The translations under genes and the position numbers were made by a program. Positions 1 through 64,000 of a stretch of 64,000 nucleotides of DNA are shown here, in pieces. Under the pieces are notes generated by a model. That model was not told the origin of the DNA. It saw only the letters and a list, made by a program, of their open reading frames with translations, and did not search any database. How positions within the stretch are numbered: the stretch's first letter is position 1; each line of letters opens with the position of its first letter. The stretch comes from Armatimonadota bacterium (lineage in GTDB: Bacteria > Armatimonadota > UBA5829 > DTLH01): assembly GCA_038207085.1 (NCBI GenBank), contig JBBRAE010000003.1:32001-96000 (forward strand), written 5' to 3'.

Positions 1-2245
1 GTGCGCTTCCGGGCAGAACGTCCATCTCGACCCGGGTGCAGCCGTCATACTCTGTTTTAGAAACAGTCCGAATCTTGAGCGCCCCGGCGTCGGCCTGGGC
101 CTCGTAGACCGCCATATTGCCCTTGACCGACTTAAAGCGCCCCTCGCCGAACTTCCAGTCTTTGATGCCCTGCTCGGTCTCGACTTTGATGGTCATCGGT
201 CCGGTCAGAAGGTCGCGCCCCTCGCTTTTGAGCTCATCGTAGAGCCCGAACCCGTTCATCCGAACGACTCTGCCGCTGGAGAGCTTGATCGAGTCGCCCG
301 CAACCGAGATCGGCTCGAACGGGTAGTACACCTTGTCGGTTATGCCGAGGGTGTTGCGCTCCCAGGGAAGCGTCTCGCGCTTGAACTCGATCGGAACGGC
401 CTTCATTCCATTGTCGAGCGTGATGCGCACCTCGTAGTCGCCGTCAGCGAGGTCGGGGATCGTCACATAGTCTTCGGCGTACTGCTTGCCGTTGAAAACG
501 AGGTTCATCCGGGCAAGCACTCTGCCGCCCAGCTTTGAGACAACCTGCGCCGACGCCGTGCGCACGCCCTTCACCTCATCCTGATAGGCGTATGTGCTGA
601 GATCAGCCGCCGCGCCGACCTTCTCTTGATACGGATAAAAACTGGTCTGGCAGCTTCGAGTGAGAAGCTCTTCGCGCATCGAGTAAGCCTTGCCAAACGT
701 AAGCACTTCAAGATTCGCCCCAAGCGCGCGGGTCTTCTCGTCCTGCGGACGAACTGTGTTTTTGCCCACAAGGTTCGCCGATTTCCCCGCCGTGAACTTC
801 CCTTCAACGACGACATTGCCGTTGTCCCCAGAGACGCTTGCGGCAGTTACGGAGTCGTCCGGGCCAACAAAAAGCACCCCGCTGTTTCTCAAGACGACGC
901 TTCCAAACGAATAGCTTGCAGGCGTTGTGTCAGAGATTGACGTGCAAATATTATACATACTTCGACAAGGCTGGCCGTTGTTGTCGACAACGAGCGTCCC
1001 CTGCCCTTTTGCGTCCTTCGGGGTCTCGATGTAGATCGTGCCCGCGGCAGCCGGAGTGCTCCATCGTCCCTCACCGCCATAGGCCTGAAGCCTGACCTTG
1101 CCGGTAGATGTTCCATTGGCTAGAACCACTGCGACGCGCCCACCGCCGCCGCCGCCCCTGCTATGAGCAAACCCCGGAGCATCGCTTCCGTTCGCGCTTA
1201 TCACGCCGTTGCCCGAAATCTTGTTCGCCGTTATATAGACCGATCCGCCGCTTGCACCGGTCTCCCCGACAAGCGCGCCGTCTGCCATGATCTTACCTTC
1301 GATGGTCAGAGCGCCCGCGACTATGAGCCGAATCGCCCCGCCGCCATAAGCACCTTTGCCGCTCCAGAAAGTATCGTCTTCAGTGTAGGCGCTGTATTTG
1401 TAGTCAGGCGCTTTGAACGACTTCGCGCCGCTTCCAAGGCTCATCGGGGCAGTGATCGAACCGTAGGTCGAGCCTCCTGCAAAGACCCAGATACCCGACC
1501 CCATCGGCCACTGACCGTAGAAATAGTGGGGCTGGACCGTGTCCCACCCATAGGGGTTACGGTAGATCCCCGCGCCGCGTCCACCGTACCCGGGGCCTGC
1601 GGGGGAGATCGGAATTGGCTGACCGTAGAGCGAATCGCTCGCGGCTGTGCCGTAGTCGGTGTCGCGCGACGAAGCTTCAGACTTTGCCTTCGGCATATCG
1701 AGCACAGGAGTCCCAGGGCCTTCGGTAAACCCTTTGCCGGTCGCGGTGATAACACCAGGCACGCTCAAGTTGCCCCCAACGATAACCGTGCGACCCTTGC
1801 CTTCGCCATCAGTTGACGATCTGGGGCATGTAAGATAACACCCCGGCATCACCGACAGATTCCCGCCCACCGAGAGCTCTCCGGGTTTGTCGGACAGAAA
1901 CGTCCAGCCCACAACCGAGCCTCCGGCAAGCGACATATCCCCTTTGACCGAAAGACTCCCCTGCTGGGTGATCGTCCCAAGGTATCCCGGTTCGACTCGG
2001 ACCGCCCCGACGCTTGATACGTCAACCAAAGCCTCGCCGCTGGCCGACTTATCAAAAACCGCCGTGTCCCCGCCCCCGGGAACCCCGGCTCGGCCATGCC
2101 CACCGGACATACTCGACCAGTTCTTGGGCTCAGACCACTTGCCGGCATCTTTGCCGACCCAGTACAAGTCCGCCGCCCAGGCACTCCCGGCCATACCCAG
2201 CAAAGCACAAAACGCCAATCCCTTTGCGACTGAAAACATTCTCAT
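1..2245 (-). CDS. Large secreted protein, 3'-truncated by the window edge: signal peptide, Gly-rich beta-solenoid-like region, then a region resembling the N-terminal part of glycoside-hydrolase-like proteins
   Basis: Not in the ORF track because it has no stop in the window. ATG at 2245 is preceded by GGAGG. Manual translation is open to base 1: MRMFSVAKGLAFCALLGMAGSAWAADLYWVG...YGSITAPMSLGSG...GGGAIRLIV...GASGGSVYI...GGGGGRVAV...RETLPWERNTLGITDKVYYPFEPI... Confidence 0.85.
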   Translation of the reverse strand, partial: MRMFSVAKGLAFCALLGMAGSAWAADLYWVGKDAGKWSEPKNWSSMSGGHGRAGVPGGGDTAVFDKSASGEALVDVSSVGAVRVEPGYLGTITQQGSLSVKGDMSLAGGSVVGWTFLSDKPGELSVGGNLSVMPGCYLTCPRSSTDGEGKGRTVIVGGNLSVPGVITATGKGFTEGPGTPVLDMPKAKSEASSRDTDYGTAASDSLYGQPIPISPAGPGYGGRGAGIYRNPYGWDTVQPHYFYGQWPMGSGIWVFAGGSTYGSITAPMSLGSGAKSFKAPDYKYSAYTEDDTFWSGKGAYGGGAIRLIVAGALTIEGKIMADGALVGETGASGGSVYITANKISGNGVISANGSDAPGFAHSRGGGGGGRVAVVLANGTSTGKVRLQAYGGEGRWSTPAAAGTIYIETPKDAKGQGTLVVDNNGQPCRSMYNICTSISDTTPASYSFGSVVLRNSGVLFVGPDDSVTAASVSGDNGNVVVEGKFTAGKSANLVGKNTVRPQDEKTRALGANLEVLTFGKAYSMREELLTRSCQTSFYPYQEKVGAAADLSTYAYQDEVKGVRTASAQVVSKLGGRVLARMNLVFNGKQYAEDYVTIPDLADGDYEVRITLDNGMKAVPIEFKRETLPWERNTLGITDKVYYPFEPISVAGDSIKLSSGRVVRMNGFGLYDELKSEGRDLLTGPMTIKVETEQGIKDWKFGEGRFKSVKGNMAVYEAQADAGALKIRTVSKTEYDGCTRVEMDVLPGSA

Positions 2246-2359
2246 TTAACGATTCCTCCGTCCATACGCTCACCTGCACATCGTGTACAAATCAACCATA
2301 TAAGACGCTGGCTCCCCGCATTTATGCCCACTTGTACATGCGTTTGTTGAACTTGACGA

Positions 2360-2397
2360 AAAAAATCGGGTGGCGATCCAAAAGACCACCACCCGAG
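2360..2397 (-). terminator. Rho-independent terminator downstream of the 2443-5694 gene
   Basis: Minus strand reads TCGGGTGGTGGTC-TTTTG-GATCGCCACCCGA followed by a T run. Confidence 0.7.
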
Positions 2398-2442
2398 CTA
2401 TGAGACGTACCTCCGGCCTCTCCGACCGGAAGCTTTTGCGTG

Positions 2443-5400
2443 TTACGGTTCGATCGCGTTTGCGATCTGGTCGCGTACCGACGCCACCTTGCCAATGTCC
2501 TGAGTGTAGGACGTGTAGCTGGTGACGAGCTGGTTCACGTAGTTCATCACAGCCGCGCGGCCCTGTTTCTGCTCAAGCAGCCACAGATACTGGTAGTCTT
2601 CGAGACCGTCGCGTACCAACTCCATTCGGATCGATGATACGCCGCTTGCGATTCCTACCTGCGCGCCAGGATAGTAAAGGATACCTTCGCCGTAAGACGA
2701 GGGATTGTTCTTCATGTTGGTCCAGGGGTTAGGACACCCACCCCAGAAGTTCGCACACCACCAGAGCTGACCCGGTGCATCGTAGTGATAACCAAGCCAT
2801 GTCTGAAGTCTGGGCTCGACCGCCGGGGTGATGCCGCCGTTTCGGGCGACGCCATACCAGTTATAGGTCCAGATCATATCGCCCGCTGCTCTGCGCTCGG
2901 CGATCTCAGGCTCCATCAGACTCACCAAGCCGGAGCCTATGCACCACACATCGATATAATCCTTCAGATAGTCGAAGTGGGTGACGCGGCTCCAGTACTG
3001 CTGCCAGTTGGCGCCCTTTGCAGGCTCAGTAGCCGCGGATGATACGTGTGCGACTTTGCACTTGAACAGATAGTTCATGTAGTAGTATGCCTGGGCTGCG
3101 TGCCCTGCCTTCTCACCGACAGCATAGCTCCTGCCCGACACCCAGCTGGGCTCCGTGGTCTGACGCGGCATATCTGAGAAGGTGATCATTGTCTTCAGGC
3201 GCGGGTCACACCCGTGGATGTAGTTCGCGGTCTGCTTGACCTGCTCGAATATGTCGACGGTATAGGGCTCGTCGTAGCAGTACATGTAGGCCTTGTCGAG
3301 CACTCCAAGCTGAGCGTACTTGGCTGCCGCGTTCTTCATCCAGGTAGCGTCCGTGCTGTATGGCATGATGAAACTCGACATTCGGGGGTCGCTCAGAACC
3401 TGAGTGCCTGTGGTGGACATAACATCGGTGCCCCAGGGCAGATAGTAGGACGAGATGCCCCGGGTGAGCATGAACTCATAGTAGGCCCTGTGGAGATTGG
3501 CGTACTCGAGCGTCCCGCCGGCCACGTTGTGCTGCTTGCCCATCTCGTCGTCGCGGAACCCGAAGGATGTCGCGCACTTCCACTGGTCGGGAAGTGTGAT
3601 GTTGTAGACGTGCAGTGTGTAAGGCACATCGGTCTTCGCGCCGCTTGCGTCAGAGATAGTGACCATGCCGCTGTAGTCGCCTGTGGGCGTAGTCTTCGGC
3701 ACGTAAACATCTACCCATATCGGCTGAGTCTGACCAGCAGCCAGGTTAAACGCTCCCTTGTAAGGAGGCAGCGCGTCCGGGTAGTCGACATTGAAGTCCT
3801 GCAGCGGAATGTAGGTGGTCATAAACAGAGTCACGTTGCTTGCCGCAATCGACCCGCCGGGGCCTGTCAGGTTGCCCGGTGTGAGCGTAACTGAGCTGGT
3901 TGATGTCGTCTTGCCACGAAGCGCTATTTGGAACGCCTCATGCTCGTGCCTTGCGGCCTTGATACCGATGGTGTTAAGCGCCTGTGCGGCCTCGGTCTTG
4001 TAGACCTTCTCCATAGAAGTCTTGGTCCAGACCGAGTAGTTCGCATTTATCGGCGTAGGAGGCGAAGGTGGCGCAACGATACTGACATCGGCGATGCTCT
4101 CGACTCTCATAACAGGCACGAACGCGCCCGACGAGTCTTTCTCCACGCCGACGCAGCCAAGGACCGTCGCCTGCCCGGATGTATAGGTGTTATCGGCACA
4201 GTAAACCTTGACCGAACGGGTTGAGTCGCTCAGGTTGAACGTTCCCGCGGTCAGGTTGGCGGTTCCAAGCGTGCCGGTGACCTGGACGAGTAAGCCCGTC
4301 ATAGCGACCGTTCCGTAGAGCGAGGAAACCGCTGTCGATATAGCCGATACTTTCGATGAAAGTGTCGAAACCGTCTGTCCAGTAAGCGTGATCGTTCTCT
4401 CCCCGTTGGTCGTTCCGAGGGTTCCCTTGACCGACACAAGCTGGCCTTCGTCCGCAGTGGTCGTTCCAACCACGCAGATGCCGTTGGTACGGTCGGCTTC
4501 TTCGATGTAGAACCCTGTCGTTACGTTACCCGTCGAGCCCTTCTCGCGAACCAGCTTTGTTCGGGCCTTGGTGTTGACATCAACACTTGTGCCGTCTGCG
4601 AGGTTCTTGAGCTCTGAGAGATTGGTCACGGTTGTGGGAGTAGGCGTAGGATTGGGAGTGGGGTCCGGCGTCGGAGTAGGAGTTATCGCAGAGGTGTCAA
4701 CCATCCCCACGCCTCTTAAGCTAAGACCAGCCTTGACGTTGGCCTCTGTCACGATCCCGGAGTATGCAAAAGGAGTGCCGGTCGCTGGGATGTTGTACCA
4801 CTGCAGGGAAGCAGTCGTATTTGCGCTTAGGACCATCTCGGCGGTCTTGTCGCCGTCGATGCAGCCGAACGCAAGCGCACCCGCGCTGCTGATCCACGAA
4901 ACGGTCGTGCCGGTGATCGTGGTGTAGGCAAACTTGCCGTCACAGGCATACAGCGTCGGTGTGGCAGCCGCGGTCGAGTAGAAGACGATGCGTCTTGTGG
5001 GCTGCCCTGAGAGAACAGTTCCACCGCCGACGGGCACCCAGTTGTTGTAGGGCGCTCTGCGGTCGGCGCCTGCGAGGCTGCTTCTCCATCCCATCGCTTG
5101 TCCGGAGCGCCACCATACGAGGTCGCCCGCGTAGCCACGGCTGGAGACGTCGAGCGCGAAGGCTCGGTCCATCTTGCCAAGGGCGGTGCGGTAGGCGCCG
5201 TCCGGCCTGATGTAGTAGGCCTGACCGAGGCTTGCACTCTTGAAGACGATCTGTCCGATCGTCCCTGAGGCGCTCGTGCGCACTACGGTAAGCGGAATAG
5301 CGTCGATTGGGGTGTTGAGAATGGCATGATCGTTCGACGCGGCGTATGCGCCGTTAGCGGAGACCTTGTAGTAACCGAGGCCGCCTTTGATGGCATTGGT

Positions 5401-5694
5401 GTAGACGATCTCATCGTTTAACCCGTTGCCGTCGACATCGCCGACAACTGCGTTCCTCATCCTCTCGGTCCCCACAAGCGGCACGACTGTCTTTGTGCCT
5501 GAGAGATACATTTGGTTCATACCGGATGAGATGGGTTGGTATATGATGGCGGGTACTGTAGCCGCAAACACCGAGCCTGCGACCAAAACGGACAACACTA
5601 CGGCCAGCGCTACAAGCGTTGACCAACTGCGGACTCTTCGCCCCTGCGACCCCTCGGCCTCCATGCCGAGCTGTCGATGATATGGGTAATTCAC
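2443..5694 (-). CDS. Secreted modular glycoside hydrolase-like protein: FG-GAP-like N-terminal region, Pro/Thr linker, OB-fold-like module, GH123/DUF4091-like domain with an inserted CBM5/12-like module
   Basis: GTG at 5694 follows AAAGGAG. Hydrophobic signal ends VFA-A; GDVDGNGLNDEIV and GCIDGDKTAEMV; TPTPTPDPTPNPTPTP linker; ARHEHEAFQI, DYPDAL, YCYDEP, SSIRMELVRDGLEDYQY. Confidence 0.75.
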   Translation of the reverse strand: MNYPYHRQLGMEAEGSQGRRVRSWSTLVALAVVLSVLVAGSVFAATVPAIIYQPISSGMNQMYLSGTKTVVPLVGTERMRNAVVGDVDGNGLNDEIVYTNAIKGGLGYYKVSANGAYAASNDHAILNTPIDAIPLTVVRTSASGTIGQIVFKSASLGQAYYIRPDGAYRTALGKMDRAFALDVSSRGYAGDLVWWRSGQAMGWRSSLAGADRRAPYNNWVPVGGGTVLSGQPTRRIVFYSTAAATPTLYACDGKFAYTTITGTTVSWISSAGALAFGCIDGDKTAEMVLSANTTASLQWYNIPATGTPFAYSGIVTEANVKAGLSLRGVGMVDTSAITPTPTPDPTPNPTPTPTTVTNLSELKNLADGTSVDVNTKARTKLVREKGSTGNVTTGFYIEEADRTNGICVVGTTTADEGQLVSVKGTLGTTNGERTITLTGQTVSTLSSKVSAISTAVSSLYGTVAMTGLLVQVTGTLGTANLTAGTFNLSDSTRSVKVYCADNTYTSGQATVLGCVGVEKDSSGAFVPVMRVESIADVSIVAPPSPPTPINANYSVWTKTSMEKVYKTEAAQALNTIGIKAARHEHEAFQIALRGKTTSTSSVTLTPGNLTGPGGSIAASNVTLFMTTYIPLQDFNVDYPDALPPYKGAFNLAAGQTQPIWVDVYVPKTTPTGDYSGMVTISDASGAKTDVPYTLHVYNITLPDQWKCATSFGFRDDEMGKQHNVAGGTLEYANLHRAYYEFMLTRGISSYYLPWGTDVMSTTGTQVLSDPRMSSFIMPYSTDATWMKNAAAKYAQLGVLDKAYMYCYDEPYTVDIFEQVKQTANYIHGCDPRLKTMITFSDMPRQTTEPSWVSGRSYAVGEKAGHAAQAYYYMNYLFKCKVAHVSSAATEPAKGANWQQYWSRVTHFDYLKDYIDVWCIGSGLVSLMEPEIAERRAAGDMIWTYNWYGVARNGGITPAVEPRLQTWLGYHYDAPGQLWWCANFWGGCPNPWTNMKNNPSSYGEGILYYPGAQVGIASGVSSIRMELVRDGLEDYQYLWLLEQKQGRAAVMNYVNQLVTSYTSYTQDIGKVASVRDQIANAIEP

Positions 5695-6238
5695 GGTTTC
5701 TCCTTTCAACTGTCGAAAAAACAACCTCTTACATTTGATTCAAGACACATTCAGTTCTCCTGTCGTATCTTTTCGTTTGAGATTCTGCCTGGAGTCGTCG
5801 GGGCCAATGCCCGAGCATCCACGGCGGGTGTTTTACGGGTTGAGCAAGTTCGTCAGGGATGGGCGTTCCCTTAGATAGATAAACAAACGCGAGGTTTGCT
5901 TGCTGAGGCAAATTGTAATACGAATCGGACCTTCACCACCTACCTTTCGATACTCTGAAAGATGGGTTAGCTCGATGCCTCCGGCAATATCAATACTTGG
6001 GCGAGGATACCGCCGACGGCATCAGACTGAGCTATACACCGACTTTTTAGACGATGGTCCACCATTACTGTTCCGTTAGTTTTACGCACAGGCAACAAGT
6101 AATTTTGACATTTATAGCACCAATTTGACCGCTTGCCTGCCATATATTGAATTTTCAGGTGTTTTCGCTGGGGTATGGCGGGTATTATAGCCCCAGCCCA
6201 CCGCCGCATAGTTGCTCTGAATTGCAGGTGCAAAATTT

Positions 6239-7600
6239 GTGCGACGCCGGGAAATTGGAGGTAACGGCAACGTGGACAGAAACACCGCAGGGGCGACGGC
6301 AACCGACGCCCCGGCCTCCGGCGCAAGACGCCACCGTGAACTCAGCCTAAAAACCAACTTCTCGTGGACGCTCGTCGGCCAAGTCATCTATACGGCTTGC
6401 CAGTGGGCGATGCTTGTCGTGCTCGCCAAGCTCGGCAGCCCGGAGATGGTCGGGCGCTTCGCTCTTGCTTTTGCAGTCACCGCGCCGGTCATCATGCTCA
6501 CCAACCTCCAGCTTCGCGCGGTTCAGGCGACAGACGCCCGCGAGGAATACCCATTCGACCAATATTTCGCGCTAAGACTCATCACATCCTCGGCTGCGAT
6601 ACTCGTCATCGCCGGAATCGCCGCATTTTCGGGCTACAAAAGCGCGGTCGCATGGGTGATCGTCGCAGTCGGGCTCGCGAAGACTTCTGAGTCTATAAGC
6701 GACATCATCCACGGACTCGCCCAGCAGCGCGAACAGATGGACAGGATCGCGATCTCGCTTGTGATCAAGGGCACGGTCTCTCTCGCGGCGCTTGCGATAG
6801 TCATCTACGCAACCAAAAACCTGATCGCAGGCACTCTCGCTCTGGCGATCTCCTGGGCGGTGGTGTTTGCCACTTACGACCTCAGGATCGTCCCCGACAT
6901 TTTGGTCGGCAAGCGCCGGTCCAGGCGAACGAGGCGGCGCACTCTTCGCCCTGAATGGAACCGGCCAAAGCTGCTGCGTCTCGCGGTGCTTTCCCTTCCA
7001 CTCGGGGTCACGATGATGCTGATCTCGCTCAACGCGAACATACCCCGCTACTTTGTCGAACGCTTCTCAGGCGAACGCGAGCTTGGAATATTTGCTGCGA
7101 TGAGCTACCTGATGGTCGCCGGGAGCACCGTAGTCGCCGCGCTCAGCCAGTCAGCCACCCCAAGGATGGCGAGGCACTTTGCAGACGGCGACGCCAAAGC
7201 GTTCACCCTTCTTCTTGGGAAACTCTCCGCGATGGGTGCAATAGTCGGACTTCTGGGTGTGGTCATTGCGGCGGTTGCGGGCAAGTGGCTTCTCACTGTG
7301 TTCTACGGGCCGGTGTACGCCCAGCAGACCGCCGTATTCGTCTGGATAGCCACCGCGACCGGCCTATCTTACATCCAATCGTTTCTTGGATGCGGGATGA
7401 CCGCCGCGCGGTGCTTCAAAGTGCAGGCGCCGTTGATCGGCGGGGCGGTAATCATCACCGCGGGGCTTAGCCTCTGGCTGATGCCAGGGCTTGGGCTCCT
7501 TGGAGCAGCAATCGCCGTAACCGTTTCGACCGCCGCACTTACGCTGGGCACCTTTGCCGTAGATGTCGTCGCCATCCGGGCGATGGGAGAGGAACGCTGA
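6239..7600 (+). CDS. wzx: Oligosaccharide flippase (Wzx family)
   Basis: Many TM segments; SLKTNFSWTLVGQVIYTACQW...LAKLGSPEMVGRF pattern; first gene of the polysaccharide cluster; start codon uncertain. Confidence 0.85.
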   Translation: MRRREIGGNGNVDRNTAGATATDAPASGARRHRELSLKTNFSWTLVGQVIYTACQWAMLVVLAKLGSPEMVGRFALAFAVTAPVIMLTNLQLRAVQATDAREEYPFDQYFALRLITSSAAILVIAGIAAFSGYKSAVAWVIVAVGLAKTSESISDIIHGLAQQREQMDRIAISLVIKGTVSLAALAIVIYATKNLIAGTLALAISWAVVFATYDLRIVPDILVGKRRSRRTRRRTLRPEWNRPKLLRLAVLSLPLGVTMMLISLNANIPRYFVERFSGERELGIFAAMSYLMVAGSTVVAALSQSATPRMARHFADGDAKAFTLLLGKLSAMGAIVGLLGVVIAAVAGKWLLTVFYGPVYAQQTAVFVWIATATGLSYIQSFLGCGMTAARCFKVQAPLIGGAVIITAGLSLWLMPGLGLLGAAIAVTVSTAALTLGTFAVDVVAIRAMGEER

Positions 7601-7601
7601 C

Positions 7602-8777
7602 ATGTCCCGAGAGATCAGAATCCTGCATGTGGTCGGCGGTATGCGCCAAGCGGGCACCGAAACCTGGCTTATAAACGTGCTTCGACTCATCGACCGAGAT
7701 CGGTTCCAGATGGACTTTCTCACCCACTCGACCGACCCCACCCATTATGACGACGAGATCAGGTCGCTTGGCGGCAGAATCATTCCCTGCCTGTCGCCAA
7801 ACTCGCCGGGGTCGTACTCCAAGAACTTCGCGCGGGTGATGAGTGACTTTGGCCCGTATGACATCGTTCACAGCCACATGCACCATTTCAGCGGACTCGC
7901 ACTCTGGCTTGCGGCGAGACACGATGTGCCGGTACGGGTGGCCCACAGCCACCTCGACACCCGCAGCACCGACGCTCAGGCATCCATACCCCGCAAGTTC
8001 TACACAAACATTGCCGCAAAAGCCATACAGAGATCAGCGACCCAGGGACTTGCGGCAAGCGAACCCGCAGCAGAGTCACTTTTCGGGAGAGATTGGAAGA
8101 ATGACCAACGCTGGAGAATACTCCACTGCGGCGTTGACCTGCAACCGTTCACTGCAGCGGCCGACAGGGCACAAGTCAGAAATGAGCTTGGAATCCCCTC
8201 CAATGCGTTCGTAATCGGGCACGTGGGAAGGTTCGAGCTGCAGAAGAACCACGCGTTTCTGATAGACGTGATCAAGGAGTCATCGCGGGCCAATCCTTTG
8301 GTCTGGGGGCTCCTGGTCGGCGATGGAATGCTTCGGTCTGAGATCGAGGCGATGGCAGCGCAGGCGGGGATCGGGGACAGAGTCGTGTTCGCAGGCGTGA
8401 GAGCAGATGTCCCGCGAGTAATGCTCGGGGCGATGGATGCGTTTGCCTTTCCGTCGGCGTTTGAGGGGCTTGGGCTGGCCATTGTCGAGGCTCAGGCTGC
8501 GGGGCTCCCGTGCGTGATATCCAACGTGGTCCCGCGCGAGGCCGATGTCATCGGTGGGCTTGTTAGGAGACTGGGACTATCCGACAGTTCCCAGGCATGG
8601 GCCGAAGCGGTGCTGTCGGCGAAACGCGTGGTGTCGCAAGAAGATGCCCTTCGAACGGTAGAGATGTCGGACTTCAATGTGATCACATCGACGCAGGCAT
8701 TGTGCGAGTTTTACAGTGAGGCAGTGACTAATCGGCGCGTTCAGTTGGTGAATCGAGCTCAAATAGGAAAGTCTTGA
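7602..8777 (+). CDS. Glycosyltransferase family 4 (EpsF-like)
   Basis: RILHVVGGMRQAGTET, GHVGRFELQKNH, FPSAFEGLGLAIVEAQAAGLP. Confidence 0.9.
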   Translation: MSREIRILHVVGGMRQAGTETWLINVLRLIDRDRFQMDFLTHSTDPTHYDDEIRSLGGRIIPCLSPNSPGSYSKNFARVMSDFGPYDIVHSHMHHFSGLALWLAARHDVPVRVAHSHLDTRSTDAQASIPRKFYTNIAAKAIQRSATQGLAASEPAAESLFGRDWKNDQRWRILHCGVDLQPFTAAADRAQVRNELGIPSNAFVIGHVGRFELQKNHAFLIDVIKESSRANPLVWGLLVGDGMLRSEIEAMAAQAGIGDRVVFAGVRADVPRVMLGAMDAFAFPSAFEGLGLAIVEAQAAGLPCVISNVVPREADVIGGLVRRLGLSDSSQAWAEAVLSAKRVVSQEDALRTVEMSDFNVITSTQALCEFYSEAVTNRRVQLVNRAQIGKS

Positions 8778-8787
8778 CGAGGTGTTT

Positions 8788-10032
8788 ATGGAAACTATTA
8801 CGGCAGCGGTTAACAAAAATCAGGTAAAGGCGGCGATGGACTGCAACAGGTTGCAGTTGTTCTTTGTCGCGGCGCTGGTGGCGTTTCTGCCGATACAGAT
8901 CGACGTGTCCGATGGCATCCACATCGCACTGTCAGACCTGATGCTCATGTTTGCGATCGGGGGATATATCGCAGGCTTCGGAAGGTTCCGCATCGACTGG
9001 TCGGCGTGGAGTATATGGCACCTCGGACTGCTGCTTTCATTTGCTGTCGGATCAATATTCGCGCTAATCCGTTTTGGAGAGGTCGGGCGCTATGTGCTCA
9101 TCAACAAGGACATTGGCCTGATGGTGCTGTTTGCGACCTACGCCGTAGTCAACAGCGTTGCCCGCGATTGGGAGAGAGTTCGGTGGCTGCTTCGGGTGCT
9201 GATCATCAGCACATCGATCCAAAACGTCATCTACTTTACGCTATTTCTCGCTCGGCGCAACACAGGGCTCTTGATCCCATATATGGATGTAGGAGTACTG
9301 AGGCTCTGCGGAATGCTGATCGACGCAAACGCCTACGGGGGAATGCTTATCCTGGTGCTTGCTTTACATATCATAAACGTCTACTCAAGGCGTCCACTTG
9401 TCCCGGGATGGTTTGGTATGTTTACGACGATCAACCTGGCAATAGGCGTGCTGCTAACTTACTCGCGCTCTGCGTGGATCGGCCTCGTTTTGCTGTTGCT
9501 CCTTGTGATCGTGATGAAACCCGGCACAGGAGTGCGCCTGATTGGTATCTGTATCGTCGTTGCGTTTGCCATGCAGAGGGTGATGGGCCCAAAGTACGCG
9601 GCTGAAATGCAGCAGATGGCGCTTCGAGACACCGCATCGGACCGCATGTCTCTCATAGCCGAGGCGATGCCCATGTATTGGAAAAGTCCGGCATTTGGTG
9701 TAGGCTTGGGGGTCTTTGACCGCGAGTTCGGCACGATCATCCACAACACCACACTGTGGTTCCTTGTGGAGATGGGAATATTCGGGTTTGTCTGGTTTGT
9801 CGGTTTTGTCGCGTGGTTTTTGTACAAGGGTGTGCAGGCGTATAAGATGGCCTCCGAGTTGAACAAACCGCTGGTTCTCTCGCTGATTGCCGCATGCCTT
9901 GCCATGATCGGTCTATCGATGGGAATCGAGGCGCTCTACCAGCGGCACTGGTGGGTAGTGCTCTCCCTCATCGCCGCGTCCTGGTCGCTCGCCCGGGCAG
10001 ATCAACAACGGAGGAAAGAAGCTTGCGCGTAA
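8788..10032 (+). CDS. O-antigen ligase/Wzy-like polysaccharide polymerase
   Basis: Polytopic membrane protein with DANAYG, LTYSRSAW and IHNTTLWFLVEMGIFG motifs; inside a Wzx locus. Confidence 0.8.
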   Translation: METITAAVNKNQVKAAMDCNRLQLFFVAALVAFLPIQIDVSDGIHIALSDLMLMFAIGGYIAGFGRFRIDWSAWSIWHLGLLLSFAVGSIFALIRFGEVGRYVLINKDIGLMVLFATYAVVNSVARDWERVRWLLRVLIISTSIQNVIYFTLFLARRNTGLLIPYMDVGVLRLCGMLIDANAYGGMLILVLALHIINVYSRRPLVPGWFGMFTTINLAIGVLLTYSRSAWIGLVLLLLLVIVMKPGTGVRLIGICIVVAFAMQRVMGPKYAAEMQQMALRDTASDRMSLIAEAMPMYWKSPAFGVGLGVFDREFGTIIHNTTLWFLVEMGIFGFVWFVGFVAWFLYKGVQAYKMASELNKPLVLSLIAACLAMIGLSMGIEALYQRHWWVVLSLIAASWSLARADQQRRKEACA

Positions 10033-10934
10033 CGGTCGCGATACCCATCTATAACGCCGCCTCGACCCTTGCCGATGCGGTGCGCTCGGTCTTTGCCCAG
10101 AGTTACCAGGACTGGGAGTTGCTCCTGGTAGAGGACGGCTCCCGCGACGACTCCCTTCGTGTCGCCCGTTCCATCCGTGACCCCCGCGTGCGGGTAATCC
10201 ACGACGGAACAAACCGTGGGCTCCAGGCGAGGCTGAACCAGATAGCCCAAGAGGCCCGCGGCGAGTATCTCGCCCGGATGGACGCCGACGACCTGATGGC
10301 CCCCGAGCGCCTTGCCCACCAGGTAAAGCTCCTGGACGCCGTCCCCGAGGTCGATCTGGTAGACACCGGAGCCTACACAATCGACTCGGAGAACGCCCTT
10401 CTTGGCGCCAGAGGAATCACGCAGATCGACCAGCGCCCGGCCTCCGCGCTTCGATACGGCGTGCTATTTCACCCGACTGTGCTCGGGCGAACGGAGTGGT
10501 TCCGAAAGAACCTCTACGACGAACGCTATACCCGCGCCGAGGACTTTGAGCTGTGGCTTCGCACGTGTCAAAACTCGCTATTCGCACGAATCGAGAGCCC
10601 GCTCTACTACTACCGCGAGGAGCACCGCGCCCCGCGTTCATATCTCCGAGCGTATCTGCTCAGCCTAAAGTCCGTTCGGGCGGCGCAGGCGCGCTACGGG
10701 CCGGGGATGGTCGGCAGGCGCAAAACCGCCGAACTCCTCCTTGCCGCCCGCGCCAAAGAAATGATCTACCGAGTCGCAACCACGTTTGGCGTGCAAAGCG
10801 CGCTTGTCGCCGCGCGAAGCAGGCCAATCGACGATCTCGAACTCGCACGAGCCAGGGAAGGGCTGGAGAAAGTGCTCCAAACCCAAATCCCAGGGCTCGA
10901 CAAAACCGTTATGGAGGGCGCAACCCATGACTAA
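10023..10934 (+). CDS. Glycosyltransferase family 2
   Basis: TTG start after GGAGG; VAIPIYNA, VEDGSRD, ARMDADD, AEDFELW. Confidence 0.9.
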   Translation: MRVTVAIPIYNAASTLADAVRSVFAQSYQDWELLLVEDGSRDDSLRVARSIRDPRVRVIHDGTNRGLQARLNQIAQEARGEYLARMDADDLMAPERLAHQVKLLDAVPEVDLVDTGAYTIDSENALLGARGITQIDQRPASALRYGVLFHPTVLGRTEWFRKNLYDERYTRAEDFELWLRTCQNSLFARIESPLYYYREEHRAPRSYLRAYLLSLKSVRAAQARYGPGMVGRRKTAELLLAARAKEMIYRVATTFGVQSALVAARSRPIDDLELARAREGLEKVLQTQIPGLDKTVMEGATHD

Positions 10935-12123
10935 TTCGCCAATAAGGCTCGTTCACCTGACGACCGTTCCCGACTCACTCTGCTTTGTCGCGGGCCAGGT
11001 CGGATATATGAAGTCCCGAGGCATGGAGGTCCACGCCGTTTCCAGCCCGGACGCGGCGCTTGACGACTTCGGGCGCGCGGAAGGGGTAGAGGTCCACGGG
11101 GTTGACATGCCCCGGGCGATCACCCCCGTCCAGGACATTGGCTCGATCCGATCGATCTGCCGAGTATTTCGCGCCGTCCGCCCGCACATCGTCCACTCCC
11201 ACACCCCAAAAGCCGGGCTGCTGGGGACGATCGCGGCGAGGATTTCGGGGGTCCCCGTAAGAATATATCACATCCACGGACTCCCCCTGCTCACCGCGAC
11301 CGGAACCAAGCGCGCCCTGCTGTCGATGAGCGAGCGCACCGCAAGCCGGCTCGCGACCCAAGTCCTCTGCGTCAGCAACTCGGTCCGAGAGGTCGTAGTG
11401 GCCGATGGGCTTTGCCCGAGTGAAAAGGTGAAGGTGCTCCTGTCGGGAAGCATCAACGGGATCGATTCGATCGGAAAGTTCAACCCAAACAACTACCCCG
11501 AGGGCACCCGACGGGAGGTCCGAGCGAAGTTCGGCATCCCCGAGGACGCGGTCGTCGCCGGGTTTGTGGGTCGGATAGTTCGCGACAAGGGAGTGATCGA
11601 ACTCGCTCGCGCCTGGAGAACCCTTCGGCAAGCCCACCCCGAGCTGCACCTCGTCGTCGTAGGCGCTCCCGAGCCCCAGGACCCGGTTCCACCCGAGATC
11701 GAAGATGAGCTTAGAGCCGACCCACGCGTCCACATGCTCGGCCTGCAGTTTGACATGCCCCCAATCTTCCGGGCGATCGACATGCTCGTCCTTCCCACCT
11801 ACCGGGAAGGGTTCCCCTTGGTCCCAATGGAAGCTGCTGCGATGGCGCTTCCGGTCGTCGCGACCCAGGTTCCCGGCTGCTTTGACGCAGTCGAAGACAG
11901 AGTGACAGGGACGCTCGTGCCGCCAAGAGACGCGTCGGCTCTGGCAGAGGCAATCAGCCATTATGTTAACTCGGCAGTTCTTCGAAAAGCCCGCGGAGAG
12001 GCCGGTCGCGCTCGAATGCTGCGAGATTTCCGCCAACAGGATATGTGGGAGGCGGTTTACCAGGAGTATATGCGGCTGCTCAGAGGGATGGTCGCAGAAA
12101 AGAGCCCGGCAAGAGCATATTAG
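10927..12123 (+). CDS. Glycosyltransferase family 4 (CapM/PglA-like)
   Basis: HSHTPKAGLLG, FVGRIVRDKG, LPTYREGFPLVPMEAAAM. Confidence 0.9.
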   Translation: MTNSPIRLVHLTTVPDSLCFVAGQVGYMKSRGMEVHAVSSPDAALDDFGRAEGVEVHGVDMPRAITPVQDIGSIRSICRVFRAVRPHIVHSHTPKAGLLGTIAARISGVPVRIYHIHGLPLLTATGTKRALLSMSERTASRLATQVLCVSNSVREVVVADGLCPSEKVKVLLSGSINGIDSIGKFNPNNYPEGTRREVRAKFGIPEDAVVAGFVGRIVRDKGVIELARAWRTLRQAHPELHLVVVGAPEPQDPVPPEIEDELRADPRVHMLGLQFDMPPIFRAIDMLVLPTYREGFPLVPMEAAAMALPVVATQVPGCFDAVEDRVTGTLVPPRDASALAEAISHYVNSAVLRKARGEAGRARMLRDFRQQDMWEAVYQEYMRLLRGMVAEKSPARAY

Positions 12124-12183
12124 CATGAAATATGACAAATTCCACTGCTTGCGCGCCGCGTTCCGTGCAGAAATAGGTGTTAT

Positions 12184-12828
12184 ATGATCAAGCGACTATT
12201 TGACATAATGTTCAGCCTGACATTGCTTATGTTGCTTTCGCCGCTCATTGCTGCGACGGCCCTCGTCGTCGCCTACTCGATGGGCCGCCCCGTGATATTC
12301 ACCCAGCCGCGCGCCGGGTACCGATGCCAACACTTCACGCTCTACAAATTCCGATCGATGAAAAACGCCAACGGCCCCGACGGCACCCCCCTGCCCGACG
12401 CCGTGCGACTCACCAAAATGGGCCTGCTCTTGAGAAAACTCAGCTTGGACGAACTGCCTCAGCTCCTCAACGTGCTGAGGGGCGACATGAGCTTCGTCGG
12501 ACCAAGGCCACTCCTCGTAGAATACGTCCCGCTCTACACCCCCGAACAGAACGCCCGACACGACATTCACCCCGGCATCACGGGCTGGGCGCAGGTCAAC
12601 GGCCGCCACTCGACGCCCTTTATAAAGCGTCTTGAAATGGACGTATATTACGTCAATCACCACAGCCTCCTCCTCGACCTCAAGATTATGTTTCTCACAA
12701 TCCCAAGCGTTCTCGGCCTTCAGGGAGTGATCGAAGGCCCCAACATCGGCACCGGCGAAGAGCTCGGACTAAACGCCATGGCCGCCCTGAAAAAGCAGCG
12801 GAAAGAGTCTACTAACCTGGGCAGTTAA
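12184..12828 (+). CDS. Undecaprenyl-phosphate sugar phosphotransferase (PglC/EpsL-like small monotopic PGT)
   Basis: IKRLFD, FTLYKFRSM, LRKLSLDELPQL, GDMSFVGPRP, PGITGWAQVNGR. Confidence 0.92.
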   Translation: MIKRLFDIMFSLTLLMLLSPLIAATALVVAYSMGRPVIFTQPRAGYRCQHFTLYKFRSMKNANGPDGTPLPDAVRLTKMGLLLRKLSLDELPQLLNVLRGDMSFVGPRPLLVEYVPLYTPEQNARHDIHPGITGWAQVNGRHSTPFIKRLEMDVYYVNHHSLLLDLKIMFLTIPSVLGLQGVIEGPNIGTGEELGLNAMAALKKQRKESTNLGS

Positions 12829-12914
12829 TGACTGTTTTGCTACAACCTCAGGTTTAAATATTTAACTCTTGTGGAACATTCTCCCAGAACGCAAGATCAC
12901 CACAGGAGCAAGCA

Positions 12915-14039
12915 ATGACTGAACCACTAAGCCGATGGGAGAACGGATCTTTCTTCCAATGGGTACAAAACCATCCGCCGTCAAGCGCCCGGTCCCCCTG
13001 GGACAAGGAGCGCGTGATGTACGGATCGGGCCGAGACGCCATCCGGGCGCTCGTGAACCTCGGACGCGCAGAGCGTGGCTGGAGGCGGATGTGGGTCCCC
13101 TCGTATTTCTGCCAGTGCGTCGTAGAGTCGATCGCCCACACCGGCCTTGATGCTCTGCTCTACACCGACGGGCCGGAGGACACCTTCTGCGACTCAAGCG
13201 ACATAGACGCACGCCCCGGCGACGTCGTCCTGCGGATGAACTATTTCGGGCTTAGAACCATGCCCCAGTCCTGCCGCGCCAAGTCTCCCGGAGTCGAGAT
13301 CATAGACGACCACTCCCATGACCCGTGGTCTGAGTGGGCGTGGAAAAGCGACGCCGACTGGTGCATCGCATCGCTTAGAAAGAGCCTGCCTATCCCTGAC
13401 GGAGGCGTGCTCTGGTCGCCGAAAGCCCACGAGCTTCCTCCTGCGATCCCCGCGACTCCCGAGCACGAGGTCGCGAGCCTCAGGAAGTTTGCGGCGATGG
13501 CGCTTAAAGATATGTATCTTTCGGGCCACCACATCGAGAAGCAGACGTTCCGAGAGCTTGCCGAGTCGGGCGAATCCGGGATAGTCGGTGAGAGAATCTC
13601 GGGGATGCCGTCCTGGGTCACTGAGCTTGTGGAGCAGTTCCCGGTCGACGACTGGAGAAGCATCAGAAAAGCCAATCACCAGACGCTTTCCCGCCTACTG
13701 GTCGACGTGCCCGGGATTCGGGTGCTTCAGCCCATCTCCAGCACGCGCACGTGCCCCTTTGCGGGGATCATCGAGTGCGATTCCGATCTGCTTCGCGACC
13801 ACATCCGAGACGAGCTTGCCCGCAGGCAGGTCTACGCGACGATACTTTGGCCCATGGACGAGCCGGCCCTTCCGGGGATTCCCTCGCAGCACCTGCGTTT
13901 CAGCAGGTCGATGATGACCATTCACTGCGACATGCGCTACACCGAGCGCGACATGCGCACGATCGCCGGGTTCATCCGTGAACTCGCGACCAACGCGCCC
14001 TCGGTGTCCACCTCACCATCGCTAACCATCGGAGGATGA
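12915..14039 (+). CDS. Divergent PLP-dependent (DegT-like fold) protein
   Basis: SGRDAI, VPSYFC, MNYFG, IIDDHSH, ASLRKS (putative PLP lysine), and a C-terminal IHCDMRY typical of degenerate DegT-like proteins in polysaccharide loci. Confidence 0.6.
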   Translation: MTEPLSRWENGSFFQWVQNHPPSSARSPWDKERVMYGSGRDAIRALVNLGRAERGWRRMWVPSYFCQCVVESIAHTGLDALLYTDGPEDTFCDSSDIDARPGDVVLRMNYFGLRTMPQSCRAKSPGVEIIDDHSHDPWSEWAWKSDADWCIASLRKSLPIPDGGVLWSPKAHELPPAIPATPEHEVASLRKFAAMALKDMYLSGHHIEKQTFRELAESGESGIVGERISGMPSWVTELVEQFPVDDWRSIRKANHQTLSRLLVDVPGIRVLQPISSTRTCPFAGIIECDSDLLRDHIRDELARRQVYATILWPMDEPALPGIPSQHLRFSRSMMTIHCDMRYTERDMRTIAGFIRELATNAPSVSTSPSLTIGG

Positions 14040-15133
14040 GACTGTTGTCCAACTTGCAACGAATAGAGATTCTGACCACAAGAGACAAAGAGGCTTGGAG
14101 AGCGGCTCTAGACGAGATCGGCACTTACAGCTTCTACCATATGCCCGAGTTTCACCGCCTTGCGGAGATCCGCGGCGAAGGCGAGGGCATTATGCCCGTT
14201 TACCGGGAAGACGGCTTCATAGCGGCCTTTCCCATGCTGCTCAGGGACATTCAAATCCATGGGCAGTCGACCGGTATGCGCGACGCGACCTCGGTTGCCG
14301 GGTTTGCAGGCCCGATAGCGTCAATGGCCGAGCCTCCCAAGGACATCGTCAGGCGCGTACAGAGCGCCCTGCACGAGTTCCTACACGAAACAGGTGTCGT
14401 GAGCGTGTTCAGCCGGATGAACCCCGTAGCAAGCCGCCCACGCCTGTTAGATGGCATGGGAGTCTGTGTGGAGAGGGGCAACTCTCTTGTAATAGACCTG
14501 ACCGCACCGCTCGATGTCCAGCTCGCCCGCTACAAGTCCGAGCGACGCAAGAAACTTCGTCGGCTAGAAGAGACCGATCTGACCATAGACTTCGGGGGAA
14601 TGGAGCACATCGACGACTTTGTGCGCATCTTCAGCCAGACCATGGACCGCACCAGCGCCGATCACTCCTACCGGTTCGACCGCTTCTACATAGAGTATCT
14701 GCTTCGGGAGATGCCGGACGTGATGCATATCGGAGTCTGCAAGCTCGACGGAGAAGTCATAAGCGTAGTGCTCGACGGCTTCTGCGGCGGGATTGTGGAG
14801 GGGTATATCGGTGGCACGAGCACGGAGCACCGCCAGATGTCTCCCTCTACCATCCTCTACGACCGCATCCGCGTCTGGGGAACCTCAATCGGCGCGAAGT
14901 CACTGCACGTCGGCGGCGGTGTCGGGGGCCTGAAAGACACAGTTTACTCCTACAAGCTCTCATTCGGTGCAAACGAAATGCCCTACTACACCTGGAGATA
15001 TGTGGTCGATCAGCCCGCCTACGACAAGCTCTGCCGGGAAGCAGGCGGCACGCCAACCGATGACATTCACTCGGAGTATTTCCCAAATTACCGGGACCCC
15101 GAGCTTGGAGCAAGAGAAACGGTGGGGGTGTAA
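14036..15133 (+). CDS. FemAB-like/GNAT (amino)acyltransferase, paralogue 1
   Basis: YSFYHMPEFH, DATSVAGFAGP, YRFDRFY, LHVGGG, YKLSFG, YFPNYR. Confidence 0.8.
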   Translation: MRLLSNLQRIEILTTRDKEAWRAALDEIGTYSFYHMPEFHRLAEIRGEGEGIMPVYREDGFIAAFPMLLRDIQIHGQSTGMRDATSVAGFAGPIASMAEPPKDIVRRVQSALHEFLHETGVVSVFSRMNPVASRPRLLDGMGVCVERGNSLVIDLTAPLDVQLARYKSERRKKLRRLEETDLTIDFGGMEHIDDFVRIFSQTMDRTSADHSYRFDRFYIEYLLREMPDVMHIGVCKLDGEVISVVLDGFCGGIVEGYIGGTSTEHRQMSPSTILYDRIRVWGTSIGAKSLHVGGGVGGLKDTVYSYKLSFGANEMPYYTWRYVVDQPAYDKLCREAGGTPTDDIHSEYFPNYRDPELGARETVGV

Positions 15134-15137
15134 CCAA

Positions 15138-16229
15138 TTGTCGCAAGCATCTTTTGAACTGCTGTCAACTGCAGAGTCGGGGCGCTGGAGGGAGACGCTC
15201 GAAGAGATCGGGGAGTATGACATTTATCACCTCCCCGAGTTCCATCGTCTGCCCGAAATGCGAGGGGAAGGCGAGGCGCTGCTGCTTGTCTACCGCGAAG
15301 GTGGCCGAGTCGCCGCGCTTCCCGTCATCATGCGCGACATAAAGCTTCCGCGTGATCTCGGAGCCCCCGTGCTCCGAGATGTGACAAGCGTCGGCGGCTT
15401 CGCAGGCCCGCTCGTCTCACCCAAAAGTGACGTCACAGAAATACGAGAAGGCTTCCAGCACGCTTTGAACGAGTTTTTCGCCGAGGCCGGTGTCATCACA
15501 GCGTATCACCGTCTGAACCCGATCATCGGCAACTTCGACCTGTTTGAAGGGCTCGGCGAGACTGTCATCCTCGGTATCACCGTGGCCGTGGACCTTTCGT
15601 ACTCGCCCGAGGAGCAGCTTAGTCGCTACAATCACGGGCACCTGGATGCGGTAAAACGACTGAAGAACCGCGGCGCCACATGCGAGCGGGTCGGGCCGGA
15701 GTATCTCGACGACTTCACCCAAGTCTATCACGAGACGATGACCAGAGCCGGCGCGCAGCCCGAGTACTTCTTCAAGCGGGACTACTTCGAATATTTACTT
15801 AACTCGATGCCCGGCGTGACCCAGCTTTTCATCTGCAACTACGACGGCAAAGTCATAAGCGCCGGAATCTTCTCAAAGACCGCAAATATAGTCGAGGGGA
15901 TGTACGCAGGAGGCCTGACGGAATACCTAAAGCTATCCCCGATCAAGATCTTAAACGATGCCGTTCGCGAGTGGGCAAACGAGCTTGGAGCAAAGTGGTT
16001 TCACATCGGCGGAAACGGAAGCGGCGCTCGGGACTCGCAGCACATATTCAGAAAGGGCTTCGGAGGCACGGAGCTGCCTTACGCTACATGGAGATACATC
16101 GCAGACTGCGGAGTCTACGGCGAACTCTGTGCGGAGCTTCGCCGCCGAGCAGGTGTGGACTCACCGGGAGGTTTCTTCCCCGAGTACCGCGACCCGTCCC
16201 TTGCACCCGTGCGGGAGGCTGTAAAGTAG
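15138..16229 (+). CDS. FemAB-like/GNAT (amino)acyltransferase, paralogue 2
   Basis: In-frame TTG just after the upstream stop; YDIYHLPEFH, DVTSVGGFAGP, YFFKRDYF, FHIGG, FFPEYR. Confidence 0.8.
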   Translation: MSQASFELLSTAESGRWRETLEEIGEYDIYHLPEFHRLPEMRGEGEALLLVYREGGRVAALPVIMRDIKLPRDLGAPVLRDVTSVGGFAGPLVSPKSDVTEIREGFQHALNEFFAEAGVITAYHRLNPIIGNFDLFEGLGETVILGITVAVDLSYSPEEQLSRYNHGHLDAVKRLKNRGATCERVGPEYLDDFTQVYHETMTRAGAQPEYFFKRDYFEYLLNSMPGVTQLFICNYDGKVISAGIFSKTANIVEGMYAGGLTEYLKLSPIKILNDAVREWANELGAKWFHIGGNGSGARDSQHIFRKGFGGTELPYATWRYIADCGVYGELCAELRRRAGVDSPGGFFPEYRDPSLAPVREAVK

Positions 16230-17356
16230 TGTCATTTATTGCAAATCGCGATATTGAAATACTGACTACACACGACGCGGAGCGCTGGAGCGAAACGCTC
16301 GAGCGAATCGGCGCGTACGACTTCTATCACCTGCCGCAGATACATCGTCTTGCCGAAATCGAGCGCGAGGGAGAAGCGGTGATGCCAGTCTACCGGGAAG
16401 GCGGCCACATCATCGCGTTCCCGATGCTCCTTCGCCGAATCGAAGGCTTTCCAGCGTTCGAGGGGCTGATGGACGTCTCCTCGATCTACGGCTACGCCGG
16501 TCCGCTTGCAACACCGGGGCTTCCGGCAGAAGTGCGGGACAGGTTCATCGCCGCCCTCGATGAGTTCTTCAGAGCAAGCCGAATCGTCACAGCCTTCTCC
16601 AGGCTCCACCCGATGATCGGCCAGACAGCCATGCTCACAGGTTACGGTGAAATCTCGGAGGTCGGCACGACAATATCGATCGATCTCACCAAATCCCCCG
16701 AGGAGCAGGTCGCGGGCTACCGAAAGAGCCACCGCTACGAAATCGGCAGGTTACGCAACCAGGGGTTCACCTGCAGACAGGCAGGGCCCGAGGCGCTTTC
16801 TGACTTCATCGACATCTACCACGAGTCCATGCGCGAAGTCGGGGCCGACCCCTACTACTTCTTCGAGAGAAGCTACTTCGAGTATCTTATGCGCGAACTC
16901 AGAGGGGTCATGACCCTTTTTGTCTGTGAGTTTGAAGGCCGCCCCGCGTGCGCCGCGATGTTTGCCAAGTGCGCCTCAATCGTGCAGTACCACCTCGCAG
17001 GCACACGCTCGGAGTTTAGAAAACTTGCGCCGATGAAGCTCCTGCTCGACACCGCGCGCGAGTGGGCGAACACGACCGGTGCAAGCGTGATGCACCTCGG
17101 AGGCGGCGTCGGAGCAAAGCAGGACTCGCTCTATGCCTTCAAACGGGGCTTCAGCGACCGGGAGCACACTTTCTCGGTCTGGAAACACGTCACCGCCCCG
17201 GAACTATACCGCGAACTATCCAGGGAGGCCGCCGCAGTGTCGGGAATGGAGCCCGAAAGCCCTTATTTCCCGTACTACCGGCACCCCGTTTTCGAACAAA
17301 TAGAACCAGAACTCGCCGACGCAATGATCGTTGGCGCAGAGGAGGAACGTTTGTGA
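16229..17356 (+). CDS. FemAB-like/GNAT (amino)acyltransferase, paralogue 3 (closest to the family consensus)
   Basis: GTG overlaps the upstream TAG and follows GGAGG; SIYGYAGP, FSRLHP, QYHLAG, MHLGGG, DSLYAFKRGF, YFPYYR. Confidence 0.82.
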   Translation: MSFIANRDIEILTTHDAERWSETLERIGAYDFYHLPQIHRLAEIEREGEAVMPVYREGGHIIAFPMLLRRIEGFPAFEGLMDVSSIYGYAGPLATPGLPAEVRDRFIAALDEFFRASRIVTAFSRLHPMIGQTAMLTGYGEISEVGTTISIDLTKSPEEQVAGYRKSHRYEIGRLRNQGFTCRQAGPEALSDFIDIYHESMREVGADPYYFFERSYFEYLMRELRGVMTLFVCEFEGRPACAAMFAKCASIVQYHLAGTRSEFRKLAPMKLLLDTAREWANTTGASVMHLGGGVGAKQDSLYAFKRGFSDREHTFSVWKHVTAPELYRELSREAAAVSGMEPESPYFPYYRHPVFEQIEPELADAMIVGAEEERL

Positions 17357-18501
17357 CAACTGCGATTCTTTCAACAGAATATTGCCCCATCATCTGCCCC
17401 ACCCTGCCCGATCCCGAGGAGATGCTTGGGGTTATAGAGAAAGCCTTCGGCTCCGGCAGAGTGACCGTAGGCGAGCAGGTAGCCGCGCTTGAGGATGAAG
17501 TCTCGGCGCGAGTCGACGTGCGAAACACCATCGCCGTCTCGTCAGGGACAAGCGGGCTTATGCTGCTCATCCGCGCGCTCGGGCTCCCCGAGGGGAGCGA
17601 GGTCATCACCCCGAGCTTCACCTTCGCCGCGACAAGCCACGCGCTTCTTTGGAACGGGCTTCGCCCCGTCTTCTGCGACAGCGACCCGCAGACCTTTACG
17701 ATGGATCCCGCCTGCGCGAGAAGTCTCATAACCGAGCGCACGTCGGCGATATATCCCGTCTGCGTCTTTGGCGTCCCAGGCGATATCGCGGCCTACCAAA
17801 CGATCGCCCAAAACTACGGGCTCGCGCTCATTTTCGACAGCGCACAGGGCATAGGGAGCACCTACCGTAGACGAGCAGTCGGAAGCTTCGGCGTGGGCGA
17901 GGTCTTCAGCCTGAGCCCGACCAAAGTAGTGACCGGCCTCGAAGGCGGGCTCGTCACAACCAATGACGATCAGCTCGCAACCCAGATACGCTACATGCGC
18001 GACTACGGCAAAGCCCCCGACGGCGAGGACATGAACTGGCTCGGGCTTTCAGCGCGAATGACCGAACTAAACGCAGCCGTCGCCCGCTGGAGCCTTGCGA
18101 GGCTTGACACCTGGGTTGCAAACCGCACAGAGATCTGTGACCGCTACCTTGAGCGACTCGGCCACCTTCCCGGCGTCAGCTTTCAGGCGATCCCGACCGA
18201 CCGGCACTCGTCGCGCAACTACATGGTAGTCCTGCTCGACCCCGCAGAGTCGCCGATCACCCGCGACGAGCTCTACCGGGCCCTAAAAAACGACGGCATC
18301 CAGACCAAGCGCTATTTCTACCCCGCGCTTCACAACCAGACGCTTTACCAGAGCGTCACGGACGGCCGCAAGCTGCCTATAGCCCAAGCGATAAGCGAGC
18401 GGAGCATCGCAGTGCCGATGTACTCGCACATGCCACTTGAGACGGTCGAGGCTATCTGCGACCGCATCGTCGCGCACTTTGAGCAGGTGGACGCACTATG
18501 A
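17353..18501 (+). CDS. DegT/DnrJ/EryC1/StrS family sugar aminotransferase
   Basis: GTG at a GTGA overlap; VSSGTSGL, TPSFTFAAT, IFDSAQG, FSLSPTKVVTGLEGG. Confidence 0.92.
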   Translation: MTTAILSTEYCPIICPTLPDPEEMLGVIEKAFGSGRVTVGEQVAALEDEVSARVDVRNTIAVSSGTSGLMLLIRALGLPEGSEVITPSFTFAATSHALLWNGLRPVFCDSDPQTFTMDPACARSLITERTSAIYPVCVFGVPGDIAAYQTIAQNYGLALIFDSAQGIGSTYRRRAVGSFGVGEVFSLSPTKVVTGLEGGLVTTNDDQLATQIRYMRDYGKAPDGEDMNWLGLSARMTELNAAVARWSLARLDTWVANRTEICDRYLERLGHLPGVSFQAIPTDRHSSRNYMVVLLDPAESPITRDELYRALKNDGIQTKRYFYPALHNQTLYQSVTDGRKLPIAQAISERSIAVPMYSHMPLETVEAICDRIVAHFEQVDAL

Positions 18502-19631
18502 GAAGCATTTTCACACTAATAATGATCGCACTTGCCACACTGCCCGCGCTTGCCGCCGATACGCCGGTCTACCAGGTCGGCCCCGAGGATGTGATCGGCG
18601 TAGTAGTCGCGCGTCACCCCGAGTTCTCCGGCGACTACACCATCCCCGTCGACGGCACGCTGACGCTTCCCGGCGCGGGACGAATCACCGCGGCAGGCAA
18701 GACACTTGCCGAAATCTCAGGCGAGGTCACCGACCGCTTGAGCGAACGAATCAAGGCCCCCGAGGTCACGGTATCGCTTCGCACAGCCCGAATGCAGCGG
18801 GTTTACGTGCTCGGCGCGGTGCACACCTCTGGGCTCTACGACCTGAAACCCGGCTGGAGAATCACCGAAGCGCTCGCCGCAGCGGGTGGAATCGCGGGCG
18901 GCATCGAGACGTCCGATTGCTCGGCATGTATCCTGCGGGCATCGACCGGCAAGCGCGAGACCTACCGCCTCGCCGATATCCTGCGCGGCCAGTCGAGCGC
19001 CGACACGCTTCTTCAGACCGGCGACGTAGTCACGATCGACGCCGACGAAACAGTGCCCGTATACGTCACCGGCAGGGTGAAAAACCCCGGCATCTACAGG
19101 CTCCGAAAAGACAGCGCGGGAGTGGTCGAAGCGATTACGCTCGCCGGTGGAGCCCTTGAAGACGCGGCCCTTGGCAAAGTCACAGTGGCCCACATCGACG
19201 GCAAGAACGAGACCGTCAACGCGGCGGGAGCGATCCTCGACGGAGGCCCCGCGCCCAAGGTCGAGATCAAAGCCGCGGACATGATCACCGTTCCGGCTGA
19301 GACCTCCCGCATCGCCGTCCTGGGAAACGTGAGTCAGCCCGGCTTCTTCCCGATCAGAGAGAACCAGAAGCTGACCCTCACCGACGCAATCGGACTCGCC
19401 CGTGGCGCAGACCCCCGCACAGGGAAACTGAGCGAAATCGCCGTCGTGCGCACGGATAACGGCAAACAGCAGAGGCTCGTCTTTGACCTCAGCAAGTTCC
19501 TGAAGACCGGGGACGCAAGTCAGAACCCTGAGCTCAAAGCCGGAGACGTGATCTTCGTGCCGAGGTCCAACAAGATCAACTGGGACTCGATCATGGGCTC
19601 GTTGCCGCTGGTCGGACTGTTTACAAACTGA
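18498..19631 (+). CDS. Polysaccharide export protein (Wza-like, Poly_export plus SLBB repeats)
   Basis: Signal peptide; YQVGPEDVI, VDGTLTLPGAG; repeated VYVxGxV..PG...AIxLAGG. Confidence 0.88.
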   Translation: MRSIFTLIMIALATLPALAADTPVYQVGPEDVIGVVVARHPEFSGDYTIPVDGTLTLPGAGRITAAGKTLAEISGEVTDRLSERIKAPEVTVSLRTARMQRVYVLGAVHTSGLYDLKPGWRITEALAAAGGIAGGIETSDCSACILRASTGKRETYRLADILRGQSSADTLLQTGDVVTIDADETVPVYVTGRVKNPGIYRLRKDSAGVVEAITLAGGALEDAALGKVTVAHIDGKNETVNAAGAILDGGPAPKVEIKAADMITVPAETSRIAVLGNVSQPGFFPIRENQKLTLTDAIGLARGADPRTGKLSEIAVVRTDNGKQQRLVFDLSKFLKTGDASQNPELKAGDVIFVPRSNKINWDSIMGSLPLVGLFTN

Positions 19632-19647
19632 AAGGGCGCCTACGCAG

Positions 19648-21828
19648 ATGATAATACGAAGAAACGATTTCCAGATTCAGCGCGTGCAGGAACCGAGTCA
19701 GACCATTCCTGAAGTATGGACGCCTCGGGAGCGCGAGGTTATGAGTATGAACGACTTTTCCGCGATGCTCAGGCGCAGAATCCTCACCATAGTCGTCGTC
19801 GCGGCAGTGATACTTGGCGCGGGAGTATACTACACGCTGACCAGGCCGCCGATATATGAATCGACGGCAAAGATGATGGTCATTACACCAAAGAATACCG
19901 CGGCAGTCGTAGGCGATGGCAGGCTGATAAGCGACCTTGAGGCCCTGAAGGGCGCAAGAAACGCCGACACTCAGGTCGAAATCATCACAAGCCCCGATAC
20001 CATCCAGGTCGCGGCCAAGTTGATCCCCGAAGACATCCGAAAGTACGGACTCGGCGGGACCGAGGTGCCGCCATGGGCCTATCGGGTCGTCAAGCGAAAG
20101 GAATCGGATATCATCACAGTGACAGGCAGGGCCTACACCCCCGTTGCTGCGGTTCAGATCGCAGAAGCGCTGATCAAGGCGCACTTCCAGAAGGACCTGG
20201 AGCGCAACCGACTGGCAACAAAACAGGCCCGCCAATACGCTGAGAACGAGATGCTCTCGGCCAAGAACGAGCTCTCCGCTGCGCGGATCCAACTTGCCCA
20301 GTTCAAGACCGTCACGGGTCTCTACGCACCTGAAACGCAGATGAACGCCTCAGCCGAGCGCATGACGACGCTCAACGACGAGCTCTCAGGCGCCCACGCC
20401 GACGTAGAAGCCGGACGAAGACAGATGGCCACGCTCCGCTCGCAGCTTTCCGGGCAGAGCGAAACGGTAGTGTCGGGCACCGTCGTCACTGACAACCCGC
20501 AGTTTACAGCCGCAATGAACAGAATCGACGCACTCCAGAGCGAACGGGCGCAACTGATACAGGAGTTCACCCCCACAAGCCGCGAGGTGCAGACGATCAA
20601 CGACCGCGTCCGGCGCGAAGAGGCAAGGCTGCGAAGCATCGCAAAGACGACGGTAAGTTCCGAGCAGATGGCGCGCAACCCTGTCCGGGAGAACGTAACC
20701 AACCGCTACATTGAGACGCTTGCAGCATACTCCGCCGCAACCGCCAGAATGAACGCGCTCGAACGCCAGGTGAGTCAAGGAAAACGGGCAGTCACGAGCC
20801 TGCCCGAACACGAACGCCAGCTGAACGAGCGCCAGCAGAATGTCCAACTTCTTCAGAGCAGGTACGAGTCGCTTTCAGGCAACTATCACACGCTGCTCCT
20901 AAATGAGCAGTCAATCATGCCAAGCGGTATGAAGTTCGCAAATGCGGGGTTGCCGACCAAGGCATCGTACCCGAACAAAATCGCAAACACCCTGTTCTTT
21001 ATGATCCTGGGCATCGCGTTCGGCATCCCCGTGGCGATCCTCGCCGAACGAAGGGACAGCCGCCTGCACGACCAAAACGTGATCGACCGCTCGACGGGGC
21101 TCCCGTCGCTTTCCGTGATCCCAAGGGCAAAGGCCGACTCCGTCCACATACGTGATGGCTCAAGCGCCGACGGAGCTACCATAGAGAGCTACCGGATACT
21201 GCGAAACAACATCCTCTTCGCATCAGCCGGAGATCACTTGAAAGTCCTTGCAGTCACAAGCCCCGGACGGGGTGAAGGCAAGTCGACAACCACAATGAAC
21301 CTAGCCGCGACAATGGCAATGGAAGGCAAACGCGTCCTGATGGTCGACGCCGACCTCCGCCGCCCGTCGCTCCACCGAGTGCTTGGAGTAAGCCGCGAAA
21401 AGGGCCTGACAGGCGTGATCGGCGGCAATGTGGCGCTTGAGGACGCGATAGTCGAAACCAAGACATCAAACGTCTTCCTGCTCCCGGCGGGGCCATCATG
21501 CCAGAACCCGGGCGAAACTCTGAACTCCGCACCAAGTCGCGAGCTATTCCGAAAACTTTCGGGGATGTACGACCTGGTCCTGGTCGACTGCCCGCCGAGC
21601 ACGGGGTTATCAGATGTGCAGATCATCTCGACGCTTTCAGACGCAGTGCTGCTGGTCGTATCGATGCACCAGTCGCTTCGCCCGCAGCTTGAGATCACCC
21701 TGCAGACACTCGCCCGAGCAGGCGCGCCGCTCATAGGAACGGTACTCAACCGTGTGGACATACGGTCTAGCGATTACTGCTACTACTACTCCCAAGACGA
21801 GTATAAACAGGACAACGAACAGAGCTAA
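19648..21828 (+). CDS. Polysaccharide co-polymerase/BY-kinase (Wzc-like)
   Basis: Two TM segments flank a coiled coil; ESYRILR, Walker A SPGRGEGKS, VDADLRRP, LVDCPP, C-terminal Tyr cluster DYCYYYSQDEY; true start may be 19741. Confidence 0.9.
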   Translation: MIIRRNDFQIQRVQEPSQTIPEVWTPREREVMSMNDFSAMLRRRILTIVVVAAVILGAGVYYTLTRPPIYESTAKMMVITPKNTAAVVGDGRLISDLEALKGARNADTQVEIITSPDTIQVAAKLIPEDIRKYGLGGTEVPPWAYRVVKRKESDIITVTGRAYTPVAAVQIAEALIKAHFQKDLERNRLATKQARQYAENEMLSAKNELSAARIQLAQFKTVTGLYAPETQMNASAERMTTLNDELSGAHADVEAGRRQMATLRSQLSGQSETVVSGTVVTDNPQFTAAMNRIDALQSERAQLIQEFTPTSREVQTINDRVRREEARLRSIAKTTVSSEQMARNPVRENVTNRYIETLAAYSAATARMNALERQVSQGKRAVTSLPEHERQLNERQQNVQLLQSRYESLSGNYHTLLLNEQSIMPSGMKFANAGLPTKASYPNKIANTLFFMILGIAFGIPVAILAERRDSRLHDQNVIDRSTGLPSLSVIPRAKADSVHIRDGSSADGATIESYRILRNNILFASAGDHLKVLAVTSPGRGEGKSTTTMNLAATMAMEGKRVLMVDADLRRPSLHRVLGVSREKGLTGVIGGNVALEDAIVETKTSNVFLLPAGPSCQNPGETLNSAPSRELFRKLSGMYDLVLVDCPPSTGLSDVQIISTLSDAVLLVVSMHQSLRPQLEITLQTLARAGAPLIGTVLNRVDIRSSDYCYYYSQDEYKQDNEQS

Positions 21829-21970
21829 AACTCACTTTGGGTGATCAATATATACTGCTGACGTGACAACACTTGTTTGATGGGGTAATGCTAAGGGGTT
21901 GATCAAACTGCCACTCGCCCGCAGTACAGAACAAAAACATACCCTTAGCGATGGAGGTCCGAGGAAGATC

Positions 21971-23941
21971 GTGGGACATAAGTCACGAATCCTTAAGTTA
22001 AGGCTGCGCGGCCCGGTAATAGCGCTAGTCATCGCCGACGTATTGGCGCTCGCCTTCTCCATCCTGGCGGCGCTGCTGCTTCGGTTCGACGGTGCCACAT
22101 GGCCCGATGTCTACAACCGCTACGTGGGAAACCACCTGACAAGTATGCCATTTGTCGCCGCCTTCTATATCGGCGCACTGGCAGTGTTTCGGATGTACAA
22201 ACGCGCGTGGCGGTTCACGAGCCTCGACATGCTCTGGGACGTGATCGGCGCAAACACCGCTGGTGTCGCCGGGATGATGGTCATCCAGATGATGTTCGAC
22301 GGCAGCCATTTCCCGCGCTCTGTGCTCGTGATGGTATGGGGGTCAGCTATCATGCTGACCGGCGGAATCCGGGTGTTCCTTAGGATGATGAGCGTGCTGC
22401 ACAAATACTCGGGCAAAGAGGACCGCCCATCAGTGCGGGAAAGCCGCCGCAAGCGGGTGGTTATCCTCGGCGCCGGGGCCGACGGCGCAAGCATCCTGCG
22501 AGCTATCCGGGAAGACCCGTACCTGGAATACGACGTGATCGGTTTTCTCGATGAAGACCCCAACAAGATGGGCGTCTACATCAGCAACGTGCGGGTAATC
22601 GGTTCGCTTGAGATGCTAAAGAAACTCGCAGACGATGGGACGATCGATGAGGTCATCGTCGCCCTTCCCGAAGACGCCTGTGAGAAGGTCCGCGAGTATG
22701 TCCTTGATTGCCGGGGCAAGCGCGTGGCGGTGAAGAAGGTGCCCCAGCTCCGGGATACGCTGATCGGCAAGACTGCGATCCAGATGGTCGACTTCGGGAT
22801 CGAGGACTTACTCGGACGCGCGCCGGTGAGCTCGAGCGTCGCGACCATTGGGACCTATATCAAGGGCAAACGCGTGCTTGTGACCGGTGCGGGCGGGTCG
22901 ATCGGCTCAGAGCTCTGCCGACAGATCATGCAGATGGAACCGGCGGCGCTGATCCTTCTCGGTCACGGTGAAAACTCGATCCACCTCGTCCACCAGGAGC
23001 TTCAGGCAAGGTACCGCAACCTGGCGGAGCGACTGAGCTACGTAATCGCAAGCGTATCGAACAAGAACCGAATCGACCAGGTGTTCAAACAGCACCGACC
23101 CAACATCGTCTTTCACGCGGCGGCCCACAAACACGTGCCCATCATGGAGCTGAACGAGCAAGAGGCCGTCAGCAACAACGTCCTTGGCACGCATCACGTG
23201 GCCGACGCCTGCGGGCGCTACGGAGTCGATCGGATGGTGCTGATCTCCACTGACAAGGCCGCCGACCCCTGCAGCATTATGGGGGCGACGAAGTGGCTTT
23301 GCGAGGAAGTGCTGCGCGCGTCTTCGCACATCCACCAGGGCACCTCCTACGTCGCAGTGCGGTTCGGCAACGTGCTTGGCAGCCGGGGGAGTGTTGTCCC
23401 CGTGTTCAAAGAGCAGATACGGCGCGGCGGGCCGGTGACTGTGACTCACCCGGACATGACCCGCTACTTTATGACCATTCCTGAGGCTGTTCGGCTGGTC
23501 CTTCAAGCGGGAGGAGTGGGCAGGTCCGGTGAGCTGTATCTGCTCGACATGGGGAACCCTGTAAGAATAGTCGACCTCGCGCGGGATATGATCCGGCTCC
23601 ACGGCTTCGAGCCCGATGTCGATATCGAGATCGCCTACACGGGAATGCGCCCAGGTGAGAAGCTTCACGAGACTCTGACGGCGTCCGGCGAGGACATTCA
23701 CCGCACCAACTGGGAGGGCCTCTACCACATCAAGCGCCCGCAGTACTTCGTGACCGACGAAGTCTTGGACGCGCTGGTGCATCTGGAGCGGGCAACATCA
23801 AGAGGGTCGTCAGCGGACGTCCGCCGACTGCTGAATCAGCTGATCCCAAGCCAGTGCACTGTCCCCGTCACAGAGTTACAGCAAGAGCTCGAAGAGAGCC
23901 TGGAACACGAGGGAGAATCCCCTCTGCGTTACCACATGTGA
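21971..23941 (+). CDS. Membrane-anchored UDP-GlcNAc 4,6-dehydratase (PglF/CapD/WbpM family)
   Basis: N-terminal TMs; VTGAGGSIGSEL, HAAAHKHVP, ISTDKA, MGATK, RFGNVLGSRGSV; frame is open from 21899. Confidence 0.92.
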   Translation: MGHKSRILKLRLRGPVIALVIADVLALAFSILAALLLRFDGATWPDVYNRYVGNHLTSMPFVAAFYIGALAVFRMYKRAWRFTSLDMLWDVIGANTAGVAGMMVIQMMFDGSHFPRSVLVMVWGSAIMLTGGIRVFLRMMSVLHKYSGKEDRPSVRESRRKRVVILGAGADGASILRAIREDPYLEYDVIGFLDEDPNKMGVYISNVRVIGSLEMLKKLADDGTIDEVIVALPEDACEKVREYVLDCRGKRVAVKKVPQLRDTLIGKTAIQMVDFGIEDLLGRAPVSSSVATIGTYIKGKRVLVTGAGGSIGSELCRQIMQMEPAALILLGHGENSIHLVHQELQARYRNLAERLSYVIASVSNKNRIDQVFKQHRPNIVFHAAAHKHVPIMELNEQEAVSNNVLGTHHVADACGRYGVDRMVLISTDKAADPCSIMGATKWLCEEVLRASSHIHQGTSYVAVRFGNVLGSRGSVVPVFKEQIRRGGPVTVTHPDMTRYFMTIPEAVRLVLQAGGVGRSGELYLLDMGNPVRIVDLARDMIRLHGFEPDVDIEIAYTGMRPGEKLHETLTASGEDIHRTNWEGLYHIKRPQYFVTDEVLDALVHLERATSRGSSADVRRLLNQLIPSQCTVPVTELQQELEESLEHEGESPLRYHM

Positions 23942-23995
23942 GAGCGAGACGGTCCTCCGGGGTATATAACTAATGAGTTTCAATGATTGTTACTA

Positions 23996-24038
23996 CCCCT
24001 CACCCTCACCCTCTCCCCCTAAGGGAGAGGGTGAGGGG
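23996..24038. repeat. REP-like palindrome family A, copy 1 (others at 58256-58304 and 61841-61888)
   Basis: CCCCTCACCCTCACCCTCTCCCCCTAAGGGAGAGGGTGAGGGG; all three copies begin TACCCCTCA and end TGAGGGG. Confidence 0.8.
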
Positions 24039-24078
24039 ATACCAACGAAACTCTGTCCCTACATTGGAGGACGCTGAA

Positions 24079-24366
24079 ATGACTATCATCGAGTTTCTAT
24101 TACTGCTCCTGATCGCGGCAGTCGCAGGCGCGATAGGGCAATCCATAGCGGGTTACGCGGCTGGGGGATTTTTGGCAGCTACGGCAATAGGCTTTATCGG
24201 AGCGCTTCTTGGCATGTGGATCGCCCGATCCACCGGGCTCCCGGAGCCGTTTGCAATAAACATAGGCGGCAGAACGTTCCCGGTGCTCTGGGCAATAATC
24301 GGAGCCGCACTCTTCTCTGCGATAATCCGACTCATCACCTCCCCGACAAGACGTTACCACGCCTGA
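24079..24366 (+). CDS. GlsB/YeaQ/YmgE family small membrane protein
   Basis: ATG after GGAGG; Gly-rich TM helices IGFIGALLG and WAIIGAALF. Confidence 0.8.
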   Translation: MTIIEFLLLLLIAAVAGAIGQSIAGYAAGGFLAATAIGFIGALLGMWIARSTGLPEPFAINIGGRTFPVLWAIIGAALFSAIIRLITSPTRRYHA

Positions 24367-24408
24367 TTCGTGTATTGGCCGGGTAAAAACCGGCCAATAC
24401 GCAATACA

Positions 24409-25737
24409 TCACTTGTGCTTAACCATCCCAAGATAGACATTCGGCACGAAGTGCGGGCTGTGCTCGGGTGTATGGCAGTCCTTGCACGCCTCGCGGATGC
24501 CTTTGGTTTCGTGCTTTGCCTTGTGGCCCGCACCGTGCGGCAGGACATCGGCGTGGCAGGACATACACTCGACCCCACCCAAGCCATCAGTCCCCTTGAC
24601 GCTCCGCTCGATCCTCCGATACATCTCGGAGTGGCATGGCAGACACTCGGGAAGCGTCTTGTTCTGCTTCTCAAGCGTGGTAAGCGCCGTCGCGTGCTTG
24701 GTCGTTTTCCACTGATCGTACTCCGCCTTGTGGCAGGACATACAGGTCTGGTAGCTGTAATAGCCTTCCTTGGGAGTCGACACATGCGTCTCAGTCGTGA
24801 TCGGACCCGGCGTCGACCCGGGGCTGATATTGACGATTCTCGGTGCCTGGAAGTCCTTGACCATCTTCAGGACATCGGCGTCCTCCGGGCAGCTTTCGTC
24901 GATGCCGACCCGTTTGTAGGTCTTCTTCTTGGTAGCACCGTTGATCTCGATGTCCACCTGTGCGATGGCGTTGCCCTGCACGCTGGTCGGGACGATCATC
25001 GTCTCGCCAACCATCTTGGGCTCTACGAGAATCATATTGCCAGTGCCGCCGAGGATGATATCCGGCGCACCGTAGCGTTTGGTGATCTTCTCGATCCACG
25101 CGTCCGACGCCACTTTGCCCTGGTCGAGCACGATCAAGACGTCCGACTTCTGCCGCGCTTCAGCGTAGACCTCATAGCGCTCTTTCAAGAGCTTATAGTC
25201 GTCGATAGCGCCATCGGGAAGCGTCCCAAATGAGACGACACCCACCTTCACCCCGCTGAGGTCGCGGATGATAAACGGCTTGGCGCCGGCCGCCTCGGGA
25301 GCGCCGAGGTTCACTACCGGCATCGACTTATCGTTCATGACCTTATAGAAACTGTCACCAAAGCGCAGGTCAGTCGGCCCGACGCCGACCGCCGAGTAGC
25401 CCATAGCTTTCAGCGCATCGATGACGACCTCAAGCTGACCCGTCTGGGTGTTGGTCATGTTGGGATAAGCGAGGTTTCCGCTTTCCACCGCAATTGTTCT
25501 GGGGTTTTCAGCTCTAAGCTTCTTTATGTAACCAGCTCGTCGAGGCAGACCGCCCGACTTGTGGCCGCCTCACCCACACGGTTCAAGCGTGCCGACCGTA
25601 TCGTTGCTCAAAATGACGGAGATTTTGGAAGGAAGCGAGCTCGCGGCATCAACCGCCCCCGCCACCCAAACAAAAGCCGCCAAAAGAGTCACGGCAAACA
25701 ACGCCCGAACCGCTGCAATAAGATATCTTTTAGTCAT
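24409..25737 (-). CDS. Secreted selenoprotein (Sec56 in a CxU motif): UshA/5'-nucleotidase-like N-terminal domain fused to a tetraheme cytochrome c (c554-like), 442 aa
   Basis: ATG at 25737 starts a signal peptide and reads ...ILSNDTVGTLEPCG-TGA(25572-25570)-GGHKSGGLPRR..., in frame with the ORF-track 24409..25488 frame. Four CxxCH motifs: CMSCH, CLPCH, CMSCH, CKDCH. A SECIS-like hairpin follows the TGA. Confidence 0.88.
25533..25569 (-). promoter_or_regulatory. Bacterial SECIS-like element
   Basis: The mRNA after UGA reads GGCGGCCACAAGUCGGGCGGUCUGCCUCGACGAGCUG. GUCG/CGAC and GGC/GCC stems close a GGUCU apex, with a CGGC/GCUG lower stem. Confidence 0.8.
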
Positions 25738-25773
25738 ATCAACCCACTTTGCAACAGAGTTCGTAACAGTGAC

Positions 25774-25802
25774 AGTCTACCCACAGTTGAGTAAGATGTC
25801 AA
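25774..25802 (-). promoter_or_regulatory. Sigma70-type promoter of the selenoprotein gene
   Basis: TTGACA-17 nt-TAGACT, ending 36 nt upstream of ATG 25737. Confidence 0.7.
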
Positions 25803-25838
25803 CATATATAGGAACGAACTCAGGGGTTTGAGGACAGG

Positions 25839-26081
25839 AATTAGCTTCGAGTGTGTTGGCATGTGTCGAATCTTTGGGTGGAGCGCACGTTTCGAGAGCC
25901 TCAACGTGATGGGGTTTGGATTGATCAAATATGGGAGATGGTGGTCGATCATCCTGAGCACCGTCGAAGGGTGAGCGCGGTACAATCCCTCACATGTCAC
26001 CCAGCCCCAAACCCCTCACCCTGAGGCTCTCGAAGGGTGCGCTACACAAATCTATCGGCGTACTACAACCAAGGGAAGCTA
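25839..26081. repeat. Cluster of repeat family C (TCAcCCTGAGnnnnTCGAAGGGTG): inverted copies at ~25839-25919 and ~26006-26081 enclose a third at 25949-25977
   Basis: TCACCCTGAGGCTCTCGAAGGGTGCG is identical at 26016-26041 and 31960-31985; reverse-complement variants at 25880-25919 and 52229-52257. Confidence 0.75.
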
Positions 26082-26110
26082 GCAAAATCCCCCAATTCCC
26101 CTCCCCCCAT

Positions 26111-26140
26111 TTGCCAAACAGGAGCATTTGGTAGTACACT
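26111..26140 (+). promoter_or_regulatory. Possible sigma70-type promoter of nadE
   Basis: TTGCCA-18 nt-TACACT upstream of nadE. Confidence 0.4.
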
Positions 26141-26151
26141 TCCCGTATCAG

Positions 26152-26211
26152 ACCGGTGGCGCTATCAGCGCCAGCCATTAAGAGACGGCGCGCATGGCGC
26201 CGTCGATCTGG
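26152..26211. repeat. 60-bp two-hairpin element, copy 1 (copy 2 at 35869-35927)
   Basis: ACCGG-TGGCGC(tatca)GCGCCA-GCCATTAAGAG-ACGGCGC(gcatg)GCGCCGT-CGATCTGG. Confidence 0.8.
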
Positions 26212-26224
26212 AGGATTCAACTAG

Positions 26225-27973
26225 TTGGAAGAACGAACTGGGGCTATGCACGGCAGGCTTCGGCTTGCACTGGCGCAGATCAACGCATGCGTGGGCGACC
26301 TTCGGGGCAACACGGACAAGATCATCGAGAATATCGAAAAAGGCAGGAAGGCCGGGGCCGATATCGTCGTATTCCCCGAGCTTGCGATCACCGGATACCC
26401 GCCGGAGGACCTATTGCTCAAGCCTTCGTTCCTTGAGGGCAACCTCGCCGCACTCGACGAAGTCCGGGCGGCGTCTTATGATATCACGACGATCTGCGGG
26501 TTCGTCGACGTGCTCGACGACATCTACAACGCCGCCGCGGTTATCCACAACAGCCACATCGCCGGAGTCCACCACAAAGTTTTCCTCCCGAACTACGGAG
26601 TTTTTGACGAGTTTCGATACTTCCAGAAGGGCACTTCCACCCAGGTCTACAGGCTCGGCGGGCCGCTATTCGGCGTCTCGGTCTGCGAGGATATGTGGTA
26701 CCCTGACGGCCCGCACCGCGCCCAATCTCTTGCCGGGGCACAGGTGCTGATAAATCTCAACGCAAGCCCGTTCTACTCTCTCAAATGGAAATGGCGCGAG
26801 GGCATGCTCGCAACGCGCGCGGGCGACAACTCCGCATTCGTCGCTTACGTGAACATGGTCGGCGGCCAGGACGAGCTCGTTTTCGACGGCCATTCCGTGG
26901 TCTTCGACCCAAGAGCCCGGGCGATCATCCGCGGCAAGGCGTTTGAAGAGGAACTGGTCGTAGTGGACATCGAGGTCGGAAGCGCGTGGCACACCAGACT
27001 CGCCGATCCCCGGTGGCGGCAGGGAGCGGCGCACAAGAACGCCGATTACCCCGTCGAATTGATCGATCTCGGCGCGCAGAAGGGCTCTGAGAGGCCGACC
27101 ATCCCCGAGATCACGGTCATAGAACCGCCTGAGAGGGTCGAAGAGGTATACAAGGCGCTTGTCCTTGGCACGCGCGATTACGTCCGCAAAAACAAGTTCA
27201 AGCATGTAGTGATAGGGCTGTCCGGCGGCATCGACTCGGCGCTCACGGCTGCGATTGCGGTCGACGCGCTCGGCGCGGACTCCGTCACAGGCGTCACGAT
27301 GCCCTCGCAGTTCACCTCCACCGCTACACTCAGCGACGCCGAGGAGCTCGCGAAGAACCTTGGGATCGAGCTCCACACCATCCCGATCAAAGACGTTTTT
27401 GAGAATTACAAACAGGCGCTAAAGCCCGTTTTCGGCGACCGCGAACCCGATGTCGCCGAGGAAAACCTGCAGGCCCGCATTCGAGGCAACTACCTGATGG
27501 CGATCTCGAACAAGTTCGGCTGGCTAGTCCTGACGACCGGCAACAAGAGCGAGATGGCAACCGGCTACGCGACCCTCTACGGCGACATGGCCGGAGGTTT
27601 CGCGGTGCTGAAAGACGTGCCCAAAACCCTAGTCTATGAGCTTTCCGACTATCGAAACAGCCTGGGCCTCGTGATCCCGCAGACCACAATCGACCGAGCG
27701 CCGTCCGCCGAGCTTCGGCTCGATCAGAAAGACGAGGACTCGCTCCCGCCCTACTCCATCCTCGACCCGATCATCCACATGTACGTGGAGGAAGACGCAG
27801 CGCCAAGCGAGATAATCGAGCGTGGCTACCCAGAGGAATACGTCCGCCGCGCAGTGCGGCTGGTCGACGTAAACGAATACAAACGCCGCCAGGCCCCCCC
27901 CGGCGTCAAGATCACCCCAAAAGCTTTCGGCAAAGACCGCAGGCTCCCGATCACAAACCAGTTCAGGGAATAA
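26225..27973 (+). CDS. nadE: Glutamine-dependent NAD+ synthetase
   Basis: Nitrilase domain (VFPEL, LPNYGVFDE, VCEDMW) plus synthetase domain (GLSGGIDS, ENLQARIRG, TTGNKSE, EYKRRQAPPG); alternative start at 26246. Confidence 0.97.
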   Translation: MEERTGAMHGRLRLALAQINACVGDLRGNTDKIIENIEKGRKAGADIVVFPELAITGYPPEDLLLKPSFLEGNLAALDEVRAASYDITTICGFVDVLDDIYNAAAVIHNSHIAGVHHKVFLPNYGVFDEFRYFQKGTSTQVYRLGGPLFGVSVCEDMWYPDGPHRAQSLAGAQVLINLNASPFYSLKWKWREGMLATRAGDNSAFVAYVNMVGGQDELVFDGHSVVFDPRARAIIRGKAFEEELVVVDIEVGSAWHTRLADPRWRQGAAHKNADYPVELIDLGAQKGSERPTIPEITVIEPPERVEEVYKALVLGTRDYVRKNKFKHVVIGLSGGIDSALTAAIAVDALGADSVTGVTMPSQFTSTATLSDAEELAKNLGIELHTIPIKDVFENYKQALKPVFGDREPDVAEENLQARIRGNYLMAISNKFGWLVLTTGNKSEMATGYATLYGDMAGGFAVLKDVPKTLVYELSDYRNSLGLVIPQTTIDRAPSAELRLDQKDEDSLPPYSILDPIIHMYVEEDAAPSEIIERGYPEEYVRRAVRLVDVNEYKRRQAPPGVKITPKAFGKDRRLPITNQFRE

Positions 27974-28181
27974 GCACCAACCGATGTCAGTTCAGTTGGT
28001 CGGGGGAATCCGTCCCCCGACCCCGTTCCGCGGACTCCATCCGCCAACAAACGCTGGACCAACACTCACGAATTCGCCCTAGGCCTGCATTGTTGGGTGG
28101 CGATTTCCGAATCCCGAATGGCGTAATGCAGGCTAGCGATGAACAGGGTGCCGAATGCGTCAGATTTAAGTTAACCCAACA

Positions 28182-28598
28182 CTAGACCGATGTTACGGAG
28201 GGGTCAGTCTTGGGAGCATACTTGAGCCACGCCTCAGCCGCACCGGGACGGAGCATCACCCACAGGCTGTAAGCTCCAAGCGTGAGCTCGACCACAGCCG
28301 GGAATATTTTCACCTCAAAAAGCGACACCACTCCGACTAGCAGGAGAAACCCGCCAAACCCGAGCGCAACGGAGCGCGCCCAGGGTTTCTTGCTCAAAAG
28401 CCCCACACCGCACTTTATTTCCGTCCCAAACGCGATGACGAGGACGAACACCACCCCAAGCACCCCCGGAGGAAAATCAGGCGTCAGTGCCGATATGCCT
28501 GCAACGATCATCGTAATGAGCGCGATCATCAGCCCGGTAATCACATAGATCCACCCAAGCCCCAAGAAATGTGACTCGAAAGTATTTGGTTTAAACAA
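28182..28598 (-). CDS. Hypothetical membrane protein (~4 TM)
   Basis: Overlaps the stop of the upstream peptidase gene; hydrophobic helices; GLLSKKPWARS. Confidence 0.7.
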   Translation of the reverse strand: MFKPNTFESHFLGLGWIYVITGLMIALITMIVAGISALTPDFPPGVLGVVFVLVIAFGTEIKCGVGLLSKKPWARSVALGFGGFLLLVGVVSLFEVKIFPAVVELTLGAYSLWVMLRPGAAEAWLKYAPKTDPSVTSV

Positions 28599-29661
28599 CT
28601 ATCAGCTCCTTACTTGAACGGGTCAGGACCTCGCAGCCCCCCTCCGTCACGACCACGTCGTCTTCGATGCGCACGCCGCCCCAGCCTTCTATGTAAATCC
28701 CAGGCTCGATCGTCCCGACCATCCCCGGCACCAGCACAAACTCGCTTCTCTTGGTAAAAAGCGGACCGTCGTGAACGTCGATGCCGATGCTGTGGCCGAG
28801 TCCGTGGCCGAAATTGTCCCCGTAACCGGCCTCGGTTATATAGTCGCGGGCGACCGCGTCGATATCTTTGCCTTTCAAACCGGGACGGACTGCCTCGACC
28901 GCCGCGACTTGGGCCGCAAGAACGATTCCGTAGACCTCACGCTGCTTCTGATCAGGCTCGCCGAGAAAGATCGTGCGGGTGATGTCGGAGTTGTAGCCAT
29001 CGAGCAGCGCACCATAGTCGAGCTTGAGCATCTGCCCTCGCTTGACCACCGCACTGGTCGGCTTGTGATGAGGAAACGCCGCGTGCGCTCCGGCGGCGGC
29101 GATGGTATCAAACCCCTGCTTCTCAGCGCCATTCTTCCGCAAGAAAACGTCGATCTCAAGGGCGACCTCGCGCTCGGTCATCCCGACGCGCACAAAGTCG
29201 AGCATGTGGCTAAAACAGTCATCAACAAGCTTCACCGCCCGGCGTATCTTCTCGATCTCACCCGAATCTTTCACCATGCGCAGTTTCTCGACAAGCTGCT
29301 TCACGCCGACCAGCCGAACTTCCCTACCCATCAGCCTGCGAAGCCTGCTGTGGGTCGAAAACGAAACGTGTTCGGACTCAAAACCCAGGCGCACGAGTCC
29401 CATAGCATTGACGATATCAGCGGCGGCCGCGAGCACATCACCCGAGGAAAACTCAATCACCTCGTAGCCCGGACACTCCTCGCCTGCCTGAAGCACGTAG
29501 CGGAAGTCGACGAGTATAATCGAGCGCTCGCGGGTGAGCAGAACCGTCGCCGCGCTCCCTGTAAAGCCGCTCGCATAGCGAATATTCATAAGATCGGTCA
29601 GGAGCATCGCATCAAGCTTTGCTCCGATCATCGCCTCACGCGCTTTCTCGGTCCGGTTCAT
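28591..29661 (-). CDS. Xaa-Pro aminopeptidase/dipeptidase (M24B)
   Basis: YASGFTGS, DFRY, DYGALLDGYNSDITRT, FGHGLGHSIG, TIEPGIY, GVRIEDD. Confidence 0.93.
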   Translation of the reverse strand: MNRTEKAREAMIGAKLDAMLLTDLMNIRYASGFTGSAATVLLTRERSIILVDFRYVLQAGEECPGYEVIEFSSGDVLAAAADIVNAMGLVRLGFESEHVSFSTHSRLRRLMGREVRLVGVKQLVEKLRMVKDSGEIEKIRRAVKLVDDCFSHMLDFVRVGMTEREVALEIDVFLRKNGAEKQGFDTIAAAGAHAAFPHHKPTSAVVKRGQMLKLDYGALLDGYNSDITRTIFLGEPDQKQREVYGIVLAAQVAAVEAVRPGLKGKDIDAVARDYITEAGYGDNFGHGLGHSIGIDVHDGPLFTKRSEFVLVPGMVGTIEPGIYIEGWGGVRIEDDVVVTEGGCEVLTRSSKELIVV

Positions 29662-29662
29662 A

Positions 29663-30103
29663 TCACTTCCCCTTCTGAAGCATCGCACGCACGGCGTGCA
29701 GCCCCAGAATATAGCTCTCAGGACCAAACCCCGAAATCTGACCCGCACACACCGGAGCCGTCACAGAGGTCTTCCTGAACTCTTCCCGAGCATGGATATT
29801 TGAGAGGTGGACCTCAACACAGGGCAGGCCGACCGCGGCTATCGCGTCGCGCAGCGCCACACTGTAGTGGGTGAAAGCGCCGGGATTGATGACGATCGCA
29901 TCGACGCGTACCATCGCCTGCTGGATACAGTCGACAATCGCCCCTTCGTGGTTCGACTGAAAAAATTCGACCTCCATGCCCATCTCACCCGCCTCGCGTG
30001 AAACCTTCTCATTGATCTCATCGAGCGTCTTGTGGCCGTAAACCCCCGGCTCGCGCTTGCCGAGCATATTGAGGTTCGGCCCGTTTATCACCAGTGCCTT
30101 CAC
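29663..30103 (-). CDS. aroQ: Type II 3-dehydroquinate dehydratase
   Basis: [44 protein letters not shown]. Confidence 0.97.
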
Positions 30104-30129
30104 TTGTGTTTTCCTCCGTATTCGGTTAT

Positions 30130-30861
30130 CTATTCACAAACCGCCGCGCAGTAGCTGTCCACCACTTCAAGCGTCGGGCCATCCGCCCGCACCGTGCCAG
30201 AGTCGATCCACACAGTCCGAGACGCCACCCGACGCACGACATCGAGATCATGCGAGACGAACAGAATGGTCTTTCCCTGTCTCTGGAACGCTTCAATCTT
30301 CTTGTAGCACTTGTCCTGAAACGCCTCATCCCCTACAGCCAAAACCTCGTCGACCAGAAGAATATCCGGGTCCACCTGAGTCGCAATCGCAAACCCGAGC
30401 CGCATCACCATCCCCTTGGAGTAGGTCTTTATCGGCGCGTCGATGAACTTCTCAAGCTCGGCGAACTCGATGATCCGCTCGACGTTCTGTTTCATGTCTT
30501 TTCGGGGGATGCCGAGGATCGCGCCGTTCAGGAAGATATTTTCCGTGCCCGTAAGCTCGGGATGAAACCCCGCGCCGAGCTCAAGGAGCGCCGACACGCG
30601 ACCATTCACGGCAATCGTCCCTGCGGTTGCGCGGTAGATGTTGCCGATCAGCCCGAAAAGCGTGCTCTTGCCCGACCCGTTCTTGCCAATGACGGCGATA
30701 GTCTCCCCGCGTGCGATATCTAGGTCTATCCCCTTAAGCGCCCAGTGTTCTTCCACCTTCGGACGCCGAAACGACAGCACGAGCGACTTCAAGCTGTTAG
30801 CCCCGCCGTGGGTCAAACGAAAAGCTTTTTTCACGCCGCGAAGCTCGATTGAGTTTTCCAT
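30130..30861 (-). CDS. Wzt/TagH-type polysaccharide ABC exporter ATPase (no C-terminal carbohydrate-binding domain)
   Basis: [43 protein letters not shown]. Confidence 0.92.
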
Positions 30862-31712
30862 TAAATCCTCTCCGCAAAACACCACTTACGGGCGTTGAAG
30901 TAGGCGTAACCGGAGACCAGCACCACAAACGACACCAGACCGGCGATCATAACAATATGCCAGTCAAGCGGGATATCGGCCTGTCGGATGATCGAGTCCT
31001 TCCCCGGCGGAACGCTGTACGGCACGAGAAGCAGCTTCCTAAACGCGATCACAAGCGCGTTCAGCGGGTTAAGCTGATAAACCGTATAGAGCGCGCCAAG
31101 CCCTCTGGATTGAAGCGACGTGTAGACCATCTCCGACATGTAAATAACAGGCGTCAGGTAGAAAAACACGTTCAACACGACTGAAACGATGTACTTCACA
31201 TCCTGATAGAACACATTCAGCGCCGATATAAAAAGCGACATTCCAAGCACAAGCATAAACTCGAAGATAACGAGCAGCGGCATCAACAGCCATCCCCAAA
31301 CGATCGGCGTCCCAAGCACAATCAAATATATAAAGAACACCCCAAGCGCGAGCGAGAAGTGGATCAGGTTCGAGATCACCATCGAGACCGGCAGCACCTC
31401 GCGGGGAAAATAGACCTTTTTCAGCAGATCGTGATGCCCAATCACCGACTGACTCGCATCCATTAGCGACATCTGGAAAAACGTCCACGGCAGAAACGCC
31501 ACAAGCAGATAAGCAGAGTAATTCGGGATGTTGTTCGGCATCACGTACTTGAAGATGACAGTCATAGTCGCCACCTGCACGAGCGGGTTCAGAAGCGACC
31601 AAAAGAACCCAAGCACTGAGTTCTTATATCGCACCTTGAGGTCCCGCAAAATGAGTTGCGCAAGCAAATCCCGGTATCTGTATAGTTCACCAAGTTCTCT
31701 TATCATAGGCAC
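30861..31712 (-). CDS. Wzm/TagG-type polysaccharide ABC exporter permease
   Basis: RDLKVRYKNSVLGFFWSLLNP, KKVYFPRE, FYLTPVIY, LNP. Confidence 0.92.
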   Translation of the reverse strand: MPMIRELGELYRYRDLLAQLILRDLKVRYKNSVLGFFWSLLNPLVQVATMTVIFKYVMPNNIPNYSAYLLVAFLPWTFFQMSLMDASQSVIGHHDLLKKVYFPREVLPVSMVISNLIHFSLALGVFFIYLIVLGTPIVWGWLLMPLLVIFEFMLVLGMSLFISALNVFYQDVKYIVSVVLNVFFYLTPVIYMSEMVYTSLQSRGLGALYTVYQLNPLNALVIAFRKLLLVPYSVPPGKDSIIRQADIPLDWHIVMIAGLVSFVVLVSGYAYFNARKWCFAERI

Positions 31713-31784
31713 AACTCAAGTATAAATGAACACGGGGAGAAAAGCAATTTGTTGGGGAGAGAGTGGCTAGTGACTAGTGGCCCA

Positions 31785-31922
31785 TTGTTCGTCCGGATAT
31801 GTTATCCGGGACGTCTGGGCCGGACAGGCATCTGTGATGCCGGTAGATTGGGCACAGTCGAAATACCGGGATCACAGATCCCTTGACTGCCACTGGGCCC
31901 CGGATTGCAAATCCGGGCCAAC
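31785..31922. mobile_element. ~138-bp MITE/REPIN-like non-coding element (family B), copy 1
   Basis: Near-identical in reverse complement to 52276-52411; CCGGATnnnnATCCGG-type hairpins at both ends. Confidence 0.75.
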
Positions 31923-32097
31923 ATCGGGTCTCTCATACATCCACCCATACCAAATCATATCACCCTGAGGCTCTCGAAGGGTGCGATAGACAAATCAAAG
32001 GGCGTGTTACATACTCTGGAAGCTAACAGAATGTTCCAACCCTCGCCATTCCCAGCTAGCGACTAGCAACTGACAACTGGCGACTACCCCCTATCCC

Positions 32098-34731
32098 CTA
32101 CTCCACCTTGCTCCAAAGATCCGGCACGGAATCGAGGCTTATCACATTCTGCTCTTTGCGAGAGCAGAGCATCACTACGACGGTGCCCTGAGGCCCGGTA
32201 GATAGCAGCACCCGGTCGGCGGAGTCGAGGATCACCGAATAACCCAGACCGAGTGACGGTCTAGTGGAAAACCCTCTCATCAAGGTGGCTTTGGAAAGAA
32301 TCAGGGAGTCGATTCCAGGCCCGTGGTCTCTCACAGCAACCCAAAACCCGTCTTCATACGTCCCGCAGAAGAGTTCGCCGCCGTCCGCGTGCCTCAGAGC
32401 GTTTGTGATCGCTTCACCGACACCGAGCATGAACGTGTCGAACCTGTCGAGGTGCCCGCCCTTGTCTATCAGATAAGCCTTAGCCGCCGCCCTACTTATC
32501 GACACGTCCTGCGGGACCGAAATCTGCCGCGTCATATCCGCCGAGTTCAAATACGGCTCCACCTCGAACGGGTCACATACCTCAAGCTTGCCATCGGTGA
32601 CGCTTTTGATCGTCTCGCGGTAGAACAGCTTCTTGGTCTCCTCGGCGTGACGAAGCGCATCCTCACTTCGTCGATGATCGATGATCCGCCACATCCCACT
32701 CATTAGAAGCGATAGTTGCCGCACGTCGGAGTCGTCGTAGGGTGTTTCTTTGTTTGCGACCCCTGCAACCGCGACGATCTTGTCGCCATCCATAATTGGA
32801 ACGCCCATATGCCTGCGAATCGGCAGGTGTCCCTCCGGCAGACCGCGTTTTCCAGGCACCGGGCCGGAGTATTCGTTCGTGACGACTGGTTGACGCTGCC
32901 TGACGGTATCTCCCCAGAGTCCGGTTTCTTCCACTTTGTATACCGTAGGTTTGTCCGCAACGTTGCAGTTCTGACTTGCTGCCATTGACCAGGCGTACAT
33001 CGTCAGAACGGTCTCATCGTCGTTTAGCATAGCCCAATAGCCGTACTCGCTGTGGGTCAGTTTGACCCCTTCTTCAAGGGCGAAATCGGCAAGCTGCTGT
33101 ATGGGAGCCTCGGTCATTCGGTTCAGGCGCACAAGAGCATGGAGCCGGGCTTCATTTAGTTTGATCACGTCCTCAGCACGCTTGAGCTTTGTCACATCGT
33201 TGATGATGGTAAGCAGGTGACACCTGCCATCGATATCAATAAACTCGATTGACATTAGCACATCGATGAGCTCGCTGAGCTTGGTGCGTAACTTCCCTTC
33301 CACGTTATGCACCACTCGTCCGTCGTGTAACTGGCCCAAAACAGCTTCGCGGACTGCGTGATCGGCGCAGAACTCCAGATCCCCGATCGTTTGCCCAATT
33401 AGCTCATCCCTGCTGTACCCCATCGTGTTGACAAACGCATCGTTGATGTCGACGTAGTGTAAGTCCTCGAATGTCTGGATAGACATCATCGCTGGGTTGG
33501 AGCGAAATACCTTCGAGAACAACTCCTCGGAGGCCTGCAGAGCCATTACCGCGCGTTTCTGCTCGGTGATATCCTCATAGGTTCCCAACAAACCCACAAC
33601 TCGACCATCGACGTCCGTAAGAGGCAGCTTGCTGGTGTGAAGCCAGATAGTCCCGCCGTCAGGTGAAGTCTGAGGCTCTTCATAGTTAAGCTTGGGAACG
33701 CCGGTGGACATAACCTGCTTGTCATCTGCCCTGTAGAGCTCGGCTTGGTCTACCCAGGCATAATCGAAGTCCGTGGCGCCGACCATTTCATCAGGAGATG
33801 ATACCCCGGCATCTTCGGCAAACAGGCGATTGCAGCCGAGGTAAACGGAGTTCGTGTCTTTCCAGAATACTCGATCAGGGATCGTGTCGAGAACGAGCTG
33901 GAGCATCCGGCGGGACTCGTCGAGCTCCCTATCCATAGCCTTGCGCTCCGTCACGTCCCGACAGACGGCAAAGATCAACCCTTTGCTTGGAAGAGGTCTT
34001 GAGTTCCATGATATCCACCGATATGAGCCGTCTTTGCAAAGATACCTGTTCTCGAAGTTCACGACGGGTTCGCCGACGAGGAGCTTCTCACCGGCCTCAA
34101 CAGACGCATTCATGTCTTCGGGATGAATAAACTCTGTCCAAGGTTTGGATATCAGCTCTTCTTCCGACCAGCCGAGTGTCCTCGTCCACGCCGGATTGAT
34201 CTGTTTGAAGTAACCATCAAAGCTTGCAACGCAGAGCATATCGAGCGACAGATCAAATAGCCGGTCACGGTCGGCTTCAGCATGTGCAAGCGCGGTCTCG
34301 ACGCGTTTTCGCTCGGAGATATCACGAAATATCCCCTGAAGCACCGTCTTGCCCCCTGGCAGGTTGACGACGCCGGAACTGATCTCAACCGGAATGTCCT
34401 GCCCGTCCGACGCCCTCACCACGGCCTCGGTTACTGCAGACCCGTCGGAGACCACGCTCGACCTGAAAAACTCGCGATAATAGTCTGCGTCTTCAGGGGG
34501 GTGCAGCTCGGACTGGTGCATACCGACGATCTGGTTTTTGGAACGTTTCAGAAGCACCTCTGCCTGCCGATTTGCGTCAACAATCACCCCGGTTCCGGCG
34601 TCAGCTACGATGATCGCATCACGGGCGCCGTCAATGAGCGCTGTGAGGCTGTCAGCATAGACCTTGGCCTCGTGGCATTTGGCCGGGTGCGTCATCCTGT
34701 AAGACAGATTGCTCTTCGTGAGCCGCAGCAT
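32098..34731 (-). CDS. Cytoplasmic sensor: four PAS domains, GAF, and an RsbT/RsbW-like HATPase (anti-sigma-type kinase)
   Basis: PAS signatures (DANRQAE, INPAW...[23 protein letters not shown]); GAF (MGVPI...VAGVANK); [26 protein letters not shown]. Confidence 0.8.
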
Positions 34732-34908
34732 AATCTACACCTCTCAATGGTGTATACCCCCTACCAAGGCACTATAAATCAGCCTGTCTCAGCCACATAA
34801 CTCGATGCCGTTTCGCAAGCGATGTCCGCTGGGTAAATCTTAATAGCTTTACTCAAGCAGGCTGACTCAGGGGCAAACTCGCTCACACCAGCCTGCCGGA
34901 GGCGATTT

Positions 34909-35514
34909 ATGGCCGACGAAAGAAAACTATCACAGGAAGAACAGAAGCGTTTGGACGAAGAGGCGCAAGTGGCCTCCGAGGAAAGAGACTTGGCAATGGA
35001 TGCCGCCGCAGAGTCGGCAGCAAGAGAGGCAATAGCCACCGAGATCGCCCGAACACGGACTGAACAGGCATTACGGGCGCAGACGCAAGCGAACCAAATG
35101 AACACTATGCGCCAGGCGGCGCAGTCTCGTGCAGATCACGCGGAAACCGAGGCGGAGTCAAACAGGTTCGGGTTCTATATGCTGCTTGGGATCATCATTG
35201 CGGTGATCGTCGTGACCAGCATGTGGCTTCTTACCAGGACCCCGCAAACCGAGGCTGCAAACCCGACTATGCCCGTGGAGACCCAGCCAGCACAGCCTCT
35301 GGTTCCACAATCACAGCCGAGTCAGCCGACGACGGTAGTGGTACCGGTCCCCTCCCCGCCTGTAATCGTAGAACGGGAGAGGCCTGCACCTGAAAAACCG
35401 TCCACCGTGATCGTAAACCCGCCGGCAAGGCAGGAAAACGATCAGCCGAGGCAACAGAACACCCAGCCTCAGGCACCATCAGACTCCGGAACTACTTCAC
35501 CAAGCGGGCAGTGA
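34909..35514 (+). CDS. Hypothetical single-pass membrane protein (coiled-coil N-terminus, Pro/Gln-rich C-terminus)
   Basis: GGAGG RBS; one TM helix FYMLLGIIIAVIVVTSMWLL. Confidence 0.75.
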   Translation: MADERKLSQEEQKRLDEEAQVASEERDLAMDAAAESAAREAIATEIARTRTEQALRAQTQANQMNTMRQAAQSRADHAETEAESNRFGFYMLLGIIIAVIVVTSMWLLTRTPQTEAANPTMPVETQPAQPLVPQSQPSQPTTVVVPVPSPPVIVERERPAPEKPSTVIVNPPARQENDQPRQQNTQPQAPSDSGTTSPSGQ

Positions 35515-35525
35515 CAACAGTATCA

Positions 35526-35555
35526 GGGATGGCGGGCCGCTCGACCCGTCATCCC
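35526..35555. terminator. Hairpin between convergent genes (possible terminator)
   Basis: GGGATGGCGGG-8 nt-CCCGTCATCCC. Confidence 0.5.
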
Positions 35556-35563
35556 AACAAATA

Positions 35564-35842
35564 CTACGCATTGTCCTCAGGAAACTGCTTGCCCTTTTCG
35601 ATGGCTTCGGCGATCAGCCTCTGTGCGGCCTCCAGGCGGGACTCCGGCACGTAAAGCGTCTCCTCGGCAAGCGGGCCGATGCTGAACGGGAACGCGTCTT
35701 CCGCGGAGTCGCCCCGCTCGACGACGGGAATCCCGCCCTCGGTCAAAATCCCTTTGACTATCTCAGCTTCGATGTCGTCCTCGGCAAAGAACACCGGAAC
35801 GAACGATTGATTCTCATACTCGCTCATATCGTGGTCAGTCAC
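35564..35842 (-). CDS. DUF2007-like (PII-like putative signal-transducing) small protein
   Basis: EAEIVKGILTEGGIP...LYVPESRLEAAQRLI; GAGGAGG RBS. Confidence 0.7.
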   Translation of the reverse strand: MTDHDMSEYENQSFVPVFFAEDDIEAEIVKGILTEGGIPVVERGDSAEDAFPFSIGPLAEETLYVPESRLEAAQRLIAEAIEKGKQFPEDNA

Positions 35843-35868
35843 GTTGATATCGTCCTCCTCAGGAATAT

Positions 35869-35927
35869 ACCGGTGGCGCTCACGCGCCAGCCTTTAAGAG
35901 ACGGCGCAGATAGCGCCGTTGATCCGG
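35869..35927. repeat. Two-hairpin element, copy 2
   Basis: ACCGG-TGGCGC(tcac)GCGCCA-GCCTTTAAGAG-ACGGCGC(agata)GCGCCGT-TGATCCGG. Confidence 0.8.
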
Positions 35928-36100
35928 CAGGTTTCGCCAAAACAGAGTTTCATCTCAGCCACCTCCTCTTGCACAAATTGTTTATTCCCCAACTCTGCCA
36001 TATATCAAGCAACGGATTCCACACATTCGCAGGCAAGGAGCATGCGGGCTCTGCGTCTAAGTAGTAATAGCAGTAAGTTTGTTGTGAAAGGGATTGTTAG

Positions 36101-37189
36101 ATGAAATACCGTCCGCTAGGAAAAACTGGACTCCAAGTGTCTGCGCTTGCTATGGGATGCATGCGTCTGCCGGAGAACGACCCGGAACTCTCCGCACAGG
36201 TCGTCGACGCCGCAATCGCCGCTGGAGTAAACTATTTTGAGACCACCCGCTGGTATATCGACGGCAAGTGCCAGCACCTGACCGCCCCGGGACTGAAGGG
36301 CCGCAGCCGCGGGCTGATCGTCTCGGGCAAAGCCGGAGTAAGCGAAGAGACGACCGCTGACGAATATCGCAAAGAGATCGACCTTCAGATGGAGATCCTC
36401 GGGGTCGATTACCTCGAGTTCTGGCAGGTCGGCTGGTTCAGCTTGAAGGCGCTGCCGTGGCTTATGAAGAAGGGCGGCGCTCTTGATGCGCTCAACAAGG
36501 CCCGAAGCGAGGGGATCATCGGCCACATCGGCTTCACGGGTCATGACACCCCCGAGAACTTCACCAAACTGATCGAGACCGGCCTGTTCGACAGCCTGAC
36601 TCTCCCCTACAGCCTGATCCACCGCGATTACTCGCCGACGATCAAGCGCGCGGGTGAGTTGGGCGTCGGTGTGATCGCAATGTGCCCTGTCTCCGGCGGT
36701 CTTCTCTCAAGCCCATCGGCCCAGATCCAGGACCTGATCCCCGGCGGCGCGAAGACGACCACCGAAGCCGCCTTCAAGTTCGTGCTGGCCAACCCCGACG
36801 TCTCCTGCGCCTGTTCGGGTATGAACACGCTTGCGATGATCGAAGAAAACGCAGCAACAATCGACTCATTCACGGGAATGTCCGACTCCGATACGCTGCG
36901 AATGAACGAGATATTGGATGAGTTCGCAAGTCTGGGCAAAAAGTTCTGCACTACCTGCGGCTACTGCAAAGACTGCCCCCAGGGCGTAGACATCCCCGGC
37001 AATTTGAGAATGTACAACCTTGCGACAATCTACGGCCTGATGGGCTGGGCCCGCGAGGAATACGGCAAAATGGACCCCGCCAAGCGCGCCGACGCCTGCA
37101 TAGAGTGCGGCGAGTGCGAGCCCAAGTGCCCAAACGAGCTCTCAATCATCGAAAACCTGGCCAAGGTCCACGGAGAACTCACAAGATAG
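36101..37189 (+). CDS. Aldo/keto reductase with a C-terminal 4Fe-4S dicluster domain
   Basis: YRPLGKTGLQVSALAMGCMRLP, HIGFTGH, CTTCGYCKDCP, CIECGECEPKCP. Confidence 0.9.
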   Translation: MKYRPLGKTGLQVSALAMGCMRLPENDPELSAQVVDAAIAAGVNYFETTRWYIDGKCQHLTAPGLKGRSRGLIVSGKAGVSEETTADEYRKEIDLQMEILGVDYLEFWQVGWFSLKALPWLMKKGGALDALNKARSEGIIGHIGFTGHDTPENFTKLIETGLFDSLTLPYSLIHRDYSPTIKRAGELGVGVIAMCPVSGGLLSSPSAQIQDLIPGGAKTTTEAAFKFVLANPDVSCACSGMNTLAMIEENAATIDSFTGMSDSDTLRMNEILDEFASLGKKFCTTCGYCKDCPQGVDIPGNLRMYNLATIYGLMGWAREEYGKMDPAKRADACIECGECEPKCPNELSIIENLAKVHGELTR

Positions 37190-37449
37190 TCTGTACAAGA
37201 TCACACGATACGATCACGATCGCCGGGGAGATCCCTCCCCGGCGCAAGTCCCAGGGACATTCGTCCCCAACAACTGATCGATTGCGATGTTGTATGCTTG
37301 GGGAGAAAAGGTGACAGACACCTTTTTGCTATACTTCGACGCCACCATCACAGTGCAAATCCACCGCCTGCCTATAGAAACGTCTAAAACGAACTCAGCC
37401 GCCAGACCGAAGTCCGGCGGCTGATACCTGATAGCTGAAAGCTAAGAGC

Positions 37450-39387
37450 TTACTTGTCCAAGAACCCTTCGGGCCTGGCGATCTGCTGGCCGTTCACGAA
37501 AAGCTCCAGCTTGTTCATGTCGACGGTAACGACGGTGCCATCGGCGAAGCGGCTCTCGCGCACACCGTCGGCGATCTCTTTGTGATCCATCAGCTCGACG
37601 GTCTGCAGGTAGCCGTACTGCTTCAGGGTGAGGTCGTACATCGCCTTGTGGGCGCGGGCGCGAGTCTCGTTGAACTCAGGCATCACAAACGGGCGGGTCG
37701 ACCACTCGTCTCTCGGGTGATCGCCCCACAGGACGGTTTCGATCGCCGACTTCCATGTAGGCCCCGAGGCGTTTTCGTTGATGATCAACCCATGCAGCGC
37801 GAGTTCGTAGATCGGGACGACCTCGTCGATCAGCGAGAAAATAGGCCAGGAGGTCTCGCAATGGTCGAGATGATAGGCCTTGGGGCGCGCCGCGACGATA
37901 TCGGCGTCGATTGCGCAGTACAAGAACCCGCTCTCGCACGCCGCAGAGCCGAAAACCTTCTGCGCGGTCTTGAGAACGTTGTTCTGCCCGCGCATAAACT
38001 CACCGCGCGAGCCCTTGTGCTTGGGATGATAGTTCACCTCAAGCGGCTGGCCCATATAGTCCATATAGTAGCTGCCGATGATGCCAAGACCTTTCATCTT
38101 GAGCATGTGACCCTCAAGTCGCTCGTATGGAAGCGCCGAAGGCCAGTGGGAGCACTCGATCCCGCCTGCCCACCAGCCGTGGATAAGCGGCTCGCCGTAG
38201 AAATCATGCACGAGGAGGTCGGTGTCGATATCGGGAGCATCAAGGCAGCCCATCATGAAGTTATCATGGACGTTCATGTTGAACCCGAGCGAGTTCCCAA
38301 GCGCAATAAGCTCGCGGAACCCCTCCTCGCCGCCCAAGCGCTCTTCGACTGGGAAGCGGGTCGGGTAAGCCCCGTCGTGGCCGCGCATATTCCAGCCGAC
38401 GGCCTGGGTCAGGACCTTCTCGACTCCGACGGAATGGAGCATCTGAAGGTGCTCCCCAGCCTCGGCAAAGGTCATGCAGTTGACGAACGAAACAGGGTTG
38501 GTCTTGTCTGCGCCCACCATCACATAGCCAGCATTTTCGATCCCGTGGAACATCTTCATGATGTAAGCTTCAAGCGCATAGGCGACTTCAGGAGACTCAT
38601 TCGCGCGCTCCGCAAGCGACTTCTTGCCGAGGTCGTCCATCACGTGCCGCCTGAGCCTTTTCGCGATAAAGACGACGGGGTCGGCGTCGGCGGGGATCGG
38701 CGCAAACCGAAACTCGCGGCGCTCCGTGTCTACGGGGTCCGGCCAGAACTGGCGAAGCGAGAAGGCAAAGCTGACAGATCCGTTACCCTGTCCGTCGGTT
38801 TCGACGCGGCAGTTGGCGTCGTATGCTCCCTGGGTCGCGACGGCCATCATACCACCGTCGGCTTCGAACGCGCCGCAGACCGGCACCGATGGCATAAGCT
38901 CCCAGCGGTCCTGCTCGCCGTAGACGAGGACCCTATCGCAGAGCTTAGCCTTGTTCGCGGGGTCGAACGCAACACCGGTGTTGATCGGCAGGACAATCTT
39001 GCCGCCCGCCGATGCGCTCATCATACCGGGGAGGATTTCGACCTCAAAAAGCCTGTGCAGCGCCAATTCGCGCTCGTAGACCTCACCGGGAGAGAGCGTG
39101 ACAGAGAGCTCACCGTCGAGTATGCGAAGCCACAGACCAACATCGCACTTCATTGTGTTGTCGCCGATCACGACATGCAGCGCGCCTCGCACTTCTTCAA
39201 CGAGGTCGATGCGGTATTTCCTGATCGGGGACGTCCTGCGAAGGGGCTTTTCGTGCGCATAAAGCGTGACAAGCGGGGTCTTGGGCCACGATTTCCCGCC
39301 CGCGAGGTCACGCACTTCAAGCCAGAGCGCATCCTCTTCCTGGGTAAGCGTCACAGCCAACCGGTTGTCTTTCAGTTGCCAACTCAT
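37450..39387 (-). CDS. DUF5696/GH101-GH129-like glycoside hydrolase (no signal peptide)
   Basis: TFAEAGE, VGWNMRGHDGAYP..FP...LGGEEGF, VHDNF, IPIYELALHG-like motif, FADGTVVTVD. Confidence 0.65.
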   Translation of the reverse strand: MSWQLKDNRLAVTLTQEEDALWLEVRDLAGGKSWPKTPLVTLYAHEKPLRRTSPIRKYRIDLVEEVRGALHVVIGDNTMKCDVGLWLRILDGELSVTLSPGEVYERELALHRLFEVEILPGMMSASAGGKIVLPINTGVAFDPANKAKLCDRVLVYGEQDRWELMPSVPVCGAFEADGGMMAVATQGAYDANCRVETDGQGNGSVSFAFSLRQFWPDPVDTERREFRFAPIPADADPVVFIAKRLRRHVMDDLGKKSLAERANESPEVAYALEAYIMKMFHGIENAGYVMVGADKTNPVSFVNCMTFAEAGEHLQMLHSVGVEKVLTQAVGWNMRGHDGAYPTRFPVEERLGGEEGFRELIALGNSLGFNMNVHDNFMMGCLDAPDIDTDLLVHDFYGEPLIHGWWAGGIECSHWPSALPYERLEGHMLKMKGLGIIGSYYMDYMGQPLEVNYHPKHKGSRGEFMRGQNNVLKTAQKVFGSAACESGFLYCAIDADIVAARPKAYHLDHCETSWPIFSLIDEVVPIYELALHGLIINENASGPTWKSAIETVLWGDHPRDEWSTRPFVMPEFNETRARAHKAMYDLTLKQYGYLQTVELMDHKEIADGVRESRFADGTVVTVDMNKLELFVNGQQIARPEGFLDK

Positions 39388-39412
39388 AATAATCTTTCAC
39401 CTTTTCTGAGCT

Positions 39413-40555
39413 TTAGAAATTGATTTTATGTCGGCGCATTCCAATGCCTACCAATAGGCCAAGCGCCATCATATTCGCAAGCAGATTGCTCCCGCCGTAG
39501 CTAAATAGCGGCAGAGGCACACCCGTAACCGGCATCACACCAAGCGTCATCCCGATGTTCTCCACAATGTGAAACAAGAACATCGCGACGACCCCGGCCG
39601 CCGTAAATCGCCCAATGCTGTCCTCGGTCTCGGACATAATCACGAGACCCTTCCAAACCAGTACAAAATATAATAGCAGAAGCAGGCCGGCTCCTACAAA
39701 TCCCAACTCTTCGCCGACGACGGTAAAGATGAAGTCCGTGTGCCTCTCGGGGATAAACCCGAGCTGTCCCTGCGTGCCGTGAAGGTAGCCGCGCCCCGTA
39801 GTTTGGCCCGAGCCTATCGCAATCCGGGACTGGATCACGTGGTAGCCGGTGTTTCGCGGGTCCACTTCGGGGTTGATGAACGACGCGAGACGCTTCTTCT
39901 GATACTCCTTGAAGACGGGGTGTACGTGCTTGCCGAATGTCTTTTCTATAAACGTCGGCCCGTGCCAGCCGACGACTCCCATCACGGCGACGATTCCTAT
40001 CAGAACGGCGAGGTGCTTTGCGCGCGCGCCTGCGACAAACACCATCCCAAACCAGATAGACATCAGCACCATCGATGTCCCAAGGTCGGGCTGGCCCATA
40101 ACGAGTATCAAAGTAGCCCCGACCCACATAAGCGACTTCAGAAACACAGGAAGCTCACCGATGTGGTCGCTGTTACGGGAAAGATAGACCGCAAGCGCCA
40201 TAATGACGGCGACCTTGGCAAACTCCGATGGCTGAACGCCGAACCCTCCGAACCCAAACCAGCTCTTCGCGCCGTTTCGCTCCTGTCCAACTGCGAGCAC
40301 CGCGACAAGGAGCAGAATATTGACACCGTAGACCCAACGGAGTATCCTCGGATAGCTCTTGTGGTCAAAAGAGACGGCGAGCGCAAAGGCAATCGCACCG
40401 CCGATGGCCCACATGAGCTGTCGGTGCACGAGCGACGTGCCAAGCGCCCCACCACGGCTTGCGCTATAAATCGTCGCAAGCCCGTATATAATGACGAGCA
40501 CCATCACGAGCACGAGGCCAATATCAAAGTTTTTCAGTAATCTACGTTCCACCAT
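39413..40555 (-). CDS. rodA: Rod shape-determining SEDS peptidoglycan polymerase
   Basis: GAKSW, QPSEFAK, QPDLGT, GYHVIQSRIAIGSG, PERHTDFIF, LPLFSYGGS. Confidence 0.93.
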   Translation of the reverse strand: MVERRLLKNFDIGLVLVMVLVIIYGLATIYSASRGGALGTSLVHRQLMWAIGGAIAFALAVSFDHKSYPRILRWVYGVNILLLVAVLAVGQERNGAKSWFGFGGFGVQPSEFAKVAVIMALAVYLSRNSDHIGELPVFLKSLMWVGATLILVMGQPDLGTSMVLMSIWFGMVFVAGARAKHLAVLIGIVAVMGVVGWHGPTFIEKTFGKHVHPVFKEYQKKRLASFINPEVDPRNTGYHVIQSRIAIGSGQTTGRGYLHGTQGQLGFIPERHTDFIFTVVGEELGFVGAGLLLLLYFVLVWKGLVIMSETEDSIGRFTAAGVVAMFLFHIVENIGMTLGVMPVTGVPLPLFSYGGSNLLANMMALGLLVGIGMRRHKINF

Positions 40556-40647
40556 TTATCCGTCTTCTATTATAATGTATACTGACTCATCAAGCGAAGT
40601 AATTTATTTCAGGAGCCAACAGAAACGGCACTTATGGAGTTTGTCTA

Positions 40648-41937
40648 TTGAGAAATACGATCATGTGGGTCTTATTGTTTACGCTCGCTGCGGCGGCTGC
40701 GTCGGCAAACACGATCACCACATCAACGCTCGACAACGGCCTAAGGGTCGTCACCTATGAAGATCACTCCACCGATCTTGTGGCGGTCGACCTCTGGGTC
40801 GGCGCGGGGACGGTGAACGAGACTGGCGCAAACAGCGGCGTATCACACTTCATCGAGCACCTGCTCTTCCGGTCGACCGACAAACGCGGGCCGGGACAGG
40901 TGGATATGGAGATCGAAAGCCTCGGGGCGCTCCTTGAGGCGCGAACGAGCCGTGACTGGGCACACTACTTCACCGTGGTATCGACCAGATACACGGATAA
41001 GGCGCTCGACGTCGTTTCTGACGTCGCCTCGCACCCGAAGTTTCGCATAGAGGACATCGAGCACGAACGCGCCGTTATCCTGGACGAGATCGCCCGAAGC
41101 GACAGCGACCCGTTTTCCGTGCTCTCAGACAAGCTGTTTGCGACGGCCTACACGGTTCACCCCTATCGGCTCCCGGTCGCCGGAACGCGCAAGAGCGTGA
41201 TGGATATGACCCGCGAGCAGATCGTCGACTACTACAACAGCCTCTACGTGCCTGAGAATATGACCCTCGTCCTCGCAGGCGACATAACACCCGCCGACTC
41301 GCTCGCCGCAGCGAAGAAGGCGTTCTCCGAGCTGAAAAAACGACCACTTACTCTGCCTCAGACTCCAAAAGAGCCGGAGCGGACCAAAGAGTCGCGCGAC
41401 ACAGTCAAACGAAACACCAAACAGACCTACGTCGGAGTAGCCTTCGTCGGGCCGTCGATCAAGGACAGGCCGGACGTTTTCGCGATGGACGTGCTGGTCG
41501 CGCATCTGGGCATCGGCTACCAAAGCTGGCTTTCGACCGAGCTCAAAGACACGAAGAAGCTCGCGAGCCAGGTGCAGGGGGAGTATTTGACGCAGCGGGA
41601 CTCGGCGCTGATCATCCTGGCAGCCGCGACCGAACCCACCAAAGCCAAAGCCGCCGAAGCTGAAATACTTGCCAAAATGCAGTCGCTTCGGACCACGGGG
41701 GTAAGCGAGGCCGAGCTTCAACGGGCCAAACGCTGGATCCTCGGGACCAACGCCTTCGATGTCGAAACGTTCGCGGGGCGCGCTACCAATATGGGGTTCT
41801 ACTGCATCATCGGCGCGGGCGATGTCGCCGCCGACTACGCCAAGTGCGTGCGCGAAGTAACCGCGCAAAACGTGCTCGACGCCGCAAAGAAGTATCTCGA
41901 TCCGGCAAAAGCCGTCGTAGTGGAGGTGGGGCCTTGA
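40648..41937 (+). CDS. M16 family zinc peptidase, catalytic subunit, with signal peptide
   Basis: LDNGLRV, HFIEH (HxxEH), ERAVILDE. Confidence 0.9.
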   Translation: MRNTIMWVLLFTLAAAAASANTITTSTLDNGLRVVTYEDHSTDLVAVDLWVGAGTVNETGANSGVSHFIEHLLFRSTDKRGPGQVDMEIESLGALLEARTSRDWAHYFTVVSTRYTDKALDVVSDVASHPKFRIEDIEHERAVILDEIARSDSDPFSVLSDKLFATAYTVHPYRLPVAGTRKSVMDMTREQIVDYYNSLYVPENMTLVLAGDITPADSLAAAKKAFSELKKRPLTLPQTPKEPERTKESRDTVKRNTKQTYVGVAFVGPSIKDRPDVFAMDVLVAHLGIGYQSWLSTELKDTKKLASQVQGEYLTQRDSALIILAAATEPTKAKAAEAEILAKMQSLRTTGVSEAELQRAKRWILGTNAFDVETFAGRATNMGFYCIIGAGDVAADYAKCVREVTAQNVLDAAKKYLDPAKAVVVEVGP

Positions 41938-43265
41938 GAAGATTCGTGTTTGCTATAATCGTTGTTCTTGCCGCAGCCTGCGCCTCGACCGCCGCGCCTT
42001 TCACCAGGACGGTGCTCCCAAACGGGCTCACGGTGATCGTAAAGCCTGAGCCGGGGGTTGGAATCGTCGCGATCGAGGCGTTTGTGCGGTCCGGGGCGGC
42101 GCAGGAGCGGGAATTCAACGCAGGCATCGGCAACCTGATCACAAGCACGCTCCTTGCAAGCACCCGAAACAAGCGCGCGGAGACTGTCGCGGGGGTAGTC
42201 GACAGCGTCGGCGGAAACTTCGTCACGGAGTGGAACCCGGACTTTACCGAGATCAAGGCGATCACCACGGAATCGGGGTTCGACGACGCGATGAGCCTGC
42301 TCGGCGACATCCTGAACAACGCGAACTTCGAGCAGAAATGGGTGGATCGTTCCCGTGAGGATATTCTCTCCAGCCTCGCAATCGGAAGCGACGACGTCTT
42401 CCAGACCACCTACGAGCTTTTGAAGCAGCGGCTGTACTCGGACAACCCTTACAAGCGTCCGTCGCTTGGCTACCCAAGAACGCTGCGCGCGCTTACGACC
42501 GACGATCTTGCGAAGTTCTACAGGCAGTACTATGCGCCGAACAACATCGTCGTTTCGGTCGCCGGGGATATCACCTCAGAGCGTGCCGTTGAACGGATCA
42601 AGCGGGCGTTTGCGGGGACCAGTGCGGTCGTTCTCCCCAAGCAGCGGCCGATCCCTGAGGAGACCATTGCGGCGTCTTCGAGCGAAGTAATCGAGCGGCC
42701 GATCAGCGCGGCGTATTTCATGTTCGGGTTCCTCGCGCCGGGGATGGAGTCGCCGGAGTATGCGGCTATGCAGGTCGCGGCGACTGCGCTTGGAAGCGGC
42801 AAGGGCTCGCGGATGTTCCAATCGCTCCGGGAGCAAAAAGGGCTTGCATACGAAGTCGGGGCGATGTATCCTAAGCTGAAAAACCAAAGCCACGTCGTCG
42901 CCTACCTCGTGACCGACCCATATCGCCGCCTAGGCAAGGGTTACAGCATGCAGATGCTCCTCTCCGAGGTCAAGAAGTCGACGCTTGAAGAGATCAACCG
43001 GATGCAAAACGAGCTATTGTCCCCCGAGGAGATTGAACGGGCGAAAAGATACAGCATCGGAACGGATTCTCTGAGGCGACAGCGGCTGCGCGACCGGGCA
43101 TACAACCTCGGCTGGCTGGAAACTATCGGGCTTGGATGCGACTATGATACGGCGTTCGCCACAAAGCTCGATGCCGTAACAGCCGCCGATGTGCGCAAGG
43201 TTAGCTGCAAATACTTTAACAACTATGCACTGGTGATCGTGCTACCGGAGGGGACCGGGGGATAG
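41934..43265 (+). CDS. M16 family peptidase, non-catalytic subunit, with signal peptide
   Basis: TTG overlaps the upstream TGA; LPNGLTV; HxxEH is replaced by NLITS; SRMFQSLREQKGLAY is retained. Confidence 0.88.
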   Translation: MRRFVFAIIVVLAAACASTAAPFTRTVLPNGLTVIVKPEPGVGIVAIEAFVRSGAAQEREFNAGIGNLITSTLLASTRNKRAETVAGVVDSVGGNFVTEWNPDFTEIKAITTESGFDDAMSLLGDILNNANFEQKWVDRSREDILSSLAIGSDDVFQTTYELLKQRLYSDNPYKRPSLGYPRTLRALTTDDLAKFYRQYYAPNNIVVSVAGDITSERAVERIKRAFAGTSAVVLPKQRPIPEETIAASSSEVIERPISAAYFMFGFLAPGMESPEYAAMQVAATALGSGKGSRMFQSLREQKGLAYEVGAMYPKLKNQSHVVAYLVTDPYRRLGKGYSMQMLLSEVKKSTLEEINRMQNELLSPEEIERAKRYSIGTDSLRRQRLRDRAYNLGWLETIGLGCDYDTAFATKLDAVTAADVRKVSCKYFNNYALVIVLPEGTGG

Positions 43266-43382
43266 CTGTTAGCCCGATCGAGTGGGAGATTACTCCCGCC
43301 CGGAAAAGAAGAATGAGGACTTAAGTCCGGGGAATGGGCATCAGCCGACTGAGCGGGAGCTAAGCTCCCTTGTTCTTCTGTT

Positions 43383-43567
43383 TCGCACGCGATGAATATC
43401 GCGTGCGATCATACGCGATCGACCAGATTTGGGAGATAGTGGTCCTGATCGTGACGTGTCTCCTGACGCGGCATGCATGTTTGAGGGGTCTCCAGACCCC
43501 GATCCATGCGCTGCGGGGTCAGAGACCCTGGGAATGTCTGCGCCGGTTCTGGAGAACCGGCGCGATC
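43383..43567. repeat. Cluster of short GATC-flanked palindromes
   Basis: Hairpins at 43383-43408, 43485-43500, 43515-43529 and 43540-43563. Confidence 0.6.
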
Positions 43568-43648
43568 AACATAATCGGGTGACGATTGGGAATTAGATTA
43601 ACATTTGAGATGAATATTATACATACATATACAAATGGGGTTAGGCGA

Positions 43649-45991
43649 ATGAGGACGTTGACTAGGATCGGGCTTGCGCTGCTGCTTTTGGCGGGACTTG
43701 CGCAGCAGGTGTCGGCGAAGGAACGGGTGGTCTTCTGGTATGGAGCGACCCAGCGGGAGCAGGACGCCTACAAGGCGCTGATTGTGGACTTCAACCGCGC
43801 GCATCCCGACATCGTAGTCGAAGGGATGCTCGTGCCGCAGAGCTATGTCGAGCGCAAGCTGATTCTCTCCGTCGCAGGCGGCGTTCCACCTGACGTTGTG
43901 CGGTTTTACGCGCACCTCGGAGGGGAGATGATGAGCCGCGGCGGACTTGAACCAATCGATGACCTCGCGCAGAGGGACAAGCTCGATATGTCTGACTTCT
44001 ACCCCGTCGGAATCGAGCAGAACACCTACAACGGCCACCTCTACGGAGTGCCGTGGATTCTTTCGCCTAACGCGCTCTTCTATAACAAGAAGCTCTTCAA
44101 AGAAGCCGGACTCGACCCCAGCAAGCCGCCGAAGACCTGGGCTGAGCTCCAAGACTACGCCATGCGACTCACCAGGCGCACACCGGATGGCAAGATCGAG
44201 CGCGTCGGGTTCGCGAACTTCCTGAACAACCCACCTGACTTTAATATGTACCTCTGGCAGCAGGGAGGCCAACCGCTCAGCGCCGACAAGAAGCGAATCG
44301 CCTTTGACAGCCCCGAGGGCGTCGCGGCGCTGACGTGGATGCGCGACTTTCTGATTCGCGAAGTCGGGCCGACTGGGGCCAAAGTCTCATCCGAGCAGGC
44401 CGCCGCGCAGGCTACTCAGAACATTCAGGTGTTCAACAGCAGCTATGTCGGGGCGACACAGGACGCGTTTGGGCTTGAGAAGGTCGCGATGCGGATCGAA
44501 AGCCCGTTTCGCATCCCTGATCTAGAAAAATACTTCCCGGATCTCGACTACGCGATCGCCCCTACCCCCTGGGACAGGGTCCGAGCCGTCGAGGTGGTCG
44601 GAAACGCGCTCGTGATCCCGCGCGGAAGCAAGCACCGTGAGGCGGCGTGGGAGTTCATCAAGTTTGCCTCAAGCCCGCAGCAGATGCTTCGGATTTGCTC
44701 GGCGGCGGGGCGGATTCCAGCCCGAAAGAGCGCCGCAACGAGCCCCGCGTTTTACAACAACAAGCTCGTAAGGCCGTTCGTCGACCAGATCGCCTTTGGC
44801 CGCACCACTCCCGTCGCACCCGGCTATCGCGAGGCAAGCGATCAGCTCGCACGGCAGATCGAGGCGGTCTTCAAGGGCAAAACGACACCCGAAGCTGGCC
44901 TTAGAATCGCCGCAACCAACGGTCAGAGCATACTGAACGTCGCAAACGAGGATGTGAACAAGCTCACACCTGTCCCCTGGACCGCGCTTGGCGTCGGAGC
45001 CGGACTACTGCTCCTGGGGCTGATCGGCGGCGGGACGTGGTACGTGCTGCGGCAGACCCGAGGGCACAAGACCGCGCGCAAGCAGGCGATTACGTTCTAC
45101 CTGTTTCTAAGCCCCTGGCTGATCGGGTTTATCGTGCTCACGTTCGGCTCGACGCTTGCCTCGCTTGTGTTCAGTTTCAGCCGGTGGGACGTCATCAACA
45201 CCGCACGGTTTGTGGGCCTGCGCAACTTCGGAGAGCTCTTCCTAAACGACCCGAGGTTCATCAAGGCGCTCGCCAACACGCTCTACTACGCCGCGTTCAG
45301 CATCCCACTCGCGATGATCGGGGGGCTTGCGATCTCGGTTCTGATGAACCAGAAGCTGCGCGGCATAACCGTGTTTCGCGCAGTCTACTACCTGCCGGTC
45401 GTAACTTCGGGAGTGGCGACGGCTATACTCTGGCAGTGGATATTCAACCCGAGCTCGGGGATATTCCCGAGGATTCTGACGGGGCTCGGTATCGACAAAC
45501 TGCCGACGCTTTGGGGCGGAGCGCCGATCCCACCGGGCTGGCTACTAGACCCCAACTGGTCCAAACCTGCCTTTATTATTATGGGTCTCTGGGGCGTCGG
45601 TGGGTCGATTATGATCTACCTCGCGGGCCTGAACGGCATCTCCGAGGAGCTTTACGAGGCCGCCAAGATCGACGGCTGCACGCCCTGGCAGAAGTTCAGG
45701 AATGTGACGCTGCCGCTCCTCACGCCGACTATATTCTACCAGCTCATCATCGGCACGATGGCCGCGTTCCAGTTCTTCACACCGGCCTACATCATGACCG
45801 GAGGCACCGGCGGGCCGGACGACTCGACGATGTTCTACTCGCTCTATCTGTTCAAGAACGCCTTTGAATGGATGAAAATGGGCTACGCTTCAGCGCTTGC
45901 CTGGATCCTCTTTGCGATAGTCCTCGTGGTGACGCTGGTGCAGTTCAAGGTCTCCGGCAAGTGGGTCTATTACGAAGGCAAGAACGACTAA
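43649..45991 (+). CDS. Fused sugar ABC solute-binding protein and MalF-type permease
   Basis: Signal peptide; LFYNKKLFKEAGLD...PPKTW; then FLSPWLIGF, FVGLRNF, ELYEAAKIDG (EAA loop), MGYASALAW. Confidence 0.9.
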   Translation: MRTLTRIGLALLLLAGLAQQVSAKERVVFWYGATQREQDAYKALIVDFNRAHPDIVVEGMLVPQSYVERKLILSVAGGVPPDVVRFYAHLGGEMMSRGGLEPIDDLAQRDKLDMSDFYPVGIEQNTYNGHLYGVPWILSPNALFYNKKLFKEAGLDPSKPPKTWAELQDYAMRLTRRTPDGKIERVGFANFLNNPPDFNMYLWQQGGQPLSADKKRIAFDSPEGVAALTWMRDFLIREVGPTGAKVSSEQAAAQATQNIQVFNSSYVGATQDAFGLEKVAMRIESPFRIPDLEKYFPDLDYAIAPTPWDRVRAVEVVGNALVIPRGSKHREAAWEFIKFASSPQQMLRICSAAGRIPARKSAATSPAFYNNKLVRPFVDQIAFGRTTPVAPGYREASDQLARQIEAVFKGKTTPEAGLRIAATNGQSILNVANEDVNKLTPVPWTALGVGAGLLLLGLIGGGTWYVLRQTRGHKTARKQAITFYLFLSPWLIGFIVLTFGSTLASLVFSFSRWDVINTARFVGLRNFGELFLNDPRFIKALANTLYYAAFSIPLAMIGGLAISVLMNQKLRGITVFRAVYYLPVVTSGVATAILWQWIFNPSSGIFPRILTGLGIDKLPTLWGGAPIPPGWLLDPNWSKPAFIIMGLWGVGGSIMIYLAGLNGISEELYEAAKIDGCTPWQKFRNVTLPLLTPTIFYQLIIGTMAAFQFFTPAYIMTGGTGGPDDSTMFYSLYLFKNAFEWMKMGYASALAWILFAIVLVVTLVQFKVSGKWVYYEGKND

Positions 45992-46005
45992 CCCCCGGTC
46001 AAGAA

Positions 46006-46048
46006 CTAACCCGCATTATTCACGAGGAGCGTGAATAATGCGGGTTAG
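46006..46048. repeat. Perfect 19-bp-stem palindrome (family D); related copy at 54555-54636; may act as a terminator
   Basis: CTAACCCGCATTATTCACG-aggag-CGTGAATAATGCGGGTTAG. Confidence 0.75.
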
Positions 46049-46139
46049 TGAGAGCTTGATTCGCTACGAAGCCGGCGGGTCGACTGATCCGCCGGCTTCT
46101 CGTGGTCGAACAACATGAGTGAGTCGGGTAGCTTGCGCT

Positions 46140-48644
46140 CTACTTCGAGGTCACAAATATCCCCAACTTTTTGGCGATATACTCAACATCCACCAAGAGT
46201 TTACAGCACGCCGGATTCTCCGGTGTCTGAGCGATGCCGCTGTCGGATCCTCCGGGGTAAGGGAGAATAGGCGAGGATGAGATGCAGGCGTCCGCCACAA
46301 CAAGCTCGAATTGCGAAAGCGTGTCTGCGGCCGCGGCTGTATCTTGCGCCACATAGTAATAGTAATTTGTATCCGACAGAAGCTGTTTTGCCTCTTTATA
46401 GAGCGCTTCGTTGGATATCAGCGGAACCTCGTCCAAACCAAACGGCATCGAATGAAATACATCGAGCAGCAGGCTGAGCGAGTTCAGATCAGCATCGACC
46501 GTCCACTTCCAGATGTCTGTATGGACCGTAGCTGGCCCTGTCCCATCGTCATAGTTTACAATGTCGTTGGGATTGGACCCTATGCGAACCTGACCCGTTC
46601 CATACAGAATGTTGAGTGTAAACGTCGTGCCGGGAGCCTCATACATCAGCGGCCACCACGTCCTGATGTTGTTGGTGCCCTGCTGAGTGACGGTCTTTGG
46701 CGCATACACCTCACTGCACTGGATGAATGAGGGAGTGGTCTTCCTCAGAACCACGTTCTTGACCGTCCATCCGCCCGGCCACTGGTCTCTAGCGGCCTTT
46801 ATGAAGTTGCTCCACTTGTTTCCACCGTAGATCGAGAACACGCCGCCGGTTGCTGTTGTCACGTCCGGTCCTATGCCATGGTAGCCCAGGAACGACCAGT
46901 TCCAGCCTCCCGAAGTAGCCGGCACGGCTTGAGTGATCACTCGTGGCACTATGTCTACGGACGATTCACCGGTCTCGGTCAGAACCACATTGTTAACGTG
47001 GGCGATCACCGTGACCTTGTTCCAAAGCGGGCTTGTATCGGTAAACAAGACGATACGGCCTATGGTGAAATCTACACACGCGCCGGATGGGATGACCGAG
47101 CTGCCGCCGTTTGCAGTGATAAAGGCGGCGTTAAGGTCGCCGAAATGTGTGTCGATTATGGAATCGACCGTCACCGGAGGCGTTCCGCAGTTGCACACGG
47201 TGAACTTATAGAGCACTGTATCACCGACTGAGGCCGTAGCGCGGTCGGCTACTTTCGCTACGCTAAGACAAGGACCTGGTGCGATGGCGATGTCCCAGTT
47301 GTCGGATGCAGTCACGGGGGTGCCGTTGTTGTGGGCGTTGACCGTAACGACGTTGCTGAGAGGATTCGGATCCGAGGCGAGCACCGTATGTGTCGCGGTA
47401 AACGACATGCACGTTCCGCCGGCCATGGTCGCCCCGCCGTTCGCGGTTGTGAACGCGGTGGTCAGGTTGCCCAGATTCGAGTCGATCACACTGTCCACCG
47501 TCAGTGTTGTCGTCCCGCAGTTGCAGATGGTGAAATTATAGGTCACCAGATCACCGACCGATGCCACAATACGGTCGGCAACCTTCACCATGCTCACACA
47601 AGTGGTTGGCGTGGTCGGAGTGATGTCCACGCTCGCCGTGGCAGTGTCCGACGTTGAACCCGTGGTGTCATGGACACTGACGATAGCTGTGTTTACGAGA
47701 GGATTAGCGTCGGCGACCGTCACCGTGTGGCTCACGGTGAACACCGTGCATAGCCCAACAGAAAGCGTCGATCCGCCGTTCGCTATGGTGAACGCCGTAG
47801 TCAGGTTGCCCAGATTCGAGTCGGTCACGCTGTCCACCGTGATCGGCGTCGATCCGCAGTTACAGATTGTGTACGTGTAGATGATCTCATCGTTGACGGC
47901 GGCTTGGGTGCGGTTTGGCTGCTTAGTGATGCTCACACAGGGGTGGCTCGGCACGCAGACACCGCTCACGACTGTTTCTGAATTGCTGATCGTGACCGCG
48001 CCGTTTCGTGCGAGCGCCCGGCCATTCAGGGTTCCGCCGTTAAGTGTAATGCTCGCAAGCGCCATGATATTGCCTACGAAGTTGTTGTTCGTTTGGATGG
48101 TCGCGGATGATCCGACCTGCCAGAACACATTGCACGGAGAAGCTCCGTTAATCAACATTACATTGGAATTTGTGCCGGTGATCAGGGTGCTGCCGATCTG
48201 GAAGACCCACTGCGCGTTCGGATCTCCTTGAGCGTCGAGCGTCAGAGTACCGGTCAATCCCGCTGAAGATGAGAAGAAGTAGACTCCCGGAACGAGCGTC
48301 ATTCCGCCCAGGTCTTGGCCAGTGAGATTGAAGTTGGGCGCAGCGCTCGCTGCGGCATTGTACGCGATGACCAGGTCGGACTGGGCTTGTGCCGTCGCGG
48401 CGCTGGGCGCGGTGTACAGTGTGCCGAGCACCACTCCGGGTGGAAATCCCGTTACGGCGGGTGTAGGGGAACTGCCGACATCCCCCTGGACAATCGTTCC
48501 CGCGGCGTTAGTCGGGTCATTGGTGATGCCGCTGCCGGCAAGCAGTCCGAAGGTGGTTGCTGTGCCAAGATTGATGGGAGCGGCGGGTGCGTTCACTGCG
48601 AACAACACCAGAACCAGTAGAAGAAGCCAATGTACTTTCAACAC
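46140..48644 (-). CDS. Secreted ice-binding-like (DUF3494) protein with three DUF11-like Ig repeats and an unrecognised C-terminal domain
   Basis: GTG 48644 or TTG 48641 follows AAGGAGG. FGLLAGSGITN, GDVGSSP, DLGGMTLVPGVY, LTLDAQGDPNAQWVFQIGSTL, NVFWQVGSSAT, GRALARNGAVT; three repeats of K.ADR..A.VGD...Y.F.ICNCG. Confidence 0.88.
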   Translation of the reverse strand: MLKVHWLLLLVLVLFAVNAPAAPINLGTATTFGLLAGSGITNDPTNAAGTIVQGDVGSSPTPAVTGFPPGVVLGTLYTAPSAATAQAQSDLVIAYNAAASAAPNFNLTGQDLGGMTLVPGVYFFSSSAGLTGTLTLDAQGDPNAQWVFQIGSTLITGTNSNVMLINGASPCNVFWQVGSSATIQTNNNFVGNIMALASITLNGGTLNGRALARNGAVTISNSETVVSGVCVPSHPCVSITKQPNRTQAAVNDEIIYTYTICNCGSTPITVDSVTDSNLGNLTTAFTIANGGSTLSVGLCTVFTVSHTVTVADANPLVNTAIVSVHDTTGSTSDTATASVDITPTTPTTCVSMVKVADRIVASVGDLVTYNFTICNCGTTTLTVDSVIDSNLGNLTTAFTTANGGATMAGGTCMSFTATHTVLASDPNPLSNVVTVNAHNNGTPVTASDNWDIAIAPGPCLSVAKVADRATASVGDTVLYKFTVCNCGTPPVTVDSIIDTHFGDLNAAFITANGGSSVIPSGACVDFTIGRIVLFTDTSPLWNKVTVIAHVNNVVLTETGESSVDIVPRVITQAVPATSGGWNWSFLGYHGIGPDVTTATGGVFSIYGGNKWSNFIKAARDQWPGGWTVKNVVLRKTTPSFIQCSEVYAPKTVTQQGTNNIRTWWPLMYEAPGTTFTLNILYGTGQVRIGSNPNDIVNYDDGTGPATVHTDIWKWTVDADLNSLSLLLDVFHSMPFGLDEVPLISNEALYKEAKQLLSDTNYYYYVAQDTAAAADTLSQFELVVADACISSSPILPYPGGSDSGIAQTPENPACCKLLVDVEYIAKKLGIFVTSK

Positions 48645-49364
48645 GATTCCTCCTTTTGCCCAGTTGGAGCTGGGCGAGTATGGTCGGTCTATGGACTTGT
48701 TACGCCATAGATCGCAGCAGAGTGGTTGCTTGTTCAGGCAACCCAAATCGTAATGTATCCAATTAGTGTCGCAGGGAAACATATTAATGTCATTAAACGG
48801 AAGAACTGGACTTAATTCAGCACAGGTTGTTCACCACGAAGCCACCACAGCAGCGTTGATCTATCGCGGAGATGACACGACGCCACCGTAGTCAGTGCCT
48901 GGCCTCCTCGCGACCGCAGTTGCTGATCTCGGAATTGGCACCCGTGTAACCTCGATGGCAGAGCGCACGACCTGCCCGATGTCACAAGTTTGTAGCCGCT
49001 AAACATCAGGCCGACAAGATGGGGGTGAGTTTGACCAAGGTGCTTCGCGTCCAGTCCGACAGCCTGCGCTCCCAGAAGAACATGCGGCAAAACAGATAAT
49101 GAAGGCGCTTTCAAGCGTGACTAAGTAGGAAGGCAGATAAGTCAGGCGTTACTACCTGGCCTGAACGTGGATGTTCCGTGGCAAAACATTAGTGACAGAT
49201 CAACAGGTGTTTGACCTACACCATGCTGGCCGGTGTAGTGGCCGGTGGCGACGCACGCTGAACTGTCGCCTTCTCCTTTCTACTCCCTCCCAGGCCCGGG
49301 CTGACTACCCGGGCCGCTTTATGTCTGGGGCAGTTGGGCCGGATTTGCAATCCGAGCCCATCAC

Positions 49365-51386
49365 TCACCGCTTCTCAACCAGATCCCACTTGTTACCGGG
49401 CAGAATAGCAAGATCGTAGTGCTTGCCGCGCCACTTGATGTCGGTGATCTCTAGTTTCTTCCAATTCGCAGGCAGGCAGGGCTTGATCGAAAGCCCCGGC
49501 AGGAGCGGGTTGAACCCCTCCGGCGCGCGCCCGACCCTGATCCCGCCGAAGCCGTAGACGACGCTCTGGATCGTCCCCGCGCAGCCGGTAAGAAAACAGG
49601 CATTGTCGTAGGTGAGCGAGCGCTTTTCGTTGAATATCAGCATCGGCCCGCGCATAAACGGCTTGTAGCTGTCCTCGAAGTGCTTGTAGGCCTCATCAGG
49701 GCGACCAAGTTCGGCTGCGATAATCGCGTGGATAGAAGAAGTCATCGCCGGGCCACGCGGGTCGGTCGTCTTCTTGTAAAAGTCGAATGTGTTCTTCTTG
49801 ACCTGATCGGACATTGGGTAGACGAGCGGGTAGATCAAAAGCTCGGTGTCGGCCTGCTTGGTTTTGCCGCCTTTGTAGCCGTCGTAGGCTGTGAATCGCT
49901 TGGCTTGGGCGTCGAATGGGATGTACATCTTCTTGGCGATGTCGTCCCACTTCGAGGGATAGCTCACCCCCAGTTTCTTTGCCGTTTCGATCGCAAGCTC
50001 GATGTTTCGCTTGGCTGCGGCGTTGGTGTAGACGCTGTTGTCGACTATTCCAGCGTTCTCGTCGGGTGGAACTATGTCTAATATTTCGTAACGATCTTTT
50101 ACTTTGTTATACTTGACTCGGGAGGCCCAGTATTCGGCGGTATTCTTGAGAATGAGATCGGCGTCAGGACCGAACATGGAGTGCGCGGCGATACCTACGT
50201 CGGCAGTTATGTGGCGTTCTTCCGCGTATGGAGGCGGCGCGGTTTCTTTGCCGGTCTGCGCGCTTTCCCAAGCGAACTCGGTTCCCAGCAGTCCCCGTTT
50301 CTTGGCGTTTTTAGCCGCCCCAAACATTGTTTTCAAACGATACTTGACGATACCCTGAGCGAGGTTGGGATGCTGAAGAAGCAGGGCGGGGAACATCCAA
50401 GTGTCGGCATCCCAGAAGATATGCCCGCGCCAGGGGCCGCCGGTCGAGAGGCCCATCGGGGAGATGCTCTGCCCGGCGCTTGCGCTTGAGAGCATGTAGA
50501 ACTGCATCGCGTGGATCGCCTGCTGGGCCGCGGGGTCGCCGTCAATTACGATGTCGGACTTCCAGGTGTCGCGCCACGCCTGCTTGTGGGCTGCGAAAAC
50601 CTTGTCGTAGCCGATTTCCCATGCGTCGAGGTTGGCATCTTTCGACTTCAATACCTCTGCATACATGCTGACAGATATATACCGGGTGATGAAAACGCTC
50701 TGCCCTCGCTTGGCCTGCACCGAGTCTTTCACATTGTGACCGTCCGTGTCTACGGTTGTCGACGTGATAAACACGGGTCCCTGGTGAGGTATAGGCTTGA
50801 TGATGATTTTGCCGTTTCGAGCCGGAGCGAGATTATACCGGATTACGGCAACATCGCCCAGCGCGTGGAGCTTCGCCGCCGCATCGGTGGGAAGTATGAA
50901 GACCGTCACGTTACCCGCAAGCCTCTGCCTACCCGACTTAAGTGTAAGCTCAGTTTGGACGTATCCCTCGCGCATGTTGAGCGTCTGGCGGTACGGCGCA
51001 TTGGTGTCTAGCGCAAAGCGGTTGCCGTTCTCGTCAAAGAGCGGGAAATCGCTCCAGTTGGGGAGAGGCTGGGTCTCTTCGCCCTTCCAAAGGCCGGACA
51101 TCAGGCACTCAGTCGGCTGGCCGTTGAATGATCCGACACCTTCGGGGCCGATTCTTGCGCCGATGTGGCCGTTGCCGATGTAGGTGCCGTAAAGCGTGCC
51201 GTCGAGCGTCTTTTCTTTGCTCTCGGCAAACGCGGGTTGGCCGACGAGCGCGTATGGGTCGTTGGTCTGGAGGTTCCAGGGGTCGAGCGTCTTCACAGGA
51301 AGCTTCGGCGCGGGATGCGGCATAAGGGCAAAGACGGCGATGGCCAGAATCGCAATAGTTGCGGCGGTTACGGATATACGCTTCAC
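49365..51386 (-). CDS. Glycoside hydrolase family 65 (trehalase/glucosidase-like), secreted or membrane-anchored
   Basis: YIGNGHIG, GHIFWDADTW, PPDE, KQAD, FLTGCAG; N-terminal hydrophobic segment. Confidence 0.88.
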   Translation of the reverse strand: MKRISVTAATIAILAIAVFALMPHPAPKLPVKTLDPWNLQTNDPYALVGQPAFAESKEKTLDGTLYGTYIGNGHIGARIGPEGVGSFNGQPTECLMSGLWKGEETQPLPNWSDFPLFDENGNRFALDTNAPYRQTLNMREGYVQTELTLKSGRQRLAGNVTVFILPTDAAAKLHALGDVAVIRYNLAPARNGKIIIKPIPHQGPVFITSTTVDTDGHNVKDSVQAKRGQSVFITRYISVSMYAEVLKSKDANLDAWEIGYDKVFAAHKQAWRDTWKSDIVIDGDPAAQQAIHAMQFYMLSSASAGQSISPMGLSTGGPWRGHIFWDADTWMFPALLLQHPNLAQGIVKYRLKTMFGAAKNAKKRGLLGTEFAWESAQTGKETAPPPYAEERHITADVGIAAHSMFGPDADLILKNTAEYWASRVKYNKVKDRYEILDIVPPDENAGIVDNSVYTNAAAKRNIELAIETAKKLGVSYPSKWDDIAKKMYIPFDAQAKRFTAYDGYKGGKTKQADTELLIYPLVYPMSDQVKKNTFDFYKKTTDPRGPAMTSSIHAIIAAELGRPDEAYKHFEDSYKPFMRGPMLIFNEKRSLTYDNACFLTGCAGTIQSVVYGFGGIRVGRAPEGFNPLLPGLSIKPCLPANWKKLEITDIKWRGKHYDLAILPGNKWDLVEKR

Positions 51387-52132
51387 TTTTTCCTCGCTAC
51401 AAAGAATACCCGGTCACTTCTGCGGGTTGGCTGCTTGAATTTATACGCATGAAACCGCTCAACTGTTTCGAACCCGGCGTCCCAGAGCATCCCGTCGAGT
51501 TCGGCAAGTGTGTAGCCCTTCTGCACGTGCGTCTCGTGGAACTGCCGACGCTCACCGTCATCTTCGACTTCAAAGACCATCTTTACAGTGCAGATACGGG
51601 TCGCGTGGTCGTAGCTCGATGTCCAGACGTATTTGGGGTAGCTCGCGAGGTTGGTCTGGTTGAAAAAACCGTGCGCAAGGGCGTATTCGGTGTTCACATC
51701 GAAGATGAATAGCCCGCCCTGTTTTACGTGCTCCCCCACTCTCTTGACGGCGCGCCTCAGTTGATCCTCGTCGGTGATGTAGTTCAGGCTGTCAAAAAGG
51801 CTTATCGCGAGGTCGAACTGGCGGCCGAGGTCCATTTCGGCGGCGTCGGAGACGTGGTATTCCACGTCGCTTTCGGTGCAAAGCGCCTTCTTTTTCGCGA
51901 CCTCGATCATGTCCGGCGCGATGTCGACCCCGGTGACATCAAAGCCACGCGCCGCGAGAATCTCGGACACGCTCCCCGTCCCGCAGGCGACATCAAGCAC
52001 AGTCCTCGGGGCATAATCAAGCCGACGCAGGATCTCATCGATGTAATTGGTCCAAAGCAGGTAAGGGACACCAGCCATCAGGGCATCGTAGTACGCTGCA
52101 ACATTCGTGAATTGCTCGGGTTGTTCACTCAT
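51383..52132 (-). CDS. Class I SAM-dependent methyltransferase
   Basis: VLDVACGTG, GVDIAPDMI, FDSLNY, GGLFIFDVNT. Confidence 0.9.
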   Translation of the reverse strand: MSEQPEQFTNVAAYYDALMAGVPYLLWTNYIDEILRRLDYAPRTVLDVACGTGSVSEILAARGFDVTGVDIAPDMIEVAKKKALCTESDVEYHVSDAAEMDLGRQFDLAISLFDSLNYITDEDQLRRAVKRVGEHVKQGGLFIFDVNTEYALAHGFFNQTNLASYPKYVWTSSYDHATRICTVKMVFEVEDDGERRQFHETHVQKGYTLAELDGMLWDAGFETVERFHAYKFKQPTRRSDRVFFVARKK

Positions 52133-52275
52133 AACAATGTATTTTAGGACAGATGAGCGGAAATTGGAAGAGGGAGGGGAAATGCAAAATGCAAAATTGG
52201 GGGCTGTCGAGGGTTGGGAGATGGTGGTCGCTCACCCTTCGACGGGGCTCAGGGTGGCGGTTTCTCCTGTCGTAC

Positions 52276-52436
52276 GTTGGCCCGGATTTGAAATCCGGGG
52301 CCTGTTGGCAAGAGAGGGATCTGTGATCCCGTTATTTCGACTGTGCCCAATCAACCGGCATCACAGATGCCTATTCGGGCCAGACGTCCCGGATTGCAAA
52401 TCCGGACGAACGATAGATGCAAATCCGGACGAACAA
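52276..52436. mobile_element. Family B MITE/REPIN-like element, copy 2 (inverted), with a tandem duplication of one end
   Basis: Reverse complement of 31785-31922; TGCAAATCCGGACGAAC occurs twice (52395-52411 and 52418-52434). Confidence 0.75.
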
Positions 52437-52513
52437 GATGGAAACCTATCTCTCGACAAGAGGTACGGCCAATCGCCCTCCACCAATCCCATCAATTTGC
52501 ATTTTGCACTGCC

Positions 52514-54448
52514 CTAATCAAGCGAATTCTTCGCCATCGCGAGTCCTCGTCGGGCTACGTCGTTGTCGGGGTGGCACACTAGCACGCTGTTCCACTCTTT
52601 GGCAGCCTCTCGGGATCGGCCCTGGCAGATGTAGGCGACGGCCAGGCCGTTTCGGGCGCGGGCGAGGGTTGGGTCTATCGAAAGCGCCTTTTTGAAGTTG
52701 CGCTCGGCGTCTGGGTACATTTTGGCTTTCAGTTCGGTATCACCAAGCGACAGGTGAGCGAAGCTATAGCGTTCGGGAATCTCGCGCTCGATTTCGCCGC
52801 CACGAAGGGGCATGCTGTAGATGTCACGAATAACGTATTGCTTCCAAAAGTCCTCGTTTACGCGGGCCAGCGCGGACAGATTGATCTTTTCGTCCTTTGG
52901 CACAAGACGGGTGACGAGCCCCCAGGGGACAAGCTGGTAGTCGCGGGTCAGGCGCTTCAGCATGGGATGGGTCTTTTCGTCGAGGCCCATGCACGTGATG
53001 AAGACCGGACGCTCTTTGCTGACTGCGTCGATCACGTCACAGAGGAACGTCTCATCGCGCACGGCTTTCCTGGTGTAGCGTTTGTTTGTCCACAGGAACT
53101 CGCGCATCGCGGGGCTCTGCCTGGTGCACTGCTCGTAGTAGTCCCGCCCTTCCCAAACGCTTGAAGTCTGGGGCCAGGCGCGGGTGATGTTGCGGTGCAG
53201 GACGATGATGTCCGGCCTCGCACCGCCGAGCATTCGCTCGTAGAGCATGGCGTTATAGGACGAGTCGCCGCAGGCGATGAACACGGCGTTTTGATCGATC
53301 GTGCGAAGCACGTTGTCGGCGTGGTCCATGATAAGGGTCGCGCCGCTTTTGTCCATTCGCGGGTATTCGTGGATGATCACCGACGCGACAAGCACCGGCA
53401 TAAGAGCTAAAGCGACTTTACGGAGAACAGGCCACCTGGCCTCGGAAAGCACGTAGTCGAAGCCAACTGCAAGCATCACAGAGAGCGCAAGCATCGTCGG
53501 CACGTAGTAGGCTTCGATGTCGTTGATCGCGTAGTTGATGTTGTAGATCACGTTTGGGATGATCATCAAAAGCAGCGCGCCGAGCAGATACGGCTGCCTT
53601 CGGCGAATGACAACACCGCCGATTGGGAGCACCCAAGCGGCGAAAATGGGGAATTCGAGTATCAGAAGGCGCAAGAATCGCAGGAAGTTGTCCTGCACCT
53701 CGTACGCGGGCGAGTGGAACATCAGCATCCGAAACGCGCGCCCGGTGACGTGCGAGACAAACCCCGCGGACTTGTAGATCCCGCCCCAGATCGTCCCCTC
53801 GCTCGCCTGTGCACGAAGCGGCAGGTAGGCGTAGAGACAGAGAGGCAGGACAATGAGCAGGGCGCATCGGCCCAGGAACTTCAGATCACGGATGATGCCC
53901 GGTTCGCGCCGTAGGATCCCGTAGAGCAGGCCCGGCAGCAGCATCGCCGAAGATAGGTGATTCGTCATCGCCAGCCCGGCAGTAAGGGCAAGCAAAGAGA
54001 GCAGCTTTCGGCCGCCGAGCCTGCGCCATCTAAGAAATAGAAACAGCTCGGTTGTGAGAAACAGGGCGCTTAACGAATGGACTTCGGTGCTCGTCGCCAC
54101 GTCCCAAAAGAGCGGGGTTACGGCAAAGAGCAGTGCAGCAAAAATGGCGGTCCAGCGCTTCGCGACCTCGGAGATCCCGAGGAAAAGCATCGATATCGCC
54201 GCCGCTGAGACGATCGCGTTCTGGGCGTTCATTCGCCACGCGACGCTCCCGAGCGGGACGAGAAGCGACCCGAGCTTCCAGAGAAGACAGAACAGCGGAT
54301 ACCCGGTTGGGTGCGCGAGGTGCAGCTTCTCGGCTGCGATCATCAGTTCTCCGCAGTCCATAGTGTAGACGGTCGGGCACATAGTCGCGATGTAGAGCGC
54401 GGCAACGGCAACGAACATCAGGACGGCGATTACTTTTCGGCTAGGCAT
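52514..54448 (-). CDS. DUF2723/TMEM260-like GT-C glycosyltransferase with a C-terminal TPR
   Basis: TMDCGEL, AHPTGYPLF, ATSTEVHSL, LYAYLPLRA; TPR AERNFKKALSIDP. Confidence 0.8.
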   Translation of the reverse strand: MPSRKVIAVLMFVAVAALYIATMCPTVYTMDCGELMIAAEKLHLAHPTGYPLFCLLWKLGSLLVPLGSVAWRMNAQNAIVSAAAISMLFLGISEVAKRWTAIFAALLFAVTPLFWDVATSTEVHSLSALFLTTELFLFLRWRRLGGRKLLSLLALTAGLAMTNHLSSAMLLPGLLYGILRREPGIIRDLKFLGRCALLIVLPLCLYAYLPLRAQASEGTIWGGIYKSAGFVSHVTGRAFRMLMFHSPAYEVQDNFLRFLRLLILEFPIFAAWVLPIGGVVIRRRQPYLLGALLLMIIPNVIYNINYAINDIEAYYVPTMLALSVMLAVGFDYVLSEARWPVLRKVALALMPVLVASVIIHEYPRMDKSGATLIMDHADNVLRTIDQNAVFIACGDSSYNAMLYERMLGGARPDIIVLHRNITRAWPQTSSVWEGRDYYEQCTRQSPAMREFLWTNKRYTRKAVRDETFLCDVIDAVSKERPVFITCMGLDEKTHPMLKRLTRDYQLVPWGLVTRLVPKDEKINLSALARVNEDFWKQYVIRDIYSMPLRGGEIEREIPERYSFAHLSLGDTELKAKMYPDAERNFKKALSIDPTLARARNGLAVAYICQGRSREAAKEWNSVLVCHPDNDVARRGLAMAKNSLD

Positions 54449-54554
54449 TGAGTTGTCCTCTCGAATTGAAATTCCATCCTAGATTATCGGCGGAATGCGG
54501 CTGTTTTCCCAGGTAATAATGCGGGCATCTGACCCGTCTAAGGTATTTGGCAGG

Positions 54555-54636
54555 CTAACCCGCATTATTCACGAGAATCGCGAATAATGCTCTCTTAGCA
54601 AGAGCTTTATTCGTGAAGCGAATAAAGCGGGCTAAC
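54555..54636. repeat. Family D repeat, double-hairpin copy
   Basis: Starts with the same CTAACCCGCATTATTCACGAG as 46006. Confidence 0.7.
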
Positions 54637-54707
54637 AGCTATTTGCTAACGGGAAAAAGCTCTCCCGTGCTATAATTGATATGGACTGAGCATTAGAAAG
54701 GCGAATT

Positions 54708-56369
54708 TTGGTCGCAAAATTACTCATCGCAGGAGCGATTGTATTGACACTTTTTTCTATGCCGGCGCTTGCCGGAAAGTATTCTAACGCGGTGGCCGCC
54801 GCGGGCAGTTTGCAGGGAAGGGTCCTCTGGTGTGATGCTGAGGCGAACTTGTTTGCGCTCGACTCGCGCGAGAAGGTCGTGGGGCTTGTGCAGAACTGCA
54901 GGGACGCCAGGATCACGACGCTTGTCGTCGATGTGAAACCGCTCTGCGGGCTCGTGCTCTATAACAGCAAAATCGCGCCAAAGCTTAGGGAATGGAAGGG
55001 CAAACCCTACCCTGCCGACTATGACCTGCTCACCACTATGGTCGAAGAGGGCAAAAAGGCCGGGATCGAAGTCTACGCGGCGATCAACGTCTTTTCCGAA
55101 GGGCAGCTCGATGTCCCCGGCGGACCTGCATACGCGCACCCGGACTGGCAGTGCGTCAAATATGAGGTCGACCGCTGGGCGCACGGCGTCACGGCTGATA
55201 CCTACCCGATCGACGGCGCGAACACCAAAGCCAAACCAGGCAAGATCATACTTGTCACCAAACCTGATTCGCTGCCAAAGGTCACCCCATATGATGCGCT
55301 CGCGGTCGCCGTCGACTCGACAAACAAGGTGACAGCGGTCGCCGAAGGGATTGCGGCAAGTGGGATTACACTCCCGCAGGGAGGATACGCGCTCATCGCA
55401 AGCGGACCCGCAGGTGACTGGCTGAGAAAGAACGCGGGGGTTGGCTCGCCGATGACTGTTGAGGGTAAGCCTCTGTTCATCCCGGTCGGAAGGTCTGCCG
55501 ATATGCACCTTGCGGTCTTTGTAAACCCCACAAACCCAGAGGTGCGCGACTATGAGATGTCGATCGTAAGAGAGATTATTTCAAACTACGATGTCGCCGG
55601 TATAGTGTTTGACCGAATGCGCTACCCGGGCATGTATGCGGACTTCGGCGAGCTTACACGAGCTAAATTTGAGGCGTGGGCAGGCGAGAAGATCGAGCGC
55701 TTCCCTGAGGACGTGATGACGCTTAGCCCAATGCCTGATGGAAGCTTCACCCAGGGAAAGCACTTCCCTAAGTGGATGGAGTTTCGGGCCAAACAGATAC
55801 ATGACTTTGTTGATGACGCGAGAAAGCTCGTAAGAACGGTCAAACCGGACGCGAAAGTCGCGGCGTATGTTGGATCGTGGTATAACTCCTACTTCGACGT
55901 TGGGGTCAACTGGGCGAGCCCATCGCACAAGCCGCCATACCGGTGGGCGTTGCCGAGCTACCAATCGACCGGCTACGCTGACCTGATGGACTGGCTCTGC
56001 ACCGGATGCTACTACGAATATGCGACCCGCGAGGAAGCGCAAGCGGCGGGAGCAAGTGAGGGGGCATCGGTCGAGGCGGCAGGGCAGGAGTCGAGCCAGG
56101 TAATATCGGACGACACCTGGGTCTACGCAAGCCTTTACGTGCTTCAGTATAAAGGGCAGCCGGAGGCGTTCAAGAGGGCAATTGAGGCCTGTAACTCGTC
56201 AACCCAGGGGGTTATGCTCTTTGACCTCTGCTACATCAGGGATTACAACTGGTGGGACCTCCTCAAGCAGACGTTTGGCGATACCACCAAGGCCCCGCAC
56301 CAGATACCGGGGCTCTCTGGCAAGGTCAAAGACATCAAGCATACTATCGAGGAAAGCTGCAGACTTTGA
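54708..56369 (+). CDS. Secreted GHL10/DUF187-like glycoside hydrolase with an inserted domain
   Basis: Signal peptide; VVDVKP, YDLL, FVNPTNPEVRDY, YDVAGIVFDRMRY; upstream extended -10 TGcTATAAT at 54668-54676. Confidence 0.75.
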   Translation: MVAKLLIAGAIVLTLFSMPALAGKYSNAVAAAGSLQGRVLWCDAEANLFALDSREKVVGLVQNCRDARITTLVVDVKPLCGLVLYNSKIAPKLREWKGKPYPADYDLLTTMVEEGKKAGIEVYAAINVFSEGQLDVPGGPAYAHPDWQCVKYEVDRWAHGVTADTYPIDGANTKAKPGKIILVTKPDSLPKVTPYDALAVAVDSTNKVTAVAEGIAASGITLPQGGYALIASGPAGDWLRKNAGVGSPMTVEGKPLFIPVGRSADMHLAVFVNPTNPEVRDYEMSIVREIISNYDVAGIVFDRMRYPGMYADFGELTRAKFEAWAGEKIERFPEDVMTLSPMPDGSFTQGKHFPKWMEFRAKQIHDFVDDARKLVRTVKPDAKVAAYVGSWYNSYFDVGVNWASPSHKPPYRWALPSYQSTGYADLMDWLCTGCYYEYATREEAQAAGASEGASVEAAGQESSQVISDDTWVYASLYVLQYKGQPEAFKRAIEACNSSTQGVMLFDLCYIRDYNWWDLLKQTFGDTTKAPHQIPGLSGKVKDIKHTIEESCRL

Positions 56370-57730
56370 TGCGTCAAGTAATAGCGGCGGTCGCGATTGT
56401 TCTCTCTCTTGCGACCGCCGCACTGTGTACCACTGTTCAAGATTCTCGTGAAATCTTTCGCCTCAGAGTGGAGAACTCAGCGGGCGGGCGCGTGCAGGTG
56501 TCCATTGACTCAGGTGTCACCTACAAGACCGTCGGCGCGGTCAGTCGCCCAGCGAGTAGAACTATGAAGGGGTTTGCGGCGTCTTCTTATACACCGAACA
56601 GAACAGTCGCGGCAACTGCGGTGCATGGGATCAGGGTCAAGACCTGCACCCGAAACGGCGACCCGATGACCATAAGCCTTGTCTCATCGGAGTTTGTGAC
56701 GATCCCCGAAGGTTACGGCGGCTACATTGCCTACGACTCCGGGATATACACCGACATCCCCACCGGCACGAGCATATTTAGAAACTTTGCACCGTTTGTC
56801 GGAAACCCGGCACGGCTTGAGGTCGGCGGCAAACTCGTAGATTTCCCACAGAACTGGCAGCCGAAGTCGGGCGATGTGATCGTTATCACGGCGATGCTCC
56901 CCAAGCCCTATCTCAAGCAAGTGATCTTTGAGAACCATGTCGGTGGGGCGATAACGGCGACCTACGACGACGGCACGGAGAAAGCGATCGGCAAGGTTTT
57001 GACCAGGCTCGAAGGGGTCGGCAGGTTCGATGCGACTAGCTACACAGGCGAGGGGCTGATCAACACGAACCACGGCGGGGTTATCACGGTGTCGACTGCG
57101 GCGATCGCTGAGACGAATCTGCTTGAAGGGGCCGGTTACGAGCGGCGTGGCGGGTTCCAAATACAGCCCTCCGAGCATTTCAAGACACAGATTCCGATGC
57201 CTCAGACTATGGCGGTCGCGCCGATTATGGGAGAACACCACTTCGAAGGCTGGACACCGCTCTTTTCGGGCTACATCGGGCTTGCTTTTGACCCGAAGAA
57301 CCCAGACAACTCGATGCGAGCGGAGATGGGGTTTGCCGACGGCTCATGGCAGCCGATGCCCGACGTCCTCGGCAAAGAAGACGACATCTTCCGCCGCCTG
57401 CGGGTCACGCGAATCCGTCTGCTTTTCCCTCGCTACAGTGCCGAACGGCTCGCGGAAAGCCTGGAAAACGCCGCCGCCCGGCCACGCGGCAGGACGGTCA
57501 AGGGCTTTGTGAAGTTGCAACCCGGCACATCGGTCGACGCCGGAGCGATGGTGCTGTTCATTATCGACGGACAGGTCAAAGGGATCACCAATCAATCGCC
57601 CTACAGGCTGGTGTGGAACACGAGCGATGTGTCAAACGGCCAGCACGAGGTCGAGATCAGGATCAACGACAGCTTCGGGACGACTATACGCTCGGAAAAA
57701 CGGCGAATTGTCGTTTGGAACCCGAACTAA
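56369..57730 (+). CDS. Secreted hypothetical protein with an internally duplicated domain and a C-terminal Ig-like (Big_7-like) domain
   Basis: ATG overlaps the upstream TGA; repeats ENSAGGRV and ENHVGGAI; C-terminal PYRLVWNTSDVSNGQHEV. Confidence 0.75.
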   Translation: MRQVIAAVAIVLSLATAALCTTVQDSREIFRLRVENSAGGRVQVSIDSGVTYKTVGAVSRPASRTMKGFAASSYTPNRTVAATAVHGIRVKTCTRNGDPMTISLVSSEFVTIPEGYGGYIAYDSGIYTDIPTGTSIFRNFAPFVGNPARLEVGGKLVDFPQNWQPKSGDVIVITAMLPKPYLKQVIFENHVGGAITATYDDGTEKAIGKVLTRLEGVGRFDATSYTGEGLINTNHGGVITVSTAAIAETNLLEGAGYERRGGFQIQPSEHFKTQIPMPQTMAVAPIMGEHHFEGWTPLFSGYIGLAFDPKNPDNSMRAEMGFADGSWQPMPDVLGKEDDIFRRLRVTRIRLLFPRYSAERLAESLENAAARPRGRTVKGFVKLQPGTSVDAGAMVLFIIDGQVKGITNQSPYRLVWNTSDVSNGQHEVEIRINDSFGTTIRSEKRRIVVWNPN

Positions 57731-57849
57731 TAGTCTCACCTCGGAGTGATACGAAGTATTCTGTCGTCACCCGAGCGCAGTGCGTGGCGCTGATGTGCGC
57801 TCCTGGCAACCGGCAATCGATATCGCCAAGAGCGCAACAATCGCCGAGA

Positions 57850-58158
57850 TCAGGAGCCGAAGAGCGTCAGAACAAATACGAGCTCTTCGCTCGCCGAAAG
57901 CTGATGTTCCAAGCCGGATGGCATGAAGAACCAGTCCCCGGCCTTCACGTGATGCCAAGTCTCCCCGAGCTCGAAATCCGCTTCGCCCTGCAGTATCAAC
58001 ACCGCCGCGTCTCTTGTCGAAGTGTGCTTTGATAGCTTCTCACCCTTTGGAAGCATAAATATGTCAACCTCGCCGGACGGCTTCTCGACGATGGTCTTAC
58101 TCAGTATTCCCTGTTTGGGGAACTCAATCATCTCATACAGGTTCTTAATCTCGGACAT
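57850..58158 (-). CDS. Cupin domain protein
   Basis: LSKHTS...ILQGEA...AGDWFFMP...H; GGAGG RBS. Confidence 0.85.
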   Translation of the reverse strand: MSEIKNLYEMIEFPKQGILSKTIVEKPSGEVDIFMLPKGEKLSKHTSTRDAAVLILQGEADFELGETWHHVKAGDWFFMPSGLEHQLSASEELVFVLTLFGS

Positions 58159-58255
58159 TGTAATTCATCCTCCACAATTATTGTTGAGATATTATACCCA
58201 GCAGGCAGGCATTCACTCAAAAAAGTGGGTATTATATTGTAGCTGTTTGCAATTA

Positions 58256-58304
58256 CCCCTCATCCCAGCCTTCTCCCTCAAGGGGAGAGGGTTAGGGTGA
58301 GGGG
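58256..58304. repeat. REP-like palindrome family A, copy 2
   Basis: CCCCTCATCCCAGCCTTCTCCCTCAAGGGGAGAGGGTTAGGGTGAGGGG. Confidence 0.8.
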
Positions 58305-58367
58305 TGTTACTCGTCTCTACTACATCAACTTGAACTCTGTGGCTCAGGAAAAGGATGACCGGCTCGG

Positions 58368-59630
58368 ATGATATTGCAGTATGTTAGAAACACGATGACC
58401 ACCGCTCGAAGCTCGGAGTTCCTTCGGTATCTTGGGCCGGGGTTTCTGGTTACGGTCGGGTTTATTGACCCAGGCAACTGGGCGACGAACATCGAGGGCG
58501 GGTCCAGGTTCGGCTACAGCCTGCTCTGGGTGATCGCGCTTTCTACGCTTATGCTGATTCTCTTGCAGAACATGTCGGCGAGGATCGGCATTGTCTCGGG
58601 GCAGTCGCTTGCGGTAAATATCAGACGGAATATGTCGCGTCCGGTTTCGGGGTTTCTTGGAGTCACGATATTCCTCGCATGCGCGGCGACAGACGTTGCG
58701 GAGTATCTGGGGGCGGCGCTCGGGTTTTACCTGCTCTTTGGGATACCGGTGATCATCGGCGCTATTCTCACGCTGGTGATCGTCGTGATCGCGATCCTTG
58801 CGCAGCGCTACGAGCACCTTGAGCGGATGATCGTGGTCTTTCTTGCAGGGATAGCTCTTGCCTATTTGATTGAGATGTTCATCGTGGGACCGGATATGGG
58901 GGCGACGGCGCTTGGGATGATCACCCCCAAAGTCAGCTCCGACAGCATCCTTGTGGCGATGGCTATGCTTGGCGCAGTAGTTATGCCACACAACATCTAC
59001 CTGCACTCAAACGTCATCCAAAGCCGGGAATGGAGCGGCGACCCGGAGCGGCGGCGCAAGCTTATGAAGTTCGAGCTTGCCGACACCACGCTTGCGATGC
59101 TGATGGGCTGGGCCGTAAACAGCGCGATGATCATCGTCGCCGCTGCTGTGTTCTTCAAGCACGGGGTGAAGGTCACTAGCATCGACCAGGCTTCAGAGAC
59201 GCTCCGACCACTTGCAGGTACGCTTGCAAGCGCGCTGTTTGGGTTCGCGCTGCTCCTCTCGGGGCTCGGCTCGTCGATCACGTCGTCGCTGTCTGAAGCA
59301 AACGTGGTGACGGGGTTTCTCGGCAAGCCGGAGGACCCGCACAGCTGGTTCTACAGAGTCGGGCTGATCGTGACCAGCATCCCGACGGTGATTGTCATAG
59401 CACTGAACACCGACACCTACCGGATGCTGATCTTGTCACAGGTGGTGCTCAGCATCCAGTTGCCGTTTACGGTGATCCCACTGCTCCTTATTGCCCGCAA
59501 CAGGCGCGTTATGGGCGAATACGCGAGCAAGGGAGTCGAGTGGGCGCTTGGTATCGTCGTCGCGGTGATAGTCATCGTCCTCAACATACTCTTGATCTAC
59601 CGGACTTTCGGTGGAAAGTTCAGCTTCTAA
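58368..59630 (+). CDS. mntH: Nramp divalent metal (Mn2+) transporter
   Basis: GFIDPGNWATN, GAVVMPHNIYLHS, SQVVLSIQLPF; start may be a few codons downstream. Confidence 0.93.
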   Translation: MILQYVRNTMTTARSSEFLRYLGPGFLVTVGFIDPGNWATNIEGGSRFGYSLLWVIALSTLMLILLQNMSARIGIVSGQSLAVNIRRNMSRPVSGFLGVTIFLACAATDVAEYLGAALGFYLLFGIPVIIGAILTLVIVVIAILAQRYEHLERMIVVFLAGIALAYLIEMFIVGPDMGATALGMITPKVSSDSILVAMAMLGAVVMPHNIYLHSNVIQSREWSGDPERRRKLMKFELADTTLAMLMGWAVNSAMIIVAAAVFFKHGVKVTSIDQASETLRPLAGTLASALFGFALLLSGLGSSITSSLSEANVVTGFLGKPEDPHSWFYRVGLIVTSIPTVIVIALNTDTYRMLILSQVVLSIQLPFTVIPLLLIARNRRVMGEYASKGVEWALGIVVAVIVIVLNILLIYRTFGGKFSF

Positions 59631-59642
59631 AGGAGGCCGCAA

Positions 59643-60047
59643 GTGTATAACAAAATCCTGGTGGCGCTCGACGCTTCACCGGCTGACGGCGCGATAATCG
59701 AGCACATCTCAGAGCTTGCGCCGATCCACCACTCGCGTGTCATACTGATTAGGGTGGCCCACGCGCACACCCGCGACCAGATGACGCATGAGTCCGAAGA
59801 GTCCGAGGAGTATGTTAGCGATGTCGCCCGGCAGTTCGCTGAGCAGGGGATCGAGGCCGAGCAGGTGGTAGTCTATGGGGAACCCGCAGAGGAGATTATG
59901 AAGTTCGCGATAGCCCGAAACGTCGACCTTATCGCGATGTCAACCCACGGCCACCGGGGGATCTATGACCTCGTATTCGGAAGCGTCTCAGACGAAGTCC
60001 GCCACGGGGTCACGATCCCAGTGCTGCTTGTGCGCTCCAAGGCTTAG
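59643..60047 (+). CDS. Universal stress protein
   Basis: YNKILVALD, GEPAEEI, DLIAMSTHGH, FGSVSDEV, IPVLLV. Confidence 0.92.
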   Translation: MYNKILVALDASPADGAIIEHISELAPIHHSRVILIRVAHAHTRDQMTHESEESEEYVSDVARQFAEQGIEAEQVVVYGEPAEEIMKFAIARNVDLIAMSTHGHRGIYDLVFGSVSDEVRHGVTIPVLLVRSKA

Positions 60048-60083
60048 GCCAGCGGAGAGACTGCTCCCCGCCGGTCAAAAACG

Positions 60084-60809
60084 CTATATCTTTTTTTTCT
60101 TGTAGAGCTCTCTTGTCCGTGGGAGCTCGTCCATCCCGCCGGGGAGGTTTGCGCTCATGAAGACGGTGGGAGGGTTCCCCGCAGCCGCCATCTGGGCGCA
60201 CATCTCAGCGGTCATTGCCCAAAGGGTTGAGGCTGCGCTGATACCCGAGCTTGGGCAGACTTTGCGGTCCATGCCGGGAATCGCCATCAGGGCGTCGCCA
60301 GCGACCACGTGGGTGTCGAGCACAATGTCGGCGACCTCGAAAAGTCGCTTTTTTGTGGGATGCTCCGACTCGGCTAGACTTGCCTGCTGAACACCGGTGA
60401 GCGCGATCACGGTGACGCCCATAGCCTGGGCCTGGAGCGCGACCTCGACTGAGTCGAACGCTCTTCCCGAGACCGAACCGACAATCAAGACGTCGCCGGG
60501 GCGGATGCTGCTTCGCTTAAGGGCGAGAGCGACCACATCGGAGCCGGGTTTGGCTCTTAGCTGCCTGTCCTCGCGCAGGTTGAAGCTCTGCACGTTCATG
60601 TTGAAGCTGAAGGGAGTGAACCCGACGAGCCCACCGGCCCTATCGCTAAACTCCTTGGTGATCATATGCCCGGTGTCGTAGAGATGGATGACGCCCTGTG
60701 AGGCAAGCGAGCTTGCACAGGCAGTCGCCGCTTTGGCGATGCTCCCGGACTCCTCGCGGCGAATCTCTTCAATCTGCGCAATCAGCGCGTCGAAATACGA
60801 ATCGATCAT
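60084..60809 (-). CDS. SIS-domain sugar isomerase family protein
   Basis: YDTGH, RAGGL, GDVLIVGSVSG, KRLFEVADIVLD. Confidence 0.85.
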   Translation of the reverse strand: MIDSYFDALIAQIEEIRREESGSIAKAATACASSLASQGVIHLYDTGHMITKEFSDRAGGLVGFTPFSFNMNVQSFNLREDRQLRAKPGSDVVALALKRSSIRPGDVLIVGSVSGRAFDSVEVALQAQAMGVTVIALTGVQQASLAESEHPTKKRLFEVADIVLDTHVVAGDALMAIPGMDRKVCPSSGISAASTLWAMTAEMCAQMAAAGNPPTVFMSANLPGGMDELPRTRELYKKKKI

Positions 60810-61729
60810 GATAAAAACCTTTCATTTGTGAGATGCGCGACGGCAACGCCTGCGCCCATCTGTGGTAAACGAAACTCTGCCATTGGAAACTCAGCACGCA
60901 CTACCCGCTCAAGCGTCTCGGTGATAAACGCGCCCGCGCTGAACACCCCGCCGGAATAGGCGACGACAAACTGATCGTCAGCAGAGAACACTCTGCGGGC
61001 TATGTGAAGCGTGTCCTCACCCAGGCTCTTCCCGGCATCTGCGAGGATCCTAAGGGCGACGGAGTCGCCATCCACTGCGGCCTGTCCGACCACCCTCGCA
61101 AGCCCTGCGATCTCTCGCTGACGAAGCGACGGCTGGCAGTATTTGGAAAGAATATGCCAAAAATATGTGCTGCCGGTCTGTTCAAGAAGTCGCTCAACGA
61201 GAACCGTCTTCGGCCCTCTGCCGTCGTGCGCTCTGCCTGCGGCCTTGATCGCATTCAATCCTATATCAAAGGCGCTTCCCTCGTCGCCGACCCCCGCGCC
61301 CCAACCGCCGAGATTGTCACACTCGCGCTGACCGTCGAAGTATCTGAACCCGGAGCCGGTGCCCGAGATCACGGCTATTCCGCGCATGCCCCATGCGCCG
61401 ACCCGACGAAATGCAACCATAGTCTCGCTGAACGTGTAATACGGCCCGCTGTAGCCCTGTTCGGCGAGGATCGCCTTCATCTTATGCCATCCGTGGTGAA
61501 GGCAGCTGCCCACTGCTGCGACCTCATCGAAACACGAACAACTGCTGCATACCCCTGCAAATGCATCGTGAACAGACTGATTTGCGACATCCGCCCCGGC
61601 ATAGGTGGCGTTCACTGAGCCGCCGATCCCTGTCCCGACTATGTTGCGCTCACTGTCGAGCAGCACTGCCTCGGTTTTGGTCCCACCGCCGTCTATTCCA
61701 ATTACGTAAAACTTATTTTGTGCGTCCAT
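60806..61729 (-). CDS. BadF/BadG/BcrA/BcrD-family sugar kinase (N-acetylglucosamine kinase-like)
   Basis: GIDGGGTKT, ISGTGS, GGWGAGVGDEGSAF. Confidence 0.88.
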   Translation of the reverse strand: MDAQNKFYVIGIDGGGTKTEAVLLDSERNIVGTGIGGSVNATYAGADVANQSVHDAFAGVCSSCSCFDEVAAVGSCLHHGWHKMKAILAEQGYSGPYYTFSETMVAFRRVGAWGMRGIAVISGTGSGFRYFDGQRECDNLGGWGAGVGDEGSAFDIGLNAIKAAGRAHDGRGPKTVLVERLLEQTGSTYFWHILSKYCQPSLRQREIAGLARVVGQAAVDGDSVALRILADAGKSLGEDTLHIARRVFSADDQFVVAYSGGVFSAGAFITETLERVVRAEFPMAEFRLPQMGAGVAVAHLTNERFLS

Positions 61730-61840
61730 AGTATAACCCAATCTTCAGTTGTAACAGACAGGGTTAACGTAACTCATATCGGGTATGGATGTCAAGGCAA
61801 AATGGTGGGTTCGGAAAAATTGGTCACAAAATGTGAGATA

Positions 61841-61888
61841 CCCCTCACCCCGGCCTTCTCCCTCTTATGGGAAAGCTGGTATGAGGGG
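61841..61888. repeat. REP-like palindrome family A, copy 3 (degenerate)
   Basis: CCCCTCACCCCGGCCTTCTCCCTCTTATGGGAAAGCTGGTATGAGGGG. Confidence 0.7.
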
Positions 61889-61893
61889 TGTTA

Positions 61894-63024
61894 TCATGCA
61901 GACTCTGCTTCGCGCCGGTTTACCTGGACCATTTTGGAGATCATCCAGGCGACCACGGCGACGCCAAAGACGAAGATCAGCAGGAAAGTGATGAGCACGC
62001 TCCACTGAACGCTCACAGGTCGTGCTGCAAGGTCCGTAAAGCGTCCGAGCTCGATGTTCTGCACCCACTGGCGGCTGATGGCGTTTAAGGCGATCACGCC
62101 GAACTGAGCGACCCCCAGAAGCGCCGCAAGAGCCCGCTTGGGCTGCTTCCACTGAAATAGAATCAAGAGCCACGGCAGACCGGGCGATACGGCTGTAAGC
62201 AGGAAGACGAACTTCATCACCGGGTGCGCCATAGCCATCCCCCACTCCACCGAGCGAGTGCCGAAGATATACCAGCTGCCAAAACCCGCGAACCAAAGCA
62301 GGCCGAGAGTGTAGAGGCCAAAGGCGAACCTACCGGCGTAGCGTTTGTAATCGTCGCCGTCACGATCAGACATGAAAGCTGCATCGATTGCGATAAACGC
62401 CGCCGTCGAGGTCAGGGCAAGCCCGAACATGAAGAGCCAGCGCGGGATTAGAGTCGGGTCGCCTGTATTCAAGGCAGCTCCGGTCGCCGCGCCCGCAGTC
62501 TCGGCTCCACGGAAGATGCTCCACCAGCCGCCGACGTTGGTCATCAGGCTGAGCGCGTTTGCAAAGATGAAGCCTACCACAATAAAGGCAAACGCCGCGA
62601 ACCATCCGCCAAGTTTCCCGAGCAGCACCGGTCCGCGATCATAGATCGCCAGGCGGTAGAGATACGCGCCGAAGTAGGCAACCGTCACAAGCCAGAACAC
62701 GGCAAACCACGGCCACGCCATAAGAATCGTCGCAGGGTAGAAGAACTGGTGATATGCAACCTGCACGAAAAGCAGCGGGATGATCCCGAAGTTCACGCCA
62801 AAGGCGATCGCGAACGGAAGCGCGCGGGCGATGTGCTTGCCGACGGTGCGACCGTTGTCTTTACCTAGCACGCCAAGAAGAACGGCGACAATCGTGCCTG
62901 CGTACCAGAGGTTCATCGGCCACACGTGAAGCGCAAAGCCCAGCACCTTGAAAAGTTCAATGAACCAGAACGGTGTCGGATATGGCGCGGCGCTCGGAGG
63001 CGCAATAAGCAGTCTTGGGTCCAT
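61894..63024 (-). CDS. Polytopic membrane protein, probable CydA-like second subunit partnering the cytochrome c-fused CydA-like protein
   Basis: FALHVWPMN, AFGVNFGIIPLLFVQVAY, PTLIPRWL; translationally coupled to the upstream gene. Confidence 0.6.
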   Translation of the reverse strand: MDPRLLIAPPSAAPYPTPFWFIELFKVLGFALHVWPMNLWYAGTIVAVLLGVLGKDNGRTVGKHIARALPFAIAFGVNFGIIPLLFVQVAYHQFFYPATILMAWPWFAVFWLVTVAYFGAYLYRLAIYDRGPVLLGKLGGWFAAFAFIVVGFIFANALSLMTNVGGWWSIFRGAETAGAATGAALNTGDPTLIPRWLFMFGLALTSTAAFIAIDAAFMSDRDGDDYKRYAGRFAFGLYTLGLLWFAGFGSWYIFGTRSVEWGMAMAHPVMKFVFLLTAVSPGLPWLLILFQWKQPKRALAALLGVAQFGVIALNAISRQWVQNIELGRFTDLAARPVSVQWSVLITFLLIFVFGVAVVAWMISKMVQVNRREAESA

Positions 63025-64000
63025 TATCTAGCTCCCTCCTGCACCAACGCGGGATGAAGATTCGGCGGGTATGGATGGCGAATCGACATAATATAGTCCG
63101 AAAGCACCTCCGCCTCCTCCGGTGTCCCCGACCACGGCGGCATAAAGAAATGAACCTTGTCCAGGTTCTTTACGCTCATCAGGACAAGCTCCCTGTTCCA
63201 TCCACGGGCAAGCTGAGAGACCGATGAGAAGCCCTCGACTGAGTGACAGTCGCCACAGTGATATTGGAATATCACCCGTCCCACCTCCGCGCGCTTATCG
63301 GGAGAGAGTGTGAGAAGCTTCGCCGAGTCGATTTTGCCGTCCGTAACGGTCTCTGGGTATTTGTCGGCCACGTAGGCATGCGTCCAGCGTCCGCCTTCGA
63401 GATACCCCGTCTTGCGAAGCTCGGGGATCTCCTGGGGCCTGATCTGGCTTCCAAGGACGCGACCGTAGACGATGTAGGGCTTTCTCACGCCCTCACGGAT
63501 GAACTCACCCGCGCCGGTCGCCGCAAGGCCGAGCCCAAAGAACAGAATCGCAAAGCCGGGGTTGAGCCACGCGGGGTTCCTGATCGGGCCAAGATACATC
63601 ATCACGACAACACCTGTGGTGAGCGCAAATATGATCATCATCAGGATGTTTAGCACCGCCGCGCCGACAAGCGCAGCGTTGCCGCTCGGCGGAAGGAATG
63701 CAAGCCATGCGAAGCCGCCGACGATCGTAAGCGCCGCCCCGAGCATCGCCCACTTCGCGCTCTGCTTGCCGACACGCTCGCGCAGCCGGTCGTTGTCCTT
63801 GATGCGAAGAGTCGAGTGAAGGAAAAAGTAGAGCGCGCCGAGCAGGAGCGACCCGCCGGTCCGTGAGGCGATCTGGGGAAACGCCTGAGGGTTCATCCAC
63901 GCCTTCCAGAAGCTCTGACCGTCCTGCCACGTGCCGGGGTTCAGCTGAAACGCGGTGATCCCGGTGATAATGACAAGGCTTGCAAACGCCGCACCGGCAT
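63024..64000 (-). CDS. Cytochrome bd subunit I-like (CydA-like) membrane protein with a C-terminal cytochrome c domain, 5'-truncated by the window edge
   Basis: Frame is open to the edge (...SLVIITGITAFQLNPGTW...FWKAWMNP); EFIREGVRKPY; CGDCH heme motif with distal FMPP. Confidence 0.75.
   Translation of the reverse strand, partial: AGAAFASLVIITGITAFQLNPGTWQDGQSFWKAWMNPQAFPQIASRTGGSLLLGALYFFLHSTLRIKDNDRLRERVGKQSAKWAMLGAALTIVGGFAWLAFLPPSGNAALVGAAVLNILMMIIFALTTGVVVMMYLGPIRNPAWLNPGFAILFFGLGLAATGAGEFIREGVRKPYIVYGRVLGSQIRPQEIPELRKTGYLEGGRWTHAYVADKYPETVTDGKIDSAKLLTLSPDKRAEVGRVIFQYHCGDCHSVEGFSSVSQLARGWNRELVLMSVKNLDKVHFFMPPWSGTPEEAEVLSDYIMSIRHPYPPNLHPALVQEGAR

Follow-up and report, generated by a model that had tools for sequence, protein, structure and literature searches.

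The NCBIfam family NF041198, 'UshA-like (seleno)protein, PCGU' (UshA_like_PCGU), corresponds to the selenoprotein entered as 'COG0737, UshA-like, CxU' in the GOS survey of 2008 (PMC2398784). The family is also found in reviews of 2022 and 2026 (PMC9312934, PMC13188914). The initial annotation of the DNA described here had mentioned survey listings of this kind, and they are borne out; in the available portions of the survey and both reviews, the family is given with no function. A literature search of limited scope found no paper in which the function of UshA-like PCGU proteins was tested. The NF041198 profile spans both the N-terminal domain and a four-heme domain, and therefore the fusion of the two is the family's normal, already catalogued architecture, not the novelty that the words 'hidden' and 'fused' in the initial annotation implied. 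For a nucleotidase fused to a multiheme cytochrome, a literature search yielded only an unrelated preprint.

A second family, NF049981 ('UshA-like (seleno)protein family 2'), likewise combines a nucleotidase-like scaffold and a Sec/Cys motif close to the N-terminus. Its model has 262 positions, and hence no heme domain, and its motif is CxxU according to the accessible part of a review (PMC13188914), as opposed to the CxU discussed below. Also relevant is MccSep/ExtKL (GSU2937-2936), a polysulfide reductase from Geobacter sulfurreducens that is a selenoprotein with five hemes and was described in 2026 (PMC13510729; PDB 9wt8). As far as the accessible text of that report goes, MccSep is a periplasmic multiheme c-type cytochrome whose Cys and Sec work jointly, and provides a precedent for heme-fed selenium-sulfur chemistry. 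Its Cys and Sec are distant in sequence and lie within the cytochrome fold, and it has no nucleotidase-like domain. By analogy, MccSep is best regarded as a mechanistic precedent for the protein described here, not as a relative.

The gene considered here lies on the minus strand of a 64,000-nucleotide stretch of an Armatimonadota genome, which we call the window. Its reading frame opens with ATG 25737 and closes with TGA at 24411–24409; the sole internal stop is a TGA at 25572–25570, which is codon 56 of 442. The initial annotation had extended the gene upstream to this ATG through one TGA, and had noted the peptide LEPCG-U-GGHKSGGLPRR, four C-terminal CxxCH motifs and a TTGACA-17-TAGACT promoter. 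All of these are present (Table 1), LEPCGUGG being residues 51–58 of the read-through peptide. The promoter is to be taken as a consensus match only, because two such sites are seen in 1.8 kb where 0.9 are expected from shuffles. The inverted repeat beyond the gene was not called by a terminator scan, as it has no T-run after it. In the list of open reading frames the gene is split into 25570..25737 (55 aa) and 24409..25488 (359 aa, GTG start). The public protein collection holds only the 359-aa product (P0002, 100% identity, 81% coverage), and therefore some gene caller truncated the gene, as the initial annotation had anticipated. In alignments, the 55 codons 5′ of the internal TGA match the N-terminal parts of homologues of full length.

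Table 1. Features of the UshA-like selenoprotein gene and its borders (positions in the window).
Feature	Position	Strand	Basis or remarks
Complete selenoprotein coding sequence	24409..25737	-	442 residues and TGA stop; homologues share the same end
Predicted N-terminal signal peptide or anchor, about residues 1–31	25645..25737	-	K3, R4, hydrophobic core, VDA-AS; read from sequence
5′-Nucleotidase-like (metallophosphatase-fold) domain without metal ligands, about residues 35–300	24838..25635	-	NF041198 profile 4–274; Foldseek; alignment to 3ivd
UGA codon, almost certainly selenocysteine, residue 56, motif P-C-G-U-G-G	25570..25572	-	Cys in homologues; TGA recurs at related loci
SECIS-like hairpin GUCGGGC-GGUCU-GCC(U)CGAC	25539..25558	-	Nucleotides 15–34 counted from the U of UGA; comparison of TGA and Cys forms
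Cytochrome c554-like four-heme domain, about residues 326–442	24412..24762	-	PF13435; NF041198 profile 355–517; PDB 6i5b, 1bvb
CxxCH heme motif 1 (C332-H336)	24730..24744	-	Invariant
CxxCH heme motif 2 (C365-H369)	24631..24645	-	Invariant
CxxCH heme motif 3 (C391-H395)	24553..24567	-	Invariant
CxxCH heme motif 4 (C418-H422)	24472..24486	-	Invariant
Sigma-70-like promoter match TTGACA-17-TAGACT	25774..25802	-	10/12 consensus matches
11-bp inverted repeat between convergent gene ends, probable terminator	24372..24400	.	-23.1 kcal/mol, z -4.38, 0/200 shuffles as stable

Taken as a whole, the locus very probably encodes an exported 442-residue protein with a selenocysteine and four hemes, which is related to a catalogued family and may have a Cys/Sec redox role. 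Kinship with NF041198, judged by profile comparison, can be assigned with high confidence. The protein shares with this family the P-C-G-U/C motif at an equal place, the nucleotidase-like N-domain, the C-terminal four-heme domain, and the alternation of Sec and Cys at the motif site; it differs in that about 80 profile positions between the domains (275–354) are unmatched. Its whole-protein score is 208.7 bits, below the curated cut-off of 275, which puts it in a branch, common among Armatimonadota, that NF041198 does not name. Against the same model a paralogue on contig C10 reaches 262.9 bits, and two Cys homologues reach 206 (P0008) and 176.6 (P0019). A match above the cut-off is found in only one of 151 sampled genomes of the phylum, and the NCBI label for Cys forms of this branch is merely 'multiheme c-type cytochrome'. 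An ESM Atlas search with P0008 gave only clusters of 'hypothetical protein'. The NF049981 model also matches, at residues 40–269, but with 70.7 bits against a cut-off of 140.

Codon 56 is almost certainly a selenocysteine codon of a genuine selenoprotein gene, as judged from homologues, related loci and the RNA downstream. The TGA column holds Cys, and neither Trp nor Arg, in all 19 aligned full-length homologues, which were picked for N-terminal coverage from the 120 matches listed. At 25 related genome loci the codon is TGA in 13 and a Cys codon in 12, giving, with the window gene, 14 TGA forms and 12 Cys forms for comparison. Sec replaces the second loop cysteine and never the first in 14/14 TGA forms. 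The initial annotation had placed the TGA at the second Cys of a C-G-C motif of UshA/5′-nucleotidase-like N-termini; the position within a conserved C-G-C stands, but the motif is confined to the derived family and is not typical of true UshA/5′-nucleotidases. Sec and Cys forms are interleaved on the tree, where five changes are required and three well-supported sister pairs differ in Sec/Cys state. A phylum-wide search gave 52 matches over nearly the whole profile: by a hand tally in which TGA was counted anywhere in the match, 27 have TGA only, one has TGA and TAG, 20 have no stop, and four have TAA/TAG only.

A putative SECIS hairpin follows the codon in the TGA forms, in which 86.7% of 98 stem cells pair; none of 500 shuffles reaches this value, and slid controls give 31.6–52.0%. 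One of the stem pairs is found as four types, GC, CG, UA and AU. Among the 12 Cys forms, pairing falls to 45.2% of 84 stem cells, a value reached by 246 of 500 shuffles, and there is no consensus structure. GGGCGGTCT, synonymous sites included, is invariant in 14/14 TGA forms and variable in the Cys forms. A downstream stem-loop kept by compensatory change marks SelB-dependent UGA decoding, and such a stem-loop is found in the TGA forms. It should be pointed out that single-sequence folding 3′ of the TGA gave no stability above shuffles (z 0.09 and -0.25), and that an Rfam scan of 25300–25800, at E up to 10, gave no SECIS family and two chance snoRNA/snRNA matches only. The SECIS case thus rests on sequence comparison and on a likeness to the E. 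coli fdhF element, which we take the hairpin to resemble.

The initial annotation had pointed to the sel and cytochrome c maturation genes as places to look, and both sets are in the genome: selA (572 bits), selB (353) and selD (393), all above cut-offs, a tRNA-Sec (69.8 bits, anticodon TCA), and three cytochrome c assembly genes on contig C45. Formate dehydrogenase-like matches in the genome fall below the cut-off and have no in-frame stop. A crude scan of 9124 TGA-interrupted frames, filtered by hairpin, GC3 and nearby Cys, gave out-of-frame-like noise besides this gene, and is not a valid selenoprotein census of the genome.

Attachment of c-type heme needs export, and the protein is presumably exported; residues 2–33 are modelled by AlphaFold2 as one helix. 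The N-domain resembles E. coli UshA and other 5′-nucleotidases (1ush, 3ivd, CD73) in fold (Foldseek E about 1e-15 to 1e-17, with 3ivd_A first at 5.7e-17) and in the GG-L-x-R-R helix start. It differs from them in that the metal ligands are gone, a Cys-Gly-Sec loop has been gained, and a cytochrome domain stands in place of the nucleotide-binding domain. The profile alignment to 3ivd shows other residues in place of the His of motif I, the Asp of motif II, the Asn-His of motif III and the His-x-His of motif V. The dimetal motifs D-x-H, G-D, G-N-H-E/D and G-H-x-H here read D46-T-V, G87-N88, G120-P-T-D123 and G231-T-G-N, and Asp46 alone is retained; non-ligand residues stand at five of the six ligand positions that the alignment spans. 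A Pfam scan of the protein gave no Metallophos match and no C-terminal nucleotide-binding domain PF02872. Across 17 distant members (20–47% identity to this protein), only C54, C56, G62, G63 and G87 are invariant in the N-domain. By alignment, then, the nucleotidase-type fold has lost its phosphoesterase metal ligands and appears to serve as a scaffold for the invariant Cys54-Gly-Sec56 loop.

The C-terminal module resembles Nitrosomonas cytochrome c554 (PF13435; 1bvb/1ft5). PF13435 matches residues 331–395 with 39.3 bits (gathering threshold 20.8), and the PDB profile matches are 6i5b and c554 1bvb (E 3.8e-8 for c554). Whereas cytochrome c554, with 211 residues, carries electrons as a free protein, the module here has about 115 residues and is fused behind another domain. 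A standalone four-heme module is found elsewhere in the same genome, and thus the heme domain can work without a nucleotidase-like N-domain. Relatives in Poribacteria have an extra DsbA/thioredoxin-like domain. Outside the four heme motifs, the only histidines invariant across the 17 distant members are H348, H401 and H441.

The AlphaFold2 model has pLDDT below 50 at the Cys-Gly-Sec loop (residues 55–58) and 31–64, by block, in the heme domain. When the two domains of a natural homologue in the Cys form were docked with four hemes present, the score was 0.49, and the best of three controls scored 0.02; the result was read as 'weak support'. The mark is passed by 116 of 157 solved complexes and by two of 215 mismatched pairs; at values of 0.60 or less it is passed by only 18 of the 157 complexes, and by both of those mismatches. 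The docking runs share at least 80% of contacts and partner pLDDT is at least 88. Since both partners belong to a single polypeptide, a degree of contact would be expected in any case.

A likely course of events can be outlined. SelB and tRNA-Sec would decode UGA codon 56 as selenocysteine, guided by the hairpin 15–34 nt downstream. The Cys/Sec pair would then form a catalytic redox centre on the fold face of the former active site, with the heme domain occupying the place of the nucleotidase substrate-binding domain. Electrons might pass singly between the heme chain, and via it the periplasmic cytochrome pool, and a selenenylsulfide/selenol-thiol pair, for which the substrate may be a small compound of sulfur or selenium, or else a thiol/disulfide. 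That the Cys-x-Sec loop has a redox role and touches a heme, and which way the electrons flow, is what we infer; the most likely activity is redox chemistry in the periplasm that involves the Cys/Sec pair together with the hemes. The initial annotation had likewise proposed a Cys/Sec pair wired to a heme chain, for example for sulfur, selenium or metalloid chemistry, which would fit this picture. That the pair works in concert with the hemes in this way is reasonably probable.

Other explanations have to be weighed. The TGA could be a nonsense mutation, a sequencing error or the sign of genome-wide recoding, with a product that starts at GTG 25488 or a gene that is dead, and both the open reading frame list and the public gene call do give the 359-aa product from this GTG. 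However, 13 other loci also have TGA at this codon, together with a co-varying hairpin. The contig of a second sample has the same TGA with no differences, and this identity and the related loci dispose of the sequencing error that the initial annotation had named as a possible refutation. The 55 upstream codons are conserved and bear the export signal that a c-type cytochrome requires, and the genome has the full Sec machinery. TGA is a normal stop in this genome, because it terminates 562 of 1779 open frames of at least 300 codons (32%), and the gene's own end is also a TGA. A dead or truncated gene, or a recoded one, is thus scarcely credible. An active UshA-type 5′-nucleotidase or phosphoesterase that carries a cytochrome domain incidentally would accord with the fold and the distant sequence similarity to 5′-nucleotidases, and with the JGI name of some homologues, '2′,3′-cyclic-nucleotide 2′-phosphodiesterase (5′-nucleotidase family)'. 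It is very improbable in view of the replaced ligands of motifs I, II, III and V, the missing Metallophos match, and the heme domain found where PF02872 would be.

Two further proposals concern the loop itself. Sec and Cys are good ligands for soft metals, and the Cys-x-Sec loop might bind a metal or metalloid ion in a remnant of the old dimetal pocket, with hemes that serve a metal centre and no selenenylsulfide pair. In the alignment to 3ivd the loop comes directly after the ancestral fold's first motif for metal binding, and the contig C10 paralogue has lost fewer of the old ligands (it has GD in motif II, and His after two strands). Yet five of six aligned ligand positions are lost in this protein. 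In the wider family Asp46 varies and the N-domain invariants are the two cysteines and three glycines, so the protein could supply no more than two ligands to a conserved metal site; we consider a metal site quite improbable. An arrangement like that of MccSep is a sharper form of the preferred Cys/Sec-to-heme explanation, not its opposite. Cys54 (or Sec56) would be the sixth ligand of the one heme without a conserved distal His, which is unlikely. The neighbouring Sec would attack S-S or Se-O bonds at this heme, and the protein would then work in the periplasm as a reductase of polysulfide or of the selenite type, which is similarly doubtful. Three invariant non-motif histidines for four hemes, two invariant loop cysteines, and the substitution of only the second of these by Sec are consistent with such a centre. 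Against it, cytochrome c554 has a five-coordinate heme, so that a missing distal His needs no Cys ligand. There is also no sequence kinship: with NF040886 the score is 17.9 bits where the cut-off is 250, and 9wt8 is matched with an E of 0.024 over one heme motif only. In its favour, Geobacter MccSep has, according to the accessible text, a Cys ligand at heme 2 and cannot reduce polysulfide and selenite without its Sec (PMC13510729). The UshA-like family, though, occurs also in oxic marine samples, as the available part of the survey has it (PMC2398784), and in sponge symbionts, which is a poor fit to a role in sulfur respiration only.

Neighbouring genes were considered as a guide to the substrate, and no conserved neighbour that hints at one was found in the window or at the 25 related loci. 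Within the window the gene lies near a polysaccharide biosynthesis cluster, a small membrane protein and NAD synthase, none of which looks connected with it. Across the 25 loci and the window no neighbour family is present in more than four loci, the gene itself and antisense frames aside. A 380-aa neighbour at four related loci has no Pfam match, nor do 10 of the 12 open reading frames scanned beside the contig C10 paralogue.

As an annotation fix within a family catalogued since 2008, the finding is sound. The gene and many relatives are mis-called, with an in-frame TGA in 28 of the 52 near-full-length matches of the phylum sample; a lower NF041198 cut-off or a sister model would recover the whole Armatimonadota selenoprotein branch. 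The term 'Armatimonad' does not occur in the available text of the 2026 selenoproteome review (PMC13188914). There is a small chance that the Cys-Gly-Sec loop of a dead phosphatase fold extends into the four-heme domain and ligates or directly overlies the heme without a conserved distal His, as a selenium-sulfur-heme catalytic centre with an origin independent of MccSep. If so, the large UshA-like family would add to the heme selenoenzymes of the periplasm a second class, widespread and active on polysulfide, selenite or related chalcogen compounds, and one present in mostly aerobic lineages (Armatimonadota, Poribacteria, marine plankton). The polysulfide reduction by heme, Cys and Sec described for MccSep in the accessible text of the 2026 report suggests a concrete assay for the family, and the close natural Cys/Sec sister pairs offer ready-made comparisons.

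The gene forms one minus-strand frame broken by the internal TGA alone, as the initial annotation had described (see table). The ORF list cuts it into pieces of 55 and 359 codons, and the gene-calling error expected there is found in a public protein collection, where P0002 is exactly the truncated 359-residue product starting at GTG 25488. The read-through product has 442 residues, with an N-terminus that is basic and then hydrophobic, and carries the motif LEPCG-U-GGHKSGGLPRR. Recognition of the full gene is a useful annotation fix. The promoter claimed upstream is present as a sequence, but amounts to no more than a match to the consensus, two sites being found vs 0.9 expected. An 11-bp inverted repeat lies within the 42 nt that separate the selenoprotein gene from a convergent small membrane-protein gene (23983–24366), and is probably a two-way terminator, though it has no downstream T-run.

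Features of the selenoprotein gene and of related genes in the source genome (G000; C8 and C10 are its contigs, L023 a related-locus label)
Feature	Position	Strand	Remarks
Selenoprotein coding frame	ATG 25737 to TGA stop 24411-24409	minus	single frame, one internal TGA
Internal TGA, codon 56	25572-25570	minus	sole interruption of frame
CxxCH motifs, four	residues 332, 365, 391, 418	minus	read-through protein
TTGACA-17-TAGACT	25802-25774	minus	consensus match
Perfect inverted repeat, 11-bp	24372-24400		3' of selenoprotein stop; hairpin z -4.38
Cys-form paralogue	G000:C10:19200-20591 (L023:937-2382)	minus	UshA-like four-heme, 482 residues
Standalone c554-like four-heme cytochrome	G000:C8:25752-26069		142 residues, signal peptide

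Codon 56 is almost certainly a selenocysteine codon. With the read-through protein as query, 173 of 8000 scored candidates matched at E ≤ 0.001. Position 56 of homologues was to be checked for Cys or TGA, and the TGA column is Cys in all 19 aligned sequences (those covering the N-terminus among the 120 matches listed), in the context P-C-G-C-G/H-G. Many other matches, of 353–370 residues, start just past the motif and resemble truncated Sec forms. A scan using one genome per species yielded 25 related loci, mostly from Armatimonadota MAGs; at the aligned position 13 have TGA and 12 a Cys codon, a sample that leans to Cys forms because one of the two search patterns demanded Cys. One Cys locus, L045:4130, reads P-W-S-C-G-G, with Trp for the first Cys, and its match stops at residue 344; this copy may be in decay or may have been retooled.

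In the phylum sample, 113 of 301 genomes have a match at E ≤ 1e-20, many to the heme domain only. The 52 near-whole-profile matches were tallied by hand, any in-frame TGA being counted whatever its position: 27 have TGA only, one has TGA and TAG, 20 have no stop and four have TAA/TAG only. On a tree of 22 rows, from which five short rows were left out, five changes of Sec/Cys state are required, and three well-supported sister pairs differ in this state. Tandem duplicates occur in several Armatimonadota, at loci L031 (296-1546, 1808-2938), L035 (3872-5353, 5372-6757) and L042, and, in the phylum sample, at G288:C168, G238:C259, G126:C18 and G002:C10; both copies in G288 and G238 have an in-frame TGA.

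A hairpin directly 3' of the TGA is common to 14 Sec forms, its loop (GGUCU/GGUCUU) being 22–26 nt from the U of UGA. In these forms 86.7% of 98 stem cells are paired, a level reached by 0 of 500 shuffles and compared with 31.6–52.0% in slid controls, and one stem pair is seen as GC, CG, UA and AU. The 12 Cys forms have 45.2% of 84 cells paired and no consensus structure, despite encoding the same Gly-Gly-Leu-x-Arg-Arg peptide. Nine bases, GGGCGGTCT, synonymous sites included, are invariant in all 14 Sec forms and variable in Cys forms. The loop (G23, U24) presumably resembles the E. coli fdhF element. An Rfam search of the hairpin region gave no SECIS match, and single-sequence folding after the TGA was no better than shuffles.

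The sel and cytochrome c maturation genes that the initial annotation expected are in the source genome (83 contigs, 100% complete by marker genes): selA, selB and selD, each above cut-off, a tRNA-Sec with anticodon TCA and, on contig C45, three genes for cytochrome c assembly. TGA terminates 562 of 1779 long open frames, and therefore there is no genome-wide recoding. A sequencing error is contradicted by another sample from the same study, one contig of which has the identical stretch, TGA included; the first run may be where this DNA came from. The sel genes, the Cys column and the second contig all favour the original observation, which was right overall. The selD and formate dehydrogenase-like genes have no in-frame TGA. 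The full Sec machinery is present, yet a crude whole-genome scan yielded no other convincing selenoprotein, so that the machinery may serve very few genes besides this one.

Pfam detects no Metallophos domain in the read-through protein, only a cytochrome c554 domain (39.3 bits). In an AlphaFold2 model built on a 20-row alignment, residues 35–300 are modelled well (most 10-residue blocks at pLDDT 85–96), and the first structural matches are 5'-nucleotidase N-domains (3ivd_A, E 5.7e-17; E. coli UshA; CD73). By profile alignment to 3ivd, motif I D-x-H becomes D46-T-V, motif II G-D becomes G87-N88, motif III G-N-H-E becomes G120-P-T-D123 and motif V G-H-x-H becomes G231-T-G-N, which shows that the metal-binding residues of the fold are gone. 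Among 17 distant members of the wider family (20–47% identity to this protein), invariance in the N-domain is confined to C54, C56, G62, G63 and G87, and the Cys-x-Cys/Sec loop immediately follows the old first metal motif. With the ligands lost and just these five residues invariant, the fold is seen as a scaffold for the loop.

The fusion to hemes was implied at the outset to be something new. However, the NCBIfam model NF041198 (UshA_like_PCGU, 'UshA-like (seleno)protein', 519 positions) already covers both parts, the N-domain at 4–274 and the heme domain at 355–517 in a profile search of the genome; the fusion is therefore a catalogued family trait and not a discovery. The selenoprotein is an added member of this family, and scores 208.7 bits vs a cut-off of 275, a level attained in just one of the 151 genomes sampled from the phylum. 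At NCBI, the Cys forms in this branch carry the name 'multiheme c-type cytochrome'. A 2008 ocean survey has the entry 'COG0737, UshA-like, CxU' (counts 76 / 20 / 92), and counts it with the few major families in which no Cys-based redox motif is known (PMC2398784). The family is found again in 2022 and 2026 reviews (PMC9312934, PMC13188914), the latter tying it to NF041198 (PMC13188914). Passages on the family in these three sources give no function, in agreement with the initial annotation, by which surveys list it without one (PMC2398784, PMC9312934, PMC13188914).

The Cys-form paralogue on C10 has the motif S-C-N-C-S-K-F-R-F-G-G, scores 262.9 bits with NF041198, just below cut-off, and retains more ancestral phosphatase residues than the selenoprotein. 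The standalone cytochrome matches profile positions 399–510 (110 bits). P0045, P0051 and about 60 further matches of 619–685 residues, assigned to Poribacteria from the source names of five among the 120 matches listed, share the E-P-C-G-C loop and the four hemes, and have an extra C-terminal DsbA/thioredoxin-like domain (PF01323 28.9 bits, PF13462 27.3 bits), whose C-P-Y/F-G motif contains a single Cys and which has another Cys close to the C-terminus. This domain is a hint that the wider family carries out thiol chemistry. The N-domain also pairs with other partners, as P0041 (397 aa) has a Cys-Gly-Cys nucleotidase-like domain and a C-terminal region without heme motifs or Pfam match.

The anatomy of the protein is shown and its mechanism inferred: the likeliest role is that of a periplasmic oxidoreductase, its Cys/Sec pair exchanging electrons with the hemes, because C54 and C56 are the only conserved N-domain side chains, Sec always takes the place of the second cysteine, and Poribacterial relatives bear the DsbA/thioredoxin-like domain. 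True 5'-nucleotidases have their active site set between the N-domain and the C-terminal substrate-binding domain. The heme domain would take the C-terminal place of the latter, with the Cys-Gly-Sec loop positioned on the old active-site face and the selenol/thiol pair trading electrons with the heme chain. When a natural Cys-form homologue was docked domain against domain with four hemes, both domains coming from one chain, the verdict was 'weak support', with a score of 0.49 vs 0.02 for the best of three controls. Of 157 solved complexes 116 pass the mark, as do 2 of 215 mismatches; passes at 0.60 or below comprise just 18 of the 157 complexes, and both of these mismatches. At least 80% of contacts agree between runs, and partner pLDDT is at least 88.

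The heme domain invariants in the 17 distant members are the four CxxCH motifs with H348, H401 and H441. There are thus three conserved distal histidines for four hemes, and Cys54 or Sec56 might serve the fourth. This sharper version of the redox role would recall MccSep, the pentaheme selenoprotein of Geobacter, in which a Cys ligates heme 2, a Sec is essential, and the two jointly reduce polysulfide and selenite (PMC13510729). MccSep has five hemes, whereas the selenoprotein studied here has four CxxCH motifs and no sequence kinship with it (17.9 bits vs 250; E 0.024). Because kinship is lacking, and because cytochrome c554 has one five-coordinate heme anyway, completion of the fourth heme's ligation by Cys54 or Sec56 seems unlikely. 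The selenoprotein is a reasonable target for the family's first biochemical test.

Gene neighbourhoods in the window, at related loci and around the C10 paralogue gave no clue to function. A 1034-residue ORF beside that paralogue (L058:4362-7466, minus strand) has no Pfam match at E ≤ 1e-4, nor have nine other ORFs scanned in the same 18-kb stretch. Upstream of the selenoprotein gene, at 14967–23941 on the plus strand, there is a surface polysaccharide cluster, which looks unrelated to it and encodes two FemAB/GNAT-like proteins, a DegT-type aminotransferase, a Wza-like exporter, a Wzz/tyrosine-kinase-like protein and a Polysacc_synt_2 dehydratase.

Follow-up and report, generated by a model that had tools for sequence, protein, structure and literature searches.

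The window analysed here is a 64,000-nt stretch of DNA from an Armatimonadota bacterium. On its minus strand, a single reading frame extends from position 25737 down to 24409 when an in-frame UGA at codon 56 (25570..25572) is read as selenocysteine (Sec), and the frame terminates at an ordinary TGA. The encoded UshA-like (seleno)protein would be 442 aa long with a tetraheme tail, and U56 lies in the context L-E-P-C-G-U-G-G-H-K-S-G-G-L-P-R-R, forming a P-C-G-U (CxU) motif. Reading through the UGA corrects the gene model: gene callers give a 359-aa fragment (the protein P0002 begins 3' of the UGA), whereas the 442-aa product includes a putative signal peptide. A second sample from the same study yielded a contig that crosses the TGA with 0 differences (depth 2.3). 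Upstream, 37 nt 5' of the ATG, a putative sigma-70-like promoter (TTGACA-17-TAGACT, 25774..25802, minus strand) agrees with the consensus at 10 of 12 positions. The neighbouring genes are unrelated housekeeping genes on the plus strand, namely a divergent glutamine-dependent NAD+ synthetase (26225-27973), a convergent polysaccharide-biosynthesis dehydratase (21899-23941) and a convergent small transglycosylase-associated membrane protein (23983-24366). No conserved gene neighbourhood was found, any given neighbour being common to at most 5 of 20 loci.

The predicted protein starts with a signal-peptide-like helix (residues 1-33, 25639..25737, minus strand), recognised by its basic N-region, hydrophobic stretch and A-x-A end, and modelled as a helix over residues 2-33. 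A 5'-nucleotidase/metallophosphoesterase-fold domain follows (approximately residues 37-300, 24838..25629, minus strand). The AlphaFold model (mean pLDDT 88) was matched by Foldseek to 5'-nucleotidase catalytic domains (3ivd, E 9.9e-19). Active UshA and related 5'-nucleotidases hold a dinuclear metal centre with the ligand motifs DxH, GD, GNH, H and GHxH. Most of this ligand set is missing here: by alignment, DxH has become DT(L/V), GD has become GN, GNH has become GVG-x-x-D and GHxH is lost, leaving the first metal-binding Asp as the only dinuclear ligand retained. Moreover, the C-terminal substrate-binding domain of the active enzymes is replaced by a c-type cytochrome domain (24412..24759, minus strand; PF13435, E 1.3e-9), assigned by Pfam to the cytochrome c554 type. 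Its four CxxCH motifs, at residues 332, 365, 391 and 418, are invariant among 43 aligned homologues, and cytochrome c assembly genes were found in the host genome. That genome also encodes a paralogue of Cys type (C-N-C) in which a nucleotidase fold and a cytochrome domain are likewise combined (G000:C10:19335-20519, minus strand).

The best NCBIfam match was NF041198 (UshA_like_PCGU; 208.8 bits, E 1.3e-61), which fell below the cut-off of 275; the best E value for this model among 32 aligned relatives was 3.2e-62. The protein resembles these COG0737-like CxU selenoproteins in its PCGU motif, its nucleotidase-fold domain and the occurrence of Sec/Cys pairs, and the PCG(U/C) CxU motif is located in the 5'-nucleotidase-like domain; it differs in length (442 aa vs. 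519 model positions) and in its sub-cut-off score. It is therefore a divergent UshA-like branch, probably one of Armatimonadota, that is missed by current models and truncated by gene callers. UshA-like CxU selenoproteins have been catalogued since 2008 (PMC2398784, PMC9312934 and Table 1 of PMC13188914, as far as the accessible text of these sources goes). Both the mechanism and the kind of protein are known, and the SECIS element is almost certainly an ordinary one.

The host genome (100% complete) contains selA, selB, tRNA-Sec(UCA) and selD, all above cut-offs, so that an in-frame UGA aligned with Cys is accompanied by selA, selB, selC and selD. The tRNA-Sec (69.8 bits) is the only UCA tRNA in the genome, and TGA is a normal stop that ends 343 of 1,225 long open reading frames as well as the gene itself. 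Across the class, selA-type and selB matches were present in all 25 genomes with a TGA copy (one selA being partial, in a genome that is 68% complete) and tRNA-Sec in 24 of the 25, and in none of the 20 class genomes without selA and selB was a TGA copy found among the matches listed. On a SelB tree, 23 of the 25 TGA genomes had the host type and one was unparsed; the remaining one gave only a fragment, belonging to a second, divergent SelB type. In five genomes this second type was the only one found, and these carried Cys copies (two) or had no match (three). A class-wide pattern, TGA..GGCGGTCT, was rejected as a marker, as it was present in 53 of 53 genomes including those without Sec machinery and does not discriminate.

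The second SelB type belongs to a divergent selA-selD(AhpD-extended)-selB cluster observed in other genomes (L267-L275; G319, G309, G267, G171, G214, G260, G189, G306 and G312) and absent from the host. The SelB encoded there groups in a clade of its own and has another WH4 signature. Both SelB types occur together in four genomes, and genomes with only the second type have a Cys-type UshA-like gene or none. Several of these clusters lie beside genes for a double-cubane-cluster reductase and a DVU_1556-like methyltransferase. Haft and Tolstoy (2025) are said possibly to describe this neighbourhood, and their work may reportedly also cover the neighbourhoods of the UshA-like family and the double-cubane cluster.

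The original prediction placed a SECIS hairpin just downstream of the UGA, quoting the RNA without naming its strand; the quoted letters match exactly and are those of the minus strand from 25572 down to 25534. The hairpin proper occupies 25539..25558 (minus strand), with a 5' arm at 25558-25552, a GGUCU loop at 25551-25547 and a 3' arm at 25546-25539. It comprises 7 bp from G15-C34 to C21-G27, with one U (U30) bulged on the 3' side, and the 20-nt core has a folding energy of -9.0 kcal/mol. It begins 11 nt downstream of the UGA, and the loop starts 18 nt past it. The G-rich loop differs from that of a terminator-like hairpin lying 3' of the gene's true TGA stop (24372..24400, minus strand; 11 bp, z -2.98), whose loop is U-rich. 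The proposed GGUCU-capped stem-loop is not the minimum free energy (MFE) structure of the quoted 40-mer; in the MFE structure (-15.1 kcal/mol, z -0.60) the loop and the 3' arm are paired with the UGA. The stem-loop does become dominant once the UGA is held unpaired. The probability of the closing pair was 0.96-0.98 when at least the first three bases were kept unpaired, as for a UGA in the ribosomal A site, and in free folds it was 0.03 in a 100-nt folding window and 0.77 in another.

The folding energy of this single sequence is near chance, or at best marginal: z ranged from -0.09 to -1.33 over six folding windows, and for the bare 20-mer it was -2.08, with 9 of 200 shuffles equally good. 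Plus-strand folds of the interval were discarded as being on the wrong strand and not significant in energy, and no Rfam family, SECIS or other, matched the interval. The hairpin agrees with the four bSECIS criteria given in the Fig. 2 legend of PMC13188914, having an apical loop of 5 nt (3-9 nt) on an upper stem of 7 bp (4-16 bp), a G among the first two loop positions (GGUCU), a UGA-loop spacing of 18 nt (16-37 nt) and, for the 20-nt core, an MFE of -9.0 kcal/mol (at most -7.5 kcal/mol). These values, together with its GG-initial loop, also liken it to the consensus bacterial SECIS (bSECISearch; Fig. 2A of PMC13188914). However, a rough version of the rules that we wrote ourselves was passed by 393 of 3,000 random TGAs (13%), and Cys homologues passed this rough filter as well (6 of the 17 close ones and 17 of the 38 distant ones). 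The hexamer GGTCTG at nt 22 is rarer, following 28 of the 107,374 TGA triplets of the host genome. Taken by itself, without comparison, the hairpin is suggestive but no proof of a SECIS element.

The element had also been described as standing in the same register as the SECIS of Escherichia coli fdhF. The fdhF sequence quoted there was correct (NC_000913.3: TGA CAC GGC CCA TCG GTT GCA GGT CTG CAC), as was the placement of GGT CTG, which fills codons +7/+8 (nt 22-27) of each gene, and both have a coding-region hairpin about 11 nt past the UGA; the pairing register, however, is not the same. In fdhF a 4-nt GGUC loop is closed by A21-U26 and a U is bulged in the 5' arm, whereas here a 5-nt GGUCU loop is closed by C21-G27, the bulged U30 lies in the 3' arm, and the loop codons spell G-G-L rather than A-G-L. 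Neither the 5' bulged U nor the A21-U26 pair of the fdhF type is present. E. coli SelB requires the 5' bulged U. The Moorella SECIS has a GGUCU pentaloop closed by C-G, and the recognition region of the host SelB, SSRK(F/Y)VxPLLEY, is as in Moorella. The C-terminus of the host SelB likewise matched M. thermoacetica structures (E 8e-20 and 1.6e-14) far better than E. coli structures (9e-6 and 1e-4), one of which (2pjp) we take to be from E. coli. We found no difference in kind between this hairpin and the consensus bacterial SECIS or the M. thermoacetica SelB WH3-4/SECIS complexes (PDB 1WSU and 2UWM); it is a bacterial SECIS whose geometry is not strictly that of E. coli fdhF. The minimal fdhF SECIS used for comparison, an upper stem-loop of 17-20 nt that SelB binds, is the sequence printed in PMC3834832 and PMC10945757. 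Given the different stem geometry and a host SelB much closer to that of Moorella, E. coli SelB might fail on this hairpin, and an E. coli read-through reporter without the cognate selB could give a false negative.

We compared Sec and Cys homologues drawn from 301 genomes of the phylum, 53 of the class, one genome scan and one metagenome scan. From 149 domain hits, 119 distinct loci were retained after removing 8 without CxC, 6 without G-G-L (2 of them with TGA) and 16 duplicates. TGA occupied exactly this Cys column in 64 of these loci and Cys in 55; the close set (E <= 1e-23) contained 44 TGA and 17 Cys loci and the distant set 20 and 38, respectively. The G-G-L peptide is also a conserved feature of the Cys homologues. 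Its codons, in contrast, depended on the residue at the column: GGC GGT CTN was used in 44/44 TGA but only 4/17 Cys genes of the close set (Fisher p 3.6e-10, a value that treats related sequences as independent, which they are not), in 7/20 TGA and 5/38 Cys genes of the distant set, and at 17 of the 321 G-G-L tripeptides of the host genome as background. After thinning to <60% protein identity, the motif remained in 23/23 TGA vs. 4/13 Cys genes, and a lower stem with at least 3 of 4 pairs in 19/23 vs. 1/13. Median identity among the Sec proteins was 45%, and the codons used for other conserved Gly residues are variable. The suggestion that the Gly-Gly-Leu codons double as the SelB-binding loop of a recoded UGA is thus supported by codon choice and by covariation of the stem (below). 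As independent support for recoding, which the hairpin had been taken to provide, it is weak alone, given that G-G-L is kept in Cys homologues and the energy is near chance; support for recoding comes from the homologue comparison and not from the single hairpin. Closing-pair probabilities below 0.5 were predicted in 7 of the 44 close Sec sequences.

The Sec/Cys state switches nine times on a 59-row tree, and while some Cys tips retain the motif, others have lost it. Both Cys copies at L019 keep it, in a genome that is 97% complete and has no selA, selB or selD. At L111, a tandem pair of 90% protein identity includes a Cys twin without the hairpin. Tandem UshA-like tetraheme pairs were also seen at L009, L017, L019, L026/L045, L041, L100 and L126; with L111 included, some are Sec+Sec, some Sec+Cys and one Cys+Cys. 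Among distant Sec homologues, those of one class family (f4; L034, L056, L061, L066 and L089) have a G-rich 3-nt loop at nt 22 within L-G-G-V codons, the loop position being held while the peptide register is shifted by one codon. Sec-type selD genes of the class (L178-L204) show a different SECIS geometry that the same SelB would read: a strong hairpin places its AGG/CAGGU-type loop in L-A-Q-V-L codons, about 36 nt past the UGA, and there is often a second hairpin nearer the UGA.

Covariation was assessed on an ungapped alignment of the 44 close Sec genes (38 distinct rows). Among the distinct rows, the pair 16-33 was G-C in 10, C-G in 9, U-A in 7 and A-U in 5, and its covariation was 0.284 against 0.134 for shuffled data (0 of 500 shuffles reached it) and at most 0.141 for slid partners, controls that overstate the signal to the extent that the structure was derived from these same sequences and the sequences are kin. 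The wobble base of the Arg codon matched nt 16 in 34 of 38 Sec but 1 of 7 Cys genes. On the tree, positions 16 and 33 underwent at least nine joint changes, compared with two to seven for six control wobble positions, five of them positions other than the partner. RNAalifold with default scoring returned no consensus structure for the 44 rows, apparently as a result of mixing two upper-stem registers, of Ala and Pro type. With RIBOSUM scoring the 7-bp stem was recovered, and it was recovered too when Ala-type (33) and Pro/Ser-type (11) rows were split. A single 3' base is left spare, and its position (nt 27, 28 or 30) shifts according to the Ala or Pro codon. The stem is thus a conserved, covarying structure that is specific to the Sec genes, as is required of a bacterial SECIS. 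With nine Sec/Cys switches and four pair types, the homologues constitute a clean natural experiment on how one set of bases can serve both a peptide motif and a SelB-binding RNA.

A further and unexpected Sec-specific synonymous constraint was apparent in the codon counts immediately 5' of the UGA, at UGU GGG (Cys54-Gly55; 25573..25578, minus strand). The -1 Gly codon was GGG in 44/44 close Sec genes vs. 4/15 Gly codons of Cys genes, and in 13 of 19 readable distant Sec genes vs. 7/34 Cys genes; the preceding Cys codon was TGT in 36/44 close Sec and 4/17 close Cys genes. Elsewhere in these genes, GGG makes up 22% of the Gly codons and GGA 17-18%. In Sec-type selD of the same phylum (n = 63), the -1 codon was GGG in 27, GGT in 22, GGC in 14 (8 from one genus) and GGA in none, and the same codon in Cys-type selD (n = 23) was GGC in 12, GGG in 4, GGA in 4 and GGT in 3 (4 of 90 selD loci were unparsed and one spurious off-frame row was dropped). 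GGA before a Sec UGA was also absent from all 63 UshA-like Sec genes. True Gly-TGA stops of the host genome are unbiased (8, 8, 7 and 6, with GGA at 6/29), and the genome has a tRNA-Gly(CCC). We rejected RNA structure as the cause, since a synonymous codon in place of GGG leaves SECIS folding equally good or improves it (mean 0.64-0.67 vs. 0.56), and likewise a conserved -1-frame peptide from an overlapping GUG, whose length ranges from 3 to more than 39 codons. A motif search of the assembly for the 16S 3' end, which bears on a possible anti-Shine-Dalgarno role of GGGUGA, found none. The bias suggests that the P-site codon may be a second determinant of Sec decoding, with Gly before a Sec UGA selected as GGG (or GGU) and never GGA, a proposal that we put forward tentatively and hold slightly less probable than its converse. 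The likeliest cause would be that termination by RF2 is reduced when tRNA-Gly(CCC) occupies the P site while SelB is awaited, and that selection removes GGA-UGA on account of the out-of-frame AUG it generates (AUGA restart). Effects of the P-site codon are known for E. coli release factors. Such effects on read-through have also been published for eukaryotic stops (PMC9841425, in its accessible text). A literature search over listings and passages of openly available papers found no report of a -1 Gly bias at bacterial Sec codons, which is weak evidence that the bias is new. If functional, -1 GGG would offer a simple rule for better selenoprotein prediction and recombinant selenoprotein yield.

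Considering these observations together, we are highly confident that the hairpin is a bona fide SECIS through which a Moorella-like SelB would decode UGA56. The SECIS is embedded in the codons for (K)-S-G-G-L-P-R-R. With UGA56 in the ribosomal A site, the competing pairing between UGA and loop would be impossible, allowing the 7-bp GGUCU stem to form 11 nt downstream. The winged-helix domains (WH3-4) of SelB would then bind the GGUCU loop and deliver Sec-tRNA(UCA), which would outcompete RF2 at UGA56. The product would be an exported CxU protein of 442 aa, in which a nucleotidase fold lacking metals is joined to a tetraheme tail with attached heme groups. Delivery of Sec-tRNA by SelB and SECIS is an established pathway (PMC4605307 and PMC13188914), and the accessible portions of PMC13326102, PMC10945757, PMC3834832, PMC7590224 and PMC9499178 provide further background on the topic.

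Might the hairpin instead be a by-product of a conserved G-G-L-[AP]-R-R peptide in G+C-rich DNA, and the TGA a nonsense mutation or assembly error in a pseudogene? The near-chance folding energy, the conservation of G-G-L in Cys homologues and the 13% of random TGAs that pass the rough bSECIS filter would all fit such an origin. It is largely refuted by the occurrence of TGA at the exact Cys column in 64 distinct loci, the Sec-specific synonymous choice and covariation, the confirmation of the TGA in a second sample and the listing of TGA copies only in genomes with Sec machinery, and we regard it as extremely unlikely. A TGA elsewhere in the host genome (G000:C17:39581, minus strand), lying in frame between 70 and 615 coding-like codons and lacking a Cys context, is probably a nonsense mutation or assembly error.

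Recoding by SECIS and SelB could also be combined with a regulatory role for the competing fold: in free mRNA, the UGA-loop pairing would be a functional anti-SECIS switch and control recoding. That fold is the MFE of both the 40-mer and the 100-nt folding window, the SECIS has a probability below 0.5 in free folds of 19 of the 44 close Sec homologues, and in 9 of the 44 the -1 GGG pairs with nt 29-31. The register of the alternative pairing nevertheless differs between the window's gene (Pro type) and Ala-type homologues, the SECIS forms even in free folds of the remaining 25 of 44, and competing pairing is a trivial outcome of the repeated GGC-GG of U-G-G...G-G-L; a functional switch is highly improbable. 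Insertion of Cys, Trp or Gly at the UGA, whether by code reassignment or by a UCA tRNA other than tRNA-Sec, with the hairpin merely slowing termination, is scarcely credible. Variant codes and Cys-inserting UCA tRNAs do occur in some bacteria, and Cys stands in the column in 55 homologous loci, but TGA is a working stop in this genome and in this very gene, the sole UCA tRNA is tRNA-Sec, and both selA and selD are present.

For the SECIS-decoded protein, we lean by a modest measure towards a role in periplasmic thiol/sulfur redox, with the CxU motif reduced or oxidised through the hemes, rather than in nucleotide hydrolysis. Redox is favoured because the metal ligands are gone, distant homologues carry added DsbA/thioredoxin domains, and the multiheme selenoprotein MccSep/ExtKL offers a precedent. 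As described in the accessible text of its preprint (bioRxiv 10.1101/2025.11.18.688581), MccSep/ExtKL is an exported protein that combines Sec with c-type hemes, and it offers a functional analogy for sulfur redox. Its architecture is different, and similarity is limited to short heme motifs (NF040886, 17.8 bits vs. a cut-off of 250; 9wt8, E 0.009). Selenium-dependent metal binding or residual hydrolase activity are the alternatives to a redox role.

Scans of the host genome and family checks, which were not exhaustive, found no second convincing selenoprotein: internal stops were absent from the host SelD, three MvhD, seven AhpC-type, the NiFe hydrogenase and two molybdopterin matches. The UshA-like gene may thus encode the host's only selenoprotein. 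If so, this uncharacterised UshA-like family would be the reason that the genome keeps its Sec machinery.
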